Origin: Candidatus Binatia bacterium
GTDB taxonomy: Bacteria > Desulfobacterota > Binatia > UBA9968 > CAXXLF01
Reading direction: 5' to 3'
DNA length: 64,000 nt
NCBI GenBank assembly: GCA_963664015.2
Contig: CAXXLF010000001.1
Coordinates: 224,001 to 288,000 of the forward strand
Below the pieces are notes generated by a model. The model had not been told where the DNA came from. It worked only from the letters and a program-made list of their open reading frames with translations, and searched no databases. Position 1 is the first letter of the stretch. Every line of letters starts with the position of its first letter. Shown here piece after piece: positions 1 through 64,000 of the stretch. The translations under genes and the position numbers were made by a program.

Positions 1-124
1 AAAAGGGTGATTTTGAGAAAGGGCAGTCGACTGAGGCTTTTTAATTTACTTTTCCAATCGAACATCTGGCAATCCAACTACAACTTGAACTTACCACTTC
101 CCCCTAGAGGAGTCAAAAAATGAG

Positions 125-157
125 AAAAGGGACCAGATCACTTCAATCCGGTCCCTT
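125..157 (-). terminator. Intrinsic terminator downstream of the DegP-like gene
   Basis: Hairpin AAGGGACCGGAT/ATCTGGTCCCTT on the minus strand followed by a short T run. Confidence 0.6.
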
Positions 158-194
158 AAATCACTGAGAATCAAAAGTTTTCACCTAACGTGAA

Positions 195-1688
195 TCAAGG
201 ACTTTTAAGGGCAAGGAAGAGCGTGGTGTCGCCACGCCGGAGCCAAAAAAGGACACCTTTTCCCTTTTTCATTCTGCCTATCGATTTCTCGTAATCGGCC
301 AGGTTACGGACCGCCCGACGATCGATCTCCAATATGACATCACGGCGGCGGAGTCCTGCCCCATTGGCCGGGCTCCCGGGTTCAACCATGGTGATAACCA
401 CTCCCTCGGCACGATCCAGTCCCAGGCTTTCTGCGATCTGTGGGGTAACTCTCTGAACAGTCAAGCCCAGCTCCCCTTTTTCCGTGACCGATGCAAAGAC
501 CTCTTTTTCCTTCAACTCCCCAATGCTCACCTTGAGCTTGACCTCTTCCCCCTCGCGTAGGACTTTTACCGTTACCTCTTTTCCAACGGGAGCCCGAGCA
601 ACGATGATCGGCAGGTCATTGGATTCGCGAACCTCTTGGCCATCGAACTCAATGATAACATCGCCCACCTTCACTCCAGCCAACTCTGCGGGTCCCGCTT
701 TGAACACATCTGCGACCAGTGCGCCCCTACCCTTTCCCATACCAAGGGATTCGGCAATCGCAGGAGTTACGGCTTGGATAACGACCCCCAACCATCCCCG
801 GGTCACCTTCCCCTTGGATTTCAATTGGGGCAATAGTTCCTTAACCAGATTGATAGGGATGGCAAACCCTATCCCAATATTTCCTCCCCCCCGGCTAAAA
901 ATGGCCGTATTGAGCCCGACTACCTCGCCCTTAAGGTTAATCAGGGGACCGCCCGAGTTGCCTGGATTGATCGAGGCGTCGGTCTGTATAAAATTGTCGT
1001 AAGGGCCGGCACCGATGTTTCGTCCCTTCGCACTGACAATTCCGGCTGTCACACTGTGCTCCAGCCCAAAAGGATTACCTATAGCTAAAACCCACTCGCC
1101 AACTTCTAGGGCCGTCGAGTCCCCCATAAGAACAATCGGAAGTTCCCTTTTGGCATCGACCTTGATAACCGCAATGTCTGTTTTCGCATCCCGCCCGACG
1201 ATCTTGGCCTCCAATTCGACCTCATCGGATAATCTGACAATAATTTTATCAGCATCCTCAACCACATGGTTATTGGTAAGAATGTACCCTTCGTGATCCA
1301 CAATGAATCCGGAACCCAGGCTCTTTTGACGGAACTGTCCCTCCGGGAATTGGTCCCCGAAAAACCGCCTCCAGAACTCACTGCGGGGATCTTCCTCCCC
1401 GAAGGGATTAGGACCGGGCTGGCCGCCACCTCCACCAACCTGAGTGGTCGATATATTAACAACCGCGGGGGTGAGCTGTTTCGACAGATTAACGAAATCA
1501 GGCAGGCCCTGCGGATTCTTGGACCCAGCCTGCACAACCGGTACCCCGGTGGACAGGGAGACAAGCGGTCCCCACCCGGGCCGCCAGTCTTGCGCGAACA
1601 TCATTATTCCTGTCAACAAGAAACCGCCAGTTAAGATAATGATGCGCTGGATATGGCGTGATCCGCCTCGCAGGGTCATATATTTCAT
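195..1688 (-). CDS. HtrA/DegP (Do) family periplasmic serine endopeptidase, two PDZ domains
   Basis: TNNHV, DIAVIK and TDASINPGNSGGPL catalytic-triad motifs, N-terminal hydrophobic segment, two PDZ-like repeats. Confidence 0.95.
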   Translation of the reverse strand: MKYMTLRGGSRHIQRIIILTGGFLLTGIMMFAQDWRPGWGPLVSLSTGVPVVQAGSKNPQGLPDFVNLSKQLTPAVVNISTTQVGGGGGQPGPNPFGEEDPRSEFWRRFFGDQFPEGQFRQKSLGSGFIVDHEGYILTNNHVVEDADKIIVRLSDEVELEAKIVGRDAKTDIAVIKVDAKRELPIVLMGDSTALEVGEWVLAIGNPFGLEHSVTAGIVSAKGRNIGAGPYDNFIQTDASINPGNSGGPLINLKGEVVGLNTAIFSRGGGNIGIGFAIPINLVKELLPQLKSKGKVTRGWLGVVIQAVTPAIAESLGMGKGRGALVADVFKAGPAELAGVKVGDVIIEFDGQEVRESNDLPIIVARAPVGKEVTVKVLREGEEVKLKVSIGELKEKEVFASVTEKGELGLTVQRVTPQIAESLGLDRAEGVVITMVEPGSPANGAGLRRRDVILEIDRRAVRNLADYEKSIGRMKKGKGVLFWLRRGDTTLFLALKSP

Positions 1689-1697
1689 GAAGCTCTC

Positions 1698-2135
1698 CTA
1701 TTTATTCCGTACGGCTTCAACGTATTTCATACGTAATTCGAAAAGAATCTCTTCCATGAGTTTGTCCTCTTCGGGATCTAGGTTTCCCCGCGTCTTATCA
1801 CGCAAGAGGTTGATAATATCTATGGTTTGTTTGGCTATCTTAACTTCCTTTTCAATTTGGCCAGTCAATGGATTGGGGATTTCTCCCAATTGCATCAAGA
1901 CCTGGGTACTCAAACTAATAATGAAAGTTGGGAAATTGATGGCTGGCGGCACCTCGTCGGACTCGGGCGCTCTGTAGGCCTCCGGTTGCTGTGCCGTTGC
2001 CTGATCGGCGCCCGGTGGGGGAGATTGCCCCTCCGACGGCTCCGAGGGCTCCGAGGGCTCACCGGTATCCCCAGAAAATCGGCGCCGATCTTGAACCTTG
2101 AAACCCTTACCCTCTTGTTCCATATCGTCCGCCAT
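1698..2135 (-). CDS. DUF1844 domain protein
   Basis: F..FIISL...LMQLG..PNP.TG...AKQTID....L..KTRGNL..EE pattern. Confidence 0.8.
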   Translation of the reverse strand: MADDMEQEGKGFKVQDRRRFSGDTGEPSEPSEPSEGQSPPPGADQATAQQPEAYRAPESDEVPPAINFPTFIISLSTQVLMQLGEIPNPLTGQIEKEVKIAKQTIDIINLLRDKTRGNLDPEEDKLMEEILFELRMKYVEAVRNK

Positions 2136-2264
2136 AAAGCCTCCGTATGAAAGACCGCAAAAATCTTCCGAACGTTAAGTAAGTCTAGGGATTTGACGCT
2201 TACGCACGTAGGTGAGATTGAGTCGCCAAGTGTGCTGAATCGATTGCACCTCCCGCAATTAACT

Positions 2265-3332
2265 TTAAGACCACCTTTTTTCCTTGTCAAGGATACTGTG
2301 CTGATCAACGACCTGTTCCAACAACCCAACGACCTGGTCGGGGACCAGTTCCTGCAGGCAAATACGGCCCTGACAAATCCGCGCTCGGGAAAGACCGCAC
2401 GGAGAACAACCTACCCCCCTCCTCAAAATCGAGACATTTATTCCCCGCGGCGCCCATTGAACAGGATCCGTCGGTCCGAAGATAGCTACCGTTGAAACCC
2501 CCACCGCGGCCGCTAGATGAGTCGCGCCGCTATCATTTCCCAAGTAAAGATCGCAGCGGCTCTGCAAGACGGCCAGCTGTCCAAGACTCATCTCTCGGAC
2601 ACAGATCGCTTCTTTCCAGATAGGGTCGCTCCCCATTTTTTCATCTTCCACCGGACCACGCAGAACCAGCGTCTCCCCACGGGTTGTGGACCGCCACCAC
2701 TGTGACACGTTGCCATAAAAAAACGGGGGCCAGTTTTTAGCCTGTGAGCCACTGCCCGGGGCAAGGGCGAGCACCCTCTTCCCGGCAAGTCCGTTTTCTT
2801 GCCAATACCGATCACACCACTTTTGCGCATCCCCCTGTAGGAAAATGTTGGGCAATGGCGCAAGCCTATCCTCATTGAGCAGGCTCGACAAGTAATAGTC
2901 GGCCATGTGAACCCGGGTTCCCGGCGGCCGAAACGGCAGTATGTGAAGATCACCCAAATAATGAGTTCTTAGGCTATTTACAAAATCCGATTGATGAGCT
3001 CCCATCCACGAGTAAATGCAATCAAAGGAACAAAGATATTCCCGCATTGCTGGCCCCATGGCCTGCGGCCCTGCAAACAAACAGCCGATGGGGTGGCAGT
3101 CCAGAGAACGAACGGTCATGGCGGGTTCCCTGGGAAACAATAACTCAGCGTATTCGGCCCGCGCCGCCAACTCAAAATGTACCTGGGGTTCCCTCTCTAC
3201 AATTGTTCTTAGAGTGGGGAGAAAGCAGAGGAAATCACCCAGGGCTCCGGGGAAAACAATAAGCCCCTTCTTCTCAACCTGGGAGTCTGACCGGAGTGGT
3301 GAGGCTATGAGATCCTTCAATTGACTTTCCAC
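2265..3332 (-). CDS. Glycosyltransferase family 9 (heptosyltransferase-like)
   Basis: GALGD, PGSGS..KNWP, GNDSGATHLAAA.G..TVAIFGPT motifs. Confidence 0.9.
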   Translation of the reverse strand: MESQLKDLIASPLRSDSQVEKKGLIVFPGALGDFLCFLPTLRTIVEREPQVHFELAARAEYAELLFPREPAMTVRSLDCHPIGCLFAGPQAMGPAMREYLCSFDCIYSWMGAHQSDFVNSLRTHYLGDLHILPFRPPGTRVHMADYYLSSLLNEDRLAPLPNIFLQGDAQKWCDRYWQENGLAGKRVLALAPGSGSQAKNWPPFFYGNVSQWWRSTTRGETLVLRGPVEDEKMGSDPIWKEAICVREMSLGQLAVLQSRCDLYLGNDSGATHLAAAVGVSTVAIFGPTDPVQWAPRGINVSILRRGVGCSPCGLSRARICQGRICLQELVPDQVVGLLEQVVDQHSILDKEKRWS

Positions 3333-3403
3333 AATGGAATATATAGCATAGCGTTGATTTTAGATAGCTTAACCTACCCCATAAATTTCATGCAAGACGA
3401 CCC

Positions 3404-4351
3404 ATGGCAGATTTAAACGGCGCCCGCTCCATACTGGATCTTATTGGATCAACGCCGGTAGTCAAATTGAGACACATTCCGGGCAAGCAAGACGCCGAGG
3501 TGTGGGGCAAACTGGAATCCCGAAATCCCGGTGGATCGGTCAAGGATCGAATATGCCTCAGCATGATTGAGGTTGCAGAGCACCAAGGGGACCTAAAGCC
3601 TGGTGGAACCATTGTAGAACCTACAAGTGGAAACACCGGCATTGGCCTTGCCCTGGTAACCGCGGTCAAGGGATATAGACTGATACTAACCATGCCGGAC
3701 ACTATGAGTGAGGAGCGCCGTAGCCTCCTCACTGCCTACGGGGCCAAGTTGATTCTAACACCGGACACCAAAGGGATGGGGGGAGCCATCCAAAAGGCGG
3801 AGCAACTCGTCCTCGAGCACCCCGATTACTTCATGCCGCAGCAATTTAATAACCCGGCAAACCCGGAGGTCCACCGCCGGACCACCGCCATTGAACTTCT
3901 CAGCCAGTTCAAGCGAATCGACGCGTTCATTTCTGCCGTAGGAACAGGAGGCACCATTACCGGGGTTGGAGAAGTTCTTAAGGACCGAATGCCGGGAATT
4001 AAAATCTATGCGGTAGAACCCGCAGCATCACCGGTTCTTTCCGGAGGGGAGGCAGGCTTCCATGGCATTCAAGGTATCGGGGCTGGATTCGTACCAAAAG
4101 TCCTAAATATCCGGATATATGACGAGGTGGTTACAGTATCCGACGAGGATGCAGCCCTTTGCGCCCGCCGTCTCACCCTGGAAGAAGGGATCTTTGTTGG
4201 AATTTCCTCTGGCGCTGCATGCCATGCTGCCCTACAGGTGGCCAAAACACTGGGACAAGGTGCCACTGTCGTCACTATATTTTGCGACACCGGGGAACGG
4301 TATCTCAGCACCAAGACCTTCGGAAGCCCACCGGTAACAGGTTCCAACTAA
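3404..4351 (+). CDS. cysK: Cysteine synthase A
   Basis: [14 protein letters not shown] (PLP lysine), [26 protein letters not shown]. Confidence 0.95.
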
Positions 4352-4370
4352 TCTAGAAGTATTTTCGAAC

Positions 4371-4619
4371 GTGCAAAACTCTTCCTATCCAATGAATATG
4401 GGCGCCCCATCGACGATTGCCTCCTCCGAACACTTCCTCAAAGGGCTTGGTTTGACTCAATGCCACGTCGGCATCCATGATGAACTCGTTAGGATCTGTA
4501 CTTCGGCCACTGAAATGAACCGTCTCATTGACCACTCCATAAGGGAAACCATTGTTCAAGGATTTAAAGAACTTGGTTTTAACTATGTGAGTTTGGATCT
4601 CGAGGAACAGTCACCGTAA
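4371..4619 (+). pseudogene. C-terminal remnant of a LarE/TIGR00268-type ATP-dependent sulfur transferase
   Basis: EHFLKGLG..Q..V..H.ELVRI...IRETIVQGFKELGFNYVSLDLE resembles the LarE C-terminus; the N-terminal PP-loop domain is absent. Confidence 0.6.
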
Positions 4620-4664
4620 TTAGGAGCATGCGTTGATCACTTCACCGGGCAACGAGTGCTGTCT

Positions 4665-5366
4665 TTACCTTGGGATCTTGCCAGAACTTAAAAGCATTTC
4701 GGCGAAGATAAGATCTTGCGGGTAGGTCACTTTAAGATTCGTCCTCTTCCCTTCCAATACGTTTACAACCTTTCCTAGTTGTTCCACCAGCATAGCGTCG
4801 TCGGTTGCCTCGACCCGCTTTAGGCTTCCTTCTAAATGAGCCTCTCGAATTATCTTGGTGGGAAACACCTGAGGGGTTTGAATACTCCACAAGCTATCCC
4901 TTGACGGAGTTTCAAGAATTCGTTTATCGGCAGAGACCACTTTGATCGTATCTTGGACTCGAACCCCCGTTACCACGCATTTTCCTTGCAACGCCTCATC
5001 GACACATCGATCGATCAGATCAGGAGAAACAAACGGGCGCGCCCCATCGTGGATAACCACCACATCACAATCATTATCCAATCGCTCCAACCCGAGGGCC
5101 ACAGAGTCTTGGCGCCTAACACCTCCCGCACAAACCTGGCAATCCAGTTCGCCCGAACTCCGATCGGAGCCAACAATTTCCTCACACCGCTCAACCTCGT
5201 CGGCAGCCGCGACAATGACAACTCGCCTCACACTCCGACTTGCGGCAAAACGGGCCAGAGTATGAAGAATCATTGGACGCCCGCCAAGAAGCAAGAATGG
5301 TTTCGGTATAGGTTGACCGATCCTTTTACCGTCTCCGGCGGCGACGATAAGCCCATTGACCTGCAT
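4665..5366 (-). CDS. ispD: 2-C-methyl-D-erythritol 4-phosphate cytidylyltransferase
   Basis: AAGDGKR, RQDSV, HDGARPF, QTPQVF, TDDA, NLKVTYPQD; follows carD. Confidence 0.95.
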   Translation of the reverse strand: MQVNGLIVAAGDGKRIGQPIPKPFLLLGGRPMILHTLARFAASRSVRRVVIVAAADEVERCEEIVGSDRSSGELDCQVCAGGVRRQDSVALGLERLDNDCDVVVIHDGARPFVSPDLIDRCVDEALQGKCVVTGVRVQDTIKVVSADKRILETPSRDSLWSIQTPQVFPTKIIREAHLEGSLKRVEATDDAMLVEQLGKVVNVLEGKRTNLKVTYPQDLIFAEMLLSSGKIPR

Positions 5367-5382
5367 AAGAGAACTATGCCCA

Positions 5383-5421
5383 TAAAAAAGGCCAAAAGAT
5401 CAAGTCATTCGGCCTTTTTTA
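5383..5421. terminator. Bidirectional-looking intrinsic terminator between carD and ispD
   Basis: TAAAAAAGGCC...GGCCTTTTTTA inverted repeat with A/T tails. Confidence 0.55.
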
Positions 5422-5453
5422 TAAAGTAAGATATAAGGTTTTTATTTATTGGT

Positions 5454-5936
5454 TTAGGAGGTAAAGATATGCCGCAATTCCTCCATAATTCTCTTCTCAG
5501 GATGAGAGCGAGCTATGGAAAGTTCTTTAACCAGAAGGTTTTGTGCCGTATCGAGCACTTTCCGTTCACCGAAGGAAAGTTCCTTATCCCCCTTGAGGAG
5601 AAAAAGATCGCGCAATACCGTTGCAATTTCCAGCACTGACCCGGTCTTAATTTTTTCTGTGTATTCGCGGTAGCGGCGATTCCAGGTCTGCTGGTCAGTT
5701 TCCACTTTCTTTTGCCGTAACACCTTATATACACGGGATACCATTTGCTTATCGATAACCCTTCTCAACCCCACTGTCTGTACATTATCCACTGGAATCA
5801 TGATCTTCATGCCCGTATCCAGGATACGTAACATATAAAATTGTTTTTCTAATCCGGAAACAACCTGCTTACGAACATCCTCAATCACCCCGACCCCATG
5901 AGCGGGATAAACCACCTTATCTCCTACCTTAAACAT
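5454..5936 (-). CDS. carD: CarD/CdnL family RNA polymerase-binding regulator
   Basis: FKVGDKVVYPAHGVG, WNRRYRE, LSFGERK. Confidence 0.95.
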   Translation of the reverse strand: MFKVGDKVVYPAHGVGVIEDVRKQVVSGLEKQFYMLRILDTGMKIMIPVDNVQTVGLRRVIDKQMVSRVYKVLRQKKVETDQQTWNRRYREYTEKIKTGSVLEIATVLRDLFLLKGDKELSFGERKVLDTAQNLLVKELSIARSHPEKRIMEELRHIFTS

Positions 5937-6193
5937 GTTACCCTCCTTTTAATCGGTTAGTACCAGCCCAGTGGGACTCAAACATTGGGCCAGCAAAACA
6001 AGACTCAAAACCGCAAAAGCGGAAAACGGCGGAGAGTAGTGTGATTGGGGGAAAAAAAGTTGAGACTTTAAAAAAGATTCGATTCGTCAGGCGGGCAAAA
6101 TGTATTCCTTGCAATGTCAAACTCCGTCCTGCCGTAAACACGTGAGCCAAAACCAAATCGACCGGTTAAACTGGCCACATAAAACCAACTCCG

Positions 6194-6222
6194 TTTATAC
6201 TATTTGAACCTAGCGCAGTCAA
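6194..6222 (-). promoter_or_regulatory. Putative sigma70 promoter for carD
   Basis: TTGACT-17 nt-TATAAA on the minus strand, about 250 nt upstream of the carD start. Confidence 0.5.
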
Positions 6223-6316
6223 GAGCTCGATACTTGCAAATAAAAACACTTTGCATTTCATTAGGTTAAAGAGATTATATAAACAAGTAGATCAACTATC
6301 TACAAAAATATAAAAC

Positions 6317-6835
6317 CTACCCCTTATTTGACGCCAACTCTAGGACCATAATGATCGCATCCTCACCATCGTTCGAATAGTATCCCCTCCGGAGCCCTTT
6401 GGGCTGAAAACCAAGGGACTCATAGAGTCTTTGCGCAATCCGATTGGATTGCCGGACTTCCAACGTCACTCGATTCAACTGTCGCTCTCTCGCATGATCG
6501 ATGGTTGCAGTCAATAGACCCTGGCCGATACCCCTTCGGCGAAAATCAGGATTCACGGCAAGGTTGTGAATATCTACATCGGTCGGAAGTTGCCAATAAA
6601 CTATATAAGCAATGACCCGTCCATCAATCTCAGCCAGAATGGATTTGGAATAGGAAACACGGATTTCCTCAAGAAAGAAACGTGCGCTCCAAGGACTGGT
6701 AAAAGAAGCCCGTTCAATGACCATGATTTGGTCAATGTCCGACGGAGACATCGCCCTTAAGTGAACGCGGTCCTTCAGAACGTTAAAATTAGGAGCCCCT
6801 ACCTTCTCTTGGATTTTTTCCCTTGGGCCTTCCAT
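6317..6835 (-). CDS. rimI: Ribosomal-protein-alanine N-acetyltransferase
   Basis: IERASF..PWS, NLAV.P..RRRGIG, LEVR.SN..A..LY, RRGYY...GEDAIIM. Confidence 0.9.
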   Translation of the reverse strand: MEGPREKIQEKVGAPNFNVLKDRVHLRAMSPSDIDQIMVIERASFTSPWSARFFLEEIRVSYSKSILAEIDGRVIAYIVYWQLPTDVDIHNLAVNPDFRRRGIGQGLLTATIDHARERQLNRVTLEVRQSNRIAQRLYESLGFQPKGLRRGYYSNDGEDAIIMVLELASNKG

Positions 6836-6847
6836 TCCGATTCAGCT

Positions 6848-7873
6848 CTAAGTTGTCGCGGTACTTACACTTTTTCCCTTCAACAAAAGCACCTCTAGGA
6901 GTTTATCTTCATATCGGTGGGAAAAACTCTCAACCTTTTCCTTAAGAGGGATAACCGTGGTAAAACCCGGCGGGAAGGCCCCTACATTGCCCGTTAATTT
7001 TTTGACCTTCTCGTCAACGCAGCGTCCTTTAATAACAAAGTGGCCGTCTCTCAGAACCAATTCGTAAGCGTAATCGGGCATCTCCTCGGAAAGCTCCTCA
7101 CTACCGGGAAGACCAATATCAGGAGTCTTCCGTGGAAATTCCATTCGCAGGTGATAGGCCTCTCCTAGATCCTCTATGGTATAAGCTTGCCCGTAACGCC
7201 GCTCGCGCTCCAGCTTCTCGACAAATCCCTTGCCATAAAAACCTTCGACCGGCACTGGCAATCGGCGGAGCAAGCCGCTGTAGCGAGACATGATTCCCCT
7301 GATCGGGCCCACCATCGGTCCTCCATAAAACGCCCCTCGCAGAACCAGGTCCTCCTCCGGTCGCATCTGAAAAACCCCTTCCTTTAAACGATATAAACCT
7401 TCAACCAGCGCAAAGAAGAAACCCAACAAGATAAAGCTATTGAGGCTCTGGCTGAAAAGGACATCAATCCCTTTGACCGCAACGGCCAAAAGCATGAACA
7501 CTATGGGGTATGCAATAAAATTAAAAAGAATATTCAGCCCTGTCGAAACCGCTGCGCTAAAAAACATCTTGTTTTCAATCCGTGCCTCCAATTCGTCTTT
7601 GAGTTGGTGCGGGAGCGCTCCAAAAATAGGCTGTTGCAAAAAAACTAAGAGCAAAAAGCCCAGCTGGTTACGTTTGGCGATTTGTCCCAGCACTTCGTGA
7701 AAGCTAAGAGATAATTCCCCGGGGAACTGAGTTGGGGCTTGTGGTACTGGGCTTGGCTGTGACCCCGGTGCTTCCGATGTCGCCGCTATCTCCGTGTCTG
7801 CACTGTCCGCCTGAACCACGGGAGCCGATTTCTCTTCTGAGACTTCATCACCCTTGTTTTCGGTTTCCTCCAT
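6848..7873 (-). CDS. Hypothetical membrane protein with a possible C-terminal Hsp20/alpha-crystallin-like domain
   Basis: 341-aa ORF with RBS, acidic disordered N-terminus, 2-3 hydrophobic helices, beta-rich C-terminus. Confidence 0.65.
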   Translation of the reverse strand: MEETENKGDEVSEEKSAPVVQADSADTEIAATSEAPGSQPSPVPQAPTQFPGELSLSFHEVLGQIAKRNQLGFLLLVFLQQPIFGALPHQLKDELEARIENKMFFSAAVSTGLNILFNFIAYPIVFMLLAVAVKGIDVLFSQSLNSFILLGFFFALVEGLYRLKEGVFQMRPEEDLVLRGAFYGGPMVGPIRGIMSRYSGLLRRLPVPVEGFYGKGFVEKLERERRYGQAYTIEDLGEAYHLRMEFPRKTPDIGLPGSEELSEEMPDYAYELVLRDGHFVIKGRCVDEKVKKLTGNVGAFPPGFTTVIPLKEKVESFSHRYEDKLLEVLLLKGKSVSTATT

Positions 7874-8023
7874 AATCCCTTCGTTTCCCCTGTCGTAGAT
7901 TTGTTAGTAACTACTTCCTCAACCTAAGTAAGTAAAGTAATAAGTTACTTTTCCTGCTGCTCTTGTCAATGCTTGATTACCGCGTTGAAACTCCGACAAT
8001 CCATATGTTAAGGTGGACTTTGG

Positions 8024-8099
8024 GGCGGCGTACCCAAGTGGTTAAGGGAGAGGTCTGCAAAACCTCGATGCGGCGGTTCGAATCCGCCCGCCGCCTCCA
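8024..8099 (+). tRNA. tRNA-Cys(GCA)
   Basis: GGCGGCG/CGCCGCC acceptor stem, GAGGT-CTGCAAA-ACCTC anticodon arm, GGTTCGAATCC T-loop, encoded CCA. Confidence 0.97.
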
Positions 8100-8192
8100 A
8101 CAGAAACCTCCTTGTCTAAACAGTTCCCATTCCTTCCCCAGCCAACTCTCAACGGCGGGCCCCCACTCCAATTGTCAACCGTGGAGCTTCTT

Positions 8193-8837
8193 TCAAGGTC
8201 TCTGATTGGCGGCAGAGCCTAGTTTGTAGCCTTCCCGGGCTGTCATTCTTTCCACATAGTCCCTAAGGACATCGCCCAGTTGAAGTTTATGCCTGAACCC
8301 TGACAATAGGCACGTGGTCAGGAGAAGATCCGCACATGTGAAGGTATCACCGAGGATATAAGGCCCTCCATGGGTCAACTGGAGGTGGGCCACGTGGGCC
8401 TGTTTTTCAAACCCTTCAAAGGCTGCGCGAACCGCATTGGGAGCTTCTCCATAGATCTCTTTTAGGGCAACATGTTTGCGCACGATGTACGTGGTGTGCG
8501 CATCTAACTCCGTCATAGCAAAAAAACACCACTCGTAGTATTTGGCACGCTCACGGGTTCCCATGGGAGGCACCAGTCCCTGGGCCGCTCCATAGGATTC
8601 GCCCAGATAGGTAACAATGGCGGCGCTTTCGGCCAAGGTTAGATCACCGTCTTGCAAAACGGGTATCTTCTCCCTTGGATTGAGCTTCGTAAACTCCGGA
8701 TCTTGGGTCTCCCCAGTTCGAGAACCAATGGGACGTTTCTCATATTCTAGCCCCAACTCGTGAAGCATCCAGTGCCCTCTGAGCGTACGTGGCGTACCTG
8801 ACCCCCATAAAATACGACGGGTCTTTTCGCTAGTCAT
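8193..8837 (-). CDS. Glutathione S-transferase family protein
   Basis: W.L.ELGL.YE, LNP..KIPVL.DG.L.L.ES.AI..YL, GD.FT.ADL. Confidence 0.9.
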   Translation of the reverse strand: MTSEKTRRILWGSGTPRTLRGHWMLHELGLEYEKRPIGSRTGETQDPEFTKLNPREKIPVLQDGDLTLAESAAIVTYLGESYGAAQGLVPPMGTRERAKYYEWCFFAMTELDAHTTYIVRKHVALKEIYGEAPNAVRAAFEGFEKQAHVAHLQLTHGGPYILGDTFTCADLLLTTCLLSGFRHKLQLGDVLRDYVERMTAREGYKLGSAANQRP

Positions 8838-9258
8838 TATTTTCCCACCTTACTTGCGCGCCAGCTCGAAACAGAAGGCTGCGCCCAGTTCCCACATTTA
8901 AAGTAACCGAATTATACCGCTAAGATCAAACAAAACCTTTTCTATCTAGCCGAGAGCTTGACTCCTCGAATGCATCCGAGTTGCCAACCAGAAGTGTTGC
9001 CGCGCCGAATGCAACGCATTGTTTTTACGCATTTAATTTGATCAGTTTTAAATTTACCGCCCGTAGGGCCAGGGTCACTCAACTTTTTCCCCAACTGGCC
9101 CTCCCAGGCCCATTGAGCCCCCCCCCACTTGCAATTTATTTAAGGGAAAGCTAAAACTCCTTGCCTAAACAAGCCCCTACCTATTACGAAAAGTTTGCAA
9201 TGAATACTTCGGCTCAAACGGGTTCAATACTAGAAACGAATTAGGGGAGGAGGACTCT

Positions 9259-9627
9259 ATGGAGAGAGAAGAAACCTATGAACGTTTGCTGCAGGCTCTT
9301 CTCGACATGAAGAATGAGATCCAAACAAGGATTCGCCCCTTGGAGGATCAAATCGTTCAGGCCAATGTCGAGTATCTAAAGGAAGTCTTCGAGCATCAAA
9401 ACAACTTGCTGGGGGAATGCCTCAACGCCATTGACCAAAAGATTATTGACTGCCGAAGTCACATAGAAGACTACAAGAGAATCTATGCTGACCTCAGCAC
9501 TCTCAACGATCGACTTGCCCGTTTGGGAGCCGAGGCCCCGGCAATCTCAAACTCACTGCCCAGCACGGATATTGGAGACATTGTCCGGCAGCGGATTGAG
9601 CAGTTAAAATTCCAGGGAAGACTTTAG
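9259..9627 (+). CDS. Hypothetical coiled-coil protein
   Basis: Strong RBS (GGAGGA), helical heptad-like composition, no recognised motif. Confidence 0.65.
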   Translation: MEREETYERLLQALLDMKNEIQTRIRPLEDQIVQANVEYLKEVFEHQNNLLGECLNAIDQKIIDCRSHIEDYKRIYADLSTLNDRLARLGAEAPAISNSLPSTDIGDIVRQRIEQLKFQGRL

Positions 9628-9774
9628 TCTACGCTTGAGTGCTACCGGCGAGTTGTAGGATATCCTCTCTCTGATCTGACCGAAATCTTGTTCAGCCGAG
9701 TTTGCAATCCTGCTGTTTTCGGGGCTTAATACGGGTCGACCGACGATCCGAGAGTGCACCCGTCAATTCCAATC

Positions 9775-10500
9775 TCAACGGTTATAGACTCGCAGTTTAA
9801 CTGACGACTGGGGTAGTCGATTCAAATGGACAAGCGGCCCCCGGGTGATTTCGATAAGTGGCCGAGGGGCGCCTGGTGAACCCTGACGGGTTGGGGAATC
9901 CGGCCTTTCAGAGCTCCTCCCGACAAACCTACCCGCTAAGTGCAAGACGCGCCCCAAATCCCTCGCTTGCCGACCAAGGGCCAAAACCGATGCGGATGTC
10001 AGCAGAACCTGCCCTGGTCGATAGCGATTGATCACTTTTTTGATATAACTTTGTGTTTCCCGATAGGGTGGAATGCCGCTGTACCTCCGGATAACATTCT
10101 CGCCTGCATTATAGGCGGCCAGGACATGAAGAAGATTATCAAATCGAATAAGCAGATCCCGTAAATAACGCACCCCTCCTGATACATTTTCTCCTGCGTT
10201 AAACGGATTAGACACCCCATAGCGTGCCGCCGTCCCCGGCATCAGTTGCATCAGTCCCAATGCCCCCTTGGGTGACATGGCCAAGGGAGCAAAATTCGAT
10301 TCTACGGAGATGACCGCTTCCACCAGGTCGGGATCCACGCCGTAACGTGACGCCGTAGCTACGATTATGCCGCGAAGGGCACCCTCCTCCGTGAGTTGAA
10401 GGGAATTTCCCGACGCTACCTCCTCAGCAGCCAGTCGGGGGCCCTGCCCAAAGAATAGTGCGCTCAAGACGACCAAAGAGATCAAGCACGTCCTCGCCAT
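9775..10500 (-). CDS. Lytic transglycosylase (SLT domain) with signal peptide
   Basis: AVISVESNF, SPKGALGLMQLMP, AAYNAGE, IPPYRETQ.Y; start placed at MARTCL. Confidence 0.9.
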   Translation of the reverse strand: MARTCLISLVVLSALFFGQGPRLAAEEVASGNSLQLTEEGALRGIIVATASRYGVDPDLVEAVISVESNFAPLAMSPKGALGLMQLMPGTAARYGVSNPFNAGENVSGGVRYLRDLLIRFDNLLHVLAAYNAGENVIRRYSGIPPYRETQSYIKKVINRYRPGQVLLTSASVLALGRQARDLGRVLHLAGRFVGRSSERPDSPTRQGSPGAPRPLIEITRGPLVHLNRLPQSSVKLRVYNR

Positions 10501-10525
10501 AAACAGCCTCACTTTAAAAACATGT

Positions 10526-11499
10526 CTAATTTTCCTGCCAGGCCAAGAGAGAAAAAGCGCTGGTCGGCCCTGGAGATTGCTCGAGAACTCCTTCCACAAA
10601 TCGGAGAACCTTCCCTCCCCCCACCGCACCTTTTGACTGAATCCTAAATACACTGGATGAGACCTTTAGCTTGTTCTGGCCCACCAGGTTCGTTAACTGG
10701 GCGGCTTCCTGCGGTGACAAAGCCTCGAAGGTATTGAGCTGTTGCTCTGCGCTTCCGAGGCTAGAAAAGTTTTGGTCGTCAAAGGTCCCCAGTAAGTTGT
10801 CGGGGCCGGCGCGGTAGGGGCCCAATTTATCGGCAAACTCCTCACCCATTTTAAGAGCCAATAGGACTTCTCGCGGAGCCGTGTTCAGGTTGACCTTGCC
10901 GTCCGTATAGGCGGTGATAAATGCTCCGAAAGATTGGAAGGCTTCTTGGCTCATACCTTCTAATAGAAAAAGATCTTCCAAAACTCGAAAGGGCTTTCCT
11001 TGCACCTGTCCCAGCTTTTCCCCCGATTTTGACTGCTCAGGGCGCCAATCGAGAATGGAATCAGCAATTTCAGATGTCATTCCGGGAAGCCTGAGCAGGA
11101 CCGCTTGTGAAGCCGTATTGATATCTATCTTCCGGTCCTCATCCAAAACCCCGTATAGGACCTGCACTAACTCATCATTCCCCACCACGGCATAACTGAC
11201 CGTAAAGCGACCGTCCCCCAATTTAGCTTCCTTAAAAAGTTCCGTATTGTTTGCCCAAAGGTCTAAATAGGAGTCGACTTTGGGGGTCTCATCGTGCTCC
11301 AATTCGGCCACCGCACGATAGTATCCGGCCTTGCTAAATAAAGGGCCAGGGTCCGATCCCTTTGGTAACCCACTAGCCTCTGGTCAATTGAAGTCGAATA
11401 TCCAAGCCCGAGACCCAATAGAACCAGGAACGCCAAGATCCAAAGCACAACCATCAGAATCGAACCTTTGTCCGAAATAAGTTTACAGCTTCTGTTCAT
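10526..11499 (-). pseudogene. gspK: Frameshifted type II secretion minor pseudopilin GspK-like gene
   Basis: N-terminal KGSILMVVLWIL in one frame; DEDRKIDINTA, IADSILDWR, GKVNLNTAP in another. One missing base near 11330 would join them as LYLAKAGYYRAVAEL. Confidence 0.75.
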
Positions 11500-12211
11500 C
11501 GTGAAAGCCCTGGGAATAGCGGTAAATCTTTTGAATGGCGCTAGGGGTGAAGAGATTCTTGAGCGCCGCATGGCCGGCTTCCCGCATTCGAAAGGTAATC
11601 ATTCCCTCGGTATCCAAAAAATCCAGGGGTGGGATCATGGAACGGTAGCAGATACGATCCCAGAAGTTCTTCATTTTCTTGACCCGGGGGAGCAATCCCA
11701 TCTATCCCATCAGGACGAGCTGTAAGAGTTTGTACTCATTGGTCTCGTAGTTGAGCAAGGCGCGTAATATTTCCAGCGACTTTGAACTCAAACGCTGGGC
11801 TTCATCAATCAACAGTACGACGGTCTCATTTTCATTGACTCCCTTATCCTAGAGGAAGCGCACGATGGCCTCCAGGGATTCGGCTGAGGAGAGGGGCCCG
11901 GATCCGAGTTGGATCCGGAATATTTTTAGGAGTGCGGTAAGAAACTCTTCTTCGGCTTCATAAAACGGATTGAACATCAAATGGGAGGAGACCTTCTTAT
12001 CATTGTTTAGGATTTGAAACAGCCTGCGACTCAGTGTGGTCTTACCCGTACCCACATCCCCCAGGATGAGGCTCATTCCGCGCTTAAGTTTAATTGAGAC
12101 CTGCAAACGATACAGGGCATTCTTGTGAGCGGCGGACTCGTAAAAGAGTACTGGGTCCGGGCTCGTCGAAAACGGCTCTTTCTTCAAACCGAGGACTTGA
12201 TAGTAGCTCAT
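11483..12211 (-). pseudogene. ExeA/GspA-like AAA ATPase with two in-frame stops and a truncated C-terminus
   Basis: EPFSTSPDP, Walker A GDVGTGKT; the same frame continues past TAG (11849) to VVLLIDEAQ and LLQLVLMG*M; ends after YSQGF, overlapping the gspK start. Confidence 0.8.
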
Positions 12212-12570
12212 ATCCGCTCAGCAAGCCCCTCACTTTTAGCCAAATTTGTACGTTTTTGGACGCAATTCACCTCTTTTGTCATCCTCACCGGCTAAAGACC
12301 CACGGCTTCAGGGCCTGGATGTCATTCGTTGCCTGAATTGGACCCTCGGATCTTAAATGAGCAAGAAATATAGCAAAAATCAGGAGATGGAGTAAAAAGG
12401 GATAAATGCGGTTGAGACTAAAACTCTGTTTTAACTTTCAAATGTATCTTACCTGATGCCTCATTACCAATCTTACCAACACGTTACCAGTTTATCACCT
12501 GAACATATGGAAGGTAATTAATTTACGGGATAAGCAATGTGGGTGGGTCCGACTATCAAGATAACAAATG

Positions 12571-12831
12571 CTATTTCTCGCTGCCTAGAAGCTCGTCAAG
12601 TTCCCCTGTAGCATCGAGTTCCCGGATCTCCTGGTATCCGCCCAGGGGCTTCCCATCCACAAAGATCTGAGGCACGGTCAGCCGACCTGATAAGCGCCGA
12701 ACTTCTTTATGTAGAGCTTCATCATCGCCCATTTCCACCTCTTCGAATTCGACGCCCTTGGAGCTGAGCAAGGCCATGGCTTGCCGGCAGAAGGGGCAAG
12801 GATCTCTTGTGTAGACAACTATTTTCGCCAT
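12571..12831 (-). CDS. grxC: Glutaredoxin 3
   Basis: CPFC, TVPQIFV, GG. Confidence 0.9.
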   Translation of the reverse strand: MAKIVVYTRDPCPFCRQAMALLSSKGVEFEEVEMGDDEALHKEVRRLSGRLTVPQIFVDGKPLGGYQEIRELDATGELDELLGSEK

Positions 12832-13048
12832 AGTGCTTCAGTTATACTACTTTGTCCGTCGGGCCTTGTCCAATGCGGACTGAGGGGTCACGGAAGAAGC
12901 AGGAATCTGCCGGAGATTTTCGTCCGAATCAGAACCGCTACTAATTACTGTTTAACACTTCCTAGTTTTTTATCTTTTTTCCATAGCTCATAAATAATTA
13001 AGGCTATCCAATCAAGTGATCGATGAAACTTCAAAACACCTTTGACTC

Positions 13049-13126
13049 CTAGCCCAAAAATTCGAGCTCATTTTGGACTATATCCACCGTTGCCGGATTG
13101 TCTTCTACCTGGAGCATTCGCCTTTC
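13049..13126 (-). pseudogene. Short remnant of a response-regulator receiver domain
   Basis: Hand translation RRMLQVEDNPATVDIVQNELEFLG* resembles receiver beta1-alpha1 (ILxVEDN...LE..GY). Confidence 0.4.
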
Positions 13127-13464
13127 CTTGAATAGGGTAAACCCTTTATAATTTTATCATAGAGGGCATACTCAGGCTACAATTTTATCCAACGCATAAA
13201 CCTATAGCATCTCACCATATAATACAGGAGAACTAGATGATATTACTGAATTATATATCATACCTTAGAATAACCGATTAGTGAGCCTCCCGCGCCACTC
13301 CGCACACCTCTACGCAGCCTCCTTTTCCCAGGACTACGCCAGAGAGCCACACCCCGTCTCGTAGCCAAAAAACACCTCACAGGCTTTGGTCTGTGGCAAA
13401 AATAGTATATCATAACTTAAGGATTTCATGGACATTTCGACTCAGAGGTACCCAGCTAATTAAT

Positions 13465-14055
13465 ATGAATGTGATCGGTTTAACGGGCGGTATTGCAACT
13501 GGAAAGAGCGTAGTGGCCTCTCTCCTTCGGGAAATGGGGGCGGTGATCGTGGATGCCGATCAATTGGCTCGTGAAATCGTTCGTCCAGGACAAAAAGCGT
13601 GGCAAGAGATCCTTACCACCTTCGGACCTGATATCCTGAAGGATGACCAAACCATAAATCGGGAGAAACTGAGAGAGATGGTTTTTAAGGACCCGAGCGC
13701 TAGGAAAAGGCTTGAAACCATTACCCACCCCCGAATCCGGGAGTTGGCTCAGGAAAGGATCTCAGCGGCCACCGCCAAGCAGACCGAGGTGGTCGTATAC
13801 ATGGCCCCGCTACTTTTCGAGAACAAGGTCCATCTATGGATCCACCCTGTTGTTCTGGTCACCTGCGACCTGGACGTCCAGAAACAAAGGTTAAAGAAAC
13901 GGGACAAACTCAATGATTCGGAAATCGAAAGGCACCTGAGTGCCCAAATGCCCATGAAAGAAAAGAAAGAACTGGCCGATCTGGTGGTAGAAAACAACGG
14001 TGATCTTGAAGAGCTCAAAAAAACGGTTCAAGCGGTCTGGCAGGATATCAAGTAG
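13465..14055 (+). CDS. coaE: Dephospho-CoA kinase
   Basis: IGLTGGIATGKS, DAD..AR, LE.ITHP.I, PLLFE. Confidence 0.95.
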   Translation: MNVIGLTGGIATGKSVVASLLREMGAVIVDADQLAREIVRPGQKAWQEILTTFGPDILKDDQTINREKLREMVFKDPSARKRLETITHPRIRELAQERISAATAKQTEVVVYMAPLLFENKVHLWIHPVVLVTCDLDVQKQRLKKRDKLNDSEIERHLSAQMPMKEKKELADLVVENNGDLEELKKTVQAVWQDIK

Positions 14056-14617
14056 ATTTCACTCGTTCCAGATACCTCCCCTCAGAAGGGTCCACACGGA
14101 CCCGGTCACCCACCTGGATAAACGGCGGGACTTGAATCGTCACACTGGTTTCTAGTTTCGCTGGCTTGTACGATGCGCTTGCGGTAGCCCCCTTGATGAT
14201 AGGCTCGGTCTCAATAACTTCCAGATCTACCGTTTTAGGTGGATTCACACCGAGGGCCTTCCCTTCATAGAACTCGATCTCTACTACCTGGCTCGGCATT
14301 AAATAGGACAAGATATTGCCGATTTCTTCTTGAGATAAGGCAATCTGATCATAAGTCTCCGTATCCATAAAGGTGTGGAGTCCCCCGTCCTCATACAGGT
14401 ACTGCATGGAACGAGTTTCTAGAGTTGCCAACTCGATCTTGTCCTCAGAACGGAATCGGTTTTCAGTCCCCACCCTGGTTTTTATGCTTTTCAGCTTGGA
14501 TTGCACCAAACCCCGTTTGTTTCCAGGCGTCAGATGCTTTATGAGTGTTATCCGGAAAAGATCACCCTGGTAGATGATCAGCATGCCCGGTCTCAGTTGT
14601 GTTGCATTAATTTGCAT
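14048..14617 (-). CDS. efp: Translation elongation factor P
   Basis: A..LRPGM, MQYLY.D, FMD.ETYDQ, KPAKLET, VPPFI..GD...VD...G.Y..R. Confidence 0.95.
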   Translation of the reverse strand: MQINATQLRPGMLIIYQGDLFRITLIKHLTPGNKRGLVQSKLKSIKTRVGTENRFRSEDKIELATLETRSMQYLYEDGGLHTFMDTETYDQIALSQEEIGNILSYLMPSQVVEIEFYEGKALGVNPPKTVDLEVIETEPIIKGATASASYKPAKLETSVTIQVPPFIQVGDRVRVDPSEGRYLERVKST

Positions 14618-14696
14618 AGTTCTAATTTCTAATTTGGAATTGGTAATTAGTCAACGGTGGCCCCAGCACCCAATCGAATATCCCTGTTTCGAATGG

Positions 14697-15870
14697 CTAT
14701 TGAGTGGGTCTTAGGCGTATAGCCCGCCCCACCCGTTCAACCCCGATCATCTGCGCCGCCAGTATCATGCCGATTTTCCCCCGCTGGCTCAATTGGAGAA
14801 CTTCACGGAATGCTTGCGTCATCATTTCCCTGAGCTTTTGGTTCACCTCCGCTTCGTTCCAGAAAAAATTCTGCAGGTCCTGGACTCACTCGAAATAGGG
14901 AACAATAACTCCGCCGGCATTGGCTAGTATATCGGGAATGATGAATATTTATTTATCTTCAAGTATTTTATCCGCCTCCAAATTGGTCGGGCCATTGGCC
15001 CCTTCGGCAAGAATCCTGCATTTCAGCCTAGCGGTGTTCTTCGAAGTAATCTCTAACTCATCTGCGGCTCTTTTCCTTGTGGAGAATAATTTCTTCCAGG
15101 TCCATCCCATGCTCATTAAACAGCGCACCGGACCGGTCACTGACAGCAGTCACCTTAACACCCAATGCCGCCAAATCCTTAGCGGCAACCATGCCCACAT
15201 TGCCAAAACCCTGAACCACCGCACTTGACCATTTCAAATTCAGCTTAAAGTGTTCCGCCGCCTCGACGATTGTGTAGACCAATCCCCGTCCGGTGGCCTC
15301 TTCTCTTCCCAGCGTGCCGCCGATATCCACCGGTTTTCCAGTTACGATATCGGGTACCGAATAACCCTTGTGCTGGCTATAAGGGTCCATAATCCAGAAC
15401 ATTACCTGCTCGTTGGTCCCCATATCTGGGGCAACAATGTCAATTTCCGGCCCAATGAAATTCAGGATTTCCGCGGTAAATCGCCGCGTCATACCTTGGA
15501 GTTCGCTACGGGAGAGTTCTCTGGGGTCACAGGTGATTCATCCTTTGGCTCCACCCAAAGGTAAGCCCACCAAGGCGTACTGTCCATGTCATCCACATGG
15601 ACAGTGCAAAGACCTCTCCCAGATTGACCCTCGGATGATAGCGCAATCCACCTTTGAAAGGTCCAGGACATCGTTATACTGCACCCGGTACCCGGCAAAC
15701 ATTCGAACCTCGCCATTATCCATCCTGGTTGGGACGCTAACGATCAAGGCCCGATCCGGCTGTTTCAGCCGACGGGCGATGTTGTGATCCAGGTTCAACC
15801 GCTCGGCCGCAATTTCGAACTGCTTAATCGCTAACTCGCTTGCCGGACTATCCCACTCGATGGTTTCCAT
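14697..15870 (-). pseudogene. Glu/Leu/Phe/Val dehydrogenase pseudogene with multiple frameshifts, a stop and a deletion
   Basis: Fragments in different frames: [63 protein letters not shown]. Confidence 0.85.
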
Positions 15871-15963
15871 ATATTCCTCCCACTCTACCCCTTCCCCATT
15901 TTTGATCTTAGATTCAATCCAAACTCCCCGATCCAAAATCTAAAAACCCTAATCTAAAATTCC

Positions 15964-16308
15964 TTATCCCGGTGGCCACTTCATCGGCCGTCCCCCCAGA
16001 AGGTGAAAGTGAATGTGAAACACACTTTGCCCCGCCGCCGCTCCACAGTTAGCTACGAGACGAAAGCCTTGTTCTGCAACACCATGTTCCCTGGCAAGCC
16101 GGGTAGCCACAGAGCAAATGTGACCCATCAGTTCCACGTCCAAATCGTTCAAATCAAGAAGAGTCTCAATGTGTCTGAGGGGAACGATGAGAAGATGTAG
16201 TGGAGCCTGGGGATTGACGTCCTCGATCGCCGCCACCGATTCATCTTGAAAGAGCACCTTCCCTTGGATTTCTCCGGCAATTATCCCACAAAAGATACAC
16301 GTGCTCAA
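15964..16308 (-). CDS. Histidine triad (HIT) nucleotide-binding protein
   Basis: CIFC.I, D.NPQAP.H.L, AGQSVFHIHFHLLGGR..WPPG. Confidence 0.95.
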   Translation of the reverse strand: MSTCIFCGIIAGEIQGKVLFQDESVAAIEDVNPQAPLHLLIVPLRHIETLLDLNDLDVELMGHICSVATRLAREHGVAEQGFRLVANCGAAAGQSVFHIHFHLLGGRPMKWPPG

Positions 16309-16334
16309 ATTTCACCTCTCAGAATCTACTCAAC

Positions 16335-16691
16335 TCAAATCTCAGGGCAAAAGGCAAGGATACGCCCTTCCTTGATCCGCATCGGGATGCGGACTAAAGA
16401 GGCTCCGAAGCAGGGCCCCCATACACATTCGCCCGTGTTGGGTTTGTAGGTAGCGCCGTGATTCGCGCAGATCAAGTAGCGTTTGTCGTCGGAAAAAAAT
16501 TGGTTATCCAGCCAATCCATGGAAAGAGGGATATGACAGCACTCATTGACATAGGCAAAGATATCCCCCTCGTAACAGACCAACAACCCCTCTACAGTCT
16601 TACTCTGACAACGCAGCGTAAACTTCTTGGTCGTGCCATGGATGAGTTCATCGGTCCGGCCCACCGCTTTACCTTGCGCGCTCCTCGCCAT
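16335..16691 (-). CDS. Rieske [2Fe-2S] ferredoxin-like protein
   Basis: NECCH...ICANHGA.Y.P.TGEC..GPC. Confidence 0.9.
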   Translation of the reverse strand: MARSAQGKAVGRTDELIHGTTKKFTLRCQSKTVEGLLVCYEGDIFAYVNECCHIPLSMDWLDNQFFSDDKRYLICANHGATYKPNTGECVWGPCFGASLVRIPMRIKEGRILAFCPEI

Positions 16692-16700
16692 AATGCCCCG

Positions 16701-17189
16701 TTAATCGGCCAAGTCCACCAGGAAGGATAGATCCCCTTCCGGGCAGCCAACCAAAATCTTTCCCTGTTCCACCAGCACCGGCAGCCGATAAAGAGACAGC
16801 CCCTTGCAGGGCCCATCGACACAGAGCCCAGAGTGGGGTTCATAAATCGCCCCATGCATCATGCAGATCAGGTGGCGTTGCTCGTCAGTGTGGAATTGGT
16901 TACGAACAAAATCCAGCGGAGTGGCCATGTGTCGACACCGGTTGATATACGCGTGGTAACTGCCTCCGTCGTTGAGCAGCAAACAATCGATTCGATACTT
17001 TTCGCAGATGAGCCAAAACTTCATCACGGCGCCATGCGCCAATTCACCGTCCCGAGCAATGATTCTTCCGCTCAGTCGTCCCTTTTCCTCCATCTGGGTC
17101 TTGTCCCGTAGGAGAACTCGCCGACGCACCAACAGGCCAACAACATAAAGGACGAGAAACACTAGGGAAATATAGATGGTCAATTCCAT
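16701..17189 (-). CDS. Rieske [2Fe-2S] protein with N-terminal membrane anchor
   Basis: NRCRH...ICMMHGA.YEP.SG.C..GPC; hydrophobic first 20 aa. Confidence 0.88.
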   Translation of the reverse strand: MELTIYISLVFLVLYVVGLLVRRRVLLRDKTQMEEKGRLSGRIIARDGELAHGAVMKFWLICEKYRIDCLLLNDGGSYHAYINRCRHMATPLDFVRNQFHTDEQRHLICMMHGAIYEPHSGLCVDGPCKGLSLYRLPVLVEQGKILVGCPEGDLSFLVDLAD

Positions 17190-17310
17190 GCCAGGTTACG
17201 GTTGCTCTACTGTTCGTGAATTTCTTGACGGACATTTCCTAAGTTTGCAAGTTTGTCGAATCGGTCGAACCACTTTGTGCTCGCCTCAAGAAGCGGGGGG
17301 TTACATTCAA

Positions 17311-17634
17311 TCAATCAGGTTCCTTATCGTTGGACTGACGAATGCGCTTCACATCCTGGGGACTCTGCCGTTCGCTCATTCCCATGACCGAAAGAAGCTC
17401 ATTGGTCATTTCCGCCGTGACCTGATCCTGGACGCTGCCCTTCCCCTCCGGATCAGCCTTGAGAAACACCAAGATCTTGTCAGGGACCACACCGGTTTCT
17501 TCCAGTCCACTTAAGAACTCCCCATAACCCACTCGTCCGCGGAGTTCCTCCACTTTTTTTAGAAGCCTTTTACAATCCTTGCAGATTTTAGACCAAAGCC
17601 CCGCCGAGTCTTCACAGTAAATACAACGCGCCAT
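17311..17634 (-). CDS. Hypothetical protein with N-terminal CxxC-x10-CxxC
   Basis: CIYC...ICKDC; co-oriented within the operon. Confidence 0.65.
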   Translation of the reverse strand: MARCIYCEDSAGLWSKICKDCKRLLKKVEELRGRVGYGEFLSGLEETGVVPDKILVFLKADPEGKGSVQDQVTAEMTNELLSVMGMSERQSPQDVKRIRQSNDKEPD

Positions 17635-17645
17635 AGGGTGAGACC

Positions 17646-18446
17646 TTACCGAGCTCGATCGAGCTGGGGTGATATGAGCTGCTGAATCTCCGGAGCCAAA
17701 TTTTGATTGGCTGCTACCAAACCGTGAAATACCGGTTCCGATTGGTTGAACTGTAGACCCTTTCCAGCGCCATCAACGGCAACGCCGCCGGCTTCCTCCA
17801 CGATCAATACCCCGGCGCACACGTCCCATTCATGGATGGAATGAAAGGTAATCGCCCCATCCCCTTCCCCTGCGGCGACCAAGGCCAATCGATAGGCAAT
17901 GCTTCCTACCGGCTCTAACTGATATCGGTTTACGAAGGGAGTGAACTTGCGCCAAGGCTCCGAACGGCTGACCATGAGGCGAGCCCCTACGGGGTCCTTA
18001 CGGGTCGAAACGCTGATGGGAGCTTCGTTGAGTGTAGCGCCACCCCCACGTACGGCCGCAAAAAGCTTCTCCGTCGCCGGATTATAAACGACCCCTAACG
18101 CGGCACTCCCATCGACGACTAGACCAATGGAAACCGAGAATTGGGGAACGCACTGAATGAAATACTTGGTCCCGTCAATAGGGTCGATCATCCAGACGCG
18201 GGATTTCCCAAGTCTCTTGGAATCATCTTGATTCTCTTCTGAGAGCCAACCATCATTGGGAAAGCGGCCCAATAGGGTTTTTTGAATTTTAAGATTGGCT
18301 TCTAAATCCGCTGTGGTCACAGGCTGACCTTTGGACTTTTCCTCGATGTGGTATTCCTTACCATAGAAGGCCATGATAATACTCCCCGCTGCCCTGGCCG
18401 CCTCCAAGGCGACATTCAGGGATTCCGAGAGATGGTTATCACCCAT
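17646..18446 (-). CDS. cysQ: 3'(2'),5'-bisphosphate nucleotidase CysQ / inositol monophosphatase family
   Basis: PVT.AD, LSEE, W.IDPIDGT, HEWDVCAG; start codon uncertain (ORF open to 18473). Confidence 0.8.
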   Translation of the reverse strand: MGDNHLSESLNVALEAARAAGSIIMAFYGKEYHIEEKSKGQPVTTADLEANLKIQKTLLGRFPNDGWLSEENQDDSKRLGKSRVWMIDPIDGTKYFIQCVPQFSVSIGLVVDGSAALGVVYNPATEKLFAAVRGGGATLNEAPISVSTRKDPVGARLMVSRSEPWRKFTPFVNRYQLEPVGSIAYRLALVAAGEGDGAITFHSIHEWDVCAGVLIVEEAGGVAVDGAGKGLQFNQSEPVFHGLVAANQNLAPEIQQLISPQLDRAR

Positions 18447-18665
18447 TACTATTTTGCCCTCTGTAAACATCAAACATTGGAATTACTCGGCCTATGCAAA
18501 GTGGGTTTACACGATCCTCATTGGGAATACGCCCCAAATCCTTTAGACACTGTTTTGGGGATATTTTAGCTTTGAGATCATTGGGATCAACATCTTTCCT
18601 TCTAAACCCTGCTGTAGGACAAGAAGAACCGTCAGACCTAAATCCCTAATCGCCTTTTCCACCGT

Positions 18666-19253
18666 TCAGGAACCGTTCGGCAAGTCCGATTCCACCTCCG
18701 CGCCCGCTCGGAGCATCTCTTCAACGGCGCGATCTGCGTCCCCCGGCTTCAAATCGACTCCACGAACTGCATCTTTGATCAGAACGACCTTAAACCCCTG
18801 CTTCAAACCATCGAGAACCGTCGCCTTCACACAGTAGTCCGTTGCCAACCCGCCCACGAAGAGCCTGTCTACCCCTAGTGTCCGCAGAAGATCTCCAAGC
18901 AAGGTTCCGGTTTCGTCCCGAGCCTCAAAACCCGAGAACCCGTCCTCATCGGGAGCCGTGCCAGAAGAGACAATCCTCACTTCCGGGAACAACGCCAGAT
19001 CGGGAAGAAACTCGGCGCCTCGAGTTCCTTGAATACAATGGGGCGGCCAAACTCCCCCACTATTATTAAAATGACTGGTCTTTTCCGGGTGCCAATCACG
19101 GGTGGCAAAGACCGGCAGTTTGGCTGCTCGAAAACGTTCTATGTATCGGTTCAGGACCGGTACCACCTGATCCCCTGCCGGCACCGCCAAGGCTCCACCA
19201 CGGCAGAAATCCCTTTGCACGTCGATAAGTACCAGCGCATGTCCCTTCTGCAT
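18666..19253 (-). CDS. pncA: Nicotinamidase/pyrazinamidase
   Basis: IDVQRDFC.GGALAV, TRDWHP, WPPHC.QG, GLATDYCV. Confidence 0.9.
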   Translation of the reverse strand: MQKGHALVLIDVQRDFCRGGALAVPAGDQVVPVLNRYIERFRAAKLPVFATRDWHPEKTSHFNNSGGVWPPHCIQGTRGAEFLPDLALFPEVRIVSSGTAPDEDGFSGFEARDETGTLLGDLLRTLGVDRLFVGGLATDYCVKATVLDGLKQGFKVVLIKDAVRGVDLKPGDADRAVEEMLRAGAEVESDLPNGS

Positions 19254-19320
19254 AGTTTAAGTATAACGAATCATGATAAGGTTGCAATTCACCCACCGTT
19301 ATGACAAATAGCTCTCCAAC

Positions 19321-20028
19321 ATGGCCTTGAAGGGGATTCTATTGGACGCAGCCGGGACTCTCTTTAAATCGGTTCGACCGATCGGAGAGAGCTACTCCTT
19401 GTTCGCTGAGCGCCACGGCAAAGAGGTCTCAAAGGAGCAGTTGGCCGGACGTTTCCGTCAATGTCACACCACGGCTCCCCCACTTGCCTTTCCAACGGCA
19501 CAGGGTGATGAACTCAAGAAAAGGGAGCGAAACTGGTGGCGGGAATTAGTGCGGGAGGTCTTCGAGCCCTACACCCCTTTCGAACGCTTTGACGCTTATT
19601 TTGCAGAGCTTTTTGACTATTTCAGCAAGCCGGAGGCCTGGTCCCTTTTCGATGACACGGCTGAGACCCTGCATTCCCTCAGACAACGCGGGTTGACCCT
19701 CTGCGTCATATCGAATTTCGACTCCCGTCTCTTCGGCATCCTCGAAGGGCTAGAAATCAGTTCGTATTTCAATTCTATCTTGATCTCGAGCCAGGTAGGT
19801 TACGCCAAGCCGGCAGCGGAGATATTCCATGAGGCCCTCAGTCGACACGGCCTCAAGCCCGATGAGGTCCTCCACGTTGGCGACAGCCCCGAGACCGACA
19901 TTGCTGGAGCAGCAAGTGCAGGATTGGAAGCGGTCCTACTGGACCCCAAATCCAGTGGCGCGCCAAGCACCGGATCTATTCAGCATCTCAAAGAGATCCT
20001 TTCGATCGTCGACCGGAGAAACCAGTAA
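19321..20028 (+). CDS. HAD-superfamily hydrolase (HAD-IA, REG-2-like)
   Basis: LDAAGTL, SNFDSR, KP...IF, HVGDS...D..GA. Confidence 0.9.
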   Translation: MALKGILLDAAGTLFKSVRPIGESYSLFAERHGKEVSKEQLAGRFRQCHTTAPPLAFPTAQGDELKKRERNWWRELVREVFEPYTPFERFDAYFAELFDYFSKPEAWSLFDDTAETLHSLRQRGLTLCVISNFDSRLFGILEGLEISSYFNSILISSQVGYAKPAAEIFHEALSRHGLKPDEVLHVGDSPETDIAGAASAGLEAVLLDPKSSGAPSTGSIQHLKEILSIVDRRNQ

Positions 20029-20139
20029 GAAAATCCAACCCATGGGGCCGACCACTCGTTTAGCCAGACGCCTGACAGGGCTTCCAACGAACACAGCACT
20101 CGAATCGAAACGTCGCTTCAAGAAGTACTTTTTTTCAGG

Positions 20140-20168
20140 TTGACAGCCTTTCTATTGCCGGATATCCT
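20140..20168 (+). promoter_or_regulatory. Putative sigma70 promoter of metF
   Basis: TTGACA-17 nt-TATCCT ending 23 nt before the ATG. Confidence 0.6.
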
Positions 20169-20191
20169 CTCGTAACCTTGTTTTTTCATCC

Positions 20192-21103
20192 ATGAAGATC
20201 CACGACCTATTCGTAAAAGATGAACCTGTCTTCTCTTTCGAGTTTTTTCCTCCCAAGGACGATGGGGGAGTCGATGCACTCTTTCATACCATTGAAACCT
20301 TGAGGGGACTGAACCCGAGCTTTGTGTCGATTACCTACGGCGCCGGAGGAAGCACGCGCCGCACAACCGTCGAGATTACCAAACGCATCAAGCAAGAGAT
20401 CGGAATCGAGGCTATGGCACACCTCACCTGTGTGGGTCATAGCCGGGCAGAGATCCTACAGATTCTGGACGAATTGGAGCGTTCGGAAATCGAGAACATC
20501 ATGACCCTGAGAGGGGACCCGCCCAAGGGGGAGAGTAACTTTGTTCCACACCCGGACGGGTTCCAACATGCCAATGAACTGGTCAGCTTCATCCAATCCC
20601 GCAAGAGCTTTTGTCTGGGGGCGGCCGGGTACCCAGAGGTTCATCCTGAGGCCTCAAGCAAGGAGACGGATCTCGCTAATCTCAAACGAAAGGTTGAGGC
20701 GGGAGGGCAATTCATAATCACCCAACTCTTCTTCGACAACAGCCGCTATTTTGACTTTGTCTTACGGGCACGGGATGCCGGGATTCACGTTCCCATCATT
20801 CCAGGAATCATGCCCATCTCCAATGTAACCCAAATCAAACGGTTCAGCCAAATGTGCGGGGCTACCATTCCCCCTGAACTGATGACAGATCTGGAAAAGG
20901 TGGAGGGAAACGGCGAAGCGGTTACCCGGATGGGTATCCGGTACGCGACCACCCAGTGTGAGGAGCTTCTAACAGGCGGCGCACCGGGGATTCACTTTTA
21001 TACGTTAAACAAATCCCTTGCGACCCAGACGATACTGTCTGAACTCAAATCCCGACTGGGTAACCCAGAGCTTGCCGTGGGGAAGAGAAACAACCCGAAT
21101 TAG
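20192..21103 (+). CDS. metF: 5,10-methylenetetrahydrofolate reductase
   Basis: SFEFFPPK, TYGAGGS, AHLTC, LRGDPP, ITQLFFD, HFYTLN. Confidence 0.96.
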   Translation: MKIHDLFVKDEPVFSFEFFPPKDDGGVDALFHTIETLRGLNPSFVSITYGAGGSTRRTTVEITKRIKQEIGIEAMAHLTCVGHSRAEILQILDELERSEIENIMTLRGDPPKGESNFVPHPDGFQHANELVSFIQSRKSFCLGAAGYPEVHPEASSKETDLANLKRKVEAGGQFIITQLFFDNSRYFDFVLRARDAGIHVPIIPGIMPISNVTQIKRFSQMCGATIPPELMTDLEKVEGNGEAVTRMGIRYATTQCEELLTGGAPGIHFYTLNKSLATQTILSELKSRLGNPELAVGKRNNPN

Positions 21104-21153
21104 CACCCTGGCCTGGGACGGCCACAGCTGATGAATCGCCCCTCTTCAACAGG

Positions 21154-22641
21154 CTAACCGAGAATGACATCCTTCCACTTATCAAAAACCTGCTTCTTGA
21201 GCTCCGGAGTCGATTCAGCCACCGGAGGGAAATCCTTGATCCACTCAAAGGGACGACAAGCATCGATAATCGCGCGGGAGTTGAACCCCTTCTTCCCAGG
21301 CTGGATACGTGGATCCAAGGGTCCACTCCAGCAACGCCTGAGTATGTCGATGGACTCGACGGGATCCGATCGGCTAGAGATCGCCCACAGCACATCGAAG
21401 GTGTTGGTCGGATCGATATCGTCATCAACCACAATAACGTATCGACCCAGGTAGGCCCCGGCGTGAACCTGAGAGGCCACCAGCGCCGCCTGGCGCGCGT
21501 GGCCCGGGTAGCGTTGTTTAATGGAAATAATGTTTAATAGTCTGCCACCACCGGCCTCGTGACACCAAACCCCTCGGACATCAGGCACCCCTGCCCTTTC
21601 CACCTGATCCCAGATCAATGCGGATTTGACAAAACACTTGGCTAAAGAATAGTCCGAAGGAGGCCGGCCCGGACGGGCGCAACAGAGGATCGGATTGTTT
21701 CGATGGTAGATATTCTCCACTCGGACCACAGGCTCAGGTCGAGTTGAGCTGGCATAGTAGCCTGTCCACTCGCCGAAAGGACCCTCGGACTTGACATCGC
21801 CGGGATGCATAAAGCCCTCGATCACAATTTCTGCGTCTGCCGGTAGAGGCAACCCGGTCGCCTTTCCGTGAACAACCTGGACGGGTTTTCCCTTCAAACC
21901 CCCTGCATAATCGAACTCGGAAATTCCGTAATCCACTTCGTTGCCAGATACCATGAACAGGACCGGATCCTGACCGACGCAGATAATAACAGGACACGGC
22001 TTACCCTGATCGAACCACTTCTGACGTTGAACCTGACCATGTTTTCCGGGCGAGATATAAAGCGCCATACTCTTCTCGTCATGAACCATCCCGCGATAGG
22101 TTCCGAAGTTGACCCACCCCTCCTCCGGATCTTTGGTAATGACCAGACAGGCCGTTCCCAGATAACGTCCACCGTCCAATTCGTGCATGAATGGAACGGG
22201 GAACTTCAACAAGTTGATGTCGTTGCCGGAAAGAATATTTTCTAAAACCGGTCCTTCCTTAACGACCTCATGCGGAATAGGCTTATGACCGGAAAGCTTC
22301 TGACGAAATGCCCGGACTAGATCCAACCCCGTCAAATCCATGGGCAACCCTAGGTTCAGCGCCATTCTCTTGAACGACGCGTTCTGAGCAAAGAGGACAC
22401 GAAAGCCTGCGGGATACCCCTTGATTTTATCGAACAGTACCGCGGGGACCGACCCCTTGCTCTCGCGGGCAATAAGCTCGGAGAGAGTTCCCATCTCCAG
22501 ATTCCAATCCACATTGTCGATCTTCTTGAGTTCGCCCATGCTATCTACAATTGCGAGCCAATCACGGAGATCACCATAAGTCGGTGTTTTACCGGTCCCC
22601 GTCTCCTTGACCGTTTCTTTCGTCGCCTCTAGTGCAGCCAT
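21154..22641 (-). CDS. UbiD family prFMN-dependent (de)carboxylase, copy 1
   Basis: DLRDWL, DGGRYLGT, N.GTYR, EGPFGEWTGYY, IKQRYPGHA, VDDDID. Confidence 0.92.
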   Translation of the reverse strand: MAALEATKETVKETGTGKTPTYGDLRDWLAIVDSMGELKKIDNVDWNLEMGTLSELIARESKGSVPAVLFDKIKGYPAGFRVLFAQNASFKRMALNLGLPMDLTGLDLVRAFRQKLSGHKPIPHEVVKEGPVLENILSGNDINLLKFPVPFMHELDGGRYLGTACLVITKDPEEGWVNFGTYRGMVHDEKSMALYISPGKHGQVQRQKWFDQGKPCPVIICVGQDPVLFMVSGNEVDYGISEFDYAGGLKGKPVQVVHGKATGLPLPADAEIVIEGFMHPGDVKSEGPFGEWTGYYASSTRPEPVVRVENIYHRNNPILCCARPGRPPSDYSLAKCFVKSALIWDQVERAGVPDVRGVWCHEAGGGRLLNIISIKQRYPGHARQAALVASQVHAGAYLGRYVIVVDDDIDPTNTFDVLWAISSRSDPVESIDILRRCWSGPLDPRIQPGKKGFNSRAIIDACRPFEWIKDFPPVAESTPELKKQVFDKWKDVILG

Positions 22642-22798
22642 AAAGAATCTCCTGTCTAACTGGTTACTTGTCCAATCGTTATTCGTATACTCGGCATTCG
22701 CTATGGTTTTTGGTTAAAGTATCTTCGTTATCGTAACATTGTACCCGGAATAGCTCAGCGAGGGAATATACCGTTATACGAATATATGAATAACTACT

Positions 22799-23947
22799 TT
22801 AGGCCCCCAATGCCGAATCATCCATCCCTTCGGTATCCTCGGCAGGGAGACCGTTGCAACTCTGCGTGTCCAGGTGGAGAAACACCTTCTCTCCAGTGGT
22901 CATTTCCAGAAATGGATGGGTATGGACCCTTATTAGAAAATCATTGACGTCCACCTGACAGTGGTAGGCATCCCCCATAAAGATCGCTTCGCGTACGGTT
23001 CCCTCAACCACGTTATCCAGGTCGTCGGGTTTTTTCTTGTGAACCTCGATATGTTCGGGACGAATGGACAACACGGCGGACTGGCCGCGGACAAGACTGG
23101 GGGCAGGGACAAAAGAGAAGGTCCCTTTTTGAGTCTCTATTCTCCCCCGCTGGTTAATGCCGTCCAGCTCAATCACCTGTCCTTCAATCAAATTGGTCAG
23201 TCCCAGAAAGGTCGCAGTAAATTTTCGTTCCGGCCGGGAATAGAGTTGGTGCGGTGATCCCACCTCAATGAGCTTCCCCCCGTGCATAACGGCGATCTGG
23301 TCCGAGATGGCCAGGGCCTCCGCCTGATCGTGGGTCACGTATATCGTCGTGATATTGACCCGCCGCTGCAGGGCTTTGATCTCAAACCGCATCTGCTCCC
23401 TGAGCTTGGCATCCAGGTTACTAAGCGGCTCGTCCAGAAGCATAACCTTGGGTTCGTTGACTAGGGCTCGCGCAAAGGCCACCCTCTGCTGCTGTCCCCC
23501 GGAGAGCTTAGGGGCCGGCCGCTCCTCAAGTCCATGAAGCCCCACAACCCGTAATACATCCTCCACCCGCTTTCTGATTTCGGCTTTGGGCCGGTGCTGA
23601 ATGGTCAACGGGTAGGCCACATTTTGAAATACGGTCATGTGAGGCCAGATGGCATAGGACTGAAAAACCATTCCGATGGGACGGCGGTTCGGTGGGATAT
23701 AGGTCCAGTCTGCCGAATCGTAGACCTTTATTCCCCCGATACTGATCGATCCGATATCCGGTCGCTCGAGGCCGGCAACGCACCTCAGCGTGGTTGTCTT
23801 CCCGCAACCGCTGGGGCCCAGCAACGTGTATAGGGAACCTTCAGGTATCTCTAGAGACACACCCTTAAGAACATGGACCCTTTCCCTATCCTCACCAAAG
23901 TACTTCTCTAACCCGCTGATTTCAACCATGATTCGATAGTCCGCCAT
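22799..23947 (-). CDS. ABC transporter ATP-binding protein (FbpC/PotA-type)
   Basis: GPSGCGKT, LSGGQQQR, LLDEPLSNLD, VTHDQ, C-terminal TOBE-like region. Confidence 0.93.
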   Translation of the reverse strand: MADYRIMVEISGLEKYFGEDRERVHVLKGVSLEIPEGSLYTLLGPSGCGKTTTLRCVAGLERPDIGSISIGGIKVYDSADWTYIPPNRRPIGMVFQSYAIWPHMTVFQNVAYPLTIQHRPKAEIRKRVEDVLRVVGLHGLEERPAPKLSGGQQQRVAFARALVNEPKVMLLDEPLSNLDAKLREQMRFEIKALQRRVNITTIYVTHDQAEALAISDQIAVMHGGKLIEVGSPHQLYSRPERKFTATFLGLTNLIEGQVIELDGINQRGRIETQKGTFSFVPAPSLVRGQSAVLSIRPEHIEVHKKKPDDLDNVVEGTVREAIFMGDAYHCQVDVNDFLIRVHTHPFLEMTTGEKVFLHLDTQSCNGLPAEDTEGMDDSALGA

Positions 23948-24300
23948 ACACCCCCCTGAACAGCCATTTTAAACTGTAACCCAATCGATTTGCCCTTTAG
24001 ACCTGCGCTACGAGAGCATAGTCCGGCTACCGGCTATCCTATCTTTTCACAGGTTGTTCTAGCATTTCAAGTACAATATGCAAATCCTCAAGACGCGGTT
24101 TGGGGAACCTCACTTACCGCCCTCAGCCCGGCACCGCAAGCCCCGTGCGTTACGTAAAGATTCATGCTATTAAAAATTATTCCAGCGGCACGCGTTTCAG
24201 CAAAACTCACCCAAGCACGCGGGTGAAGTGCCGTTGCCCTTCATCTTTGTTGGGGCCTTGGACGTGGGAGCAATCACCGGGTAAAATAACAGGAAGAGTC

Positions 24301-25677
24301 ATGAACGCAGATCTAGTCATCAAAGGTGGTTGGGTGGTCACCTCGGAAAAGACCTTCAAGGGAGGGGTTGCCATCTCTGACGAAAAGTTCGTCTCTATCG
24401 GACCCGATGACACCTTGCCCACGGGCAGGGAAGAGATCGACGCCAAGGGCAATCATATCCTGCCCGGCATTATCGACGGCCACGTTCATTTCAGGGAGCC
24501 GGGCCTCACCTATAAAGAGGACTTCCGAACGGGCTCAACCGCCGCTATAGCCGGCGGCGTCGTTCTGGTAGTCGACATGCCAAACACCATTCCTCCCGTC
24601 ACGGGCCCGGAGCAGATCTTAGAAAAACAGCGTCTTGCAGAGGCGAAATCCCTGATTGACTTTGGTCTACTAGGAGTATTGGTTCAAACCAATATAGATC
24701 AAATCCAACTCATGGCCAGGGCCGGCGCCTTGGGGTTCAAGATCTTTTTGGGAGAAACCACAGGGAACCTCCCCTGCCCTGATGATGGGCTTTGTACGGA
24801 AGTATTCCCAACCGTGACCGCATCCAAGCTCCCGCTCTGCGTCCATGCGGAGAGTCGCGAGATCATGGACCACTACGTAAAAAGGTTGAAGGCCGAAGGC
24901 AAGCATGGCCCCGTTATCTGGGAGTCCTCACGCCCGGCAATTTGTGAGGCCGAGGCCGTTTCTCACGCCCTTTTCTTTGCCGAGTCCTATGGGACGAAAC
25001 TCCACATACTGCATATGAGTTCCAAGCAGGCGACCGGCATTGTGCGTGAAGCGAAGGCACGCGGGGTGAGAATCACCGCCGAGACCTCTCCGCACCACCT
25101 CCTCAGGGATTCCAAGGAAATGGAGCGATTCGGTTCTTTGCTCAAGATCAATCCACCGGTCCGGAGTCAGGATCACGGGGAAGCCCTTTGGAATGGACTT
25201 CTCAACGGCACGGTCGATATGATCGCTACCGACCATTCTCCGCACACCCTGGAAGAAAAGGGTTCGGATCCATATGGAAAGCTGCTCAAACCGACCATCT
25301 GGGAATGCATGTCGGGGTTCTGCGGAGTTGAAACAGGCCCCTCACTCATATTGACCGAGGTCAACAAAGGGAGAATGTCCATCAACCAATACGTTAAACT
25401 GACCTCGGAAAATCCGGCAAAGATATGGCAGATCTACCCACAGAAAGGGGCCATGCGGCTAGGATCCGACGGTGATGTTACGGTTGTCGATATGGATAAA
25501 GAATCGACTATTGATATCAATAAACTCCATAGTAAGAACAAGCCCTCTCCCTGGCATGGCTGGAAAGTTAAAGGGATTCCTGTAACCACGGTCGTTCGTG
25601 GCCATATCCAGATGCGCGAGGGTGAGATCGTCGGGAAGTCTATCGGGAAAATGGTCCGACCCAAACCCAGCAGTTAA
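24301..25677 (+). CDS. Cyclic amidohydrolase (allantoinase/dihydroorotase family)
   Basis: PGIIDGHVHFREPG, DMPNT.P, VHAE, KINPP.R, TDHSPH, S.NPAK; start at MNADLVIKGG. Confidence 0.9.
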   Translation: MNADLVIKGGWVVTSEKTFKGGVAISDEKFVSIGPDDTLPTGREEIDAKGNHILPGIIDGHVHFREPGLTYKEDFRTGSTAAIAGGVVLVVDMPNTIPPVTGPEQILEKQRLAEAKSLIDFGLLGVLVQTNIDQIQLMARAGALGFKIFLGETTGNLPCPDDGLCTEVFPTVTASKLPLCVHAESREIMDHYVKRLKAEGKHGPVIWESSRPAICEAEAVSHALFFAESYGTKLHILHMSSKQATGIVREAKARGVRITAETSPHHLLRDSKEMERFGSLLKINPPVRSQDHGEALWNGLLNGTVDMIATDHSPHTLEEKGSDPYGKLLKPTIWECMSGFCGVETGPSLILTEVNKGRMSINQYVKLTSENPAKIWQIYPQKGAMRLGSDGDVTVVDMDKESTIDINKLHSKNKPSPWHGWKVKGIPVTTVVRGHIQMREGEIVGKSIGKMVRPKPSS

Positions 25678-25752
25678 CCGAATTTCAAAAGACACCCAAA
25701 AAGGATCAATTCATAACGAAGCCCATCTTCTTCCCATGGGAAAGGACGGAAT

Positions 25753-26896
25753 ATGAAGATTCCGTGCGCAATCTATCGAGGGGGAAGGAGCAAGCCGGTC
25801 TTTTTCCAGGAAAAAGACCTTCCTAGCGACCCCAAATTGAGGGACCGTACAAATCTTACGGCCTTCGGTAGCCCCGATTCACGTCAAATCGACGGACTGG
25901 GAGGTGCCGACCCCCTCACCAGTAAGGTGGCCTATATTGCACCCGCAACGGATTCGGGTGCCGATATCAATTACACCTTCGGGTACGTCGGTATTACAGC
26001 ACCGGTAATTGATTACGCTGGTAATTGCGGCAATAGTTCAGCGGCGGTGGGGCCCTTTGCCTTGCTCAGAGGGCTCATCGAACCTAAGGAGCCCGTTACC
26101 AAAATAAGAATCTTCAACACCAATACAAAGAAGATTATTGTTGCCGAGTTCGCAGTTAAAGACGGGGCCTTCCAGAGTGAAGGGGACTTCAAAGTGGACG
26201 GGGTCCCCGGCTCAGGCTCTAAGATTCTGCTCGATTTTTTGGATTCGGGCGGCTCGGTCACTGGAAAGTTACTCCCGACGGGCAAGGTCAAAGAAGTGAT
26301 AAAAACACCCACCCTTGACACCCTCACGGTTTCATTAGTAGACGCGGCCAATCCCTTTATCTTCGTCAAGGCAAAGGACCTTGGGCTTCGAGGCAACGAG
26401 ACTCTGGAGCAGGTTGCGGGTGATACCGCCTTGCTCAATCAGTGCGAAGAGATTCGATCGATTGCAGCAGAAATGATGGGGATCGCTAAGGTGGCAGAGG
26501 CCACCCGTCTGAGCCCCGGGGTACCCAGATCGCCCTGGTCTCACCCCCAACGAGCTACAAGACAGCGGACGGACAGGTGGAGAGTGGAGCTGTGAATATT
26601 GTCGCTAGGATGACCGCCCTGCAAAAACTCCATAAGACATTTGCCGTCACCGGGGCCGTATGTCTCGGCACCGCCGCTATGATCGAAGGGACCGTCGTGA
26701 ATGAAGTCTTCGAGGGCTCGCGCTCTGAAAACGCGACGTCAGTCCGGATCGGTCACCCATCAGGCACCCTCAGGTTGAAATTGAATTGGCTCAAGGAAAT
26801 GGCCGCCTGGCACTGGCCAAGGCCGCTCTGGCGCGGATAGCACGCCTGCTCGTGGATGGATCTGTTCAAGTACCTGACAAGGTGCTGGCCCGGTGA
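25753..26896 (+). pseudogene. PrpF/methylitaconate isomerase family gene with two frameshifts
   Basis: RGG.SK, QIDGLGGA...TSK, NCGN, VDAANP; frameshifts near 26527 and 26772 separate HKTFAVTG, GHPSG and the ARLL.DG end. Confidence 0.8.
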
Positions 26897-27025
26897 TATT
26901 CAAGTTGGGGAGTCTGGTCTCCGTCATAGTCCTCCCAGAGGCCCCAGGAAACCGTGACGGGGATTTGGGTGCACTTCCCGGTGAGACTACGCGATGAATC
27001 CTTCTGGCGCAGTCTCAGTCCCGAA

Positions 27026-27325
27026 TTACTTCACATTGGCTTCGAAAGAGTACTTTTGAACCGTTTTATTCTTGTTGAAGATGAGGTAGAGGTCCCTATC
27101 GACCCAACCCTCTTTCGCGGTTACGCCACGAAAAGTATAACGCCAAGTCTCAAACCCACTGTCCGCCCCGGTTCGAATGGGGGTCCCAAACTTCGCTTTA
27201 ATCTGGTCCTTGGTCGTTACGTTCGGTTCTATCGTCTCCACCAAATCAGCTGGAATGGTACTGCGATACATGGAACACCCAGCCAACAAAACTGCAGCTA
27301 ACAAGATGAGGATTAGATTACGCAT
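27026..27325 (-). CDS. Small lipoprotein, SmpA/OmlA (BamE)-like domain
   Basis: Lipobox LLAGC, TTK.QI...FG.P, ETWRY. Confidence 0.75.
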   Translation of the reverse strand: MRNLILILLAAVLLAGCSMYRSTIPADLVETIEPNVTTKDQIKAKFGTPIRTGADSGFETWRYTFRGVTAKEGWVDRDLYLIFNKNKTVQKYSFEANVK

Positions 27326-27435
27326 ACCTTCCTTCTATTCTGTCTTCCATTTCGACCGCTGCCGGACCACACCTAGCACCTGATGGCTCGATATCTCTTG
27401 GGCACAGACGGAGACTGTTTCCAGCGCAATTCCAA

Positions 27436-27729
27436 TCATTTAGAGCTGAACGCGTAATTCCGCACAGTCCCATCGGTATTGAAGAGGATGCGGAGCTGTT
27501 TTCCTCCCCCAGCCTGGCCCAATACATAGCGATAATAGGACCATGTTTCAAACCCTGTGTCAAGGCCCTTCTCTGCAGGCTCGCCAAAGGTCGCAAAGAT
27601 TTGCCCCTTCGTGGTGACATTGGGTCGGATCTCGTTGATGGTAGCGGTTGGGAACTCCCGGCCTGCGCAACCGCCAAGGATAAGACAGAAGGCGATTACA
27701 TAGGCCGTAGCCTTAGCCATATTTTTCAT
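27436..27729 (-). CDS. Small lipoprotein, SmpA/OmlA (BamE)-like domain (paralog)
   Basis: Lipobox LGGC, PNVTTKGQI...FG.P...G.D.GFETW.Y. Confidence 0.75.
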   Translation of the reverse strand: MKNMAKATAYVIAFCLILGGCAGREFPTATINEIRPNVTTKGQIFATFGEPAEKGLDTGFETWSYYRYVLGQAGGGKQLRILFNTDGTVRNYAFSSK

Positions 27730-28346
27730 AATTTTTTCCTTCCCTCGAGGGCCTGACTCAAAGTGACTGCATCAGTGTATTCCAGCTCACCTCCCATGGG
27801 TAACCCTCTGGCGATACGGCTCACTTTAACCCCCAGAGCCTTGATTTCCCTGGCCAGATAGAGGGCGGTCGCCTCGCCGGATACCGTATGGTTGGTAGCT
27901 AAAATCACCTCCCGAACGCTGGAGCCCTTGATCCGGGACAAGAGATTCCCGATTCTCAGTGACTCGGGCCCCATTCCATCCAGTGGTGAAATAGCTCCAT
28001 GCAATACGTGATAGGTGCCTTTAAATTCCCCAGATCTCTCCACCGCCATCATATCGACCGGCTCCTCGACGACACAGACCTGTTCTCTTTCCCGCTGCGG
28101 ATTTCGACACACATGACACTCCGTGCCAGCGTCGCTTCCCGGCTTCAACTCGCACAGTCCGAAACAGGTCGGACAAAGCGATATTTCCTGTTTCAACCGG
28201 CCCACGCTTTCGGACAGGGCCAGGACCTCTCTCTGGTCCGCCTTGAGCAAGTGAAAGGCCAGTCGACCGGCCGTCTTCTCACCAATACCGGGGAGCCTGG
28301 ACAATTCCTGAATCAGACGTGCAAGGGGTAATGGATAGGAACTCAT
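27726..28346 (-). CDS. recR: Recombination mediator RecR
   Basis: LPGIGEKTA.RLA, C4 zinc finger, YHVLHG.ISPLDG, RIARGLPMGGELEY.D. Confidence 0.97.
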   Translation of the reverse strand: MSSYPLPLARLIQELSRLPGIGEKTAGRLAFHLLKADQREVLALSESVGRLKQEISLCPTCFGLCELKPGSDAGTECHVCRNPQREREQVCVVEEPVDMMAVERSGEFKGTYHVLHGAISPLDGMGPESLRIGNLLSRIKGSSVREVILATNHTVSGEATALYLAREIKALGVKVSRIARGLPMGGELEYTDAVTLSQALEGRKKL

Positions 28347-28669
28347 GTCATTAATCCTGGGATCTTCATCCCCCCTGTCAACTTGCCCATCTCTTCGGAA
28401 ACCATCTCACGGGCCCGCCGCACCCCCTCGTTGACCGCCGCTTGAATTAGATCCTGCAACATCTCGATCTCCTGTGGGTTCACTACCGTAGGATCAATCT
28501 TGATCGAGGAAAGGACAAATTGTCCATTGACTGAGACCTGCACCATGCCACCGCCCGAGGAGGCGTCGACGGTCTTTTTAGCCATCTCCTCCTGAATCCG
28601 CGCGAGTTTGGTCTGGACCTCCTGTGCCTGTTTCATGAGGTTTCCCATATCACCAAAGCCTTTTGCCAT
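28343..28669 (-). CDS. ybaB: YbaB/EbfC nucleoid-associated protein
   Basis: LMKQAQ, SGGGMV.V, EMLQDLI.AAVN; lies between dnaX and recR. Confidence 0.95.
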   Translation of the reverse strand: MAKGFGDMGNLMKQAQEVQTKLARIQEEMAKKTVDASSGGGMVQVSVNGQFVLSSIKIDPTVVNPQEIEMLQDLIQAAVNEGVRRAREMVSEEMGKLTGGMKIPGLMT

Positions 28670-28731
28670 AACTCCTCCAATCTAAACTCTGGAAAAATCG
28701 AATCAACACGATGGGTAATTAGTTAAATTTA

Positions 28732-30465
28732 TCATTTAATTTCCTTAATGGAACCACCAAAAATCCTTAAGGCTTCTCCAACAATACCGTCTTGCGCAGC
28801 AGTGCTTGGCGAAGCCCCTTCAAGGGAACTATCCGTAGCTTTCGGCTCTCCGGCTAAAGGGGCAACCGTCACGGATACATCACCGGAAAAAAAGCGACTG
28901 GCAAAGTCCTTCAGCGCGGAGAGGTTCTCCCGGTCCTGAAGGTAGCTCAAATGATGGCGATCCTCGACACCAATTTTTAGTTGCCCAGGGGGAAGCTTAA
29001 GGGGACGTACCTGCTCAAGGTGTGACGCCAAGAACCGTTTTTCTTTCATGACAAAGGAAACAAACTCGCCCCACAACCTGAACTCATCAGGTCCGCCGGT
29101 CGGAACCAGTACGGGCTTTTCCTCACTAGACTGGTCCAGGCCCGATGGATCAGAGGGTGTAGGTTGAATCGATTCAACCTTTTCATCCGTAACCGCATGG
29201 GAAGACGCCGTAACCGGAGCGCCCACGGATGGCTCCAATGCCTCTCCCCCGGACAGCCTCTGTTCGATTTCACTGAGCCTTTCAAGTGCGTTGGAGACGG
29301 CTATGGACTTTGGCAGCGTTGCCAATCTGACCAAGGTCGTCTCCAGAGCAAAGCGAGGATAGGCAGAGCGGGCGATATCCTCATCTCCTTTTACCATAAC
29401 CCTAAAAAAGTCCATCAGTGATTCAACCGAAAGATCCGCCACCTGTGCCCGCAGTCCTGCAATCTCTTGATCGTGGAGATCGAAGAGGGAGCCTGAGGCT
29501 CGGGACGGGGATCCCGATGGACCCTCGCCCGTACCCTGATCCAAAACCAAGCGGGCAACCAGAAGGTTACGAAAATGCTCCACCAGTTCCTGTGACAGCC
29601 GGGGTAAGTCCAGGCCGTTGATCGACGCGTCGGCAACCATTTCGATGCATCGATCCGGCTTCCCTTGAATCACCGCCCCACAGATATCGTAAAGAATCTT
29701 TCGTTCGGCAATACCGAGAATATCTTGCAACAGACGTTCATCGACCTCCACGGCGGCCCCTTCCTCCCCTAGCCCAGGAGCTGCATAGGAAAGGACCTGC
29801 TCGAGCAGTGATTGGGCGTCACGCATACTCCCCTGCGCTTCTCGGGCAATAAGGAGAAGGGCGTTTTCCGTAATCCGCAAGGATTCGACCTCGGCGATTT
29901 CTTGAAGTTTCCGGGTCATTTCCATTACCCGAATACGACGAAAATCAAACCGCTGGCAGCGAGAACGAATGGTATCGGGCAAACGATGCGCTTCGGTCGT
30001 TGCCAGAATAAATCTGACGAACGGAGGGGGCTCCTCCAACGTCTTGAGCAAGGCATTAAAGGCGTCCTTGGTGACCTGATGCACCTCATCAATGATGTAG
30101 ATCTTGAAACGGCTCTTGGCCGGCTGGTAACGGGAGTTCTCTATGATCTGGCGCACCTCGTCGATGCCCCGATTGGAGGCTCCGTCAACCTCGTAAACGT
30201 CCATGGAGTTGCCACTAACGATCTCGGTGCAGTGGGTGCATTCGTTGCAGGGTTCCGGAGTAGGCCCCTTTTCGCAGTTTAGCGCCTTAGCCAAGATTCG
30301 GGCAGCGGTGGTCTTTCCCACACCGCGCACTCCCGTGAAAAGATAGCAATGGGCAATTCGGTTATAGAGAATCGCGTTCGTCAAGATTCGGGTTATGTGC
30401 TCCTGACCAACAATATCCCCGAAATTCTGGGGTCGCCATTTTCTTGCTAGAACCAGGTAGGACAT
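28732..30465 (-). CDS. dnaX: DNA polymerase III subunit gamma/tau
   Basis: MSYLVLARKWRP, GVRGVGKTT.AR, IIDEVH, NALLKTLEEPP, SRCQRF. Confidence 0.97.
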   Translation of the reverse strand: MSYLVLARKWRPQNFGDIVGQEHITRILTNAILYNRIAHCYLFTGVRGVGKTTAARILAKALNCEKGPTPEPCNECTHCTEIVSGNSMDVYEVDGASNRGIDEVRQIIENSRYQPAKSRFKIYIIDEVHQVTKDAFNALLKTLEEPPPFVRFILATTEAHRLPDTIRSRCQRFDFRRIRVMEMTRKLQEIAEVESLRITENALLLIAREAQGSMRDAQSLLEQVLSYAAPGLGEEGAAVEVDERLLQDILGIAERKILYDICGAVIQGKPDRCIEMVADASINGLDLPRLSQELVEHFRNLLVARLVLDQGTGEGPSGSPSRASGSLFDLHDQEIAGLRAQVADLSVESLMDFFRVMVKGDEDIARSAYPRFALETTLVRLATLPKSIAVSNALERLSEIEQRLSGGEALEPSVGAPVTASSHAVTDEKVESIQPTPSDPSGLDQSSEEKPVLVPTGGPDEFRLWGEFVSFVMKEKRFLASHLEQVRPLKLPPGQLKIGVEDRHHLSYLQDRENLSALKDFASRFFSGDVSVTVAPLAGEPKATDSSLEGASPSTAAQDGIVGEALRIFGGSIKEIK

Positions 30466-30483
30466 AAGGTTTGGATAGCCATT

Positions 30484-30591
30484 GCTGACAGCCAGGTTGC
30501 CCTGTGGCACAGGGGTATGCTCGCTACCGCTGCTTCCTTCCGGACCTGACGGGGTTCACGGAACCACCTTGCACAGGACCCGGCCATCAGC
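30484..30591 (-). ncRNA. ffs: Signal recognition particle RNA (small, 4.5S)
   Basis: Minus strand contains GTCAGGTCCGGAAGGAAGCAGC within a long closing stem; directly upstream of dnaX. Confidence 0.95.
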
Positions 30592-30744
30592 AATGACGTC
30601 CCCGCTTAAAAACTTAAAGCGTAAATCATATTCGTCATTCGGCCCACGATCTTACAAGACTGGCAACCTCAACGGTAGATGAGCCCTGTGCGTAATCATT
30701 GAACATTCCATCGGCCCGGTTTAATGTCTGACCAATGCCCAAAG

Positions 30745-30838
<94 letters not shown>

Positions 30839-30982
30839 CCAATCGTCGGCCTCCCGATTTCAAATACCATACAAAACAACTATCAGAAAAATCATTATTT
30901 CGAAAACAGACAGGACACTCATTCCTCAATTGCATCGGGAACCAAGCCGGGTATATTGGGGTTATCCTTCCCAGGAGGGTTT

Positions 30983-31579
30983 ATGTTTCAGCCCCAATTT
31001 AAGACCTTCATAATCGTCTGCATATTACTCCATTTTTCCTCCCATAGCTATGCTCAGCTGGGGACTACGGAAGCAACGCCAATGGAACCCACTGACCTGG
31101 ATAGGGTCAAGGCCGACAGCCGGGCACCGGACTTTACCCTGGAAGATATGGAAGGGAAAAGGGTCTCGCTTTTCGAATTTCGCGGCAAGAAAAAGGTCGT
31201 TCTCGTTTTTTATCGAGGCCACTGATGGCCCTACTGTGCAAAACAGCTCGGTGAGCTGAAACACCTCTTAACCACTAAAGAAAAGCAAGGGGTTCAGATC
31301 CTAGCCATCAGTATCGATTCCGATGGCGCATCACAGAGGCTGGTGCAGGAGCTGGAGGAAAGGTTTCCGGGAGAGTTTGACTTTCCACTACTCGAGGACA
31401 AAAACCATCGGGTGATCGATCGATATGGGATTCTCAACCCGAGGAGTCCCGGCTGGCCTCACCCAGCCACCTACGTGATTGACAAGACAGGTGTGGTCCG
31501 TTGGCGTTTCGTTAAACGGGACTATACGCATAGGGCGAGTAACGAGGATATCTTACAGGCGTTGCGAGGTGCCCTCTAA
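30983..31579 (+). CDS. Exported peroxiredoxin-like (AhpC/TSA) protein with in-frame TGA at the redox motif; probable selenoprotein
   Basis: ORFs 30956-31225 and 31343-31579 share a frame with no other stop; read-through gives APDFTL...VVLVFYRGH*WPYCAKQLGEL...LAISID...PATYVIDK.G.VRW. Confidence 0.75.
31244..31258 (+). promoter_or_regulatory. Candidate bacterial SECIS apical hairpin
   Basis: CAGCTC-GGT-GAGCTG stem-loop with a G-initiated loop 24 nt after the TGA at 31223-31225. Confidence 0.5.
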
Positions 31580-31797
31580 GCCAAGTCCGGCCCTCCCCTT
31601 TGTGGCCTCCAATCCATGGACTTGGACCAGCCAACCTTGCCCTTCGTTGATCCTTTCCGCTATACTTCTCCTTCTTTGAGGTATGGCATGAGCCAACCCT
31701 CGGGCCAGTCATAGTAACCTGAACCAGTCCACAACGACTGACCGCCTCTGAGAAGCTCAACCACCTAGCCTCTCTTCTTCGGCCGCGTTCGCAGGAG

Positions 31798-33044
31798 ATG
31801 GCAACTACCGTCAAGGCATCTGGAGGGAGAACCGCAGCATTCGCACCTTTCGTTCGCTCCTGCATAAGAACTACGCGATTTTTTGGTCCAGCGATATTCT
31901 GTCTTCTGTTGGGGCGCTGATCCGAGATGTTGCACTTTACTGGCTCGTATACGAGATAACCGGATCCGCTATCGCATTGGCCCTACTGGGCCTCTGTGAG
32001 GCCACTCCACGCCTCGTCCTCGCTCCTTTTCTGGGTGTACTCGTAGACCGTTATGACCGGTTGCGATTATTGATAGTCGTTCATTTCCTCTCCGCGATTC
32101 CGATCTTGGGCCTGGTGACTATCTATTTCACAGGCGTAATGGAATTGTGGCACATTCTTGGCCTCGAGATCCTTTATTCAATCATTAAAGGCATTAATCC
32201 ATCCGCATCCCAGTCGCTGATTCGAGAGCTCGTCCCCAAGGGGGAGATCATGAATGCGGTGGCTCTCTTCTCGGTTGCGTTTAATATCGCTCGTGTAGTG
32301 GGCCCCTCCATCGGCGGTGTATTGATCATCTGGATAGGGCCCGGGGGATGTTTTCTCGTTAACGCAGCGGTTCTTTTAATTTCGGGATGGGGGCTGTTAT
32401 TAATCCGTCTTACCAAAAGAGATCCGGGAAGCGGAGGAAAACATTTCCTGCGTGAAGTCAAAGAAGGGATCCGTTATATCTGGCATGAGCCGGTTATCTT
32501 TTCCGGTATTGGAGCCGCATATATTCTTGCTATTTTCGTGACTACCTACCAGAGATTTCTCCCCATATTTGCGAAGGAGATCCTAAAGGTTGGACCCGCG
32601 GGATTTGGAGTCCTGATGTCCGCCCCCGGGATCGGGGCCATCCTCTCGTTGACCTTCATTGCTAGCATGTCGGAAGATCGAAGGAAGGAAGTTATCCTCT
32701 GGATCCTGGTAACGGTGCCACCAACATTTCTCATCCTCTTTTGTATGTCGGGAAGCTTCCCCCTTTCCGTAGCCTTGCTGGCCTGCATCGGTGCAGGCCA
32801 GGCCGGCTATCGTACCATGACCCGAATCGTGATCCAAACACGGGTACCTTATGGCTTTTTGGGGAGAGTGATCAGCGTCTTTCAAATGGATCAAGGAATG
32901 CGTTCCGTAGGATCCATGCTCATGGGAACCCTTGCCGCTTACCTGGGAGTCTCCCTCGGACTCACCGTGTCAGCCGTTGTCGGTCTCGCACTTAACTCAA
33001 CCCTGTACTATCGCCTTTTCAAGTCCGGGTTGAAAAGGTCTTAG
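31798..33044 (+). CDS. MFS transporter; 5' end appears frameshifted or uses a non-standard start
   Basis: TFRSLLHKNYAIFW upstream of the called ORF and in its frame, G.LVDRYDR, AR.VGP.IGG, LGRV.S; the nearest ATG (31798) is out of frame. Confidence 0.8.
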
Positions 33045-33176
33045 CTTCTCGATTCATGCGCCGTTAACCTTGATGGGTCCTCGATCCACCCACTCCTACC
33101 GCCAACGGATTGGATCTTCTGATTCATGGGAGAGAAGTGAGGCAAGTTAGAAAAGTCAGAAAAGTTAGGTGAAAGG

Positions 33177-34598
33177 TCAGAAAAGGTCGGACCACTTCTC
33201 TAAAACCTTTTTCCTCAGTTCGGGACTCGCGATGTTGGTCTTGGGAAAGTCTTTGATCCAGTGGTACGGTTTGCAGGCGATGATAATCGCCCGTGAACTG
33301 GTGAAGTCTCCGTGCGCCTTCCGGTCAGGAGCAATGCGCGGATCCAAGGCACTTGACGTGCAGCCCTTGAGAACCGTAAGCGTAGTCTCAGGGTCGCAAC
33401 GGGTTCCGATGGCCCAGAGGACGTCCTCTGGATCGCGGGGGTTGATATCTTCATCCACAACCACAACAAAACGCCCCATGTAATTTCCTGACGCGGCCAG
33501 CGCCACCCTCATGGCATGTCCGGGATAGCGCTGACGGATCTGCACCACAGTGAAGCCGGGGATGGCAAGATGCCAGGCGTCAAGAATATCTTCCAACCCC
33601 TCCTTCTGCAGGCTCTCTTTGACATTCTTTGCTTTCATGGGCAGCCCAAAATGCAGTGTCGGCCTACGGTATTTCTTAGGGGGCATCCCGAGAATAATCG
33701 GGTCATTACGATGATAGAGAGCCTTCACCCTGATCACGGGTTCCGGTCTGGAGCCCGATGCAAAGTACCCGGTCCATTCCCCAAAGGGCCCCTCATTTCG
33801 AGTCTCGACATCTGGTGGCGGCACCTCCCCTGCAATAACGATCTCGGCTGTGGCGGGGATGGGGAGGCCCGTGGTCGATTCGTGGATGATCTCCACGGGT
33901 TCTCCGCGCACGTGGCCGATTAGGTCATACTTGTTAGGGCCACGGTTCTCTCCAAAAAAATAGGCCGCGCCCAGGAACAAGGTCGGATCCTGCCCCATGG
34001 ATACCGCCACGGGACAGCTTTGACCCCGCGCCCAGTATTTCTTTTCAATAATGGCTCCCTTATGGGAAGGGGTAATATAAAGTCCCGCTAGATTTTTTCC
34101 ACTGACCATTACCCGGTAGCAGCTGAAATTGATGAGGCCGCTCTCGGGATCCTTCATAATGACCATGCAACCGGTACCGATATATCGCCCTCCGTCCCCC
34201 TCGTGCCACTTGGGAGTGGGAAACTTCCACAGATCGATTTCGTCACCCTGGAACGAGTTCTCAAGAACCGGCCCGGTCTTCACCTCTACCGGTGGTACCG
34301 GGCGATAGGAAGAAAAGACCTTTTTATAGTACTCCTCCATTGCCGTATCCACGTCCAAATCCAGTGGAAGATCAACCGCCAGAAGCGCGCGGCGTAGCGG
34401 GTCCATGGCATTGGTCAAGACCCGATACCCCTCCGGATAATCTTTAATTTGATCGAACAGGAGGGCCGGGCCCAACCGTTCATAGTTGAGCTCATCAAGG
34501 GTACCGATCTCTAGATCCCAGTCTGCACCACAGACCGTTTCCAGCTCATTGTTCCGCTCTAAAGCCGCGATAAACTCTCTAAGATCTCTAAACGGCAC
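33177..34598 (-). CDS. UbiD family (de)carboxylase, copy 2
   Basis: FRDLREFI, DGGRYIGTG, EGPFGEWTGY, QRYPGHA, VDEDI. Confidence 0.92.
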   Translation of the reverse strand: MPFRDLREFIAALERNNELETVCGADWDLEIGTLDELNYERLGPALLFDQIKDYPEGYRVLTNAMDPLRRALLAVDLPLDLDVDTAMEEYYKKVFSSYRPVPPVEVKTGPVLENSFQGDEIDLWKFPTPKWHEGDGGRYIGTGCMVIMKDPESGLINFSCYRVMVSGKNLAGLYITPSHKGAIIEKKYWARGQSCPVAVSMGQDPTLFLGAAYFFGENRGPNKYDLIGHVRGEPVEIIHESTTGLPIPATAEIVIAGEVPPPDVETRNEGPFGEWTGYFASGSRPEPVIRVKALYHRNDPIILGMPPKKYRRPTLHFGLPMKAKNVKESLQKEGLEDILDAWHLAIPGFTVVQIRQRYPGHAMRVALAASGNYMGRFVVVVDEDINPRDPEDVLWAIGTRCDPETTLTVLKGCTSSALDPRIAPDRKAHGDFTSSRAIIIACKPYHWIKDFPKTNIASPELRKKVLEKWSDLF

Positions 34599-35006
34599 GA
34601 TCCTCTCATTCCGACGAGTGATTACTCAACACAACTCCTCTGAATCACACAAATAGTCAAGAGCAAGCCATAAACTTCGAGAATAGCGAAAAAAGAGAAC
34701 CGGGAAGAGGGCAACAAATGGAATCCACCGTGCGAGCTTCAGAGCAAGGGTCATGTGGATATAATAGTCCAGTATCCAATACCCGGGCAAGGCGATTCAT
34801 GAACCACGTTCTCGCACCATGTTGGCAGACAACCGACCCGGAACTATATGCCATCGAGATCGGAACGAGTGCGAACAGCGAAATACATCGATGCTTCGAT
34901 ACGTCACTCGAAGATTAACTGCCAAAGACAATCTCAGTTGACCTAAACATTTTCCTATCTCTTAGTCGAAGCCGAGGTGAACAGGTTAAAGTTAAAGCAT
35001 GAAGCC

Positions 35007-35218
35007 TCCACGGGCTTACGCCCGTGGAATCCTCCCTTTCTTCGGCGGAATCCGCCGAAGCACCCTCCTTGCCTACTCCGCCAAAGCCGCCGCTTCGGCT
35101 GCGAAGGCCGGGCGCTCTTCGAGATTCGGCCCGTCGTCCGAAGGCTTTGGGCCGCAGGGCGGACGGTCTGTCCATCGCATTCATCCATGGGCTTACGCCC
35201 ATGGTCTTCTGAGAAGAC
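35007..35218. repeat. Cluster of about six GC-rich palindromes; REP-like or non-autonomous IS200/IS605-like element
   Basis: Terminal hairpins TCCACGGGC-TTAC-GCCCGTGGA and CCATGGGC-TTAC-GCCCATGG; internal CTTCGGCGGA-A-TCCGCCGAAG and others. Confidence 0.7.
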
Positions 35219-35387
35219 GGATAAGTTACTACAACACGGAAACACCGGGAAACAGTTAGAAACACTCAAGTCCTATCGTAATATCATTGACGAAACACAA
35301 AGGCAAGATGGCCACGCCCACGAATCGCTGCTGCTTACAGCGAAAGTAAATCCGCCAACGACCTGTGAATTCATCAAGAATATTATT

Positions 35388-35867
35388 TCAGCCGCGGCAG
35401 ACCACCCCAAGAGTGGAGTCGATTACTCGCTGTCCCTGGGTTGATGTGATCTTTTTGCGCTGGATCATAAGGTCGGCCTTTATGATGAACTCCTCCAGCT
35501 GGTTGGATACTTCGAGAGCATTCACTGCGTCGCCCTGAAACCGGACTGATTGTAGTTTGAAAATAAAAGCGTCCCCTTGGTCATGAATGAGCACTCCATC
35601 GATGGCTAGGGCCTCAAGGGTAGCAATAACGAATCCAATCTGTTCTGGTGTCTGAGCCAGACAAAACACGTGGGGCTCCCAACCGGGCTGGCTACGATAA
35701 GCATAGGATCCGATGAGTGCAGGTTCCTCGGAAATGGTTGCAGGGAGCGCGGATCGGTCACTCCCGACCTTGTCCGGAGCTATGAGATTTTTGGGGCCCG
35801 CAGCGTAGAGAGATACTGCGAAGGCCATAGGACAGATGATTGAGGAGACTAACGCGAAAGACTTCAT
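35388..35867 (-). CDS. Hypothetical secreted protein, possibly an internally deleted remnant with a FIMAH-like helical C-terminus
   Basis: Signal-peptide-like start; NQLEEFI.K...I..K.IT..QG..VID pattern. Confidence 0.45.
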   Translation of the reverse strand: MKSFALVSSIICPMAFAVSLYAAGPKNLIAPDKVGSDRSALPATISEEPALIGSYAYRSQPGWEPHVFCLAQTPEQIGFVIATLEALAIDGVLIHDQGDAFIFKLQSVRFQGDAVNALEVSNQLEEFIIKADLMIQRKKITSTQGQRVIDSTLGVVCRG

Positions 35868-36161
35868 GAATGTTCCTTTGGTCCGAACTTCTAGTAAAGA
35901 GCAGGATGGCTGTCAATAGGATTGCACAGGCATAGTTATCTCCTGTGTCACAATTAGGAACAGCAGGGATCAATTGGGAGGATTAAGGCTTACCAGGGTT
36001 GAGATTGGGTAAAATCTTGTTTGAAACAATCTCAAGAGAGCCTGGACAAATTGGCAGACGGGGATATTTTCGGATTCCCATGAGCACCCTCAATTTCGAA
36101 TCGCACGAGGATTAGGATATGACTGATTTGTTGTTGAGCCTTAGAAGCTTAATGGCAGCGC

Positions 36162-36833
36162 TTATTTCTTCCATAAGGTCTCATACTGATACCACTTGCG
36201 GCATTGGAAGCGATGTTCGCATTGGCGCAGCTGTTTACCATAATCCTTCGCCCGTCGATTCACTTCGCTCGCGGCGCGAACCACTTTCGGCTTCTTATGA
36301 TAACTGCCTCGCCGGTAGCCGCCGTAGCCTTCGTGGTAAGCGAGGTAAAGAGGTTGAGTATCCTCCCTGGAGACACCCAACCGTTTGTTGCTTCCGTGAT
36401 TAAACCAGCCAATGAAATCCAAGGTATCTTCGATATCATTTCGGCTCTTGAATGGGGCACCGGTTTCAGCGGTGTAATCCTCCCAGGTGGAATCCTGAAT
36501 TTGGGCGTACCCCTTAGCGGAGGACTTTCGTCCAACGGGAAGAAACCACAACCACTGGGAAGGAGGCATAGCATCATGCCTGAACGAGGATTCCCTCTGG
36601 ATAAACGCCATGAGGATATAGGCTGGGGTCCCCCATTTGGCTTCGGAGGCCTGGGCGTAATCATACCAGGAAGGGTTTTGATCAAAGACGGCACAGATAT
36701 TTTCTTGAATTTTGGGCGGAGACACGCCACAACCGGCCAGCAAACAGGCCAACAAGACGATGCTGATGAACTGCTTTGTGCCGACGGCAATAAGAACTCG
36801 CCTTATATCCACCACACACAATCTTGCGCTCAA
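36162..36833 (-). CDS. Transglycosylase SLT-like lipoprotein
   Basis: Lipobox LLAGC, LMAFIQRESSF, SSAKGYAQ, YLAYHEG.GGY; start uncertain. Confidence 0.8.
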   Translation of the reverse strand: MSARLCVVDIRRVLIAVGTKQFISIVLLACLLAGCGVSPPKIQENICAVFDQNPSWYDYAQASEAKWGTPAYILMAFIQRESSFRHDAMPPSQWLWFLPVGRKSSAKGYAQIQDSTWEDYTAETGAPFKSRNDIEDTLDFIGWFNHGSNKRLGVSREDTQPLYLAYHEGYGGYRRGSYHKKPKVVRAASEVNRRAKDYGKQLRQCEHRFQCRKWYQYETLWKK

Positions 36834-36900
36834 GAAGATGTCAAGTGCAATAGAGGCTGAAGCTTGTTAACTCTAGATTCGGGCGATGGATTAAAAAGAA

Positions 36901-36992
36901 TGGCGGAGAGGGAGGGATTCGAACCCCCGTTACCCTTACGGGTAAACCTGATTTCGAGTCAGGCGCCTTCAACCGGGCTCGGCCACCTCTCC
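36901..36992 (-). tRNA. tRNA-Ser(CGA)
   Basis: GGAGAGG start, CCTGA-CTCGAAA-TCAGG anticodon arm, long variable arm, GCCA end. Confidence 0.96.
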
Positions 36993-37016
36993 CCGGGGGA
37001 TACGGACGGTCTCAAA

Positions 37017-37511
37017 CTAAGCGAGAATTTCGTTTCGGCTCCTAAGACTGTTAAAAAAACCACTCAGAAGCTCGGAGCATTCTTTTCTTAAGACACCTTG
37101 GGTGATGTCCAGACGATGGTTGAGGCGAGGGTCATTGCAAATTTGATAAAGGGATTCCACCCCTCCCCCCTTGGAATCCAGGCATCCAAATACCAGACGG
37201 GAAACCCGCGCTTGAACCAAGGCGCCCGCGCACATAATGCAGGGCTCTAGGGTAACGTACAAAGTGCACTCCTCAAGACGCCAGCACTTGAGTGCTTGAG
37301 AGGCCTCCCTCAACGCCAGGATCTCTGCATGGGCAGTCGGTTCTTGCCGTTCTTCGCGCCGATTGTATCCTTTACCGATGATCGTGTCCTCATAGACCAC
37401 CAAGGCCCCGACCGGAACTTCGTTCTTGACCAGGCCCTTGCAGGCCTCTCGCAAAGCAAGCTGCATATAGGATCGGTCTTGTTCGTCCTGCTTGGCCGCG
37501 CTGTCGTCCAT
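37017..37511 (-). CDS. tadA: tRNA adenosine(34) deaminase
   Basis: EVPVGA, PTAHAE, YVTLEPCIMCAGA, LNH. Confidence 0.95.
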   Translation of the reverse strand: MDDSAAKQDEQDRSYMQLALREACKGLVKNEVPVGALVVYEDTIIGKGYNRREERQEPTAHAEILALREASQALKCWRLEECTLYVTLEPCIMCAGALVQARVSRLVFGCLDSKGGGVESLYQICNDPRLNHRLDITQGVLRKECSELLSGFFNSLRSRNEILA

Positions 37512-37604
37512 GTCCTCTACGGTATCACAAAAACCCTGGAATCCTAAATCTGCGAAATACAGGGGGAACCTTCTCCCCTCCTGCGGTGAATCCTACGCTA
37601 TCGA

Positions 37605-38483
37605 TCAACCCGGTTTTCCGCCGCTTAAAAATTTCAAAACTACTTCGTCGTGCTCTGCCGGGTGCTCCCATTGGGGCCAATGGGCCGCATCGGCCATACA
37701 ATAAAACTCGCTCCCTGGAATAAGAGAATGAACGTATTCACCAACATTACGACCGGAACCGGGATTTTTATCGCTCCAGAAAACCAGGGTCTGGGCCTTG
37801 ATCTCCCTGAGACGCTCTTCGGGAATAAAAAAACCTGCTGAATCCCCATCACCAAAAGAGTTACTAAACACATCCGTTAGGGCACGTTGGGTCTCCGGGT
37901 GACTATAAATTTTGTGGCGCACCTCTACCAGCTCGTCGGTAACCCGGTCAGGGGCGGCCATGAGCCACTCGAGCCTTTTACGAATGGTTTCCTTATTGGG
38001 ATCCTTGATAGCAGATAAGGAACGTTCCCTAAGCAGGAGTCGTCCCTCTGCCGGTACCTCCTTGACGACGCCCGGCTTGAAGCGCACACCCGCTGTCGTA
38101 TTCAAAATCAGTTTGTTCAATCGATCGGGATAATGCAGGGCAAACCAGAGGGCAGTCCAACCACCGAGGGATTCGCCTTCAACGTGGGCCTTATCAATAC
38201 CCAAAGAGTCCAGAAGGTCAACGATTTGCTGGGCGTAAGTAGGAACCGATTGACTATTATAGGGGATTTTTGAGGAAAAGCCGTGCCAAACCAGATCCAT
38301 AGCCATCACATGGTATTTTTGCCCCAATCGAACAATGTTCCGACTGTATGCTTCCGCATGGCCTCCGACACCATGAATCAATACCAAAGGCTCACCATCG
38401 CCGGCCTCGATAACCCGCGTCTTGAATTCTTTGCCATAATACCGAACCTGACTCCCCAGCAGATCAACCCACATTGTCGACAT
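37605..38483 (-). CDS. Alpha/beta hydrolase resembling meta-cleavage-product (C-C) hydrolases
   Basis: LIHGVGG, GESLGG nucleophile elbow, AAHWPQWE. Confidence 0.85.
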   Translation of the reverse strand: MSTMWVDLLGSQVRYYGKEFKTRVIEAGDGEPLVLIHGVGGHAEAYSRNIVRLGQKYHVMAMDLVWHGFSSKIPYNSQSVPTYAQQIVDLLDSLGIDKAHVEGESLGGWTALWFALHYPDRLNKLILNTTAGVRFKPGVVKEVPAEGRLLLRERSLSAIKDPNKETIRKRLEWLMAAPDRVTDELVEVRHKIYSHPETQRALTDVFSNSFGDGDSAGFFIPEERLREIKAQTLVFWSDKNPGSGRNVGEYVHSLIPGSEFYCMADAAHWPQWEHPAEHDEVVLKFLSGGKPG

Positions 38484-38546
38484 AATTCATCCTTCCCAGC
38501 GATCTCTCACTCAACACATCCGTGTTACACATCTCAGCTTTACATG

Positions 38547-38622
38547 ATGAAGCTACCACGGGATAACGCCCATGGTATTCTTCCTTATCTTCGGCGGAAT
38601 TCGCGATCGCACCCGCCTTCCC
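38547..38622. repeat. Degenerate partial second copy of the 35.0-kb palindromic element
   Basis: ATGAAGCTACCACGGGATAACGCCCATGGTATTC...CTTCGGCGGAATTCGC...GCACCC aligns by eye to 34999-35073. Confidence 0.65.
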
Positions 38623-38792
38623 AGTTGCCCATGATCTATTCCACTTTTGATATTCACCTGTCAAACTGAGAGACAAGCATAATTTTGTTCCAATCCACAA
38701 GTCAAACGAGCTCCCCCTACACTAAACATATAACGCGGAACACATTGAAAAGCATTTGAAAAAAACGTAGGCGGGACAAACCGATTGGGGCT

Positions 38793-39554
38793 CTATAATG
38801 ATCCTGCGAGGCGGGCCCTTCCTGCGGTGACACCTCCATCCAGGACAAAGGTGGCTCCCGTAATCTGTTCCGCATGAACCGATGCCAAATAGTGTACCAA
38901 CTCGGCAACTTCTTGTGGTAGACCGACCCTGCCAAGGGGAATTTGACTGGCAACCCGCTTCCGAATCCTGGGCGGAACCATCGGCGTATTGACAGCACCC
39001 GGACAGACACAATTGGCTCGAATCCTCGAAGGGGCCAGTTCCAGGGCAAGGACCTTTGTCAGCATAACGAGGGCCGCTTTCGACACGCAGTAGGCTGATC
39101 CACCGGCATAACCCACCAGGCCCCCCGTAGAGGCTACGTTAACAATACAGCCCTTGGCCTTTTTTAGGTACGGCAAAGCCATACGGGTAAGAACAAACGC
39201 GCCTCGGGCATTAACCGACATGACCTCATCCCAGTCCGCCAGGGTAAGCTCCTCTATGGTGCCAATCTTTTGAATCCCGGCATTATTGCAGAGAACGTCC
39301 AGTCGGCCCAGGCATCCTGGCCCCTGCACCATAACCTGCCGCAAGCCCTCTTCCTTACCAACGTCGGCGCAAACGAAAATAGGACGCAACCCATATTTTT
39401 TTAATATTTCGGCAGCTGCCTTTTCTCCTCTGCGCTGGTTACGGCCGCAGAAGACCAGGTCATAGCCCTCCCGGGCAAAACGATGCAAAATCGCCAGGCC
39501 AATTCCAGAGGTGCCCCCAGTTACGAGGGCAACGGGTCTTTTTTTCTTAGCCAA
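38793..39554 (-). CDS. Short-chain dehydrogenase/reductase
   Basis: TGGTSGIG, NNAG, YCVSK, NCVCPG.V.T. Confidence 0.93.
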   Translation of the reverse strand: MAKKKRPVALVTGGTSGIGLAILHRFAREGYDLVFCGRNQRRGEKAAAEILKKYGLRPIFVCADVGKEEGLRQVMVQGPGCLGRLDVLCNNAGIQKIGTIEELTLADWDEVMSVNARGAFVLTRMALPYLKKAKGCIVNVASTGGLVGYAGGSAYCVSKAALVMLTKVLALELAPSRIRANCVCPGAVNTPMVPPRIRKRVASQIPLGRVGLPQEVAELVHYLASVHAEQITGATFVLDGGVTAGRARLAGSL

Positions 39555-39624
39555 ATTCCTTGACGCCTTAAAGCAGCTGCCTGTTAACCGTCGACTGTAT
39601 TAAGCTCTTATGCCGCCCGCACCT

Positions 39625-40692
39625 TTATTGGATTGCCAGGGCGTAAATAATAGGGAACTGAAGGGGGATCTTTTCCCAATGGTCCCCACGATCGCGGCTG
39701 TTAAAGATCTCTCCCTCATTTAACTTGATAAACCGGGCCCCTTCACCGCCGGTCCCGATATACACATGGTCCATATGATCCGGGTCGAAATCGATGCATT
39801 CCACCATACTCAAAAACGGCTGGGGAAGACCCGACTGTAGCAGCTGCCAACTCTGGCCCCCATCGGAACTCCGCATCAGTGCCCCGTTGGCCTTATTGGC
39901 ACGGTTTAACCAAACCGGAGGAGGCTCCTCTGCCACGCCAACGTAAAGGGTTTGCGAATCATCAGGGTGAACCCGTACCGGCACCGAATAGGTCCGGGTA
40001 AAATCTTTTGTAATGCACTGCCATGACTTCCCGCCGTCGCCGGAGCGGTACAGGGGCCGACCCTTAGGAAAGGGTGTCGGATCGGGAAAGTTCTCCCCTC
40101 CTCCCGTTGCGGCGTAAAGGACGTCTCGGACTCCAGCATCAGAAATGATACTATGAACGTCCATATCAATGGTTTCTCTGAAATCGCTCCAGGACGAACC
40201 TCCATCGTCACTCATGGCAATGCCCCCCACCTGGGCGGCCACCCAGATTCGCTTGGGGTTGTTCTTGTCCAGGGTAATGCAGCGCACGTGAGGTTCTATA
40301 TTGGGCACGGGATACGTCCAGCCCCTCCCGGTAGCCAACGTTCTTAGCCCGACCACTTCAGACCAGCTCTGGCCCCGATCCTCACTCTTCCAAAGAGCCG
40401 GTGGCTCGGTCCCGACATAGACGATATCCGGGTTTGAGGGGTCCAACGTCAGGGCACGTACCTTATCGGAAAAGACACCACCACCCAGCCTTTTCCAGGT
40501 TTGCCCCCCGTCATCACTTCGGTTGAGGCCTCCGCCCCGAATACCGGTGTAAATCACATCGCGGTCGCGAGGATCAATGACAATGGCGTTGACCTCTGCC
40601 CCGGCGAGCTCTTTTCCCTCAAGGGCCCATTTTCCACTGGTATGAGTAACCTTGAAGATCCCGTCCAGTGTCCCGACGAAGAGAGCCTTCAT
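39625..40692 (-). CDS. BNR/Asp-box repeat beta-propeller protein
   Basis: Repeated S.D.G.(T/S)W boxes (SDDGGQTW, SEDRGQSW, SDDGGSSW, SGDGGKSW, SSDGGQSW, SRDRGDHW). Confidence 0.88.
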   Translation of the reverse strand: MKALFVGTLDGIFKVTHTSGKWALEGKELAGAEVNAIVIDPRDRDVIYTGIRGGGLNRSDDGGQTWKRLGGGVFSDKVRALTLDPSNPDIVYVGTEPPALWKSEDRGQSWSEVVGLRTLATGRGWTYPVPNIEPHVRCITLDKNNPKRIWVAAQVGGIAMSDDGGSSWSDFRETIDMDVHSIISDAGVRDVLYAATGGGENFPDPTPFPKGRPLYRSGDGGKSWQCITKDFTRTYSVPVRVHPDDSQTLYVGVAEEPPPVWLNRANKANGALMRSSDGGQSWQLLQSGLPQPFLSMVECIDFDPDHMDHVYIGTGGEGARFIKLNEGEIFNSRDRGDHWEKIPLQFPIIYALAIQ

Positions 40693-40874
40693 GACTCTAT
40701 TTCCTTTCAATACGGTAATGATCAGAAACGAATGGCAACACCCGGCAACGAGCGACTAGTCGTCATTTATCACGCACACTGGGCTAATCGTTATTACCCA
40801 TTACGACTCTATTGCCAATCGTTACTTTTTTGATCGTTTCTATCCCCCAACCCTTTCCCTCTCCGCCTCTGTCT

Positions 40875-41591
40875 CTATTTCTTTCCCGCCGCAATCGCCA
40901 TGTCGCCGAGATAGTCATAAATATAACGAAAGATATCGATGCTCTCTCTCACCGCGGCCAGCGCGGCATCGGCTTCTTGCTTACTGTGAGCATTTTCCAC
41001 GATGATCCGGATGGTCTCCTCCGCATGGCCCCCTTCATCAGGGTCCGCCGCGTCAGCCGCCTCCCAATGGGTCAGCGACTTCCTGTCCAGACTGAGTCCC
41101 TCCCAGTTTTTACGCGAGTTCAACGGCTTCTTCCCGTAACGAGCCGCCAACTCACCGTGGTTGGTCAGCTCCAGGGCCCCCACTGCGGCAAAGCCTTCGA
41201 GCCAGGGCCGCGTGCGGCTGACATTGTCCCAGTAATGGATTCCCATCTTCATGGGGATGCATGGCACGTAGTTCAGGATCTCCTCGCGGGAAAGTCCCAG
41301 CCCCTGTCCGAACTTCACCATGCTGCCGTAATGGGTATCGTCAATGGTTGGATCATGGACCTCTTCCACGTAGATATTACCGATGATGTACTGGCGCACA
41401 TTGAGATGGGGGCAGTTGCCAATTACGTTTCCAAACCAGCGAGGAAAATGGGCGGCAAAGAAAGTATGCTCCGGTGCGAAGATTTTGGCACCATCTCGAT
41501 TTAAGTGGTGGCTGACAAACTCGATCATGCGAGGTGACTTTTCCCACCACGATTCAGCTACCGCGTCTAGGATATCCTTTCGTTGCACCAT
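40875..41591 (-). CDS. Heme-oxygenase-like diiron (PqqC/CADD/TenA-fold) redox protein
   Basis: NIYVEE...H...F..GLGL, ALE, HWEAAD...H helical ligand pattern. Confidence 0.7.
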   Translation of the reverse strand: MVQRKDILDAVAESWWEKSPRMIEFVSHHLNRDGAKIFAPEHTFFAAHFPRWFGNVIGNCPHLNVRQYIIGNIYVEEVHDPTIDDTHYGSMVKFGQGLGLSREEILNYVPCIPMKMGIHYWDNVSRTRPWLEGFAAVGALELTNHGELAARYGKKPLNSRKNWEGLSLDRKSLTHWEAADAADPDEGGHAEETIRIIVENAHSKQEADAALAAVRESIDIFRYIYDYLGDMAIAAGKK

Positions 41592-41621
41592 AAAAAGCCT
41601 CTCCCTATGCTCCTATGATTC

Positions 41622-42695
41622 TCAAACGGCAAGACGATAAAGCCGTTTTGCATTCCCTCCCAGAACCGCCTCCTTGTCCTCCATGGAGAGGTCCTCCCGA
41701 GCCAGAAGCTCATCGATCTCGTGACGACACTTCACGGCATCGAAGACTTCATGGGGGAAATCGCTCCCGAAAAGGAAACCTTCATTACCGGCCTTCTGAA
41801 CGGCGAAACCGAGCCCATCGTCATCCACGTCGAAGCCAACAAAGATTCTGCCGTCACGCATCTGTTTCTTGAAAAAGGCGCTGGCCTTTTCTCCCGGCTT
41901 CGGCCCACCCAGAACTTGACCATTCAAATCCACTTGCATATGACCTTCATGATACGAACGGTCAAGACGGTCCATGAAGAACGGCACCCAGGTTGCACCA
42001 CCCTCGAGAAAACCAACGCTCAGATTGGGAAACCGCTCAAAGACCCCGTGGGAAAGCATGGCCGCAGCCTGGATCATGATACCCACCGGATGTCCCACTG
42101 CATGGACGGGGTAATAGGTGCTGAAAGTGTCCATTCCCAGGTGATGGAGGGCCCCTACGTGCACGGCTACGGCACAATTCAGCTTTTCGGCCTCCTCATA
42201 GATAGGCCAGTACATCTTGTCCCCTAAATGGCTCTTCAATCCCTCGCCGTTGGACGGCAGCATGGCTCCGATCATCCCCTGCTGCGTAACGGCCCGGTGC
42301 AACTCTTCCACGGCAAGGTCTACATCCTGAATCGGTATCAGCGCCATGCCCTTTAGATTCGGACTGTGGCTCAGAAACGTGTCGTACAGCCAGTTGTTGT
42401 AGGCGCGACAGGCTGCAACCGCCCACTCGACCGAGACAAACCGGCCCATGGCCAACCCCCAGGTCGGGTATAGCACGGACCAATCGATCCCCGTTTTCTC
42501 CAAGAACTCAAGCCATTCCTTTGGGCCCGGGTTACCGAACTCGCCCTGGCCAAAGCTGGGTTTCAGGTAATGGAAGTGAAGGTGGTCGAGGATAGGGAAA
42601 ACCTGCGAGGCCCGGCACCCTTTGGGCATGTATTTAACGAGTTCCTCGGACCGTGCCCCGTCGTTGACATGACCGTCTGCGTCGATAACCTGCAT
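41622..42695 (-). CDS. Amidohydrolase_2 family protein (decarboxylase/hydratase type)
   Basis: IDADGH, RAYNNWL, VAVH, FERFP.L...FLEGG..W, FGSDFPH. Confidence 0.9.
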   Translation of the reverse strand: MQVIDADGHVNDGARSEELVKYMPKGCRASQVFPILDHLHFHYLKPSFGQGEFGNPGPKEWLEFLEKTGIDWSVLYPTWGLAMGRFVSVEWAVAACRAYNNWLYDTFLSHSPNLKGMALIPIQDVDLAVEELHRAVTQQGMIGAMLPSNGEGLKSHLGDKMYWPIYEEAEKLNCAVAVHVGALHHLGMDTFSTYYPVHAVGHPVGIMIQAAAMLSHGVFERFPNLSVGFLEGGATWVPFFMDRLDRSYHEGHMQVDLNGQVLGGPKPGEKASAFFKKQMRDGRIFVGFDVDDDGLGFAVQKAGNEGFLFGSDFPHEVFDAVKCRHEIDELLAREDLSMEDKEAVLGGNAKRLYRLAV

Positions 42696-42765
42696 ACGCG
42701 CACCTCCTTGCAATAATTGAAATCAAACCCTGTCGCACAGTCAGCCCGGGATTCCTAAAGCAGCT

Positions 42766-44268
42766 TCATCGCCGACCGGAGCCCAGGCCCTCCAGGTGCG
42801 ACCACTTTTTCAAGACTTCTTTCTTGTACTCAGGGCTTACCGCAGTAACCTTGGGGAATTGCTTCATCCAGTTATAGGGTCTGCAGGCATCGATGACAAT
42901 ACAGGAGCTCACCCATTGCTTTCGCTCTCTCTGCTCCGGTGAAATCCTTGGATTGAGGGAACTAGCCGCCACGTCGACAATTTCCGACGCTGTCTTGGGA
43001 TCCCAGCGCGAGGAGACCGCCCAGAGTACTTCGTTCAAATTGGTGATGTCGATGTCGTCGTCCACCACGATAACCATTCGTACATCCCGTCCCCCATCCC
43101 GTGTGGCCAAGACCCCGTAGCCTAACTGCTTGGCGTGGCCCGGATAACGCTGCTTGATAGCCACGACCACAACAAATCGTCCCTGATGAGGGAACCACAC
43201 ACCCTGGATATCCGGCAAACCCGCCCGCTCCAGTGCGGACCAGATATTCGCCGACCGGATATACATGTAGATCTGGCTGTTCAAATAAGTCTTGAGAGGC
43301 GGATCACCCGTCAGGATGGGATCCGTGCGATGATACAGAGCGTCAACCCGAACTACGGGTGCACGATGGGCATCGGAGGCATAATATCCGGGCCACTCCC
43401 CGAAGGGACCTTCCTCCCGGGCCTCGCGATCCGGCGGCGGCACGTGCCCTTCGATGACGATCTCGGCAAATGCGGGGATCGGGAGGCCCGTGACCGGCCC
43501 TTTGTGAACCGGAACTGGCATGCTCAAAAGCCCGCCAAGGAAATCGTATTCGCTAACCTTCCAGGGTATGCCCACAGCACTGGCAAGAATCATTGACGGA
43601 GGAAGACCACAAACGATCGCTACGGGGCAATCCTCCCCTTTGGCCCAGTATTTTTGAGCAATGATATCCCCGTGCTTACCGGGAACGATGAACAGGCCCA
43701 CATGCTTGTCGTCGTGGAGCTGTATCCGGTAAGTCCCTACGTTCACATAGCCGGAATCCGGGTCGCGACAGATAACCGAATCGAAGGTCCCAATGTACCG
43801 GCCCCCATCGTCTTCGTGCCATTGGGGAACCGGGAACTGGAGCAGATTGACATCAGCGCCGCTAGCCGAATTCTCCAACCACGCCGCCTTGCCGACTTCC
43901 CCCGGCGGAATCGGCTTTAAGCTACCCAAGCGATCCTTAACGGCCTGTACGAGTCCGATACCCGTGACCTCCGGTGGCATGCCCAGCGCTATGGCCTCCC
44001 GGATCGGCGACATTAAAATATTACTGAGGACTCGATACCCCTTTGGATAATCAGGGATTGCATCGAAGAGCAGAGCCGGAGGGTTCGGCGCCCCCGCATA
44101 AATCTCGGTCAAGGCACCGATTTCCTTGTCCCAGTGAGCACCCTGGATTTCCAGGAGCTCTCCAGCCGCCTTTGCTTGTTTTAAAAACGACCGTAAATCG
44201 AACGCTGCCTCCGGTTCGGTTTTTTTACTCCCCACGAAAAATCCTCCGATCTCGGATCCCTTTCCCAA
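42766..44268 (-). CDS. UbiD family (de)carboxylase, copy 3
   Basis: DLRSFL, DGGRYIGT, NVGTYR, EGPFGEWPGYY, IKQRYPGHA; start uncertain. Confidence 0.92.
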   Translation of the reverse strand: MGKGSEIGGFFVGSKKTEPEAAFDLRSFLKQAKAAGELLEIQGAHWDKEIGALTEIYAGAPNPPALLFDAIPDYPKGYRVLSNILMSPIREAIALGMPPEVTGIGLVQAVKDRLGSLKPIPPGEVGKAAWLENSASGADVNLLQFPVPQWHEDDGGRYIGTFDSVICRDPDSGYVNVGTYRIQLHDDKHVGLFIVPGKHGDIIAQKYWAKGEDCPVAIVCGLPPSMILASAVGIPWKVSEYDFLGGLLSMPVPVHKGPVTGLPIPAFAEIVIEGHVPPPDREAREEGPFGEWPGYYASDAHRAPVVRVDALYHRTDPILTGDPPLKTYLNSQIYMYIRSANIWSALERAGLPDIQGVWFPHQGRFVVVVAIKQRYPGHAKQLGYGVLATRDGGRDVRMVIVVDDDIDITNLNEVLWAVSSRWDPKTASEIVDVAASSLNPRISPEQRERKQWVSSCIVIDACRPYNWMKQFPKVTAVSPEYKKEVLKKWSHLEGLGSGRR

Positions 44269-44288
44269 TTATTCTTGTCGCGCCCACG

Positions 44289-44804
44289 CTACTTCTGCGC
44301 CTCGGGCTTGAGGTAGGGCATTACGGAGGCCATGACGGCCAAAAGATTCATGAGCAAAGGGGATGGAATAATCCGGAGATACTTGACCGGCGTATCCGAG
44401 TTCACGAAATGCTGGTGAAAGGTATCCGGTGGAACGTACATGGCGTCTCCTGCCGACCATTCAACCCGTTGTTCTCCTACGATGCTGGTACCGCTTCCCT
44501 CCAACCAGTAGATATAGGCCTCGCCATGAGTGTGCCCCTCACTCGCCTGCGCACCGCACGGAATCTCAGAGATGGCTAAGTTGCACAGCGAATTTTCAAA
44601 CCCCAGGCGAAAGTCGATCAGGTTACCGTGTTTTTCACCATTGGCACCGTCGCGCCACTGGATTTCGTCCGCACGAATCATGATCCGGGATTTTTTCTTA
44701 GCCTCTAGGATCTGCTGATACAGATCGGCGGCCTCCGGAACCCTTGCGGTGACCTCCCGCTCCTGCAGCGACTTAAATTGCTCCCCGTGTTTGGGAATCC
44801 ACAT
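44289..44804 (-). CDS. Cupin domain protein
   Basis: GHTHGEA..Y.LEG.G and W..GD..YVP....HQH. Confidence 0.85.
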   Translation of the reverse strand: MWIPKHGEQFKSLQEREVTARVPEAADLYQQILEAKKKSRIMIRADEIQWRDGANGEKHGNLIDFRLGFENSLCNLAISEIPCGAQASEGHTHGEAYIYWLEGSGTSIVGEQRVEWSAGDAMYVPPDTFHQHFVNSDTPVKYLRIIPSPLLMNLLAVMASVMPYLKPEAQK

Positions 44805-44882
44805 GGCAACAGCTCCTTCAATCGGTCAAAGAAATTTCACCCGTCTCTCATTTTCTCTCGTGCCCATCGGGAGGGCGCCTTC

Positions 44883-45908
44883 TCAGGCCGACACAATATC
44901 CTTTCCCGCAACATAATCGGGATGCAGTTGCATCTGGACGAAATCGGATGCTACCTGCTCCCACCAGGGCCAGTAAAACAAGACAATCCAACGGCAGCCG
45001 GAACCGGCCTTTGTGTTGAAATGCTGATGTTCTATCCCTCCGGGTTTCACTGGAAACAGGATAAGGTCATTGGTTTGCCAGTCGTATCTCTTGCCGTCAC
45101 AGACCGTATACCCCTCTCCTTCAGTCACATAGATGATCAACCCCCCCTGGTGTTTGTGCTTACCCGAATGGATCCGGATGTCCTGGGCAAAAACGGTCCA
45201 ATCCAGTAAGGCGTTACGCTTGAATTCGGGGTTGAGGTAATAGCAGACCTTTCCCATCCGATTCTGCTCCCAACTCATGTCCGCGCCGCGGACCAAAATA
45301 TTCCCTGTCTCGTACCTTTCTCGAATCTTCATCCAACTCTCGAAATCACGGTCGTATTGGCTCGTCAAGCTGGTGGGAGCGTCGGTGCGTTGGACCGGGT
45401 CCGGAACCCTCTTCCCGTTACCCTGAGCCAGGTCATTCTCGGTAATCTTTCCACCGGGCTCCAGCTCCTCAAACCCGGATCCCTTATCGACACCCAGGGA
45501 ATGGGCCGTATTGAGCTCGCACGCGAGGAACGACGCATTGGAGCCTTTGTCGACATTGAGGTGCTGGTACTCGACCCCCTCCCTCAAGATGGGTAAGGTC
45601 AGTAGATCGCCGGCGCCCCATTCGTAGATCTCACCGTTGACACGTGTGCGCATCCTGCCCTCGAGTCCGTAAAACAAGACGCCGCCCTGGCACCTCTGTA
45701 AACCGCTTTTCCAGCCAGGATTCAACTGCTGGGTATAGAGCACATAGGCATTCCAGGCGCTCTCGAAGCAAGGATGCATAAACCATTTCATCTTACCGTG
45801 CTGGTTTTTTTCCCACGGTAGTTCCATGTCCTTAATTATAATAGCCTGTTTTTGCGCCACTTGACGCTGTTTGTCTCGAAGCTCGAGGAGTTCATCAAAA
45901 AGACTCAT
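44883..45908 (-). CDS. Bicupin protein
   Basis: Two homologous halves (WE.N..GK...QGG...EG...W...DL...P....G.E.QH.N); only the second keeps HKH. Confidence 0.8.
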   Translation of the reverse strand: MSLFDELLELRDKQRQVAQKQAIIIKDMELPWEKNQHGKMKWFMHPCFESAWNAYVLYTQQLNPGWKSGLQRCQGGVLFYGLEGRMRTRVNGEIYEWGAGDLLTLPILREGVEYQHLNVDKGSNASFLACELNTAHSLGVDKGSGFEELEPGGKITENDLAQGNGKRVPDPVQRTDAPTSLTSQYDRDFESWMKIRERYETGNILVRGADMSWEQNRMGKVCYYLNPEFKRNALLDWTVFAQDIRIHSGKHKHQGGLIIYVTEGEGYTVCDGKRYDWQTNDLILFPVKPGGIEHQHFNTKAGSGCRWIVLFYWPWWEQVASDFVQMQLHPDYVAGKDIVSA

Positions 45909-45933
45909 GTAAAGGTTCCTCCGTTCCAATCAT

Positions 45934-48051
45934 CTAAGAGTGTTTACCGGGACGAGGATAGCACTTGACCCGCTCCAGATGGAGGCACTGGTCGCAGAAC
46001 CACCCCGCCAGTTCGAATAAACCATCGGCGGCCAACGAGCGACAATAAGGCGCCACCGATGTCCACGGAATAATAAAGAAGCTGTTGTTTGACAGGTGGG
46101 CGCCGCAACCGCGGCATTGGCCCATATCCTCGCTCCAAAGATTCTCTTCTATATCAGAAACCGATCCAACAAAGGCAGGATACGAGGCCGATGCCTGACT
46201 TGACACCCGCTGGCCACGGGCACTTGCCCGACCCTGACGGATTGAATCCCTCGTCCGACGGGTTGCTTCAGTATCCAAGGTCCAGGAAGAATCGCAGGCG
46301 ACCCCATAGACTTCCGTCGCCCACTGCACTGACACCAGTCCTTCTTTGACGTCCCGCGCCACTGCCACGGGGTCTCGTTGCAGCGGGTCTCCCCAACCAC
46401 CGCCACCAGAGGCACTGCAGTGAAATAGATCGTCCTGGTCAAGCCAGTTACGTCCAAACGCCTGTGGCATCTCCTGCTTCCCACCGACGAGTGCCAAATC
46501 CTGAGGCACAACCCCTTGCTGAAACAGTTCGGCGGCGTTGGAGTCCCGCAGGATGACCATCTCGTTGCAAGCACCCGGGTACCCCCCGTCCAGTCCCAGG
46601 GAACTGGGACAGGCGATTCCATGGGAATGCAGGATCAGATTCGGGATCGTGGAGACACCGTGGGGCTTGAACGCTACCGATATGCCAGCCCCACCCCTGT
46701 ACCTTCCGGCACCAGCCGAATCGACGGCCTGGCGGCGGTAGAGGTAAAGGATCGGGTAGCGGAGCTCGTTTGTTTCGACATTCGGAATACCCACCTCAGG
46801 CTCGCTGCCGCTACCTGTATCGATACCGTCCTGGGTCCCCCGCGCACCTCCACCTGCACCCAATCCGCAGTCGGTAAACACACCTGCGAAATCTTGGCCA
46901 TATTGATCCGAACCCGAAAAGTCCAGCAGCGCCATGTGACCACGTAGCCCGGTGGTGGCCCGCTTTTCCAACTCTCCACCTCGCATCATCTGCCCCAAAC
47001 AGCTAGTCACCGCCTGGAAGACCGCATAGGTTCCGGAAGTGGTCCCCTTGCAGACACCCGCTGGCCAGTTACAGTTGACGAACGTCCCCGGGTCCGCATG
47101 AATCCGGCAGACACGAAAGACACCCCCCGGGCAGGGGGATATGGCAAAGCCAAAAACCGCCATAACGGCCCGAATCACGTAGCCTTCCAAGGCCGGCAGG
47201 GTGACGTTGATAACACCCGGTGCTTGCTCGGAAGAGCCGGAAAAATCAAACGTAAGCCGGTCCCCTTCCTTGGTCAAGGTCACCCGGCACACGTAGATCT
47301 GGAGCCTCTCACGGTCGAAATAGTCCAGATAGGAAACATCGGACCAGGAGCCGTCGGGAATCTCCCTCAGGAGGGTCCTGAGCTTGGTTTCCGTTGTATC
47401 GATGATGTGTTGCATGGTCTCTCTGACCGTGTCCAAACCATAGCGCTCGACAGCTTCGAAAAATCTGCGCTGCATGATGGTATTCGCCGAGATTTTTGCC
47501 CTAAGGTCGATAGCGTTCTGAGCTGGAGTTCGCGAGCGCCTGAGATAGTCGTGCTCGATATCGCGCCGCACCGTGCCCCGTTCAACGATCTTCACCGGCG
47601 GTAGCGGTGGCGCCTCCTCCCATATGGACTGGGCGCCGAGAGAAACCTGCCCGGGAGTCGGCCCGCCGGCATCGGCTACATGGATACCTGCACCGGTCCA
47701 CCCCACTCGCTGTCCCTCCCAGTAAACAGGTCCGACAACCACTGCACAGGTTTGATGCGGTGTACAGATGTAGGGATCGTTGGTCAGAAAGAGGTCTCCC
47801 TGAGCAAGGCCCGGGTTGTCGGCATAAGTATTATGGATGTACTTGGAGGCATAGATGCAACTGAGAGCATGGGTCACGATAGTCGGCCCCACGATTACCG
47901 CCTCGCCATTCTCGTCCAGCAGGGCAACGTTGCAATCATTGGATAGAGCCACCGTGGGGGATCCGGACACATTGCGCAGTGCGATGGCCCCCTCCCTGAC
48001 GATAGTCATAAAGCGGTGCCGAAGGATTTCGAATGTGATGGCATCTAACAT
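45934..48051 (-). CDS. Hydantoinase B/oxoprolinase family protein with C-terminal CxxC...CxxC extension
   Basis: TFEILRH, GD.FL.NDPY...H, H.AD.GG, DFSGS, NVE..E..YP, GAGRYRGG, GGGGWGDP. Confidence 0.9.
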   Translation of the reverse strand: MLDAITFEILRHRFMTIVREGAIALRNVSGSPTVALSNDCNVALLDENGEAVIVGPTIVTHALSCIYASKYIHNTYADNPGLAQGDLFLTNDPYICTPHQTCAVVVGPVYWEGQRVGWTGAGIHVADAGGPTPGQVSLGAQSIWEEAPPLPPVKIVERGTVRRDIEHDYLRRSRTPAQNAIDLRAKISANTIMQRRFFEAVERYGLDTVRETMQHIIDTTETKLRTLLREIPDGSWSDVSYLDYFDRERLQIYVCRVTLTKEGDRLTFDFSGSSEQAPGVINVTLPALEGYVIRAVMAVFGFAISPCPGGVFRVCRIHADPGTFVNCNWPAGVCKGTTSGTYAVFQAVTSCLGQMMRGGELEKRATTGLRGHMALLDFSGSDQYGQDFAGVFTDCGLGAGGGARGTQDGIDTGSGSEPEVGIPNVETNELRYPILYLYRRQAVDSAGAGRYRGGAGISVAFKPHGVSTIPNLILHSHGIACPSSLGLDGGYPGACNEMVILRDSNAAELFQQGVVPQDLALVGGKQEMPQAFGRNWLDQDDLFHCSASGGGGWGDPLQRDPVAVARDVKEGLVSVQWATEVYGVACDSSWTLDTEATRRTRDSIRQGRASARGQRVSSQASASYPAFVGSVSDIEENLWSEDMGQCRGCGAHLSNNSFFIIPWTSVAPYCRSLAADGLFELAGWFCDQCLHLERVKCYPRPGKHS

Positions 48052-48099
48052 CGTTGTTCCGTATTAAACCAGATGGAAATTTCGATCCCTGATCGATCC

Positions 48100-50178
48100 T
48101 TACGGGTTCAGGATGATGTTCCTGTATTCATCGAGTTCGACACTTTGATCCGGATGGATCACGATCGTGGTATTCGAAGCCTCAACTATCGCCGGGCCTT
48201 TGAACGTATGGCCCGCCAATAGGTCTCTAATCTCATAGACCGGTGTCTCTTCAAAAGAATCCGTAAAGTAGACCTGGCGGGTGGTGGAGGCCCTGGGAGC
48301 GCCGACGACGGCCTTGGACTCCGTCTTATGGAGCGCTATCTTGGTGGCCGGAGCCACAGAGACAACGTGAAAAGTCAGGATTTCCGTGCCGGCCTGCCGG
48401 ATAGCACTACCCGTCCCAAAGGTCTCCTCATAGAGATCGACGAAGCGCTGGATCAAACTCTCACCCATTTCCCCGCCTGGGTCCCTTATAACCGGAACCC
48501 TAATCTCGTGGACCTGGTAGCGAAACCGCATATCGACGAACCAGTAGTAGGATACATCCTGCTCCCGGAAATCCGACTTGGCCCAATCGAGACGGCTGCC
48601 CGCTGCAAGCTCCTCCAGGGCGGAACTGATTTTACGGTTATCAAACGGTTCGCGCATGGGGAGTGCTCGCGAGTAGTGACGCCTCAAATCCGAGGCCGCA
48701 ATTCCAAAAGCAGACAGGACGGAGGCAAACAGGGGGATGACCACCTTCTTGACCCCAATGTCGCGGACGTAAGCCCCCATATGGGTCGGGCCCGCACCCC
48801 CATAGGCAAACAAGACAAAGTTACGCGGATCATAGCCTCTCTCAACGGTGAGAGTCCGCACCAGATCGGCCATCCGGGCATCGACGATGTCCACGATCCC
48901 CTTGGCAGCCTCAATGGGATCCATCCCCAGTGGACGCGCGATTTTTTCCTGCACCGCCGCCAATGCACCCTCTTTATCCAGGAGAGCCCTGCCGCCAAAG
49001 AAGCTCCTGGGATCAATCCGACCCAGGATGACGTCGGCATCGGTAACTGTAGGTTCCGCGCCTCCGCGCCGGTAACACACGGGACCTGGTGTCGAACCCG
49101 CACTTTCCGGTCCCACCCGCAGCTCGGAGGTCGCCCCATCAACATAGGCAATACTGCCCCCTCCCGCTCCCACAGATGTGACCTCCACCGTGGGCACACG
49201 GATCCGGTGCCTCTCAACCTCCACCTCATTGGCAAATCTCGGCTGGGAGTCGATGACCAGCCCGACGTCGAAGCTCGTCCCACCCATGTCCGTACAGATC
49301 ACATTAGAGTCGCCAGCAAGTGAGGCCAAGCGGGCCGAACCCATAACCCCCCCGACCGGCCCTGCTGCCAGAGCCCGTATTGGCTGTCGTTCGACCTCTT
49401 CCCGCCAGCCAAGACCACCGTGAGACTGCATGGCCAGGATTCTGCCCGGTAAACCCCGCTCCCTCAGACGGTTCTCTAGCAACTCCAGGTCATGGCGGGC
49501 ACCCGGCGCCAGATACGCGTTCAAGACTGTCGTATTGGCCCGCTCGAACTCGCCCAGGGTTGGTGAGACGTCGGAAGAAAGGCATACGGGCAAGTGGGGC
49601 GCTTTTTCCCCGATAATCTCTTTCACCTCTTGTTCGTGCCGGGAGTTGAGAAAGGACCACAAAAAAATTACTGCAACGGCTTCCACGCCAAGCCTATCCA
49701 GCTCCACAAGGGATTTTTCTACTTCGGCTCGATTGAGGGGGACGACGACCTCTCCCTTGCAATCCATCCGTTCTGAAATTCCCCGGATGGCGGCACCCTC
49801 GGCCAGAGGCTCGGGCTTGTTCCAGGCGGAAAGGTCATAGCGCTGCTCCTCTCTTAGCCCCTCCGTACGTGCCATAATCCTACCGATGCGCATGACATCC
49901 TCATGCCCCTTGGAGAGGAGAACCCCCACGCGGGCACCCTTACGGGCCACTATGCGATTGGTCATGCTCGTTGTCCCTAGGGCGAATACTTGGGACCCTC
50001 CAAGCAAATCTTCGATTTTATTGGATAGAGACCCGGACAGGTTCTGTAGTGCTGCCAGGATACCCTGGCTTAGGTCTTCAGGCGTGGTAAAAGCCTTGTC
50101 GATGCTCACATGGCCGGTGTCATCTATGGCGACACAGTCCGTAAATGTCCCCCCCACATCAATACCAATGACAAACAT
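48100..50178 (-). CDS. Hydantoinase A/oxoprolinase family ATP-binding subunit
   Basis: IGIDVGGTFTD, EFERANTTVLNAY, DMGGTSFD, GAGGGSIA, GPESAG..PGP, YGGAGP.H. Confidence 0.93.
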   Translation of the reverse strand: MFVIGIDVGGTFTDCVAIDDTGHVSIDKAFTTPEDLSQGILAALQNLSGSLSNKIEDLLGGSQVFALGTTSMTNRIVARKGARVGVLLSKGHEDVMRIGRIMARTEGLREEQRYDLSAWNKPEPLAEGAAIRGISERMDCKGEVVVPLNRAEVEKSLVELDRLGVEAVAVIFLWSFLNSRHEQEVKEIIGEKAPHLPVCLSSDVSPTLGEFERANTTVLNAYLAPGARHDLELLENRLRERGLPGRILAMQSHGGLGWREEVERQPIRALAAGPVGGVMGSARLASLAGDSNVICTDMGGTSFDVGLVIDSQPRFANEVEVERHRIRVPTVEVTSVGAGGGSIAYVDGATSELRVGPESAGSTPGPVCYRRGGAEPTVTDADVILGRIDPRSFFGGRALLDKEGALAAVQEKIARPLGMDPIEAAKGIVDIVDARMADLVRTLTVERGYDPRNFVLFAYGGAGPTHMGAYVRDIGVKKVVIPLFASVLSAFGIAASDLRRHYSRALPMREPFDNRKISSALEELAAGSRLDWAKSDFREQDVSYYWFVDMRFRYQVHEIRVPVIRDPGGEMGESLIQRFVDLYEETFGTGSAIRQAGTEILTFHVVSVAPATKIALHKTESKAVVGAPRASTTRQVYFTDSFEETPVYEIRDLLAGHTFKGPAIVEASNTTIVIHPDQSVELDEYRNIILNP

Positions 50179-50188
50179 ACCAGCCCCT

Positions 50189-50839
50189 TCATCCTCCCCA
50201 TTGTCTGATAAGGTCATCCTTGCTGTATACATCGGGGGCGAGAAGATCAAGCGCCGCCTGATGCAGTCTGGGATCGGTTCCCGCCACACAGTCCCGAACC
50301 ACCGCTAGATAATAGTCCAGGGTGGTGCTAACTCGGGCTGTAGTGAGGACTCCCGAGTGACTGGCCACTCCAACCAGGACCAGGGTCTTGATTTCACGCG
50401 ACCGCAGCATCTTTTCCAATGGGGTACCCTGAAAACAGCTAAAGGAAAACTTGTCGAAGACCAGCTCCGCTGGTAGAGGGGTAAGCTCGTCCACGATCTC
50501 GTGCCCCCACGTGTTCAGCACCACGTTAGGCTCCGCTCCCCTCTGACCCCGCTTGAGTAAATGGTGTAAGTGGACCGGTGATTCGTCTGCTCCCCCCGGA
50601 AAATGACTGGCCCTTGAGAAGGCGACCATCACATTGGAATGTCTCGCGGATTTTAGGATCTCGGCGGTCTGGGTAACCGCTTTACGAACCGATTCCTTAG
50701 CCTCTCGGATCCGATCGAACAACTTGCCACCCGGCGCGCAGAAATCGTTTTGCATATCGTGGACCAGAAGGGCCGTATGACGCGGGCGAACAATCTCCTC
50801 TAAGCTCTCAAAAATTTCCTTTCCATTAAGGCGCTCCAT
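50189..50839 (-). CDS. Isochorismatase-like (cysteine hydrolase fold) protein lacking the usual catalytic Cys
   Basis: TALLVHDMQNDF, WG.EIVDEL.P, K...S.F.GT.L; GVASHSGV in place of GV.T..CV. Confidence 0.85.
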   Translation of the reverse strand: MERLNGKEIFESLEEIVRPRHTALLVHDMQNDFCAPGGKLFDRIREAKESVRKAVTQTAEILKSARHSNVMVAFSRASHFPGGADESPVHLHHLLKRGQRGAEPNVVLNTWGHEIVDELTPLPAELVFDKFSFSCFQGTPLEKMLRSREIKTLVLVGVASHSGVLTTARVSTTLDYYLAVVRDCVAGTDPRLHQAALDLLAPDVYSKDDLIRQWGG

Positions 50840-50860
50840 CGATCGCTACCTATGCTCCAT

Positions 50861-52564
50861 TTACTTTTCTAGGCCGATCATAAATTTCCGGCCAAAGACC
50901 CTGCAACTAATGGCCAGGGTCACGAAAGCAAAGATCATAATCACGGCGAGAGCCGACACCGCCGGGAAACTTCCACTAATCCATAATTGGAGCATGTAAA
51001 TGGGAAGGATCAGAGAATCCGGGGCCCAAAGCACAGCCGCCTGGGAAGCAACTTTCGAAGAGAGCACGAACACATACAAACCACCCGCTAGCAGCGATGG
51101 CAAGACCAACGGGATCACTATTCTTTTTAACACCGAGATGAATCCAGAGCCGCTTACCGTAGCGGCCTCTTCCAGTTCCTTATGGAGCTGTCTCAACCCC
51201 GCATTGGTGAAGCGAGTCGCGATGGGAAGAAAGCTCACCAGGTAGATCAGAATTAAAATCCAAATGGTCCCGTAGATAGGATTCGGGAACGCGAGAAACA
51301 CGACCAGAAAGCTGAGACCCATGGCGATTCCCGGGATAGCATAGGGAATGAAGGCAACCGCATCGAGGATCCGGCTCCCCCTGCTCTTTCGTCGAACAGT
51401 CAGCCACGAGATAATCGTGGCCAATAAGATGCACCCTACGCTCACCGTAATACCCAGGATTAAGGTATTCTTTATGGAAAGAATAAATGCCGGATCCCTG
51501 AGGATAAGGCGATAGTTATCCAGGCTCAAACGAGACAGCGCTCTTATGGAAGGAACTTGATGGTAAGGTAATAAGGATTCCCAGCACAGGACCAAAAAGG
51601 GAAGGCCGATCGTGACAAGGAGGTAAAAAACAATAAACGCAGCAGCCAGGATGCGCCATTTACCCAGTGGGATCACCTTTGGCTTGAATCCCTTCCCAGT
51701 GATCGTCGCATACTGCTCCGCTTCAGACATTAGCTTTTGGTAAATAAGCAAGCCGACTACCCCGATAACGATCAGCACAATACTCAAGGCAAAGGCATGC
51801 CCATAGGCAGGAGGTTGAACCTCCCGAGCGGCAATATAGATATTGGTCGCAAAGACCTGGACACCGGAAGAGAGACCCATGATCAAAGGAACTTCAAAGG
51901 CCTCCATTCCCCGGATGAACTGGAGCAACCCCACTCCTGCCAGGGCAGGCATCATCAATCTGAGAGTGATCCCTTTTATGGTCTGCAATTTTCCCGCCCC
52001 ACATACAGTCGATGCCTCTTCCAAAGAGGGATCCATAGAACGCAGACTGGCACCCAGCATCAAAAAAGTGAGGGGGGTCATGGACAGCCCTTGGACCCAA
52101 AACATAGATGTCACTGTGTAGGCATTGAAGATCTTACCCATACCCATCCCTTGGGTAATGTTATTCAGGATTCCGTTGTTTGGTTCCAGTAGGAATACCC
52201 AACCGATGGCCTTTACCATACTCGGGAGGATCAATGGGACGAACATCAGGCCGTAGGTTTGGTTGCGCAGTGGAGCATCGGTGCGTTCCACAAGGAAGGC
52301 GATGATGCCGCCAAAAAAAAACGCCACAACCATAGAGCCGATAGCGAGGAACAGGCTGTCAAAGAGCATGCTCAGGGAGCTAGGGTCCCCCAAGGACTCC
52401 CTGAAATTTTCGAGGGTGAGGTTGTCCAAACGCCAATCGGAAAGAACACTTGCGCCTTCTGGCTTCAAGCTGCTCAAGAGCAAGAAAAAGGGTGGGATCA
52501 GAGACAAGGCCGCTACAAGAGCGACCATACACCCAAGGAATATACTTTCACTCTTGATCTTCAT
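50861..52564 (-). CDS. ABC transporter permease (FbpB-type, two fused domains)
   Basis: Two EAA loops (DPSLEEAS..CGA, HKELEEAA..SGS), many transmembrane helices. Confidence 0.92.
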   Translation of the reverse strand: MKIKSESIFLGCMVALVAALSLIPPFFLLLSSLKPEGASVLSDWRLDNLTLENFRESLGDPSSLSMLFDSLFLAIGSMVVAFFFGGIIAFLVERTDAPLRNQTYGLMFVPLILPSMVKAIGWVFLLEPNNGILNNITQGMGMGKIFNAYTVTSMFWVQGLSMTPLTFLMLGASLRSMDPSLEEASTVCGAGKLQTIKGITLRLMMPALAGVGLLQFIRGMEAFEVPLIMGLSSGVQVFATNIYIAAREVQPPAYGHAFALSIVLIVIGVVGLLIYQKLMSEAEQYATITGKGFKPKVIPLGKWRILAAAFIVFYLLVTIGLPFLVLCWESLLPYHQVPSIRALSRLSLDNYRLILRDPAFILSIKNTLILGITVSVGCILLATIISWLTVRRKSRGSRILDAVAFIPYAIPGIAMGLSFLVVFLAFPNPIYGTIWILILIYLVSFLPIATRFTNAGLRQLHKELEEAATVSGSGFISVLKRIVIPLVLPSLLAGGLYVFVLSSKVASQAAVLWAPDSLILPIYMLQLWISGSFPAVSALAVIMIFAFVTLAISCRVFGRKFMIGLEK

Positions 52565-52623
52565 CCCGGTAGACCATTAGTAACCTGGAACTCAATCTGT
52601 GCAGTACGCAACTCTGGGACTGA

Positions 52624-52709
52624 GGGGGATCGTCTCCATGAACCGACAGGACTCGTGACTAGCCGCTAGGCGATCCCCCCGAAATGACCAGTGGGCTCAC
52701 TGGTCATTT
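52624..52709. other. Two strong hairpins between the binding-protein and permease genes
   Basis: AAATGACCAGTG-GGCT-CACTGGTCATTT (52682-52709) and GGGGGATCG...CGATCCCCC (52624-52680). Confidence 0.55.
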
Positions 52710-52729
52710 ATGCAGAACGCTATGGGTTA

Positions 52730-53800
52730 TTATTTCTTTTTCCCTCTTCGGACCCCAAGAGTGGTAGACCACCAATTAGTGGCTTTCTTGGCGTTCGCTT
52801 TAGTCGCCAATGCAAGAGGGAGGATCTCATACTCGAGTCCGATCTCTTTCATTTTCCGACCCGCTATGGTTTTCCCTTGAAGCTGAGGGTCCACGGGCGG
52901 AACCGCGTGGGCATCGGAGTAATCAACCATCCCCTGTTCCGACGTGAGATACTCGATCAGAAGCCTGGAGGCGTTGGGATGGCTTACCATGCGTGGCTGG
53001 GTGATGCATCGAGTGGAGCCGACCGTCTTTCCGACTCGAACGAAATCTATGGGGGCGCCTTTTGCCTGGTACTGTATCCCCTCGTTGAAAACATTGAGCA
53101 AAAGGATCGCGTAGGACCCTCCCACCAGGAGCTCATTGGGCCCTTTGAAGCCACGGCTTACACGCGGCTTACTGTTTCGGATCACCTCACCCCAGTAGTC
53201 AAAGGAGGCCTCCCAGTTCAACGTATTCTCCTGTGTCCGGAGCTGATAGGCGGTCATGAGCGGAAAGCTGGCCCCCGAAGAAGAAATCAAGGCCTGACCT
53301 GGTCCCCATGTAGGCTTTCTCATATCATCCCATGACTTGGGCGCTTTGTCCCTCGGTAAAAGTTCCGGATTATAGGTCGGGAGATAGAGCTGGACAGTAA
53401 TGTTTCTCCAATAGTTATGCTTGGGCTGATGAGGCCAGCGGTTAACACGATCTGGCCAATCAAACTTACCCAAAGCATTGGCAGCCTTCAGGCGAGGCAA
53501 TTGCCGGAGGCTTGTGATTACCACATCGGCGGACTTTTTATTGACCTTGGACTCTTCAATAACCTTGTTTGCCAATGGCGTGCTAAAAGAGGACCAAACC
53601 TTTACTTTGATTTCGGGATAGAGCTTCCGGAACCCTCGAAGAACTTTTTCCTCATTGCGCAAGGCGGTGATCCATAACACCACCTCCCCTTCCTTTTTTG
53701 CCTTCTCGATGGTTTTCTGATCGGCGCCCTGGACCGCGAAGGGAATCAAAAACAAACTCAGTAGCGTAGCAGTCAGGAATAATCCAAATTGTTTTTTCAT
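52730..53800 (-). CDS. ABC transporter substrate-binding protein (Fe3+/thiamine-like class)
   Basis: Signal peptide, AKKEG.V, YN..L......PKSW.D, HPNA.RL..EYL.S..G. Confidence 0.88.
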   Translation of the reverse strand: MKKQFGLFLTATLLSLFLIPFAVQGADQKTIEKAKKEGEVVLWITALRNEEKVLRGFRKLYPEIKVKVWSSFSTPLANKVIEESKVNKKSADVVITSLRQLPRLKAANALGKFDWPDRVNRWPHQPKHNYWRNITVQLYLPTYNPELLPRDKAPKSWDDMRKPTWGPGQALISSSGASFPLMTAYQLRTQENTLNWEASFDYWGEVIRNSKPRVSRGFKGPNELLVGGSYAILLLNVFNEGIQYQAKGAPIDFVRVGKTVGSTRCITQPRMVSHPNASRLLIEYLTSEQGMVDYSDAHAVPPVDPQLQGKTIAGRKMKEIGLEYEILPLALATKANAKKATNWWSTTLGVRRGKKK

Positions 53801-53978
53801 AATGCCCCCTAAAATATTTTTTACTTCTCAAGGTTCCACAACCTTTGTAAGACCCTCGCATTGTTATTATAGATCCGATTCAGTGTCAAGCAATAACATG
53901 ATCCCGTGAGAATCATATTATTGTTTCTTTTCAATATCTTAAAAGGCAATGGAGCTTAAATACCGGCGGCCGCGGCGT

Positions 53979-54665
53979 TTAGTTGTTACCACTCTCTAAC
54001 TTATGGGTGAACCCGATTTGATCAAACGGGTTCACTACGCTGGTAGCGACATTACGAAGATGAGCATTGATGCGTTTTAGATAGCGGTAATACAATGCCA
54101 ACGAAGCTGCATCATTGCTTGGGATTTCTTTATCCGTACCTTTAATGTAATCAATAACACGTTGATCGCAAAGCCGACTCACCCACTGGTAATCGCCAAG
54201 GAGCTTCTCCGCGCCCTTGGCGTCCGACGCCTCAAAAATATTCCGCACCTGTCTAAAGCTATCTTCAACCGCAACTTCGATCTTTCTTAGATCCTCTTCA
54301 AACATTCCTCCATGCAACCGGGCCGGGTGGTTCATGGCCAATTCCACGATATTCTTTGTGTAGTCTCCAACCCGCTCAATATCGATAATAATGCTCACCA
54401 AGAGTAACCCCGAGTTGATATCCGCCGCCCCCGCCACGGTTAGATGGCTCAACACATTCCGGCGCACCTCCCGCTCGTATTTATTGACCTCAATATCCCG
54501 TTCGTAAATGTCGATATCGAGTTGACTGATATCCATTTCCCGCAAGGATATTTTGGCTTTGACAAACATCTCATGGGTAATGTCCACCATCTGGTATGAG
54601 CGCTTGTAAGCCCTATCGAGAAGCGTGTCTTTGCTAAAAATTGCGAATAATTCTTTAAGTATCAT
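53979..54665 (-). CDS. PhoU domain protein
   Basis: D.EVN.YE..VRR, DIERVGDY.KNI; adjacent to the Na/Pi transporter. Confidence 0.85.
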   Translation of the reverse strand: MILKELFAIFSKDTLLDRAYKRSYQMVDITHEMFVKAKISLREMDISQLDIDIYERDIEVNKYEREVRRNVLSHLTVAGAADINSGLLLVSIIIDIERVGDYTKNIVELAMNHPARLHGGMFEEDLRKIEVAVEDSFRQVRNIFEASDAKGAEKLLGDYQWVSRLCDQRVIDYIKGTDKEIPSNDAASLALYYRYLKRINAHLRNVATSVVNPFDQIGFTHKLESGNN

Positions 54666-54673
54666 AGATCACC

Positions 54674-55762
54674 TCACTGAAAAAAGATGATTACGGCTAT
54701 GGGTAAAAGGAAAAAGACCGTAATAATGTAGAGAAATGGGACAATTCGGTTGATTACTGCCCACTCGGAAACTCTCCTGGACAAGGACAGAGGCAAACTT
54801 CTAAGCGGCCACCATATCACGATTCCTGTAATATTGAAGAGCAGGTGCACAAATGCGACGACCACGGCCTTAGGGTTCTCGGTAGCCAGGGCGGCCAATA
54901 TGGCGGTAAACGTGGTCCCGACATTGGCCCCAAGCGTATAAGGGAAGATCTGTTCAAGGCTCAAGATGCCGGCACCGGCCATAGGGATAATTAAACTCGT
55001 AGTGATGGAACTGCTCTGGGCTAAAATCGTGAGAAGCAGGCCAACAATAAAACCTCTCATCGCAGTCTTGAATAGAACCTGGTCAAACCACACCTCTGCC
55101 CTTTTAACCGCGAGCACTCTAAGAACGCTCACTAAACGATTGAGAGATAAAAAGAGTAAAACTAGAGACAAGGCAAGAAGAACCCAGGGGTAGGCTTCGA
55201 ACCAGTGGACCAGGAGATTGACTAAGGGCTTCGTAGCAGACCTGACGGGATTGAAGAGCTTCATACCGCCGGAATGTTGAAATTTATCCGCCATGTGCGT
55301 CGCGGCAATGCCAAGAAAATTGGTCATGGATTGCAGCGGAAAAATGACCAATACGGAGAGCAGGTTAAAAAAATCGTGGACGGTAGAAGCGGCAAAGCAA
55401 CGACGAAACTCTTGAGATCGATTAATATGCGCCAAGGAGACCAACGTATTCGTCACCGAAGTACCGATATTGGCTCCCATGATGATCGGTATAGCGTTGG
55501 GAACGCTAAGGACATTACTACCGACCATCGCAACAACGATGGAAGTAGTCGAGGACGAACTCTGAATCAAAGAGGTAGCCAGAATACCAATGAACAGTCC
55601 CACCAATGGCACAGATGTTGTGGCAATCATGGTTTCGGCAAAGCCCTTGCCAAACATCTTCAAGGCCACACCCATCAGAGCCACACTGGTCAGAAACAAA
55701 TAGAGGAAGAGAAACAGCAACAGGAGAGGAATAATAGTGGTTTTGACTGTCTTGCGATCCAT
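54674..55762 (-). CDS. Na+/phosphate cotransporter family protein
   Basis: Duplicated QSSS..TS and GANIGT/GANVGT motifs, VHDFFN. Confidence 0.92.
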   Translation of the reverse strand: MDRKTVKTTIIPLLLLFLFLYLFLTSVALMGVALKMFGKGFAETMIATTSVPLVGLFIGILATSLIQSSSSTTSIVVAMVGSNVLSVPNAIPIIMGANIGTSVTNTLVSLAHINRSQEFRRCFAASTVHDFFNLLSVLVIFPLQSMTNFLGIAATHMADKFQHSGGMKLFNPVRSATKPLVNLLVHWFEAYPWVLLALSLVLLFLSLNRLVSVLRVLAVKRAEVWFDQVLFKTAMRGFIVGLLLTILAQSSSITTSLIIPMAGAGILSLEQIFPYTLGANVGTTFTAILAALATENPKAVVVAFVHLLFNITGIVIWWPLRSLPLSLSRRVSEWAVINRIVPFLYIITVFFLLPIAVIIFFQ

Positions 55763-55837
55763 TCTTATTTACGGCTTCTTTCCTGAAGACTCGCTTCTCA
55801 ACTCATGGACCATCCAACCATGGGTCAACTATGACTC

Positions 55838-55882
55838 TGGTGCGCCCGGAGGGATTCGAACCCCCAGCCTACAGATCCGTAG
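55838..55882 (-). other. Displaced 3' half of tRNA-Arg(ACG); att junction of an integrated element
   Basis: Minus strand CTACGGATCTGTAGGCTGGGGGTTCGAATCCCTCCGGGCGCACCA covers anticodon loop to CCA; no D arm or 5' acceptor strand upstream. Confidence 0.85.
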
Positions 55883-55978
55883 ATTGCTGGAACCAGTAAT
55901 GGGATGCACTGAGGGGGAATAGAAGTCTTGATTTGCAATGACTCGTTCCCTGTCAGTCCATGTGCTTTTATCACAGTC

Positions 55979-56162
55979 TGGTAGCAAAGTGGTAGCAAGA
56001 ATATTTCACAAACGACTTCCCCAAAATTCTGAAACGAATACCGGGGAGCCGTGTAAATGGACGAATGGGTGACTCGATGGCCTACAGATACCTTCTTTGT
56101 GGATGCTTAAAATCACTTGCAAACTCAGTGGGTTATTCTCACCTGCTACCAGTCTGCTACCA
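55979..56162. repeat. Four TGGTAGCA octamers in two inverted tandem pairs (candidate integrase arm sites)
   Basis: TGGTAGCA at 55979 and 55990; TGCTACCA at 56144 and 56155; 11-bp period in both pairs. Confidence 0.65.
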
Positions 56163-56610
56163 TCATGTAGGGAAGGCGCATGAGCAATAATCCCAAGCGT
56201 GGCAGAAGCGTTCCCCCAGGAAACAGAACCGCTCTCCAGCATGGGCTTCATACCTATAGAGTGAGACTGAACGGCGATAGGTTGGACCGAAGATCTGGGC
56301 TGTCACGGTCTGGATGAAGTCGGATGGCCACAGCATCCACCACAACGGACAAAGTACCCCAGGCGGGGGAGGGTCGATGTCGAGTGAGGTGAATGAGAGA
56401 TCCTGGATGAGTCCCGCCAAGAAAATTTTACTATATTTTCACACGAAGCGATGGGCGTCCCTGGAGTTGAAGCGGGCCTTGTCACACGATATCCCCGACT
56501 TTGCCTTACGGTCCTTCTAAGCCCCCTCAGAAGCCAACTCATTAAATGTCACTTTTGGATAGGCTCAGACCCGCTCTGGGCTTGGGTTTACTCGGTGTTA
56601 GACAGCCAGG

Positions 56611-56690
56611 ACGCAATTAATGAGCTAATTAAATGCGTCTTGCCGGTCATTGGGTAAGGAAACAGCGGCCCAATGTGGACCGCCGCCTTC
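56611..56690. repeat. Palindromic site A (11-6-11) plus a right flank shared with site C
   Basis: ACGCAATTAAT-GAGCTA-ATTAAATGCGT followed by CGGTCATTGGG...GCGGCCC...GGACCGCCGCCTTC. Confidence 0.7.
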
Positions 56691-56718
56691 GTTAGCTGCG
56701 CGCAAATTGGAGGTCTAT

Positions 56719-58380
56719 CTATTTCTTGTGGATTACAATGCTGCCGCCGCCCAATCCAGTCGCATCATCCCCGGTGTCAGGAGCCTCCAGCTTGTTGTCA
56801 TAGACTATTATGTCAGTTGCTGTGTTCTAAATCTTGATACGAAATCTATCAACTCCACCACCGCCAGCGATGGCTCCGTCAATTGCCGTTAGCATAAAAC
56901 CGTAGTTATCACCTCCATTGATGGTACCGACACCCTTGAATTGAGCACGAGCACCGGCCACGACCAACCACTCGTAGGTGTTCGAGTGGAAGTTCAGGTC
57001 TGCAACTTTGAACTGAAACTCGGTCACGCCAGTCGGGGTGTGGGCGCCCTTCTTGTACTTTGATACAAACCCGAAGTTCGCCTTGCCTGTGAGCGATGGA
57101 TTAGGGGTGTAGCCTCCCCAGGGAGAGTTGATCCAACCACCGCCGGTGATAAAACCAGCGATCGGATCGTAAACGGCGAGCAATACACACGTTTCATTGC
57201 CAGTGTTACCTGATGCATCAGTTCCAGATACACAGATTGTGTGAACGCCAGTGGATGTAAACCCGGATAGAATTGATGTCACTGCCTCGACAACGTCATC
57301 GAAGCTACCATCCCGCGCGGTCATTGGAACTGAAGCTGCACCGTCAATTATGTAGCTGGCAGCGGCGATGGTCGAGCCTCCCGTGCCCCAATCGTCGACA
57401 TCGGCGATCAGTCTGACATCGGTATTCACAACAGCTGGGTTTGCGGTAGCCAAGACGGCAGCGGTCTCCGGACCTTCATCGTCTGCCACCAACGAGAAGA
57501 CATATGCTGCTCCGGTTATCCGGGTGGGTGAACTAGCGTGGTCATGGGTGTGCGCACCAATTAGGGCCGTATTGCCGCTCATCGCTACGCCGATTCCGAA
57601 GCGGCTACCCTCGTGCGAATCGCTTGCGGTGAATTTGGCTTCCCTGGCCCAAGTACTGCCGCTAGGGACAAAGGAATAGACAGCGCCGGTATAGTTGTCT
57701 TCTCCTTCGCCGGCAGCCCCAATCAAAGCCCGGTCGCCATATAGCGCGAGCCCAAAGAAACTCAACGATCCGAACTGAGCTGGATCGCCTAAGAACTTCT
57801 GTGGTTCCACCCATTCCGTGCCATCGAACTCGAACACGTAGGCAGAGCCACTGGAATCGCCATTGCCGTCGCCGTTATCGTTTATGCTACCAATGATCGC
57901 CGTGCCGCCGTTGAGGCCGACACACTCGCCGAGCCTGTCGTTGGCTGCGGCGTCACTAGGAGTGAGCTTTTGCACTTCACTCCACGTCGCCCCGTCGAAA
58001 GTGAATACGTAGGCGGCTTCACCGCCGAATCCGGTACCGATGATCGCTGTGTTGCCATCGAGAGCTACGAAGAATCCAAACCGATCGAACGCAGCACCGT
58101 CGCTGGCAGTGAGTTTCTGCACTTGAGTCCAATTCGTTCCATCGAACGTAAACACGTAAGCGGAGCCGGTTGCCTCTCCGTTGTCAGTATCTCCACTAGC
58201 GCCAATCACAACCCCCTCGCCGTCGAGCGCGACTGAACGACCAAAAACATCAAAGGTCTCACCATCGTTGCCCAACATTTCTGCCAGCTCCGTTGGGGGC
58301 TCGGCCTTCGCAGTATTCACATAGAAACCGTTCAGGACAAGCATGATTGCGGCTATCGGGATAAGAGCCTTGATAGTCAT
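56719..58380 (-). pseudogene. Secreted FG-GAP repeat protein with Ig-like and C-terminal beta domains; premature TAG 36 codons before the natural end
   Basis: Repeated D.FG.SVALDG...IGA / GSAYVF; the frame continues RFRIKI*NTATDIIVYDN...LGGGSIVIHKK* past the TAG at 56827. Confidence 0.75.
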
Positions 58381-58480
58381 GGACACCTCCTTGAGGAACA
58401 TCTCTGTCACTCTGCTGGGCCTCACATCGAGCAAGCTGGTTGTTTAGAGCAAAGGGGGAGGTCTTATTGGCGGATAGCGC

Positions 58481-58598
58481 CCCAATATCACCGTGAGAAA
58501 TAGTGTCAAGGGGCTAAAGTTTCGACACGACGCAATTAAACGACGCTTTAATTGATTCCTACCTCAGATTGACATAACAGCCCGTTATCGAGTATTGT
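58481..58598. repeat. Palindromic site B (58530-58557) flanked by divergent sigma70-like promoters
   Basis: ACGCAATTAAA-CGACGC-TTTAATTGATT; TTGACA on the minus strand at 58504-58509 and TTGACA-18-TATTGT on the plus strand at 58569-58598. Confidence 0.7.
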
Positions 58599-59282
58599 TC
58601 CCAAGGCTCGAAAAGCGAGTTTCTACCAGAGACACGGGAGCCTGGCTGCTTTGCTACGATGGTCGTCGCTGGCTATCTTCGAAAGCAGGCACCACGGAGC
58701 CGCGTGCGGCAATTTTTGATTTTCGCGCGGCCTCATTCGCAGGAGATGGCATTTGGAGGCCCCCACGCGCCCCGGCTCACAGTCCGATCGCTCGGGTATG
58801 CTTGCTCCCTGTTGAAAGCCGCCCTCATCCGATATAATCGGGGTAGCTTCTCGAACGAAGACCAACAACGAAGCCCCAGACAATACGATCCGGGCGCGTT
58901 TTTCACGTTCGACCCGATGGTGACGGGGGCAGCATCCGTCGTCTCTGGAGCTGTCGCGCTGCTTGGGAAGTGCTGGAGAACTCCAGCCAAATGTCAAGGC
59001 CGTGTTTCCGCGCCAGTTCGATATTCAAACGGCCTTCGAGTTTGCTTGTATCGACACGGCGGTCATAGACGTGCGCGTCCCGAGCCCCAGCAGTACGGAG
59101 GCCGGCCGTTGGCGAGTTGGACACGGAAACCAACGCGGCTTTTGGAAACCATCCAAGCAAGCCGCGTCAGGGATTGGAGTGGGACAAGCCAATGTGGTTC
59201 TTTCGTGTCAATGGGGCAAAATGGTGGAGGCCCGAAGTAGACCTCGCATTGTTTCCGTTCACTCAACCGAAAGCGAGAGGTG

Positions 59283-60215
59283 ATGACCATATTTGACAGT
59301 AAGATCGATCGGGTATCGACGGCGGTATTACTTGCTGCTGGCACTGGAAGCCGACTTCAGCCGATAACGGATAACGCACCGAAGTGCCTGACCGAAATCA
59401 ACGGGGTGACCATACTTGAACGACAGCTCCATGGCTTGCGCCAGCAAGGCTTCAGGCGGCTGGTCGTAGTTTTAGGCTACATGGGTGATTGTATCCGTGA
59501 ATTCTTGGTAGATCATGCCGCCGGTCTGACGGTTGACTACGTTACCAATCCGCGGTATCGGACGACCAATAACCTTTACTCGCTGTGGCTCGCTCGAAAG
59601 GAAGTTCGTGAGCCTTTTCTGCTGGTTGAGTGTGATCTTGTTTTCGACGCGTCCTTGCTGGGAGACATGCTTCATCCCAACAAGATCGCCGTCTCGCAGA
59701 GGCGGGCCTGGATGAATGGCACGACGGTCACGGTGGACCCTTCCCAGCGGGTTACGACTGTGCAGGTCGGTGGCAGTGCGATTCCCAACAACTTCAGCTA
59801 CAAGACGGTTAATATTTGCAGCCTCTCGATGGCATCGTGGCAGCGTGTCCACGAACGATTGACCCGGCGCGTTTTAGCAGGCAGAGTGAACGAGTATTAT
59901 GAGGCCGTGTTCGCGGACATGGTCGCGGACGGCAGCCTTTCTTTTGATGCTGTTTTTTTTGATCCCGACCGTTGGCACGAGGTAGACACCCTCGGGGATC
60001 TGCACGAATGCGAACGGCTGTTCTCGATGCATCCTGATCAAATACCACATCGGGTGAGCATAGCCACCTCTGGAACCCGAACGTTCCGCCGAATTCCCCA
60101 AAGTCGGACAAGCCCGTTCGCCGCGGTTGGTGCAGTCCCGAATTCACAACGGGAGAAGTTAGACCCAGGAGACCAATCCGCCATTGCTAAAAAACATGAC
60201 CTATCTCGATCGTGA
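59283..60215 (+). CDS. LicC-like phosphocholine/phosphoethanolamine cytidylyltransferase
   Basis: LAAGTGSRL.P.T...PKCL, N..Y.TTNNLYSLWLA, ECDLVF, YYE.VF, W.EVD...DL. Confidence 0.85.
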   Translation: MTIFDSKIDRVSTAVLLAAGTGSRLQPITDNAPKCLTEINGVTILERQLHGLRQQGFRRLVVVLGYMGDCIREFLVDHAAGLTVDYVTNPRYRTTNNLYSLWLARKEVREPFLLVECDLVFDASLLGDMLHPNKIAVSQRRAWMNGTTVTVDPSQRVTTVQVGGSAIPNNFSYKTVNICSLSMASWQRVHERLTRRVLAGRVNEYYEAVFADMVADGSLSFDAVFFDPDRWHEVDTLGDLHECERLFSMHPDQIPHRVSIATSGTRTFRRIPQSRTSPFAAVGAVPNSQREKLDPGDQSAIAKKHDLSRS

Positions 60216-61305
60216 ATCCCAGGAGCAAAAATACGAATTCATCACCGGCCAGCATGGCGGTTACTGGCGTCATGATTTCGTCGACCATGCCTATCTCTAC
60301 AATCTCTATTTCCCTCCGGATGCACTGCTGGCTTATTTTGGAAACCACCTGCGAGAACTGGTTCTAAATTATCCTGTTGCCCAGGACGTTCTTGCCGGTC
60401 TGGTCGGCACGTTGATCGGACAACCATCTGAACGGATTGTCGTTGGCAACGGTGCCTCGGAACTAATCAAGGTCATCTCGTGCAATCTCTCAGGTCAATT
60501 GATCGTCCCGGTACCCTCGTTTAACGAATACGTCAACGCAGCTCCAACGGATCGGGCTATCGAGTTTCCCCTTGGGCCGCCCAAATTTGAGTTGGAAGTC
60601 GACCAGTTTGCCGCCCAGGCCGCTCGCTGCAAGGCCGAGGTTGCCATCGTGGTAACGCCGAACAACCCGACATCGCTTGTCGTGCCAAGGACCGACCTAC
60701 TCCGCCTGGCAAAGAGCCTTGCCGGCCATGAATGCACACTGATCGTTGACGAATCCTTCATTGATTTTGCCCCCCATCGCGAACAGTTGACGCTGGAGCG
60801 AGACATCGAGCACCATCCTAACCTAGCTGTCATCAAGAGCATGAGCAAAGCCTACGGCATCTGCGGACTACGCATCGGCTATTTGCTCACCGCCAACAGC
60901 GAACTTGCCGAGACGATTCGCGGCCGGATTCCGATCTGGAACATCAACGGCTTTGCCGAGGCGTTTCTTCGTCACGTGCCGAAGTACCGCCTGGAGTTCA
61001 GTGAAAGCTGCCGGCAGGTTGCGGCCGATCGGGACGCTCTTTATCGGCAGTTGTGTACGGTTTCCGGGATGACCGCCTACCGGCCCACCGCAAACTTTAT
61101 TTTCTGTCGTCTTCCCAACGGGGCTGCCAGCAGTCCCGAGGTGACCCGCCGTCTGTTCGTCGAGCACAACATCTACGTAAAACACTGCCAGGGCAAAACG
61201 CTCCCCGACGGCGACCGCTATCTTCGAATTGCCAGCCGCACTCAGCCTGAGAATGTGAAACTGGTCGAAGCGTTGAAAGATATCATCGGCCCGAAAGATC
61301 ACTGA
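60196..61305 (+). CDS. Class I/II PLP enzyme, HisC/CobD-like (possible amino-acid-phosphate decarboxylase)
   Basis: GNGASELI, P.F.EY, PNNPT, VDESFIDF, SMSKAYGICGLRIGY, RIASR...EN..L. Confidence 0.85.
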   Translation: MTYLDRESQEQKYEFITGQHGGYWRHDFVDHAYLYNLYFPPDALLAYFGNHLRELVLNYPVAQDVLAGLVGTLIGQPSERIVVGNGASELIKVISCNLSGQLIVPVPSFNEYVNAAPTDRAIEFPLGPPKFELEVDQFAAQAARCKAEVAIVVTPNNPTSLVVPRTDLLRLAKSLAGHECTLIVDESFIDFAPHREQLTLERDIEHHPNLAVIKSMSKAYGICGLRIGYLLTANSELAETIRGRIPIWNINGFAEAFLRHVPKYRLEFSESCRQVAADRDALYRQLCTVSGMTAYRPTANFIFCRLPNGAASSPEVTRRLFVEHNIYVKHCQGKTLPDGDRYLRIASRTQPENVKLVEALKDIIGPKDH

Positions 61306-61958
61306 TGCAAACCTCCAACCCGCCGCAACCGATGAGACCGACCATCATTAGCTTTGCCCTGGATCTTCCCAATATCTGTTCTCTGGCGGGGCTTTTCTGC
61401 GCGCTGCTCGGCATTTATTACGCGATCCGCGGAGTTTTCCCTGCAGCTATGATCGGCATTCTCTGGGCCGTGGTCTTTGACTGGTTCGACGGAGTGATTG
61501 CCCGCCGGCTTTCCGGTCGAACCGCGTCGCAACGGGCCGTTGGAGCGCAACTGGATTCCCTGATTGACCTGGTGAGTTTTTCTGTTTGTCCAGCCATCGT
61601 GTTACTTAGCTACAGCCAATACAGTCTCTTGTTTATTCCCGGAGCGTTTGCGATTCTTTCGACAGGGGTGCTGCGACTGAGTTACTTCAACGTATTCGGC
61701 CTTGTGGACGGATCGACCTATATGGGGCTCGCACTCGATAATAACGTTCTCGTTCTTGCGTTTGTCTTCCTGTTCGATGGATTGGTCCTCCGAGACACTT
61801 TTGCAGTCATCCTTCACCTAACGCTACTGGCCCTAGCAGCCATGAACGTGGCGCCCGTTCGAACGCCGAAGTTGACAGGTGGATGGTATTACGGGCTGGC
61901 GGGTTATGCCTTGGTCATGACAAGTGTTTTCGGTTGGAGATGGGCTCAGTTGCCCTAG
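61305..61958 (+). CDS. CDP-alcohol phosphatidyltransferase family protein
   Basis: DWFDGVIARR...GAQLDSLID signature; multiple transmembrane helices. Confidence 0.9.
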   Translation: MQTSNPPQPMRPTIISFALDLPNICSLAGLFCALLGIYYAIRGVFPAAMIGILWAVVFDWFDGVIARRLSGRTASQRAVGAQLDSLIDLVSFSVCPAIVLLSYSQYSLLFIPGAFAILSTGVLRLSYFNVFGLVDGSTYMGLALDNNVLVLAFVFLFDGLVLRDTFAVILHLTLLALAAMNVAPVRTPKLTGGWYYGLAGYALVMTSVFGWRWAQLP

Positions 61959-62019
61959 GAATCAAAGAAACACGTCTTGCAGGTCACACGATTCCTAATC
62001 GGATAGCGTGCAAGAATTC

Positions 62020-62868
62020 TTACTCCACAAGGCGTAGCTTGAAGAAGTGATTCTGTAATCTAGGCCAAGCGATGTTTAGTTGAGAGAGCACTCGCGGTAG
62101 AGCCCAGAAGCTAATCGGCGTGGTCCCTCTGAGCGCCCACCACATCAAGGAACCAAGCGTGGGAGAATCCTTGGGCAAGAAAGGTAGCCACTTGCGACGC
62201 AGATCAACCAACTCCTCTGCAGTCACCATGCTGGTGTAACCGTAGTTCCGCCGGACTTCCACGCGAAAGGGTCCCGCGTCCTCAAACAGTCGATGATACA
62301 GACTTACGCTTCGGTAGACTGCCTGATACTCGCCTCGTGCCAAGGATACCCCCTGCTGCACAGTCGACTCTCGGAGGATGATCGAACCCTCTTTGCTAAG
62401 GCGGTGTTTCAAAGAGTGGAGCAGCGCCAGGACGTCAGCGTTCTTCAGATACATACACAGGCCACCCAGGAAGATCATGTCAAATGATCCTTCCGGAAGG
62501 CTTTTCCGACCGTCGCCTTCGAAAATCTCAACATTGGATAGGCGAGCCACTCTTTCCCTAGCAGCCTTCACCATCAAGGGACTACGGTCGATCCCAATGA
62601 CAGCTTTGTAGCGCTTGGCGAAGATCTCGGTCCAGGCCCCCGCCCCACAGCCAACGTCAAGCACTCGCCCTGAGGCACACACAACGTCGAGCCAATCTCT
62701 AACAATGCGTATCTCTTTGCGTAGTCGATATCGGGCCGCACTGGCTGGCAGATTGTGCTCATGGGCCATCATGCTGACAGTGCTTGCTGTGCCTCCCCCT
62801 ACACCATTGAAATAACGTTTGACAGTTGCATCATTGATCTGTTGTTCGGTGGAGGAGTGGTCATTCAT
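62020..62868 (-). CDS. Class I SAM-dependent methyltransferase resembling a phosphoethanolamine N-methyltransferase domain
   Basis: VLDVGCGAG motif I; FDMIF...LCMYL...V..LL...GSIILRES...YRS...Y..LF. Confidence 0.8.
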   Translation of the reverse strand: MNDHSSTEQQINDATVKRYFNGVGGGTASTVSMMAHEHNLPASAARYRLRKEIRIVRDWLDVVCASGRVLDVGCGAGAWTEIFAKRYKAVIGIDRSPLMVKAARERVARLSNVEIFEGDGRKSLPEGSFDMIFLGGLCMYLKNADVLALLHSLKHRLSKEGSIILRESTVQQGVSLARGEYQAVYRSVSLYHRLFEDAGPFRVEVRRNYGYTSMVTAEELVDLRRKWLPFLPKDSPTLGSLMWWALRGTTPISFWALPRVLSQLNIAWPRLQNHFFKLRLVE

Positions 62869-63105
62869 CGGTATTACCTTTGAAAAAGTCAACGATCGGT
62901 CTTAGCATTGAGGCATGGCCACCGAGAACCCAAGAATTCTGCTAACGGCCACTTTGATACATAAGTAAGCCAGCTTCACCCTGGCGACACAAATCACAGA
63001 GCGACTGGCTCTAAAATGCTTATGTTCCCCCTCCTTGGCCTTACGTCACGCTAGAAGCCATTCAACGATTGACGAGGCTCACGCTTATGGTCTGAGACTA
63101 AGAGA

Positions 63106-63223
63106 CCCATATCACAGAGGAGATAATTGTCAATCATCCTAGAACGCTATTAAACGACGCTTTAATTGAGTCCTACGGCCATTGGGAACGACAACGGCGG
63201 CCCTTTTGGGGACCGCCGCCTTC
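63106..63223. repeat. Palindromic site C (63144-63171) with a B-like left flank and an A-like right flank
   Basis: ACGCTATTAAA-CGACGC-TTTAATTGAGT; left CCCATATCAC...TGTCAA; right CGGCCATTGGG...GCGGCCC...GGACCGCCGCCTTC. Confidence 0.7.
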
Positions 63224-63330
63224 AGTTTTCACAGTGCTATATGATTTTATTAGCAAGAACCGGTAGGACCTCTCAACTACTCCCGGTTTGGATGGTTGCA
63301 TCCGACATTCACGGTAATCCCTGGCAATAT

Positions 63331-63813
63331 CTACTGCTCGAAGCAATAGAGTAGTTTCATGTTGTTGCAGGAGGGGGAGATCAGGGGGGCCTCCTCCCTC
63401 CAGGTAGAGGTGTTAGAGTTCGTTTGACCCACGCTTGCATTATCGCCGGAACCGTTGAGCGTCCAGTTGCTACAGTTGCCGTTGAAGCTATCCCCGTTTT
63501 GGTCGGTGCTTGTCCATGCATCTGTCACGGGGGCAGCGCCCTGCACCTCCGTGAGATCAATGGAGATCGTAAGGACCCCGTCCGTGAGGTCGGCCCAATT
63601 TGCTGCGACCTAAGCGCCGTCTGTTCGTACATATGGTACGACCGACTGAATAAATCGGGTGCTGGGCGACATGATGGAATCCTATAACCAGGCCTAGTAG
63701 GTTCCAAACAATCCCGCTTCGTGGGAACGCTGGTTACAGATCAAATCTGCGCCCTGGAGTCCTCCCAAAATGCCGTCGTGTACGGAGCTGGTGACGAAGA
63801 CCGTCTTCGTATT
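63331..63813 (-). pseudogene. DUF1554-like (endostatin/C-type-lectin-like) domain, 5'-truncated, three in-frame TAG
   Basis: KTVFVTS...GGLQGADLIC...GTY*AWL*DS...PYVRTDGA*VAANW.DL.DG...C.NWT...LLYCFEQ. Confidence 0.75.
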
Positions 63814-63819
63814 CCGTGA

Positions 63820-64000
63820 ACCAAGGAAGCGGGTCTCAGCCGGTCCACCGTCAAAAACCTGATCGCACCACTCAGGGCAATGTTCAATCCGGCAGTAAAG
63901 CTCGGCAACCACCTCCCAGAGCAGGACACCACGAAGATCGAGCCAAACCCTCTTAATGAGGAAGAAGTCCGTCATCTGCTGGCCACGGTCCGGGAAAGGC
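63820..64000 (+). pseudogene. Tyrosine recombinase/integrase fragment, lacking its N-terminus and running off the window
   Basis: Hand translation KEAGLSRSTVKNLIAPLRAMFNPAVKLG...PNPLNEEEVRHLLATVRER resembles the core-binding/catalytic domain junction of phage integrases. Confidence 0.6.

Follow-up and report, generated by a model that had tools for sequence, protein, structure and literature searches.

The 64-kb stretch of Binatia DNA analysed here (the window) carries three short palindromes, A, B and C, that lie between groups of genes near its downstream end. An initial annotation proposed that these are core sites at which a tyrosine recombinase adds or removes the intervening genes, and the locus raises the question of whether A, B and C bound mobile gene cassettes or serve some other function. 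To our knowledge, bacteria have hardly any general system for gene-cassette capture other than integrons, the textbook example. We consider it probable, at roughly 0.65, that the three sites belong to a lineage-wide, integron-like cassette platform that is present in one Binatia order and is served by an Xer-like recombinase.

Three related sites in the window

The positions and letters first reported for A, B and C proved exact when the window sequence was re-read, and the sites have the 11-bp arms and 6-bp centre that had been taken as tyrosine recombinase-type architecture. The palindromes, originally given as 28 bp, are present, but their arms are longer (approximately 15-16 nt). As proposed, B and C are direct repeats with a common spacer, and A has a spacer of its own.

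Core 56611-56638, extended 56606-56643, plus strand: site A, A-type, with arms inverted around the spacer GAGCTA (sequence, pattern scan and base-frequency table of 33 A-type sites)
58530-58557, plus strand: site B, B-type, with spacer CGACGC (sequence, pattern scan)
63144-63171, plus strand: site C, B-type, with spacer CGACGC and the orientation of B (sequence, pattern scan)

A degenerate pattern allowing up to three mismatches gave six matches in the 64-kb window, all located at A, B and C, which are the three sites read on both strands. Only 0.04 matches were expected, and six or more were reached in none of 100 shuffles. The sequences flanking and separating the sites hold the following features.

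56514-56605, plus strand: non-coding, conserved accessory element left of site A, in which the arm motif occurs a third time (56537-56548)
56660-56690, unstranded: GC-rich hairpin module (sequence), which recurs right of many sites in this genome (G000) and in a relative from another genus (G004)
56827-58434, minus strand: cassette 1, gene for an FG-GAP repeat protein (Pfam FG-GAP_2, E=1.1e-61)
58481-58509, minus strand: promoter-like block of the FG-GAP gene, TTGACA and then an extended -10-like TGnTATTGG, adjoining the left arm of site B
58569-58598, plus strand: promoter-like block leading into the lipid module (TTGACA, 18 nt, TATTGT)
59280-61958, plus strand: cassette 2, co-directional genes for an NTP transferase, a class I/II aminotransferase and a CDP-alcohol phosphatidyltransferase (Pfam)
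62020-62892, minus strand: cassette 2, opposite-strand gene for a SAM methyltransferase (Pfam)
63027-63143, minus strand: repeated promoter-like module that adjoins site C at its left arm (sequence repeats)
63195-63221, unstranded: second copy of the GC-hairpin module (sequence)
63331-63546, minus strand: 71-aa ORF (ORF list)

Genes in this list are plain longest-ORF calls, and promoters and terminators are predicted by consensus alone. The FG-GAP_2 gene and the genes of the lipid module were recovered as initially described, but the 'DUF1554 gene' right of C was not: only the 71-aa ORF is found there, which has no Pfam match at E<=0.01 and is probably a gene remnant. The hairpin at 56660-56690 appears terminator-like for the minus-strand FG-GAP gene, for which the block at 58481-58509, a module also found left of many B-type sites, may act as the promoter. 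A promoter function is likewise predicted for the block at 58569-58598, which the lipid cassette of G004 also retains. The module at 63027-63143 recurs at C1:830757-830903 (81.6% identity over 147 nt) and at C2:2236574-2236703 (77%), and has many copies in G004. The accessory element has 10 matches in this genome; when 25 copies taken from G000 and G004 were aligned, no consensus RNA fold emerged, and the element matches no Rfam family.

The common flanks noted in the initial annotation are present as well, with a TGTCAA block (the reverse complement of TTGACA) left of both B and C and, right of both A and C, a CGGYCATTGGG motif with a GC hairpin after it. However, it is unlikely that the common right flank arose by exchange between A and C, because A is of a separate class from B and C and the two classes have unlike spacers. 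The right flank is the recurrent GC-hairpin module and the left flank the recurrent promoter-like module, and both adjoin many sites elsewhere too.

A site family with two classes in one lineage

Scanning the genome and its relatives for the motif, as the initial annotation had advised, revealed that the site family is far wider than the window. This genome has approximately 25 copies of the ~36-bp site, and two relatives have more than 100 each. By family, sites of this type (f1-type) are present in all four relatives within the family of G000 (f1; 4 to 116 per genome), in two of 18 genomes of the sister family (f2; one each) and in none of 18 genomes of f3, while a reversed-pattern control over the same genomes gave zero matches everywhere. 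The sites exceed chance numbers and are restricted to one lineage.

An asymmetric 6-bp spacer lies at the centre of each site, flanked by inverted arms of approximately 11-15 bp. Base-frequency tables compiled from 85 B-type and 33 A-type sites show spacer positions conserved at 96-100%, no less than the arms, and near identity between the two arms of a given site. B-type sites (spacer CGACGC) separate cassettes. A-type sites (spacer GAGCTA in f1) open arrays and there carry a conserved accessory element of approximately 90-135 nt that holds the third arm copy; they are also found 16 nt behind a B site, forming a doublet. A second version of the sites (f2-type), with arms TGAAYTGAA and a spacer identical to that of f1, occurs in 51 of the 123 genomes of the order, with up to 51 copies per genome. 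The f2-type sites also include a second spacer class, GGAGAA, and the starts of sites from the two classes repeatedly lie 36-38 nt from one another, which matches the 38-nt offset of the f1 doublets. These sites constitute a large family of the recombination type that is apparently undescribed so far.

Arrays of uniformly oriented sites

In G004, 95 sites are distributed over 13 loci, and one of them lies inside an ORF of at least 100 aa. The intervals between sites (69 in this genome) have a median length of 1317 nt and hold one (46 intervals), two (13), three (8) or four (2) ORFs. Adjacent sites have the same orientation in 82 pairs and opposite orientations in none in G004; the corresponding counts are 64 and 1 in metagenome contigs and 9 and 1 in G000, which sum to 155 and 2, and among f2-type sites 17 and 0. 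The ORFs of the G004 arrays, in contrast, face both ways, with 37 co-oriented with the sites and 67 opposed. Cassettes mostly have their own promoter-like and hairpin modules, with one to four genes per interval on either strand.

Many contigs end at sites, where short-read assemblies break, and thus arrays and the recombinase may be under-represented in binned genomes.

Homology ends at the sites

The initial annotation had asked whether the sites coincide with breakpoints in gene content, and homology blocks within and between genomes do end at sites. Among 260 HSP ends, 33 are located within 15 nt of a site centre, compared with 0.7% for random positions. A GFA cassette present in two G004 arrays is 97% identical from site to site, and a 730-nt cassette common to G004 and G000 is 93% identical, again from site to site. 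The GFA pair is the clearest case, since identity stops directly after the spacer, such that the left arm and spacer stay with the DNA upstream and the right arm with that downstream. More generally, right-arm variants follow the right flank: right-arm identity is 1.00 for pairs with only the right flank in common (7 pairs), but 0.42 and 0.39 for pairs with only the left flank in common (36 pairs), against backgrounds of 0.51 and 0.47.

The lipid cassette of the window offers an example between genera. Positions 58529-62892 are 94.2% identical to G004 over 4364 nt (BLAST), and this homology starts exactly at site B (58529) and stops at the start codon of the methyltransferase gene (62892). Given that the XerC/XerD and Na/Pi cotransporter proteins of G000 and G004 are only 76-79% identical, the similarity of the cassette argues for horizontal transfer. 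Arrays, orientation, breakpoints and this inter-genus cassette agree with the initial proposal that the sites are cassette boundaries, but no recombination product was seen. Neither an empty site nor a circle junction specific to the locus appeared in contigs of four public runs, and no insertion or deletion of a single cassette was found among the pooled contigs.

It is unlikely, in our judgement, that the palindromes are instead binding sites for a regulator or insulator protein between transcription units, shuffled by homologous recombination of intergenic modules of ~100-220 nt (promoter, palindrome, hairpin). Most sites do have TTGACA boxes 13-26 nt away, on a single side or on both, and composite promoter-site-hairpin modules recur that provide enough homology for RecA; homologous recombination or gene conversion of such repeats would likewise end homology at sites. 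Furthermore, four of the five f1 genomes yielded no resident recombinase. However, a non-palindromic spacer at 96-100% identity has no reason in an operator, and 155 of 157 adjacent pairs are alike while the genes around them face both ways. Some sites also sit between convergent units, with no promoter on either side, and recombinase genes of the sister family adjoin sites.

The array of the window rides on a tRNA-Arg island

The window array sits on an 8.7-kb island at a tRNA-Arg gene, and two features in the window mark this element.

55839-55883, unstranded: far island border, where 45 bp of the tRNA-Arg(acg) 3' end recur as a perfect direct repeat (BLAST)
63880-64000, plus strand: start of the frameshifted tyrosine integrase of the island, in two overlapping frames, which runs on to C1:288544

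The 45 nt at C1:279839-279883 are 100% identical to C1:288606-288650 (BLAST), and the intact tRNA-Arg(acg) gene at C1:288606-288682 (ARAGORN; equivalent to window positions 64606-64682) is located just beyond the window end. The C-terminal piece of the integrase matches PF00589 with 52 bits. Thus, the island has the tRNA 3'-end repeat at its far border and the integrase beside the tRNA that are typical of tRNA-integrated genomic islands, which explain only the vehicle of the window array. The array would be cargo of an element that integrated at tRNA-Arg through a separate, now broken integrase, and the 'island integrase' initially suggested for testing on the sites is this frameshifted protein of a classical tRNA-Arg island. 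Integrases near sites in G000 come from different families, and neither a tRNA nor an integrase lies near the G004 arrays.

Comparison with known systems

Rather less probable than an operator function is that the sites are dif-like and are worked by the host XerC/XerD proteins, in the manner of pdif modules or Xer-exploiting mobile elements. The pdif modules of Acinetobacter plasmids have an 11-6-11 core, site-bounded gene modules, inverted site orientation and a recombinase that acts in trans; the core, the bounded modules and the supply in trans are likenesses to the Binatia sites that extend to Xer-dependent elements generally. Apart from XerC and XerD, no tyrosine recombinase was found in every one of the five f1 genomes. 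In addition, the accessory element beside A-type sites is reminiscent of those that accompany plasmid Xer sites. The cer/psi sites of plasmids and the TnpI site of Tn4430, which resolve dimers or cointegrates outside cassette arrays, similarly place a core beside a one-sided accessory region with further copies of the binding motif. However, the order has its own canonical dif, GATAA-N6-TTATGTMAAC, with the G000 copy at C1:143278. All 21 genomes match this pattern loosely, and 19 of them have one listed copy that is clearly dif-like, with 0-1 mismatch and an AT-rich spacer such as GATATA or TGTATA. Direct comparison finds the cassette arms matching the dif arms of the order at only 4-5 of 11 positions, in accord with the early remark that they depart from the E. 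coli XerC/D consensus, and the near identity of the two arms of a site suggests binding by one protein rather than an XerC/XerD pair. Unlike pdif sites, those of Binatia do not resemble the host dif, are in direct rather than alternating orientation, have nearly symmetric arms and form chromosomal arrays of tens to hundreds of sites.

Selfish extragenic palindromes of the REP or MITE kind, spread by a transposase, would also be short, intergenic and present in tens to more than 100 copies per genome, yet we regard this origin as highly improbable. REP/BIME elements are extragenic palindromes in alternating orientation with a REP-associated transposase, whereas the Binatia sites are uniform in orientation within arrays, are spaced at one unit per gene block and fall into two classes in a set order, the A type leading. 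Moreover, homology blocks end inside the site, not around an inserted element. Least probable of all, and close to dismissal, is a classical integron with the palindromes as atypical attC sites, since the single orientation of the arrays and a truncated integron-integrase gene in G000 (C2:382569-383204; fragments also in G004 and G001) are countered by full-length IntI (above the TIGR02249 cut-off) occurring in eight of 41 genomes, all f2 with zero or one f1-type site, by f1 genomes holding IntI fragments only, far from arrays, and by short near-perfect palindromes that by eye lack integron core motifs at their ends and bound cassettes with promoter-like blocks facing both ways.

The resemblance to integrons is instead one of organization. 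Both systems have arrays of mostly single-gene cassettes, split by recombination-type sites in one orientation, with accessory-enzyme cargo and the capacity to ride mobile elements, and the A type, an array-opening first site with extra repeats like binding sites, is analogous to attI. Integron attC sites are imperfect palindromes of 57-141 bp that form folded hairpins with conserved 7-base cores at both ends, and the cassettes are mostly promoterless and co-oriented with the array. The Binatia sites, in contrast, are near-perfect palindromes of ~36 bp with a fixed spacer, their cassettes have promoter-like and hairpin modules of their own and lie in either orientation, and the system has two spacer classes and B-A doublets. 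The arrays have no IntI gene at them, nor do IntI and the sites co-occur; more broadly, the sites track neither integron integrases nor serine recombinases. No PF00589 match was present among the scanned ORFs of the 13 G004 array loci. A further difference is that the candidate recombinase gene of the Binatia system sits inside arrays.

A candidate recombinase and a proposed mechanism

This gene belongs to a family of divergent Xer-like recombinases, XerX, which we consider the best candidate for the enzyme. In f2 genomes, all six XerX homologues have a site spacer 6 nt past the stop codon, which suggests that the recombinase gene is itself part of the arrays. Two f1-type XerX copies instead have a site about 100-125 nt upstream, and these two sites point opposite ways. 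XerX is found in only five of the 123 genomes of the order and in none of 301 genomes sampled from the class. It was not found in G000, G001, G002 or G004, though G004 has 106 well-conserved sites, and no recombinase lies within or beside the 13 G004 arrays. As XerX was not found in the genome under study, the window array may be frozen, or may depend on an enzyme supplied in trans.

Under the cassette platform that we favour, a simple Xer-like tyrosine recombinase would bind both arms of a site, and strand exchange would fall within the spacer. A cassette would leave as a circle with one site and could enter any site of matching spacer, and such cycles of excision and same-spacer insertion would preserve orientation and build arrays.

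A more detailed version, which we put forward tentatively and at slightly less than even odds, is that Binatia of this order possess an unrecognized platform unlike integrons, in which an Xer-like enzyme, whose own gene is a site-ended cassette, shifts promoter-gene-terminator units between short double-stranded sites. The two spacer classes would represent two levels of mobility, one for single cassettes and one for whole array segments that dock at the accessory-bearing A sites, and the arms would have co-diverged between families while spacer and doublet geometry were kept.

Implications

If the enzyme is confirmed, a new recombinase paired with its ~36-bp site, in versions with two mutually exclusive spacers, would become available for genome engineering. 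If the platform is real, it would be a second, independently built system, and cassette capture would have evolved more than once, in this instance among poorly known, uncultured bacteria with hundreds of units per genome, through sites that are short and simple and cassettes that drive their own expression. Such a platform would also help to explain how these bacteria build up accessory enzyme sets of such size, which include methyltransferases, oxygenases and hydrolases as well as solute-binding proteins.

Three palindromic sites in the window

The initial annotation proposed that three palindromes divide the accessory genes of an island into recombining modules. The sites, together with a non-coding element that adjoins the first of them, are as follows.

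56611-56638, site A, spacer GAGCTA (A-type)
58530-58557, site B, spacer CGACGC (B-type)
63144-63171, site C, spacer CGACGC (B-type), in the same orientation as site B
56514-56605, accessory element of site A (other copies extend up to about 135 nt)

The window sequence bears out the coordinates and sequences proposed for site A and for sites B and C, and the flanks said to be common to the sites are real. The palindromes are present where they had been placed, but their arms, given as 11 nt, are longer (~15-16 nt each). A degenerate pattern allowing up to three mismatches finds the three sites on both strands and nothing else in the window (six matches, versus 0.04 expected), and none of 100 shuffled sequences reached six. 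Most of the gene content also stands, including an FG-GAP gene, genes for an NTP transferase, an aminotransferase and a CDP-alcohol phosphatidyltransferase, and an opposite-strand methyltransferase gene. However, the gene labelled ‘DUF1554’ is only a 71-amino acid ORF without a Pfam match. We judge, with a probability of roughly 0.65, that these palindromes are the recombination sites of a cassette system.

Distribution of the sites

The source genome (G000; 3.5 Mb in two contigs) carries 23 sites at up to three arm mismatches and one spacer mismatch, plus a few more degenerate ones, and the reversed-pattern control gave none. When 41 related genomes were scanned with the core pattern at no more than one mismatch, the four other genomes of the same family, f1, all had sites (G001, about 40; G002, 4; G003, 116; G004, 106), as did two of the 18 from family f2 (one site each), but none of the 18 from family f3; all controls gave zero. 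Exact matches were sought in 185,579 species genomes, where 112 stretches were found, and among the matches listed, 74 of 80 loci belong to three Binatia-type assemblies; the other six are on 2-12 kb contigs in bins with other labels. At least 137 stretches with a site were present in metagenome contigs, which are mostly short and often terminate at a site. Viral contigs gave no exact site match.

Organization of the arrays

Arrays are best seen in G004, a member of f1 from another genus, where 95 sites are spread across 13 large loci and only one lies inside an ORF of at least 100 amino acids. The 69 intervals between sites have a median length of 1317 nt (range 495-4035) and hold one ORF in 46 cases, two in 13, three in eight and four in two; relative to the site, 37 ORFs are co-oriented and 67 opposed. 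Adjacent sites no more than 8 kb apart point the same way in all 82 pairs from G004, in 64 of 65 pairs from metagenome contigs and in nine of 10 from G000. The sole opposed neighbours in G000 (C1:658372-662391) are two B-type sites that face each other across 4 kb with near-identical promoter-like flanks, and this stretch resembles an invertible or inverted segment.

Read in the direction of the sites, arrays run A, B, B and onward, with the conserved accessory element, which carries a third copy of the arm motif, to the left of the first A-type site. Rfam gave no match in window positions 40000-64000 at E<=1, the accessory element included, and RNAalifold found no consensus structure on either strand among 25 copies of the element. 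Arrays also contain internal B-A doublets, in which an A-type site follows a B-type site by 16 nt. The spacer positions of B-type sites are 96-100% conserved (n=85 sites), which is at least equal to the arms. Sites are recurrently accompanied, on one or both sides, by a TTGACA-type promoter-like block that points away from the site, and by a GC hairpin on a side that faces the end of a gene; functions for both modules are inferred from their consensus.

Cassette genes code for varied accessory enzymes and binding proteins, including ABC substrate-binding proteins, GFA and cyclase-like proteins, methyltransferases, hydrolases and oxygenases. The G004 arrays contain a few insertion sequences, and no recombinase was found among the array ORFs scanned (150 of 183 ORFs of at least 100 amino acids, plus 21 more). 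An 8-kb duplication in G004 (L149:1-8002 and L153:2479-10480, on contigs C6 and C5; 99.99% identical) spans three cassette sites. Its end is 220 nt beyond a site, and an IS4-like element begins at that point in one copy. Because one copy begins at a contig end, an assembly artefact is possible.

Homology breakpoints at the sites

The initial annotation called for a test of whether the sites coincide with gene-content breakpoints. When 535 kb of G004 and G000 array DNA were compared all against all by BLAST, with self-hits and HSPs shorter than 250 nt excluded, 33 of 260 HSP ends fell within 15 nt of a site centre (0.7% for random positions) and 48 of 260 within 30 nt (1.3% for random positions). 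The same comparison revealed entire cassettes, from site to site, that are common to different arrays. For example, a GFA cassette in two G004 arrays is 97% identical over 636 nt although its neighbours differ, a 730-nt cassette is 93% identical between G004 and G000, and several cyclase-like cassettes share 74-93% identity.

Such pairs also locate the breakpoints within the sites. At the downstream site of the GFA pair, identity spans the left arm and spacer and breaks off where the right arm begins, whereas at the upstream site the right arms agree and the left arms differ. Two positions of the right arm are variable across B-type sites (locus L153 was omitted as a duplicate of L149). These are identical in seven of seven pairs that have only the right flank in common, compared with random agreement (0.42 and 0.39) in 36 pairs that have only the left flank in common and a background identity of 0.51 and 0.47. 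Left arms vary too little to map the left boundary of the exchange. The breakpoint pattern is the one that would be expected from strand exchange in or at the spacer. Homology ending at sites would also result from recombination or gene conversion between repeated modules.

Cassettes in transit were also sought. A B/C circle junction had been suggested as a check, and the contigs of the public runs lend no support to excision. Contigs from runs X19 and X20 show the same linear order as the window, and the depth at sites exceeded 200 in run X2. Where joints in run contigs lead backward, for example from 63168 to 56605, they have a short side or contain additional letters, and they match B-A doublets of other arrays rather than a circle of the window locus. 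Among pooled contigs, no cassette-sized insertion or deletion was evident at >=95% or >=85% identity; the pool held only an IS insertion polymorphism and one further flank mosaic at a site.

The lipid cassette and its tRNA island

The four-gene lipid module between sites B and C (window 58529-62892) has a counterpart of 4364 nt on G004 contig C4, with 94.2% identity. Given that the XerC, XerD and Na/Pi cotransporter proteins are 76-79% identical between the two genomes, the module must have been exchanged between genera. The homology begins one base before site B, across which the neighbours differ (FG-GAP in G000 and a cyclase-like gene in G004), and its other end is the methyltransferase start codon at 62892. 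Beyond this point, G004 carries another methyltransferase gene within a longer operon, and a seawater contig has the same continuation; G000 has a repeated promoter-like module and site C in place of this upstream region. In G004, the lipid module is located just beyond the last site of its array. These comparisons suggest that a chromosomal block adjoining an array may turn into a cassette.

The array is flanked by two identical 45-bp copies of the tRNA-Arg(acg) 3′ end and therefore sits in an 8.7-kb tRNA island.

Window 55839-55883, repeat copy
C1:288606-288650, repeat copy within the tRNA gene

The frameshifted integrase of this island adjoins tRNA-Arg. Contig depth at 55784-56067 is very high in all four public runs because the tRNA-derived repeat also matches contigs from elsewhere. 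The same arrangement is seen in another G000 array (C1:655-666 kb), which terminates with an integrase fragment and tRNA-Ser, and a third (C2:328-333 kb) has a broken integrase after the last B site, with tRNA-Arg(cct) on the accessory side instead. The integrases of the three islands are mutually unrelated, and G004 arrays have neither tRNA nor integrase in their vicinity. To the left of the window island, the PhoU and Na/Pi-cotransporter pair is kept in G001-G004, where no sites and no further shared neighbours accompany it, so no empty site can be defined.

Separately, a 1558-nt stretch with a tRNA-Ala gene and an integrase (G000:C1:1223387-1224944 and G004:C5:1038625-1040182, where the G004 contig terminates) is 99.4% identical. 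With core proteins about 77% identical, this points to a mobile element recently shared by the two genera.

Sister sites in family f2

A half-site and spacer of a sister, f2-type site occur at no more than one mismatch in 51 of 123 genomes of the order (50 of 90 in f2, 0 of 28 in f3 and one of four in f1), or in 48 of 120 when three genomes flagged as unpublished with one match each (G323, G338 and G356) are left out. They reach 51 per genome in single-orientation arrays, with the reversed control near zero. Across seven f2 loci, all 17 pairs of neighbouring sites are co-oriented, and a second class with the same arms and the spacer GGAGAA is as numerous as that with CGACGC (16 copies each). 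GGAGAA sites recur 36-38 nt from a CGACGC site, matching the 38-nt offset of the f1 B-A doublet. Thus, the two families have different arms but a common spacer, and both have two classes of site and doublets of conserved geometry. We regard this conservation as the strongest indication that the sites are read by a protein machine.

Candidate recombinases

On metagenome contig L184, a B-type site is present about 100 nt upstream of an Xer-like gene, and a 95% identical gene in G003 is about 125 nt from an inverted A-type site, on a contig that ends at the stop codon. The product, which we call XerX, is a protein of 315 amino acids in which, by reading of its sequence, the residues for tyrosine-recombinase catalysis are conserved. 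Its scores fall short of the curated cut-offs for XerC (210 versus 335 bits), XerD (207 versus 330) and XerA (199 versus 220), and the family comprises 321 database proteins at E<=1e-30, mostly on 1-5 kb contigs. Among the 123 genomes of the order, XerX occurs in five, namely G003 and four f2 genomes. In the latter, a site follows the gene in six of six copies, with GCGTCG starting 6 nt past the stop codon, followed by the arm TTCAGTTCAAT; further full sites (ATTGAA-GCGTCG-TTCAGTTCAAT) are found 1-4.7 kb away in the same orientation. Examples of the gene are L308:1501-2445, of the G003 type, and L335:10406-11326, from f2. Searches of G000, G001, G002 and G004, and of a sample of 301 genomes of the class, did not find XerX. 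Its role as the enzyme of the cassette system is a tentative proposal, to which we give slightly less than even odds.

Other enzymes fared less well. The 13 tyrosine-recombinase matches of G004 comprise XerC, XerD, island integrases adjoining tRNA or tmRNA genes, integron-integrase fragments and a few others, and none is near an array or site. An integrase family associated with tRNA-Ala is present in the four site-rich f1 genomes and absent from G002, but it also occurs in five f2 or f3 genomes without f1-type sites. The site-proximal integrases of G000 belong to unrelated families beside tRNA genes, and a recombinase at C1:1086446 is sporadic and frameshifted in G000. In G345, Xer-like genes (278-299 amino acids) adjoin some f2-type sites, but they are paired with IS91-type transposases and so are probably parts of insertion sequences; they were set aside on this ground. 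The elements concerned, each with a Y2 transposase and the Xer-like recombinase, are about 130-380 nt from f2-type sites, which they may target.

L342:2630-4876, IS91-type element
L342:10526-12767, IS91-type element
L338:2903-5324, IS91-type element

Serine recombinases had no match in G004.

Comparison with integrons and dif modules

Integrons appear to work alike as cassette platforms, yet the present system falls outside them by each of three membership criteria tested. Full-length integron integrases occur in eight of 41 genomes, all in f2 and with no or one f1-type site, and 19.5 kb beside the intact IntI of G039 hold no repeat related to the sites. The f1 genomes carry only fragments, such as the following.

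G000:C2:382569-383204, truncated integron-integrase gene (positions 1-212 of 315; 260 bits, just below the cut-off)

Xer/dif modules have the same core architecture as the cassette sites, but the latter differ in module orientation and in their lack of likeness to dif. The suggestion that the sites might match the chromosomal dif was not borne out, as the cassette arms do not resemble the dif of this order. Its canonical form is GATAA-N6-TTATGTMAAC, which as a loose pattern occurs in 21 of 21 genomes; among the matches listed, 19 of the 21 have one clearly dif-like copy (0-1 mismatch, with an AT-rich spacer such as GATATA or TGTATA). The proteobacterial dif motif has no G000 match within eight mismatches.

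G000:C1:143278-143298, candidate chromosomal dif, GATAAGAAATATTATGTAAAC, conserved across the order

GC-skew turning points in G000 suggest a terminus close to where the two contigs begin. Multiple copies of a dif-like site, GATAAGGGGNNTTATGTCAAC, with a spacer unlike that of true dif, occur in G004 (C5:579481, C5:584329, C7:612519 and C7:616442) and on G003 and G001 contigs, and may be markers of a Xer-dependent element.

A second, unrelated family of 11-6-11 palindromes, TTGTTTGTCGG-GAGACG-ACGACAAACAA and TGCCCAATCGT-CGTCTC-CCGATTGGGCA, is present in pairs about 42-58 nt apart across the origin-proximal part of G000, with none in the window.

G000:C2:1677927-1678012, pair
G000:C2:2028153/2028211, pair
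G000:C2:2145187/2145243, pair
G000:C2:1904231/1904273, pair
G000:C2:1121276/1121334, pair
G000:C1:744998, single copy
G000:C2:214990, single copy

A proposed cassette platform

In the mechanism that we propose, a tyrosine recombinase of a simple kind, probably a member of the XerX family, would bind both near-identical arms and exchange strands in the asymmetric spacer, and a cassette would leave as a circle bearing one site. The circle could then enter any site of the same spacer class, by which orientation would be kept. A-type sites with their accessory element may serve as docking points, and B-A doublets as joints of larger mobile segments. This proposal draws on what is observed directly, namely the anatomy of sites and arrays, their uniform orientation, breakpoints at the spacer, cassette exchange between genera and f2 recombinase genes abutting sites. 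A search of the openly available literature found no paper describing these sites. There is a substantial chance that this system forms a distinct class among site-specific cassette platforms.
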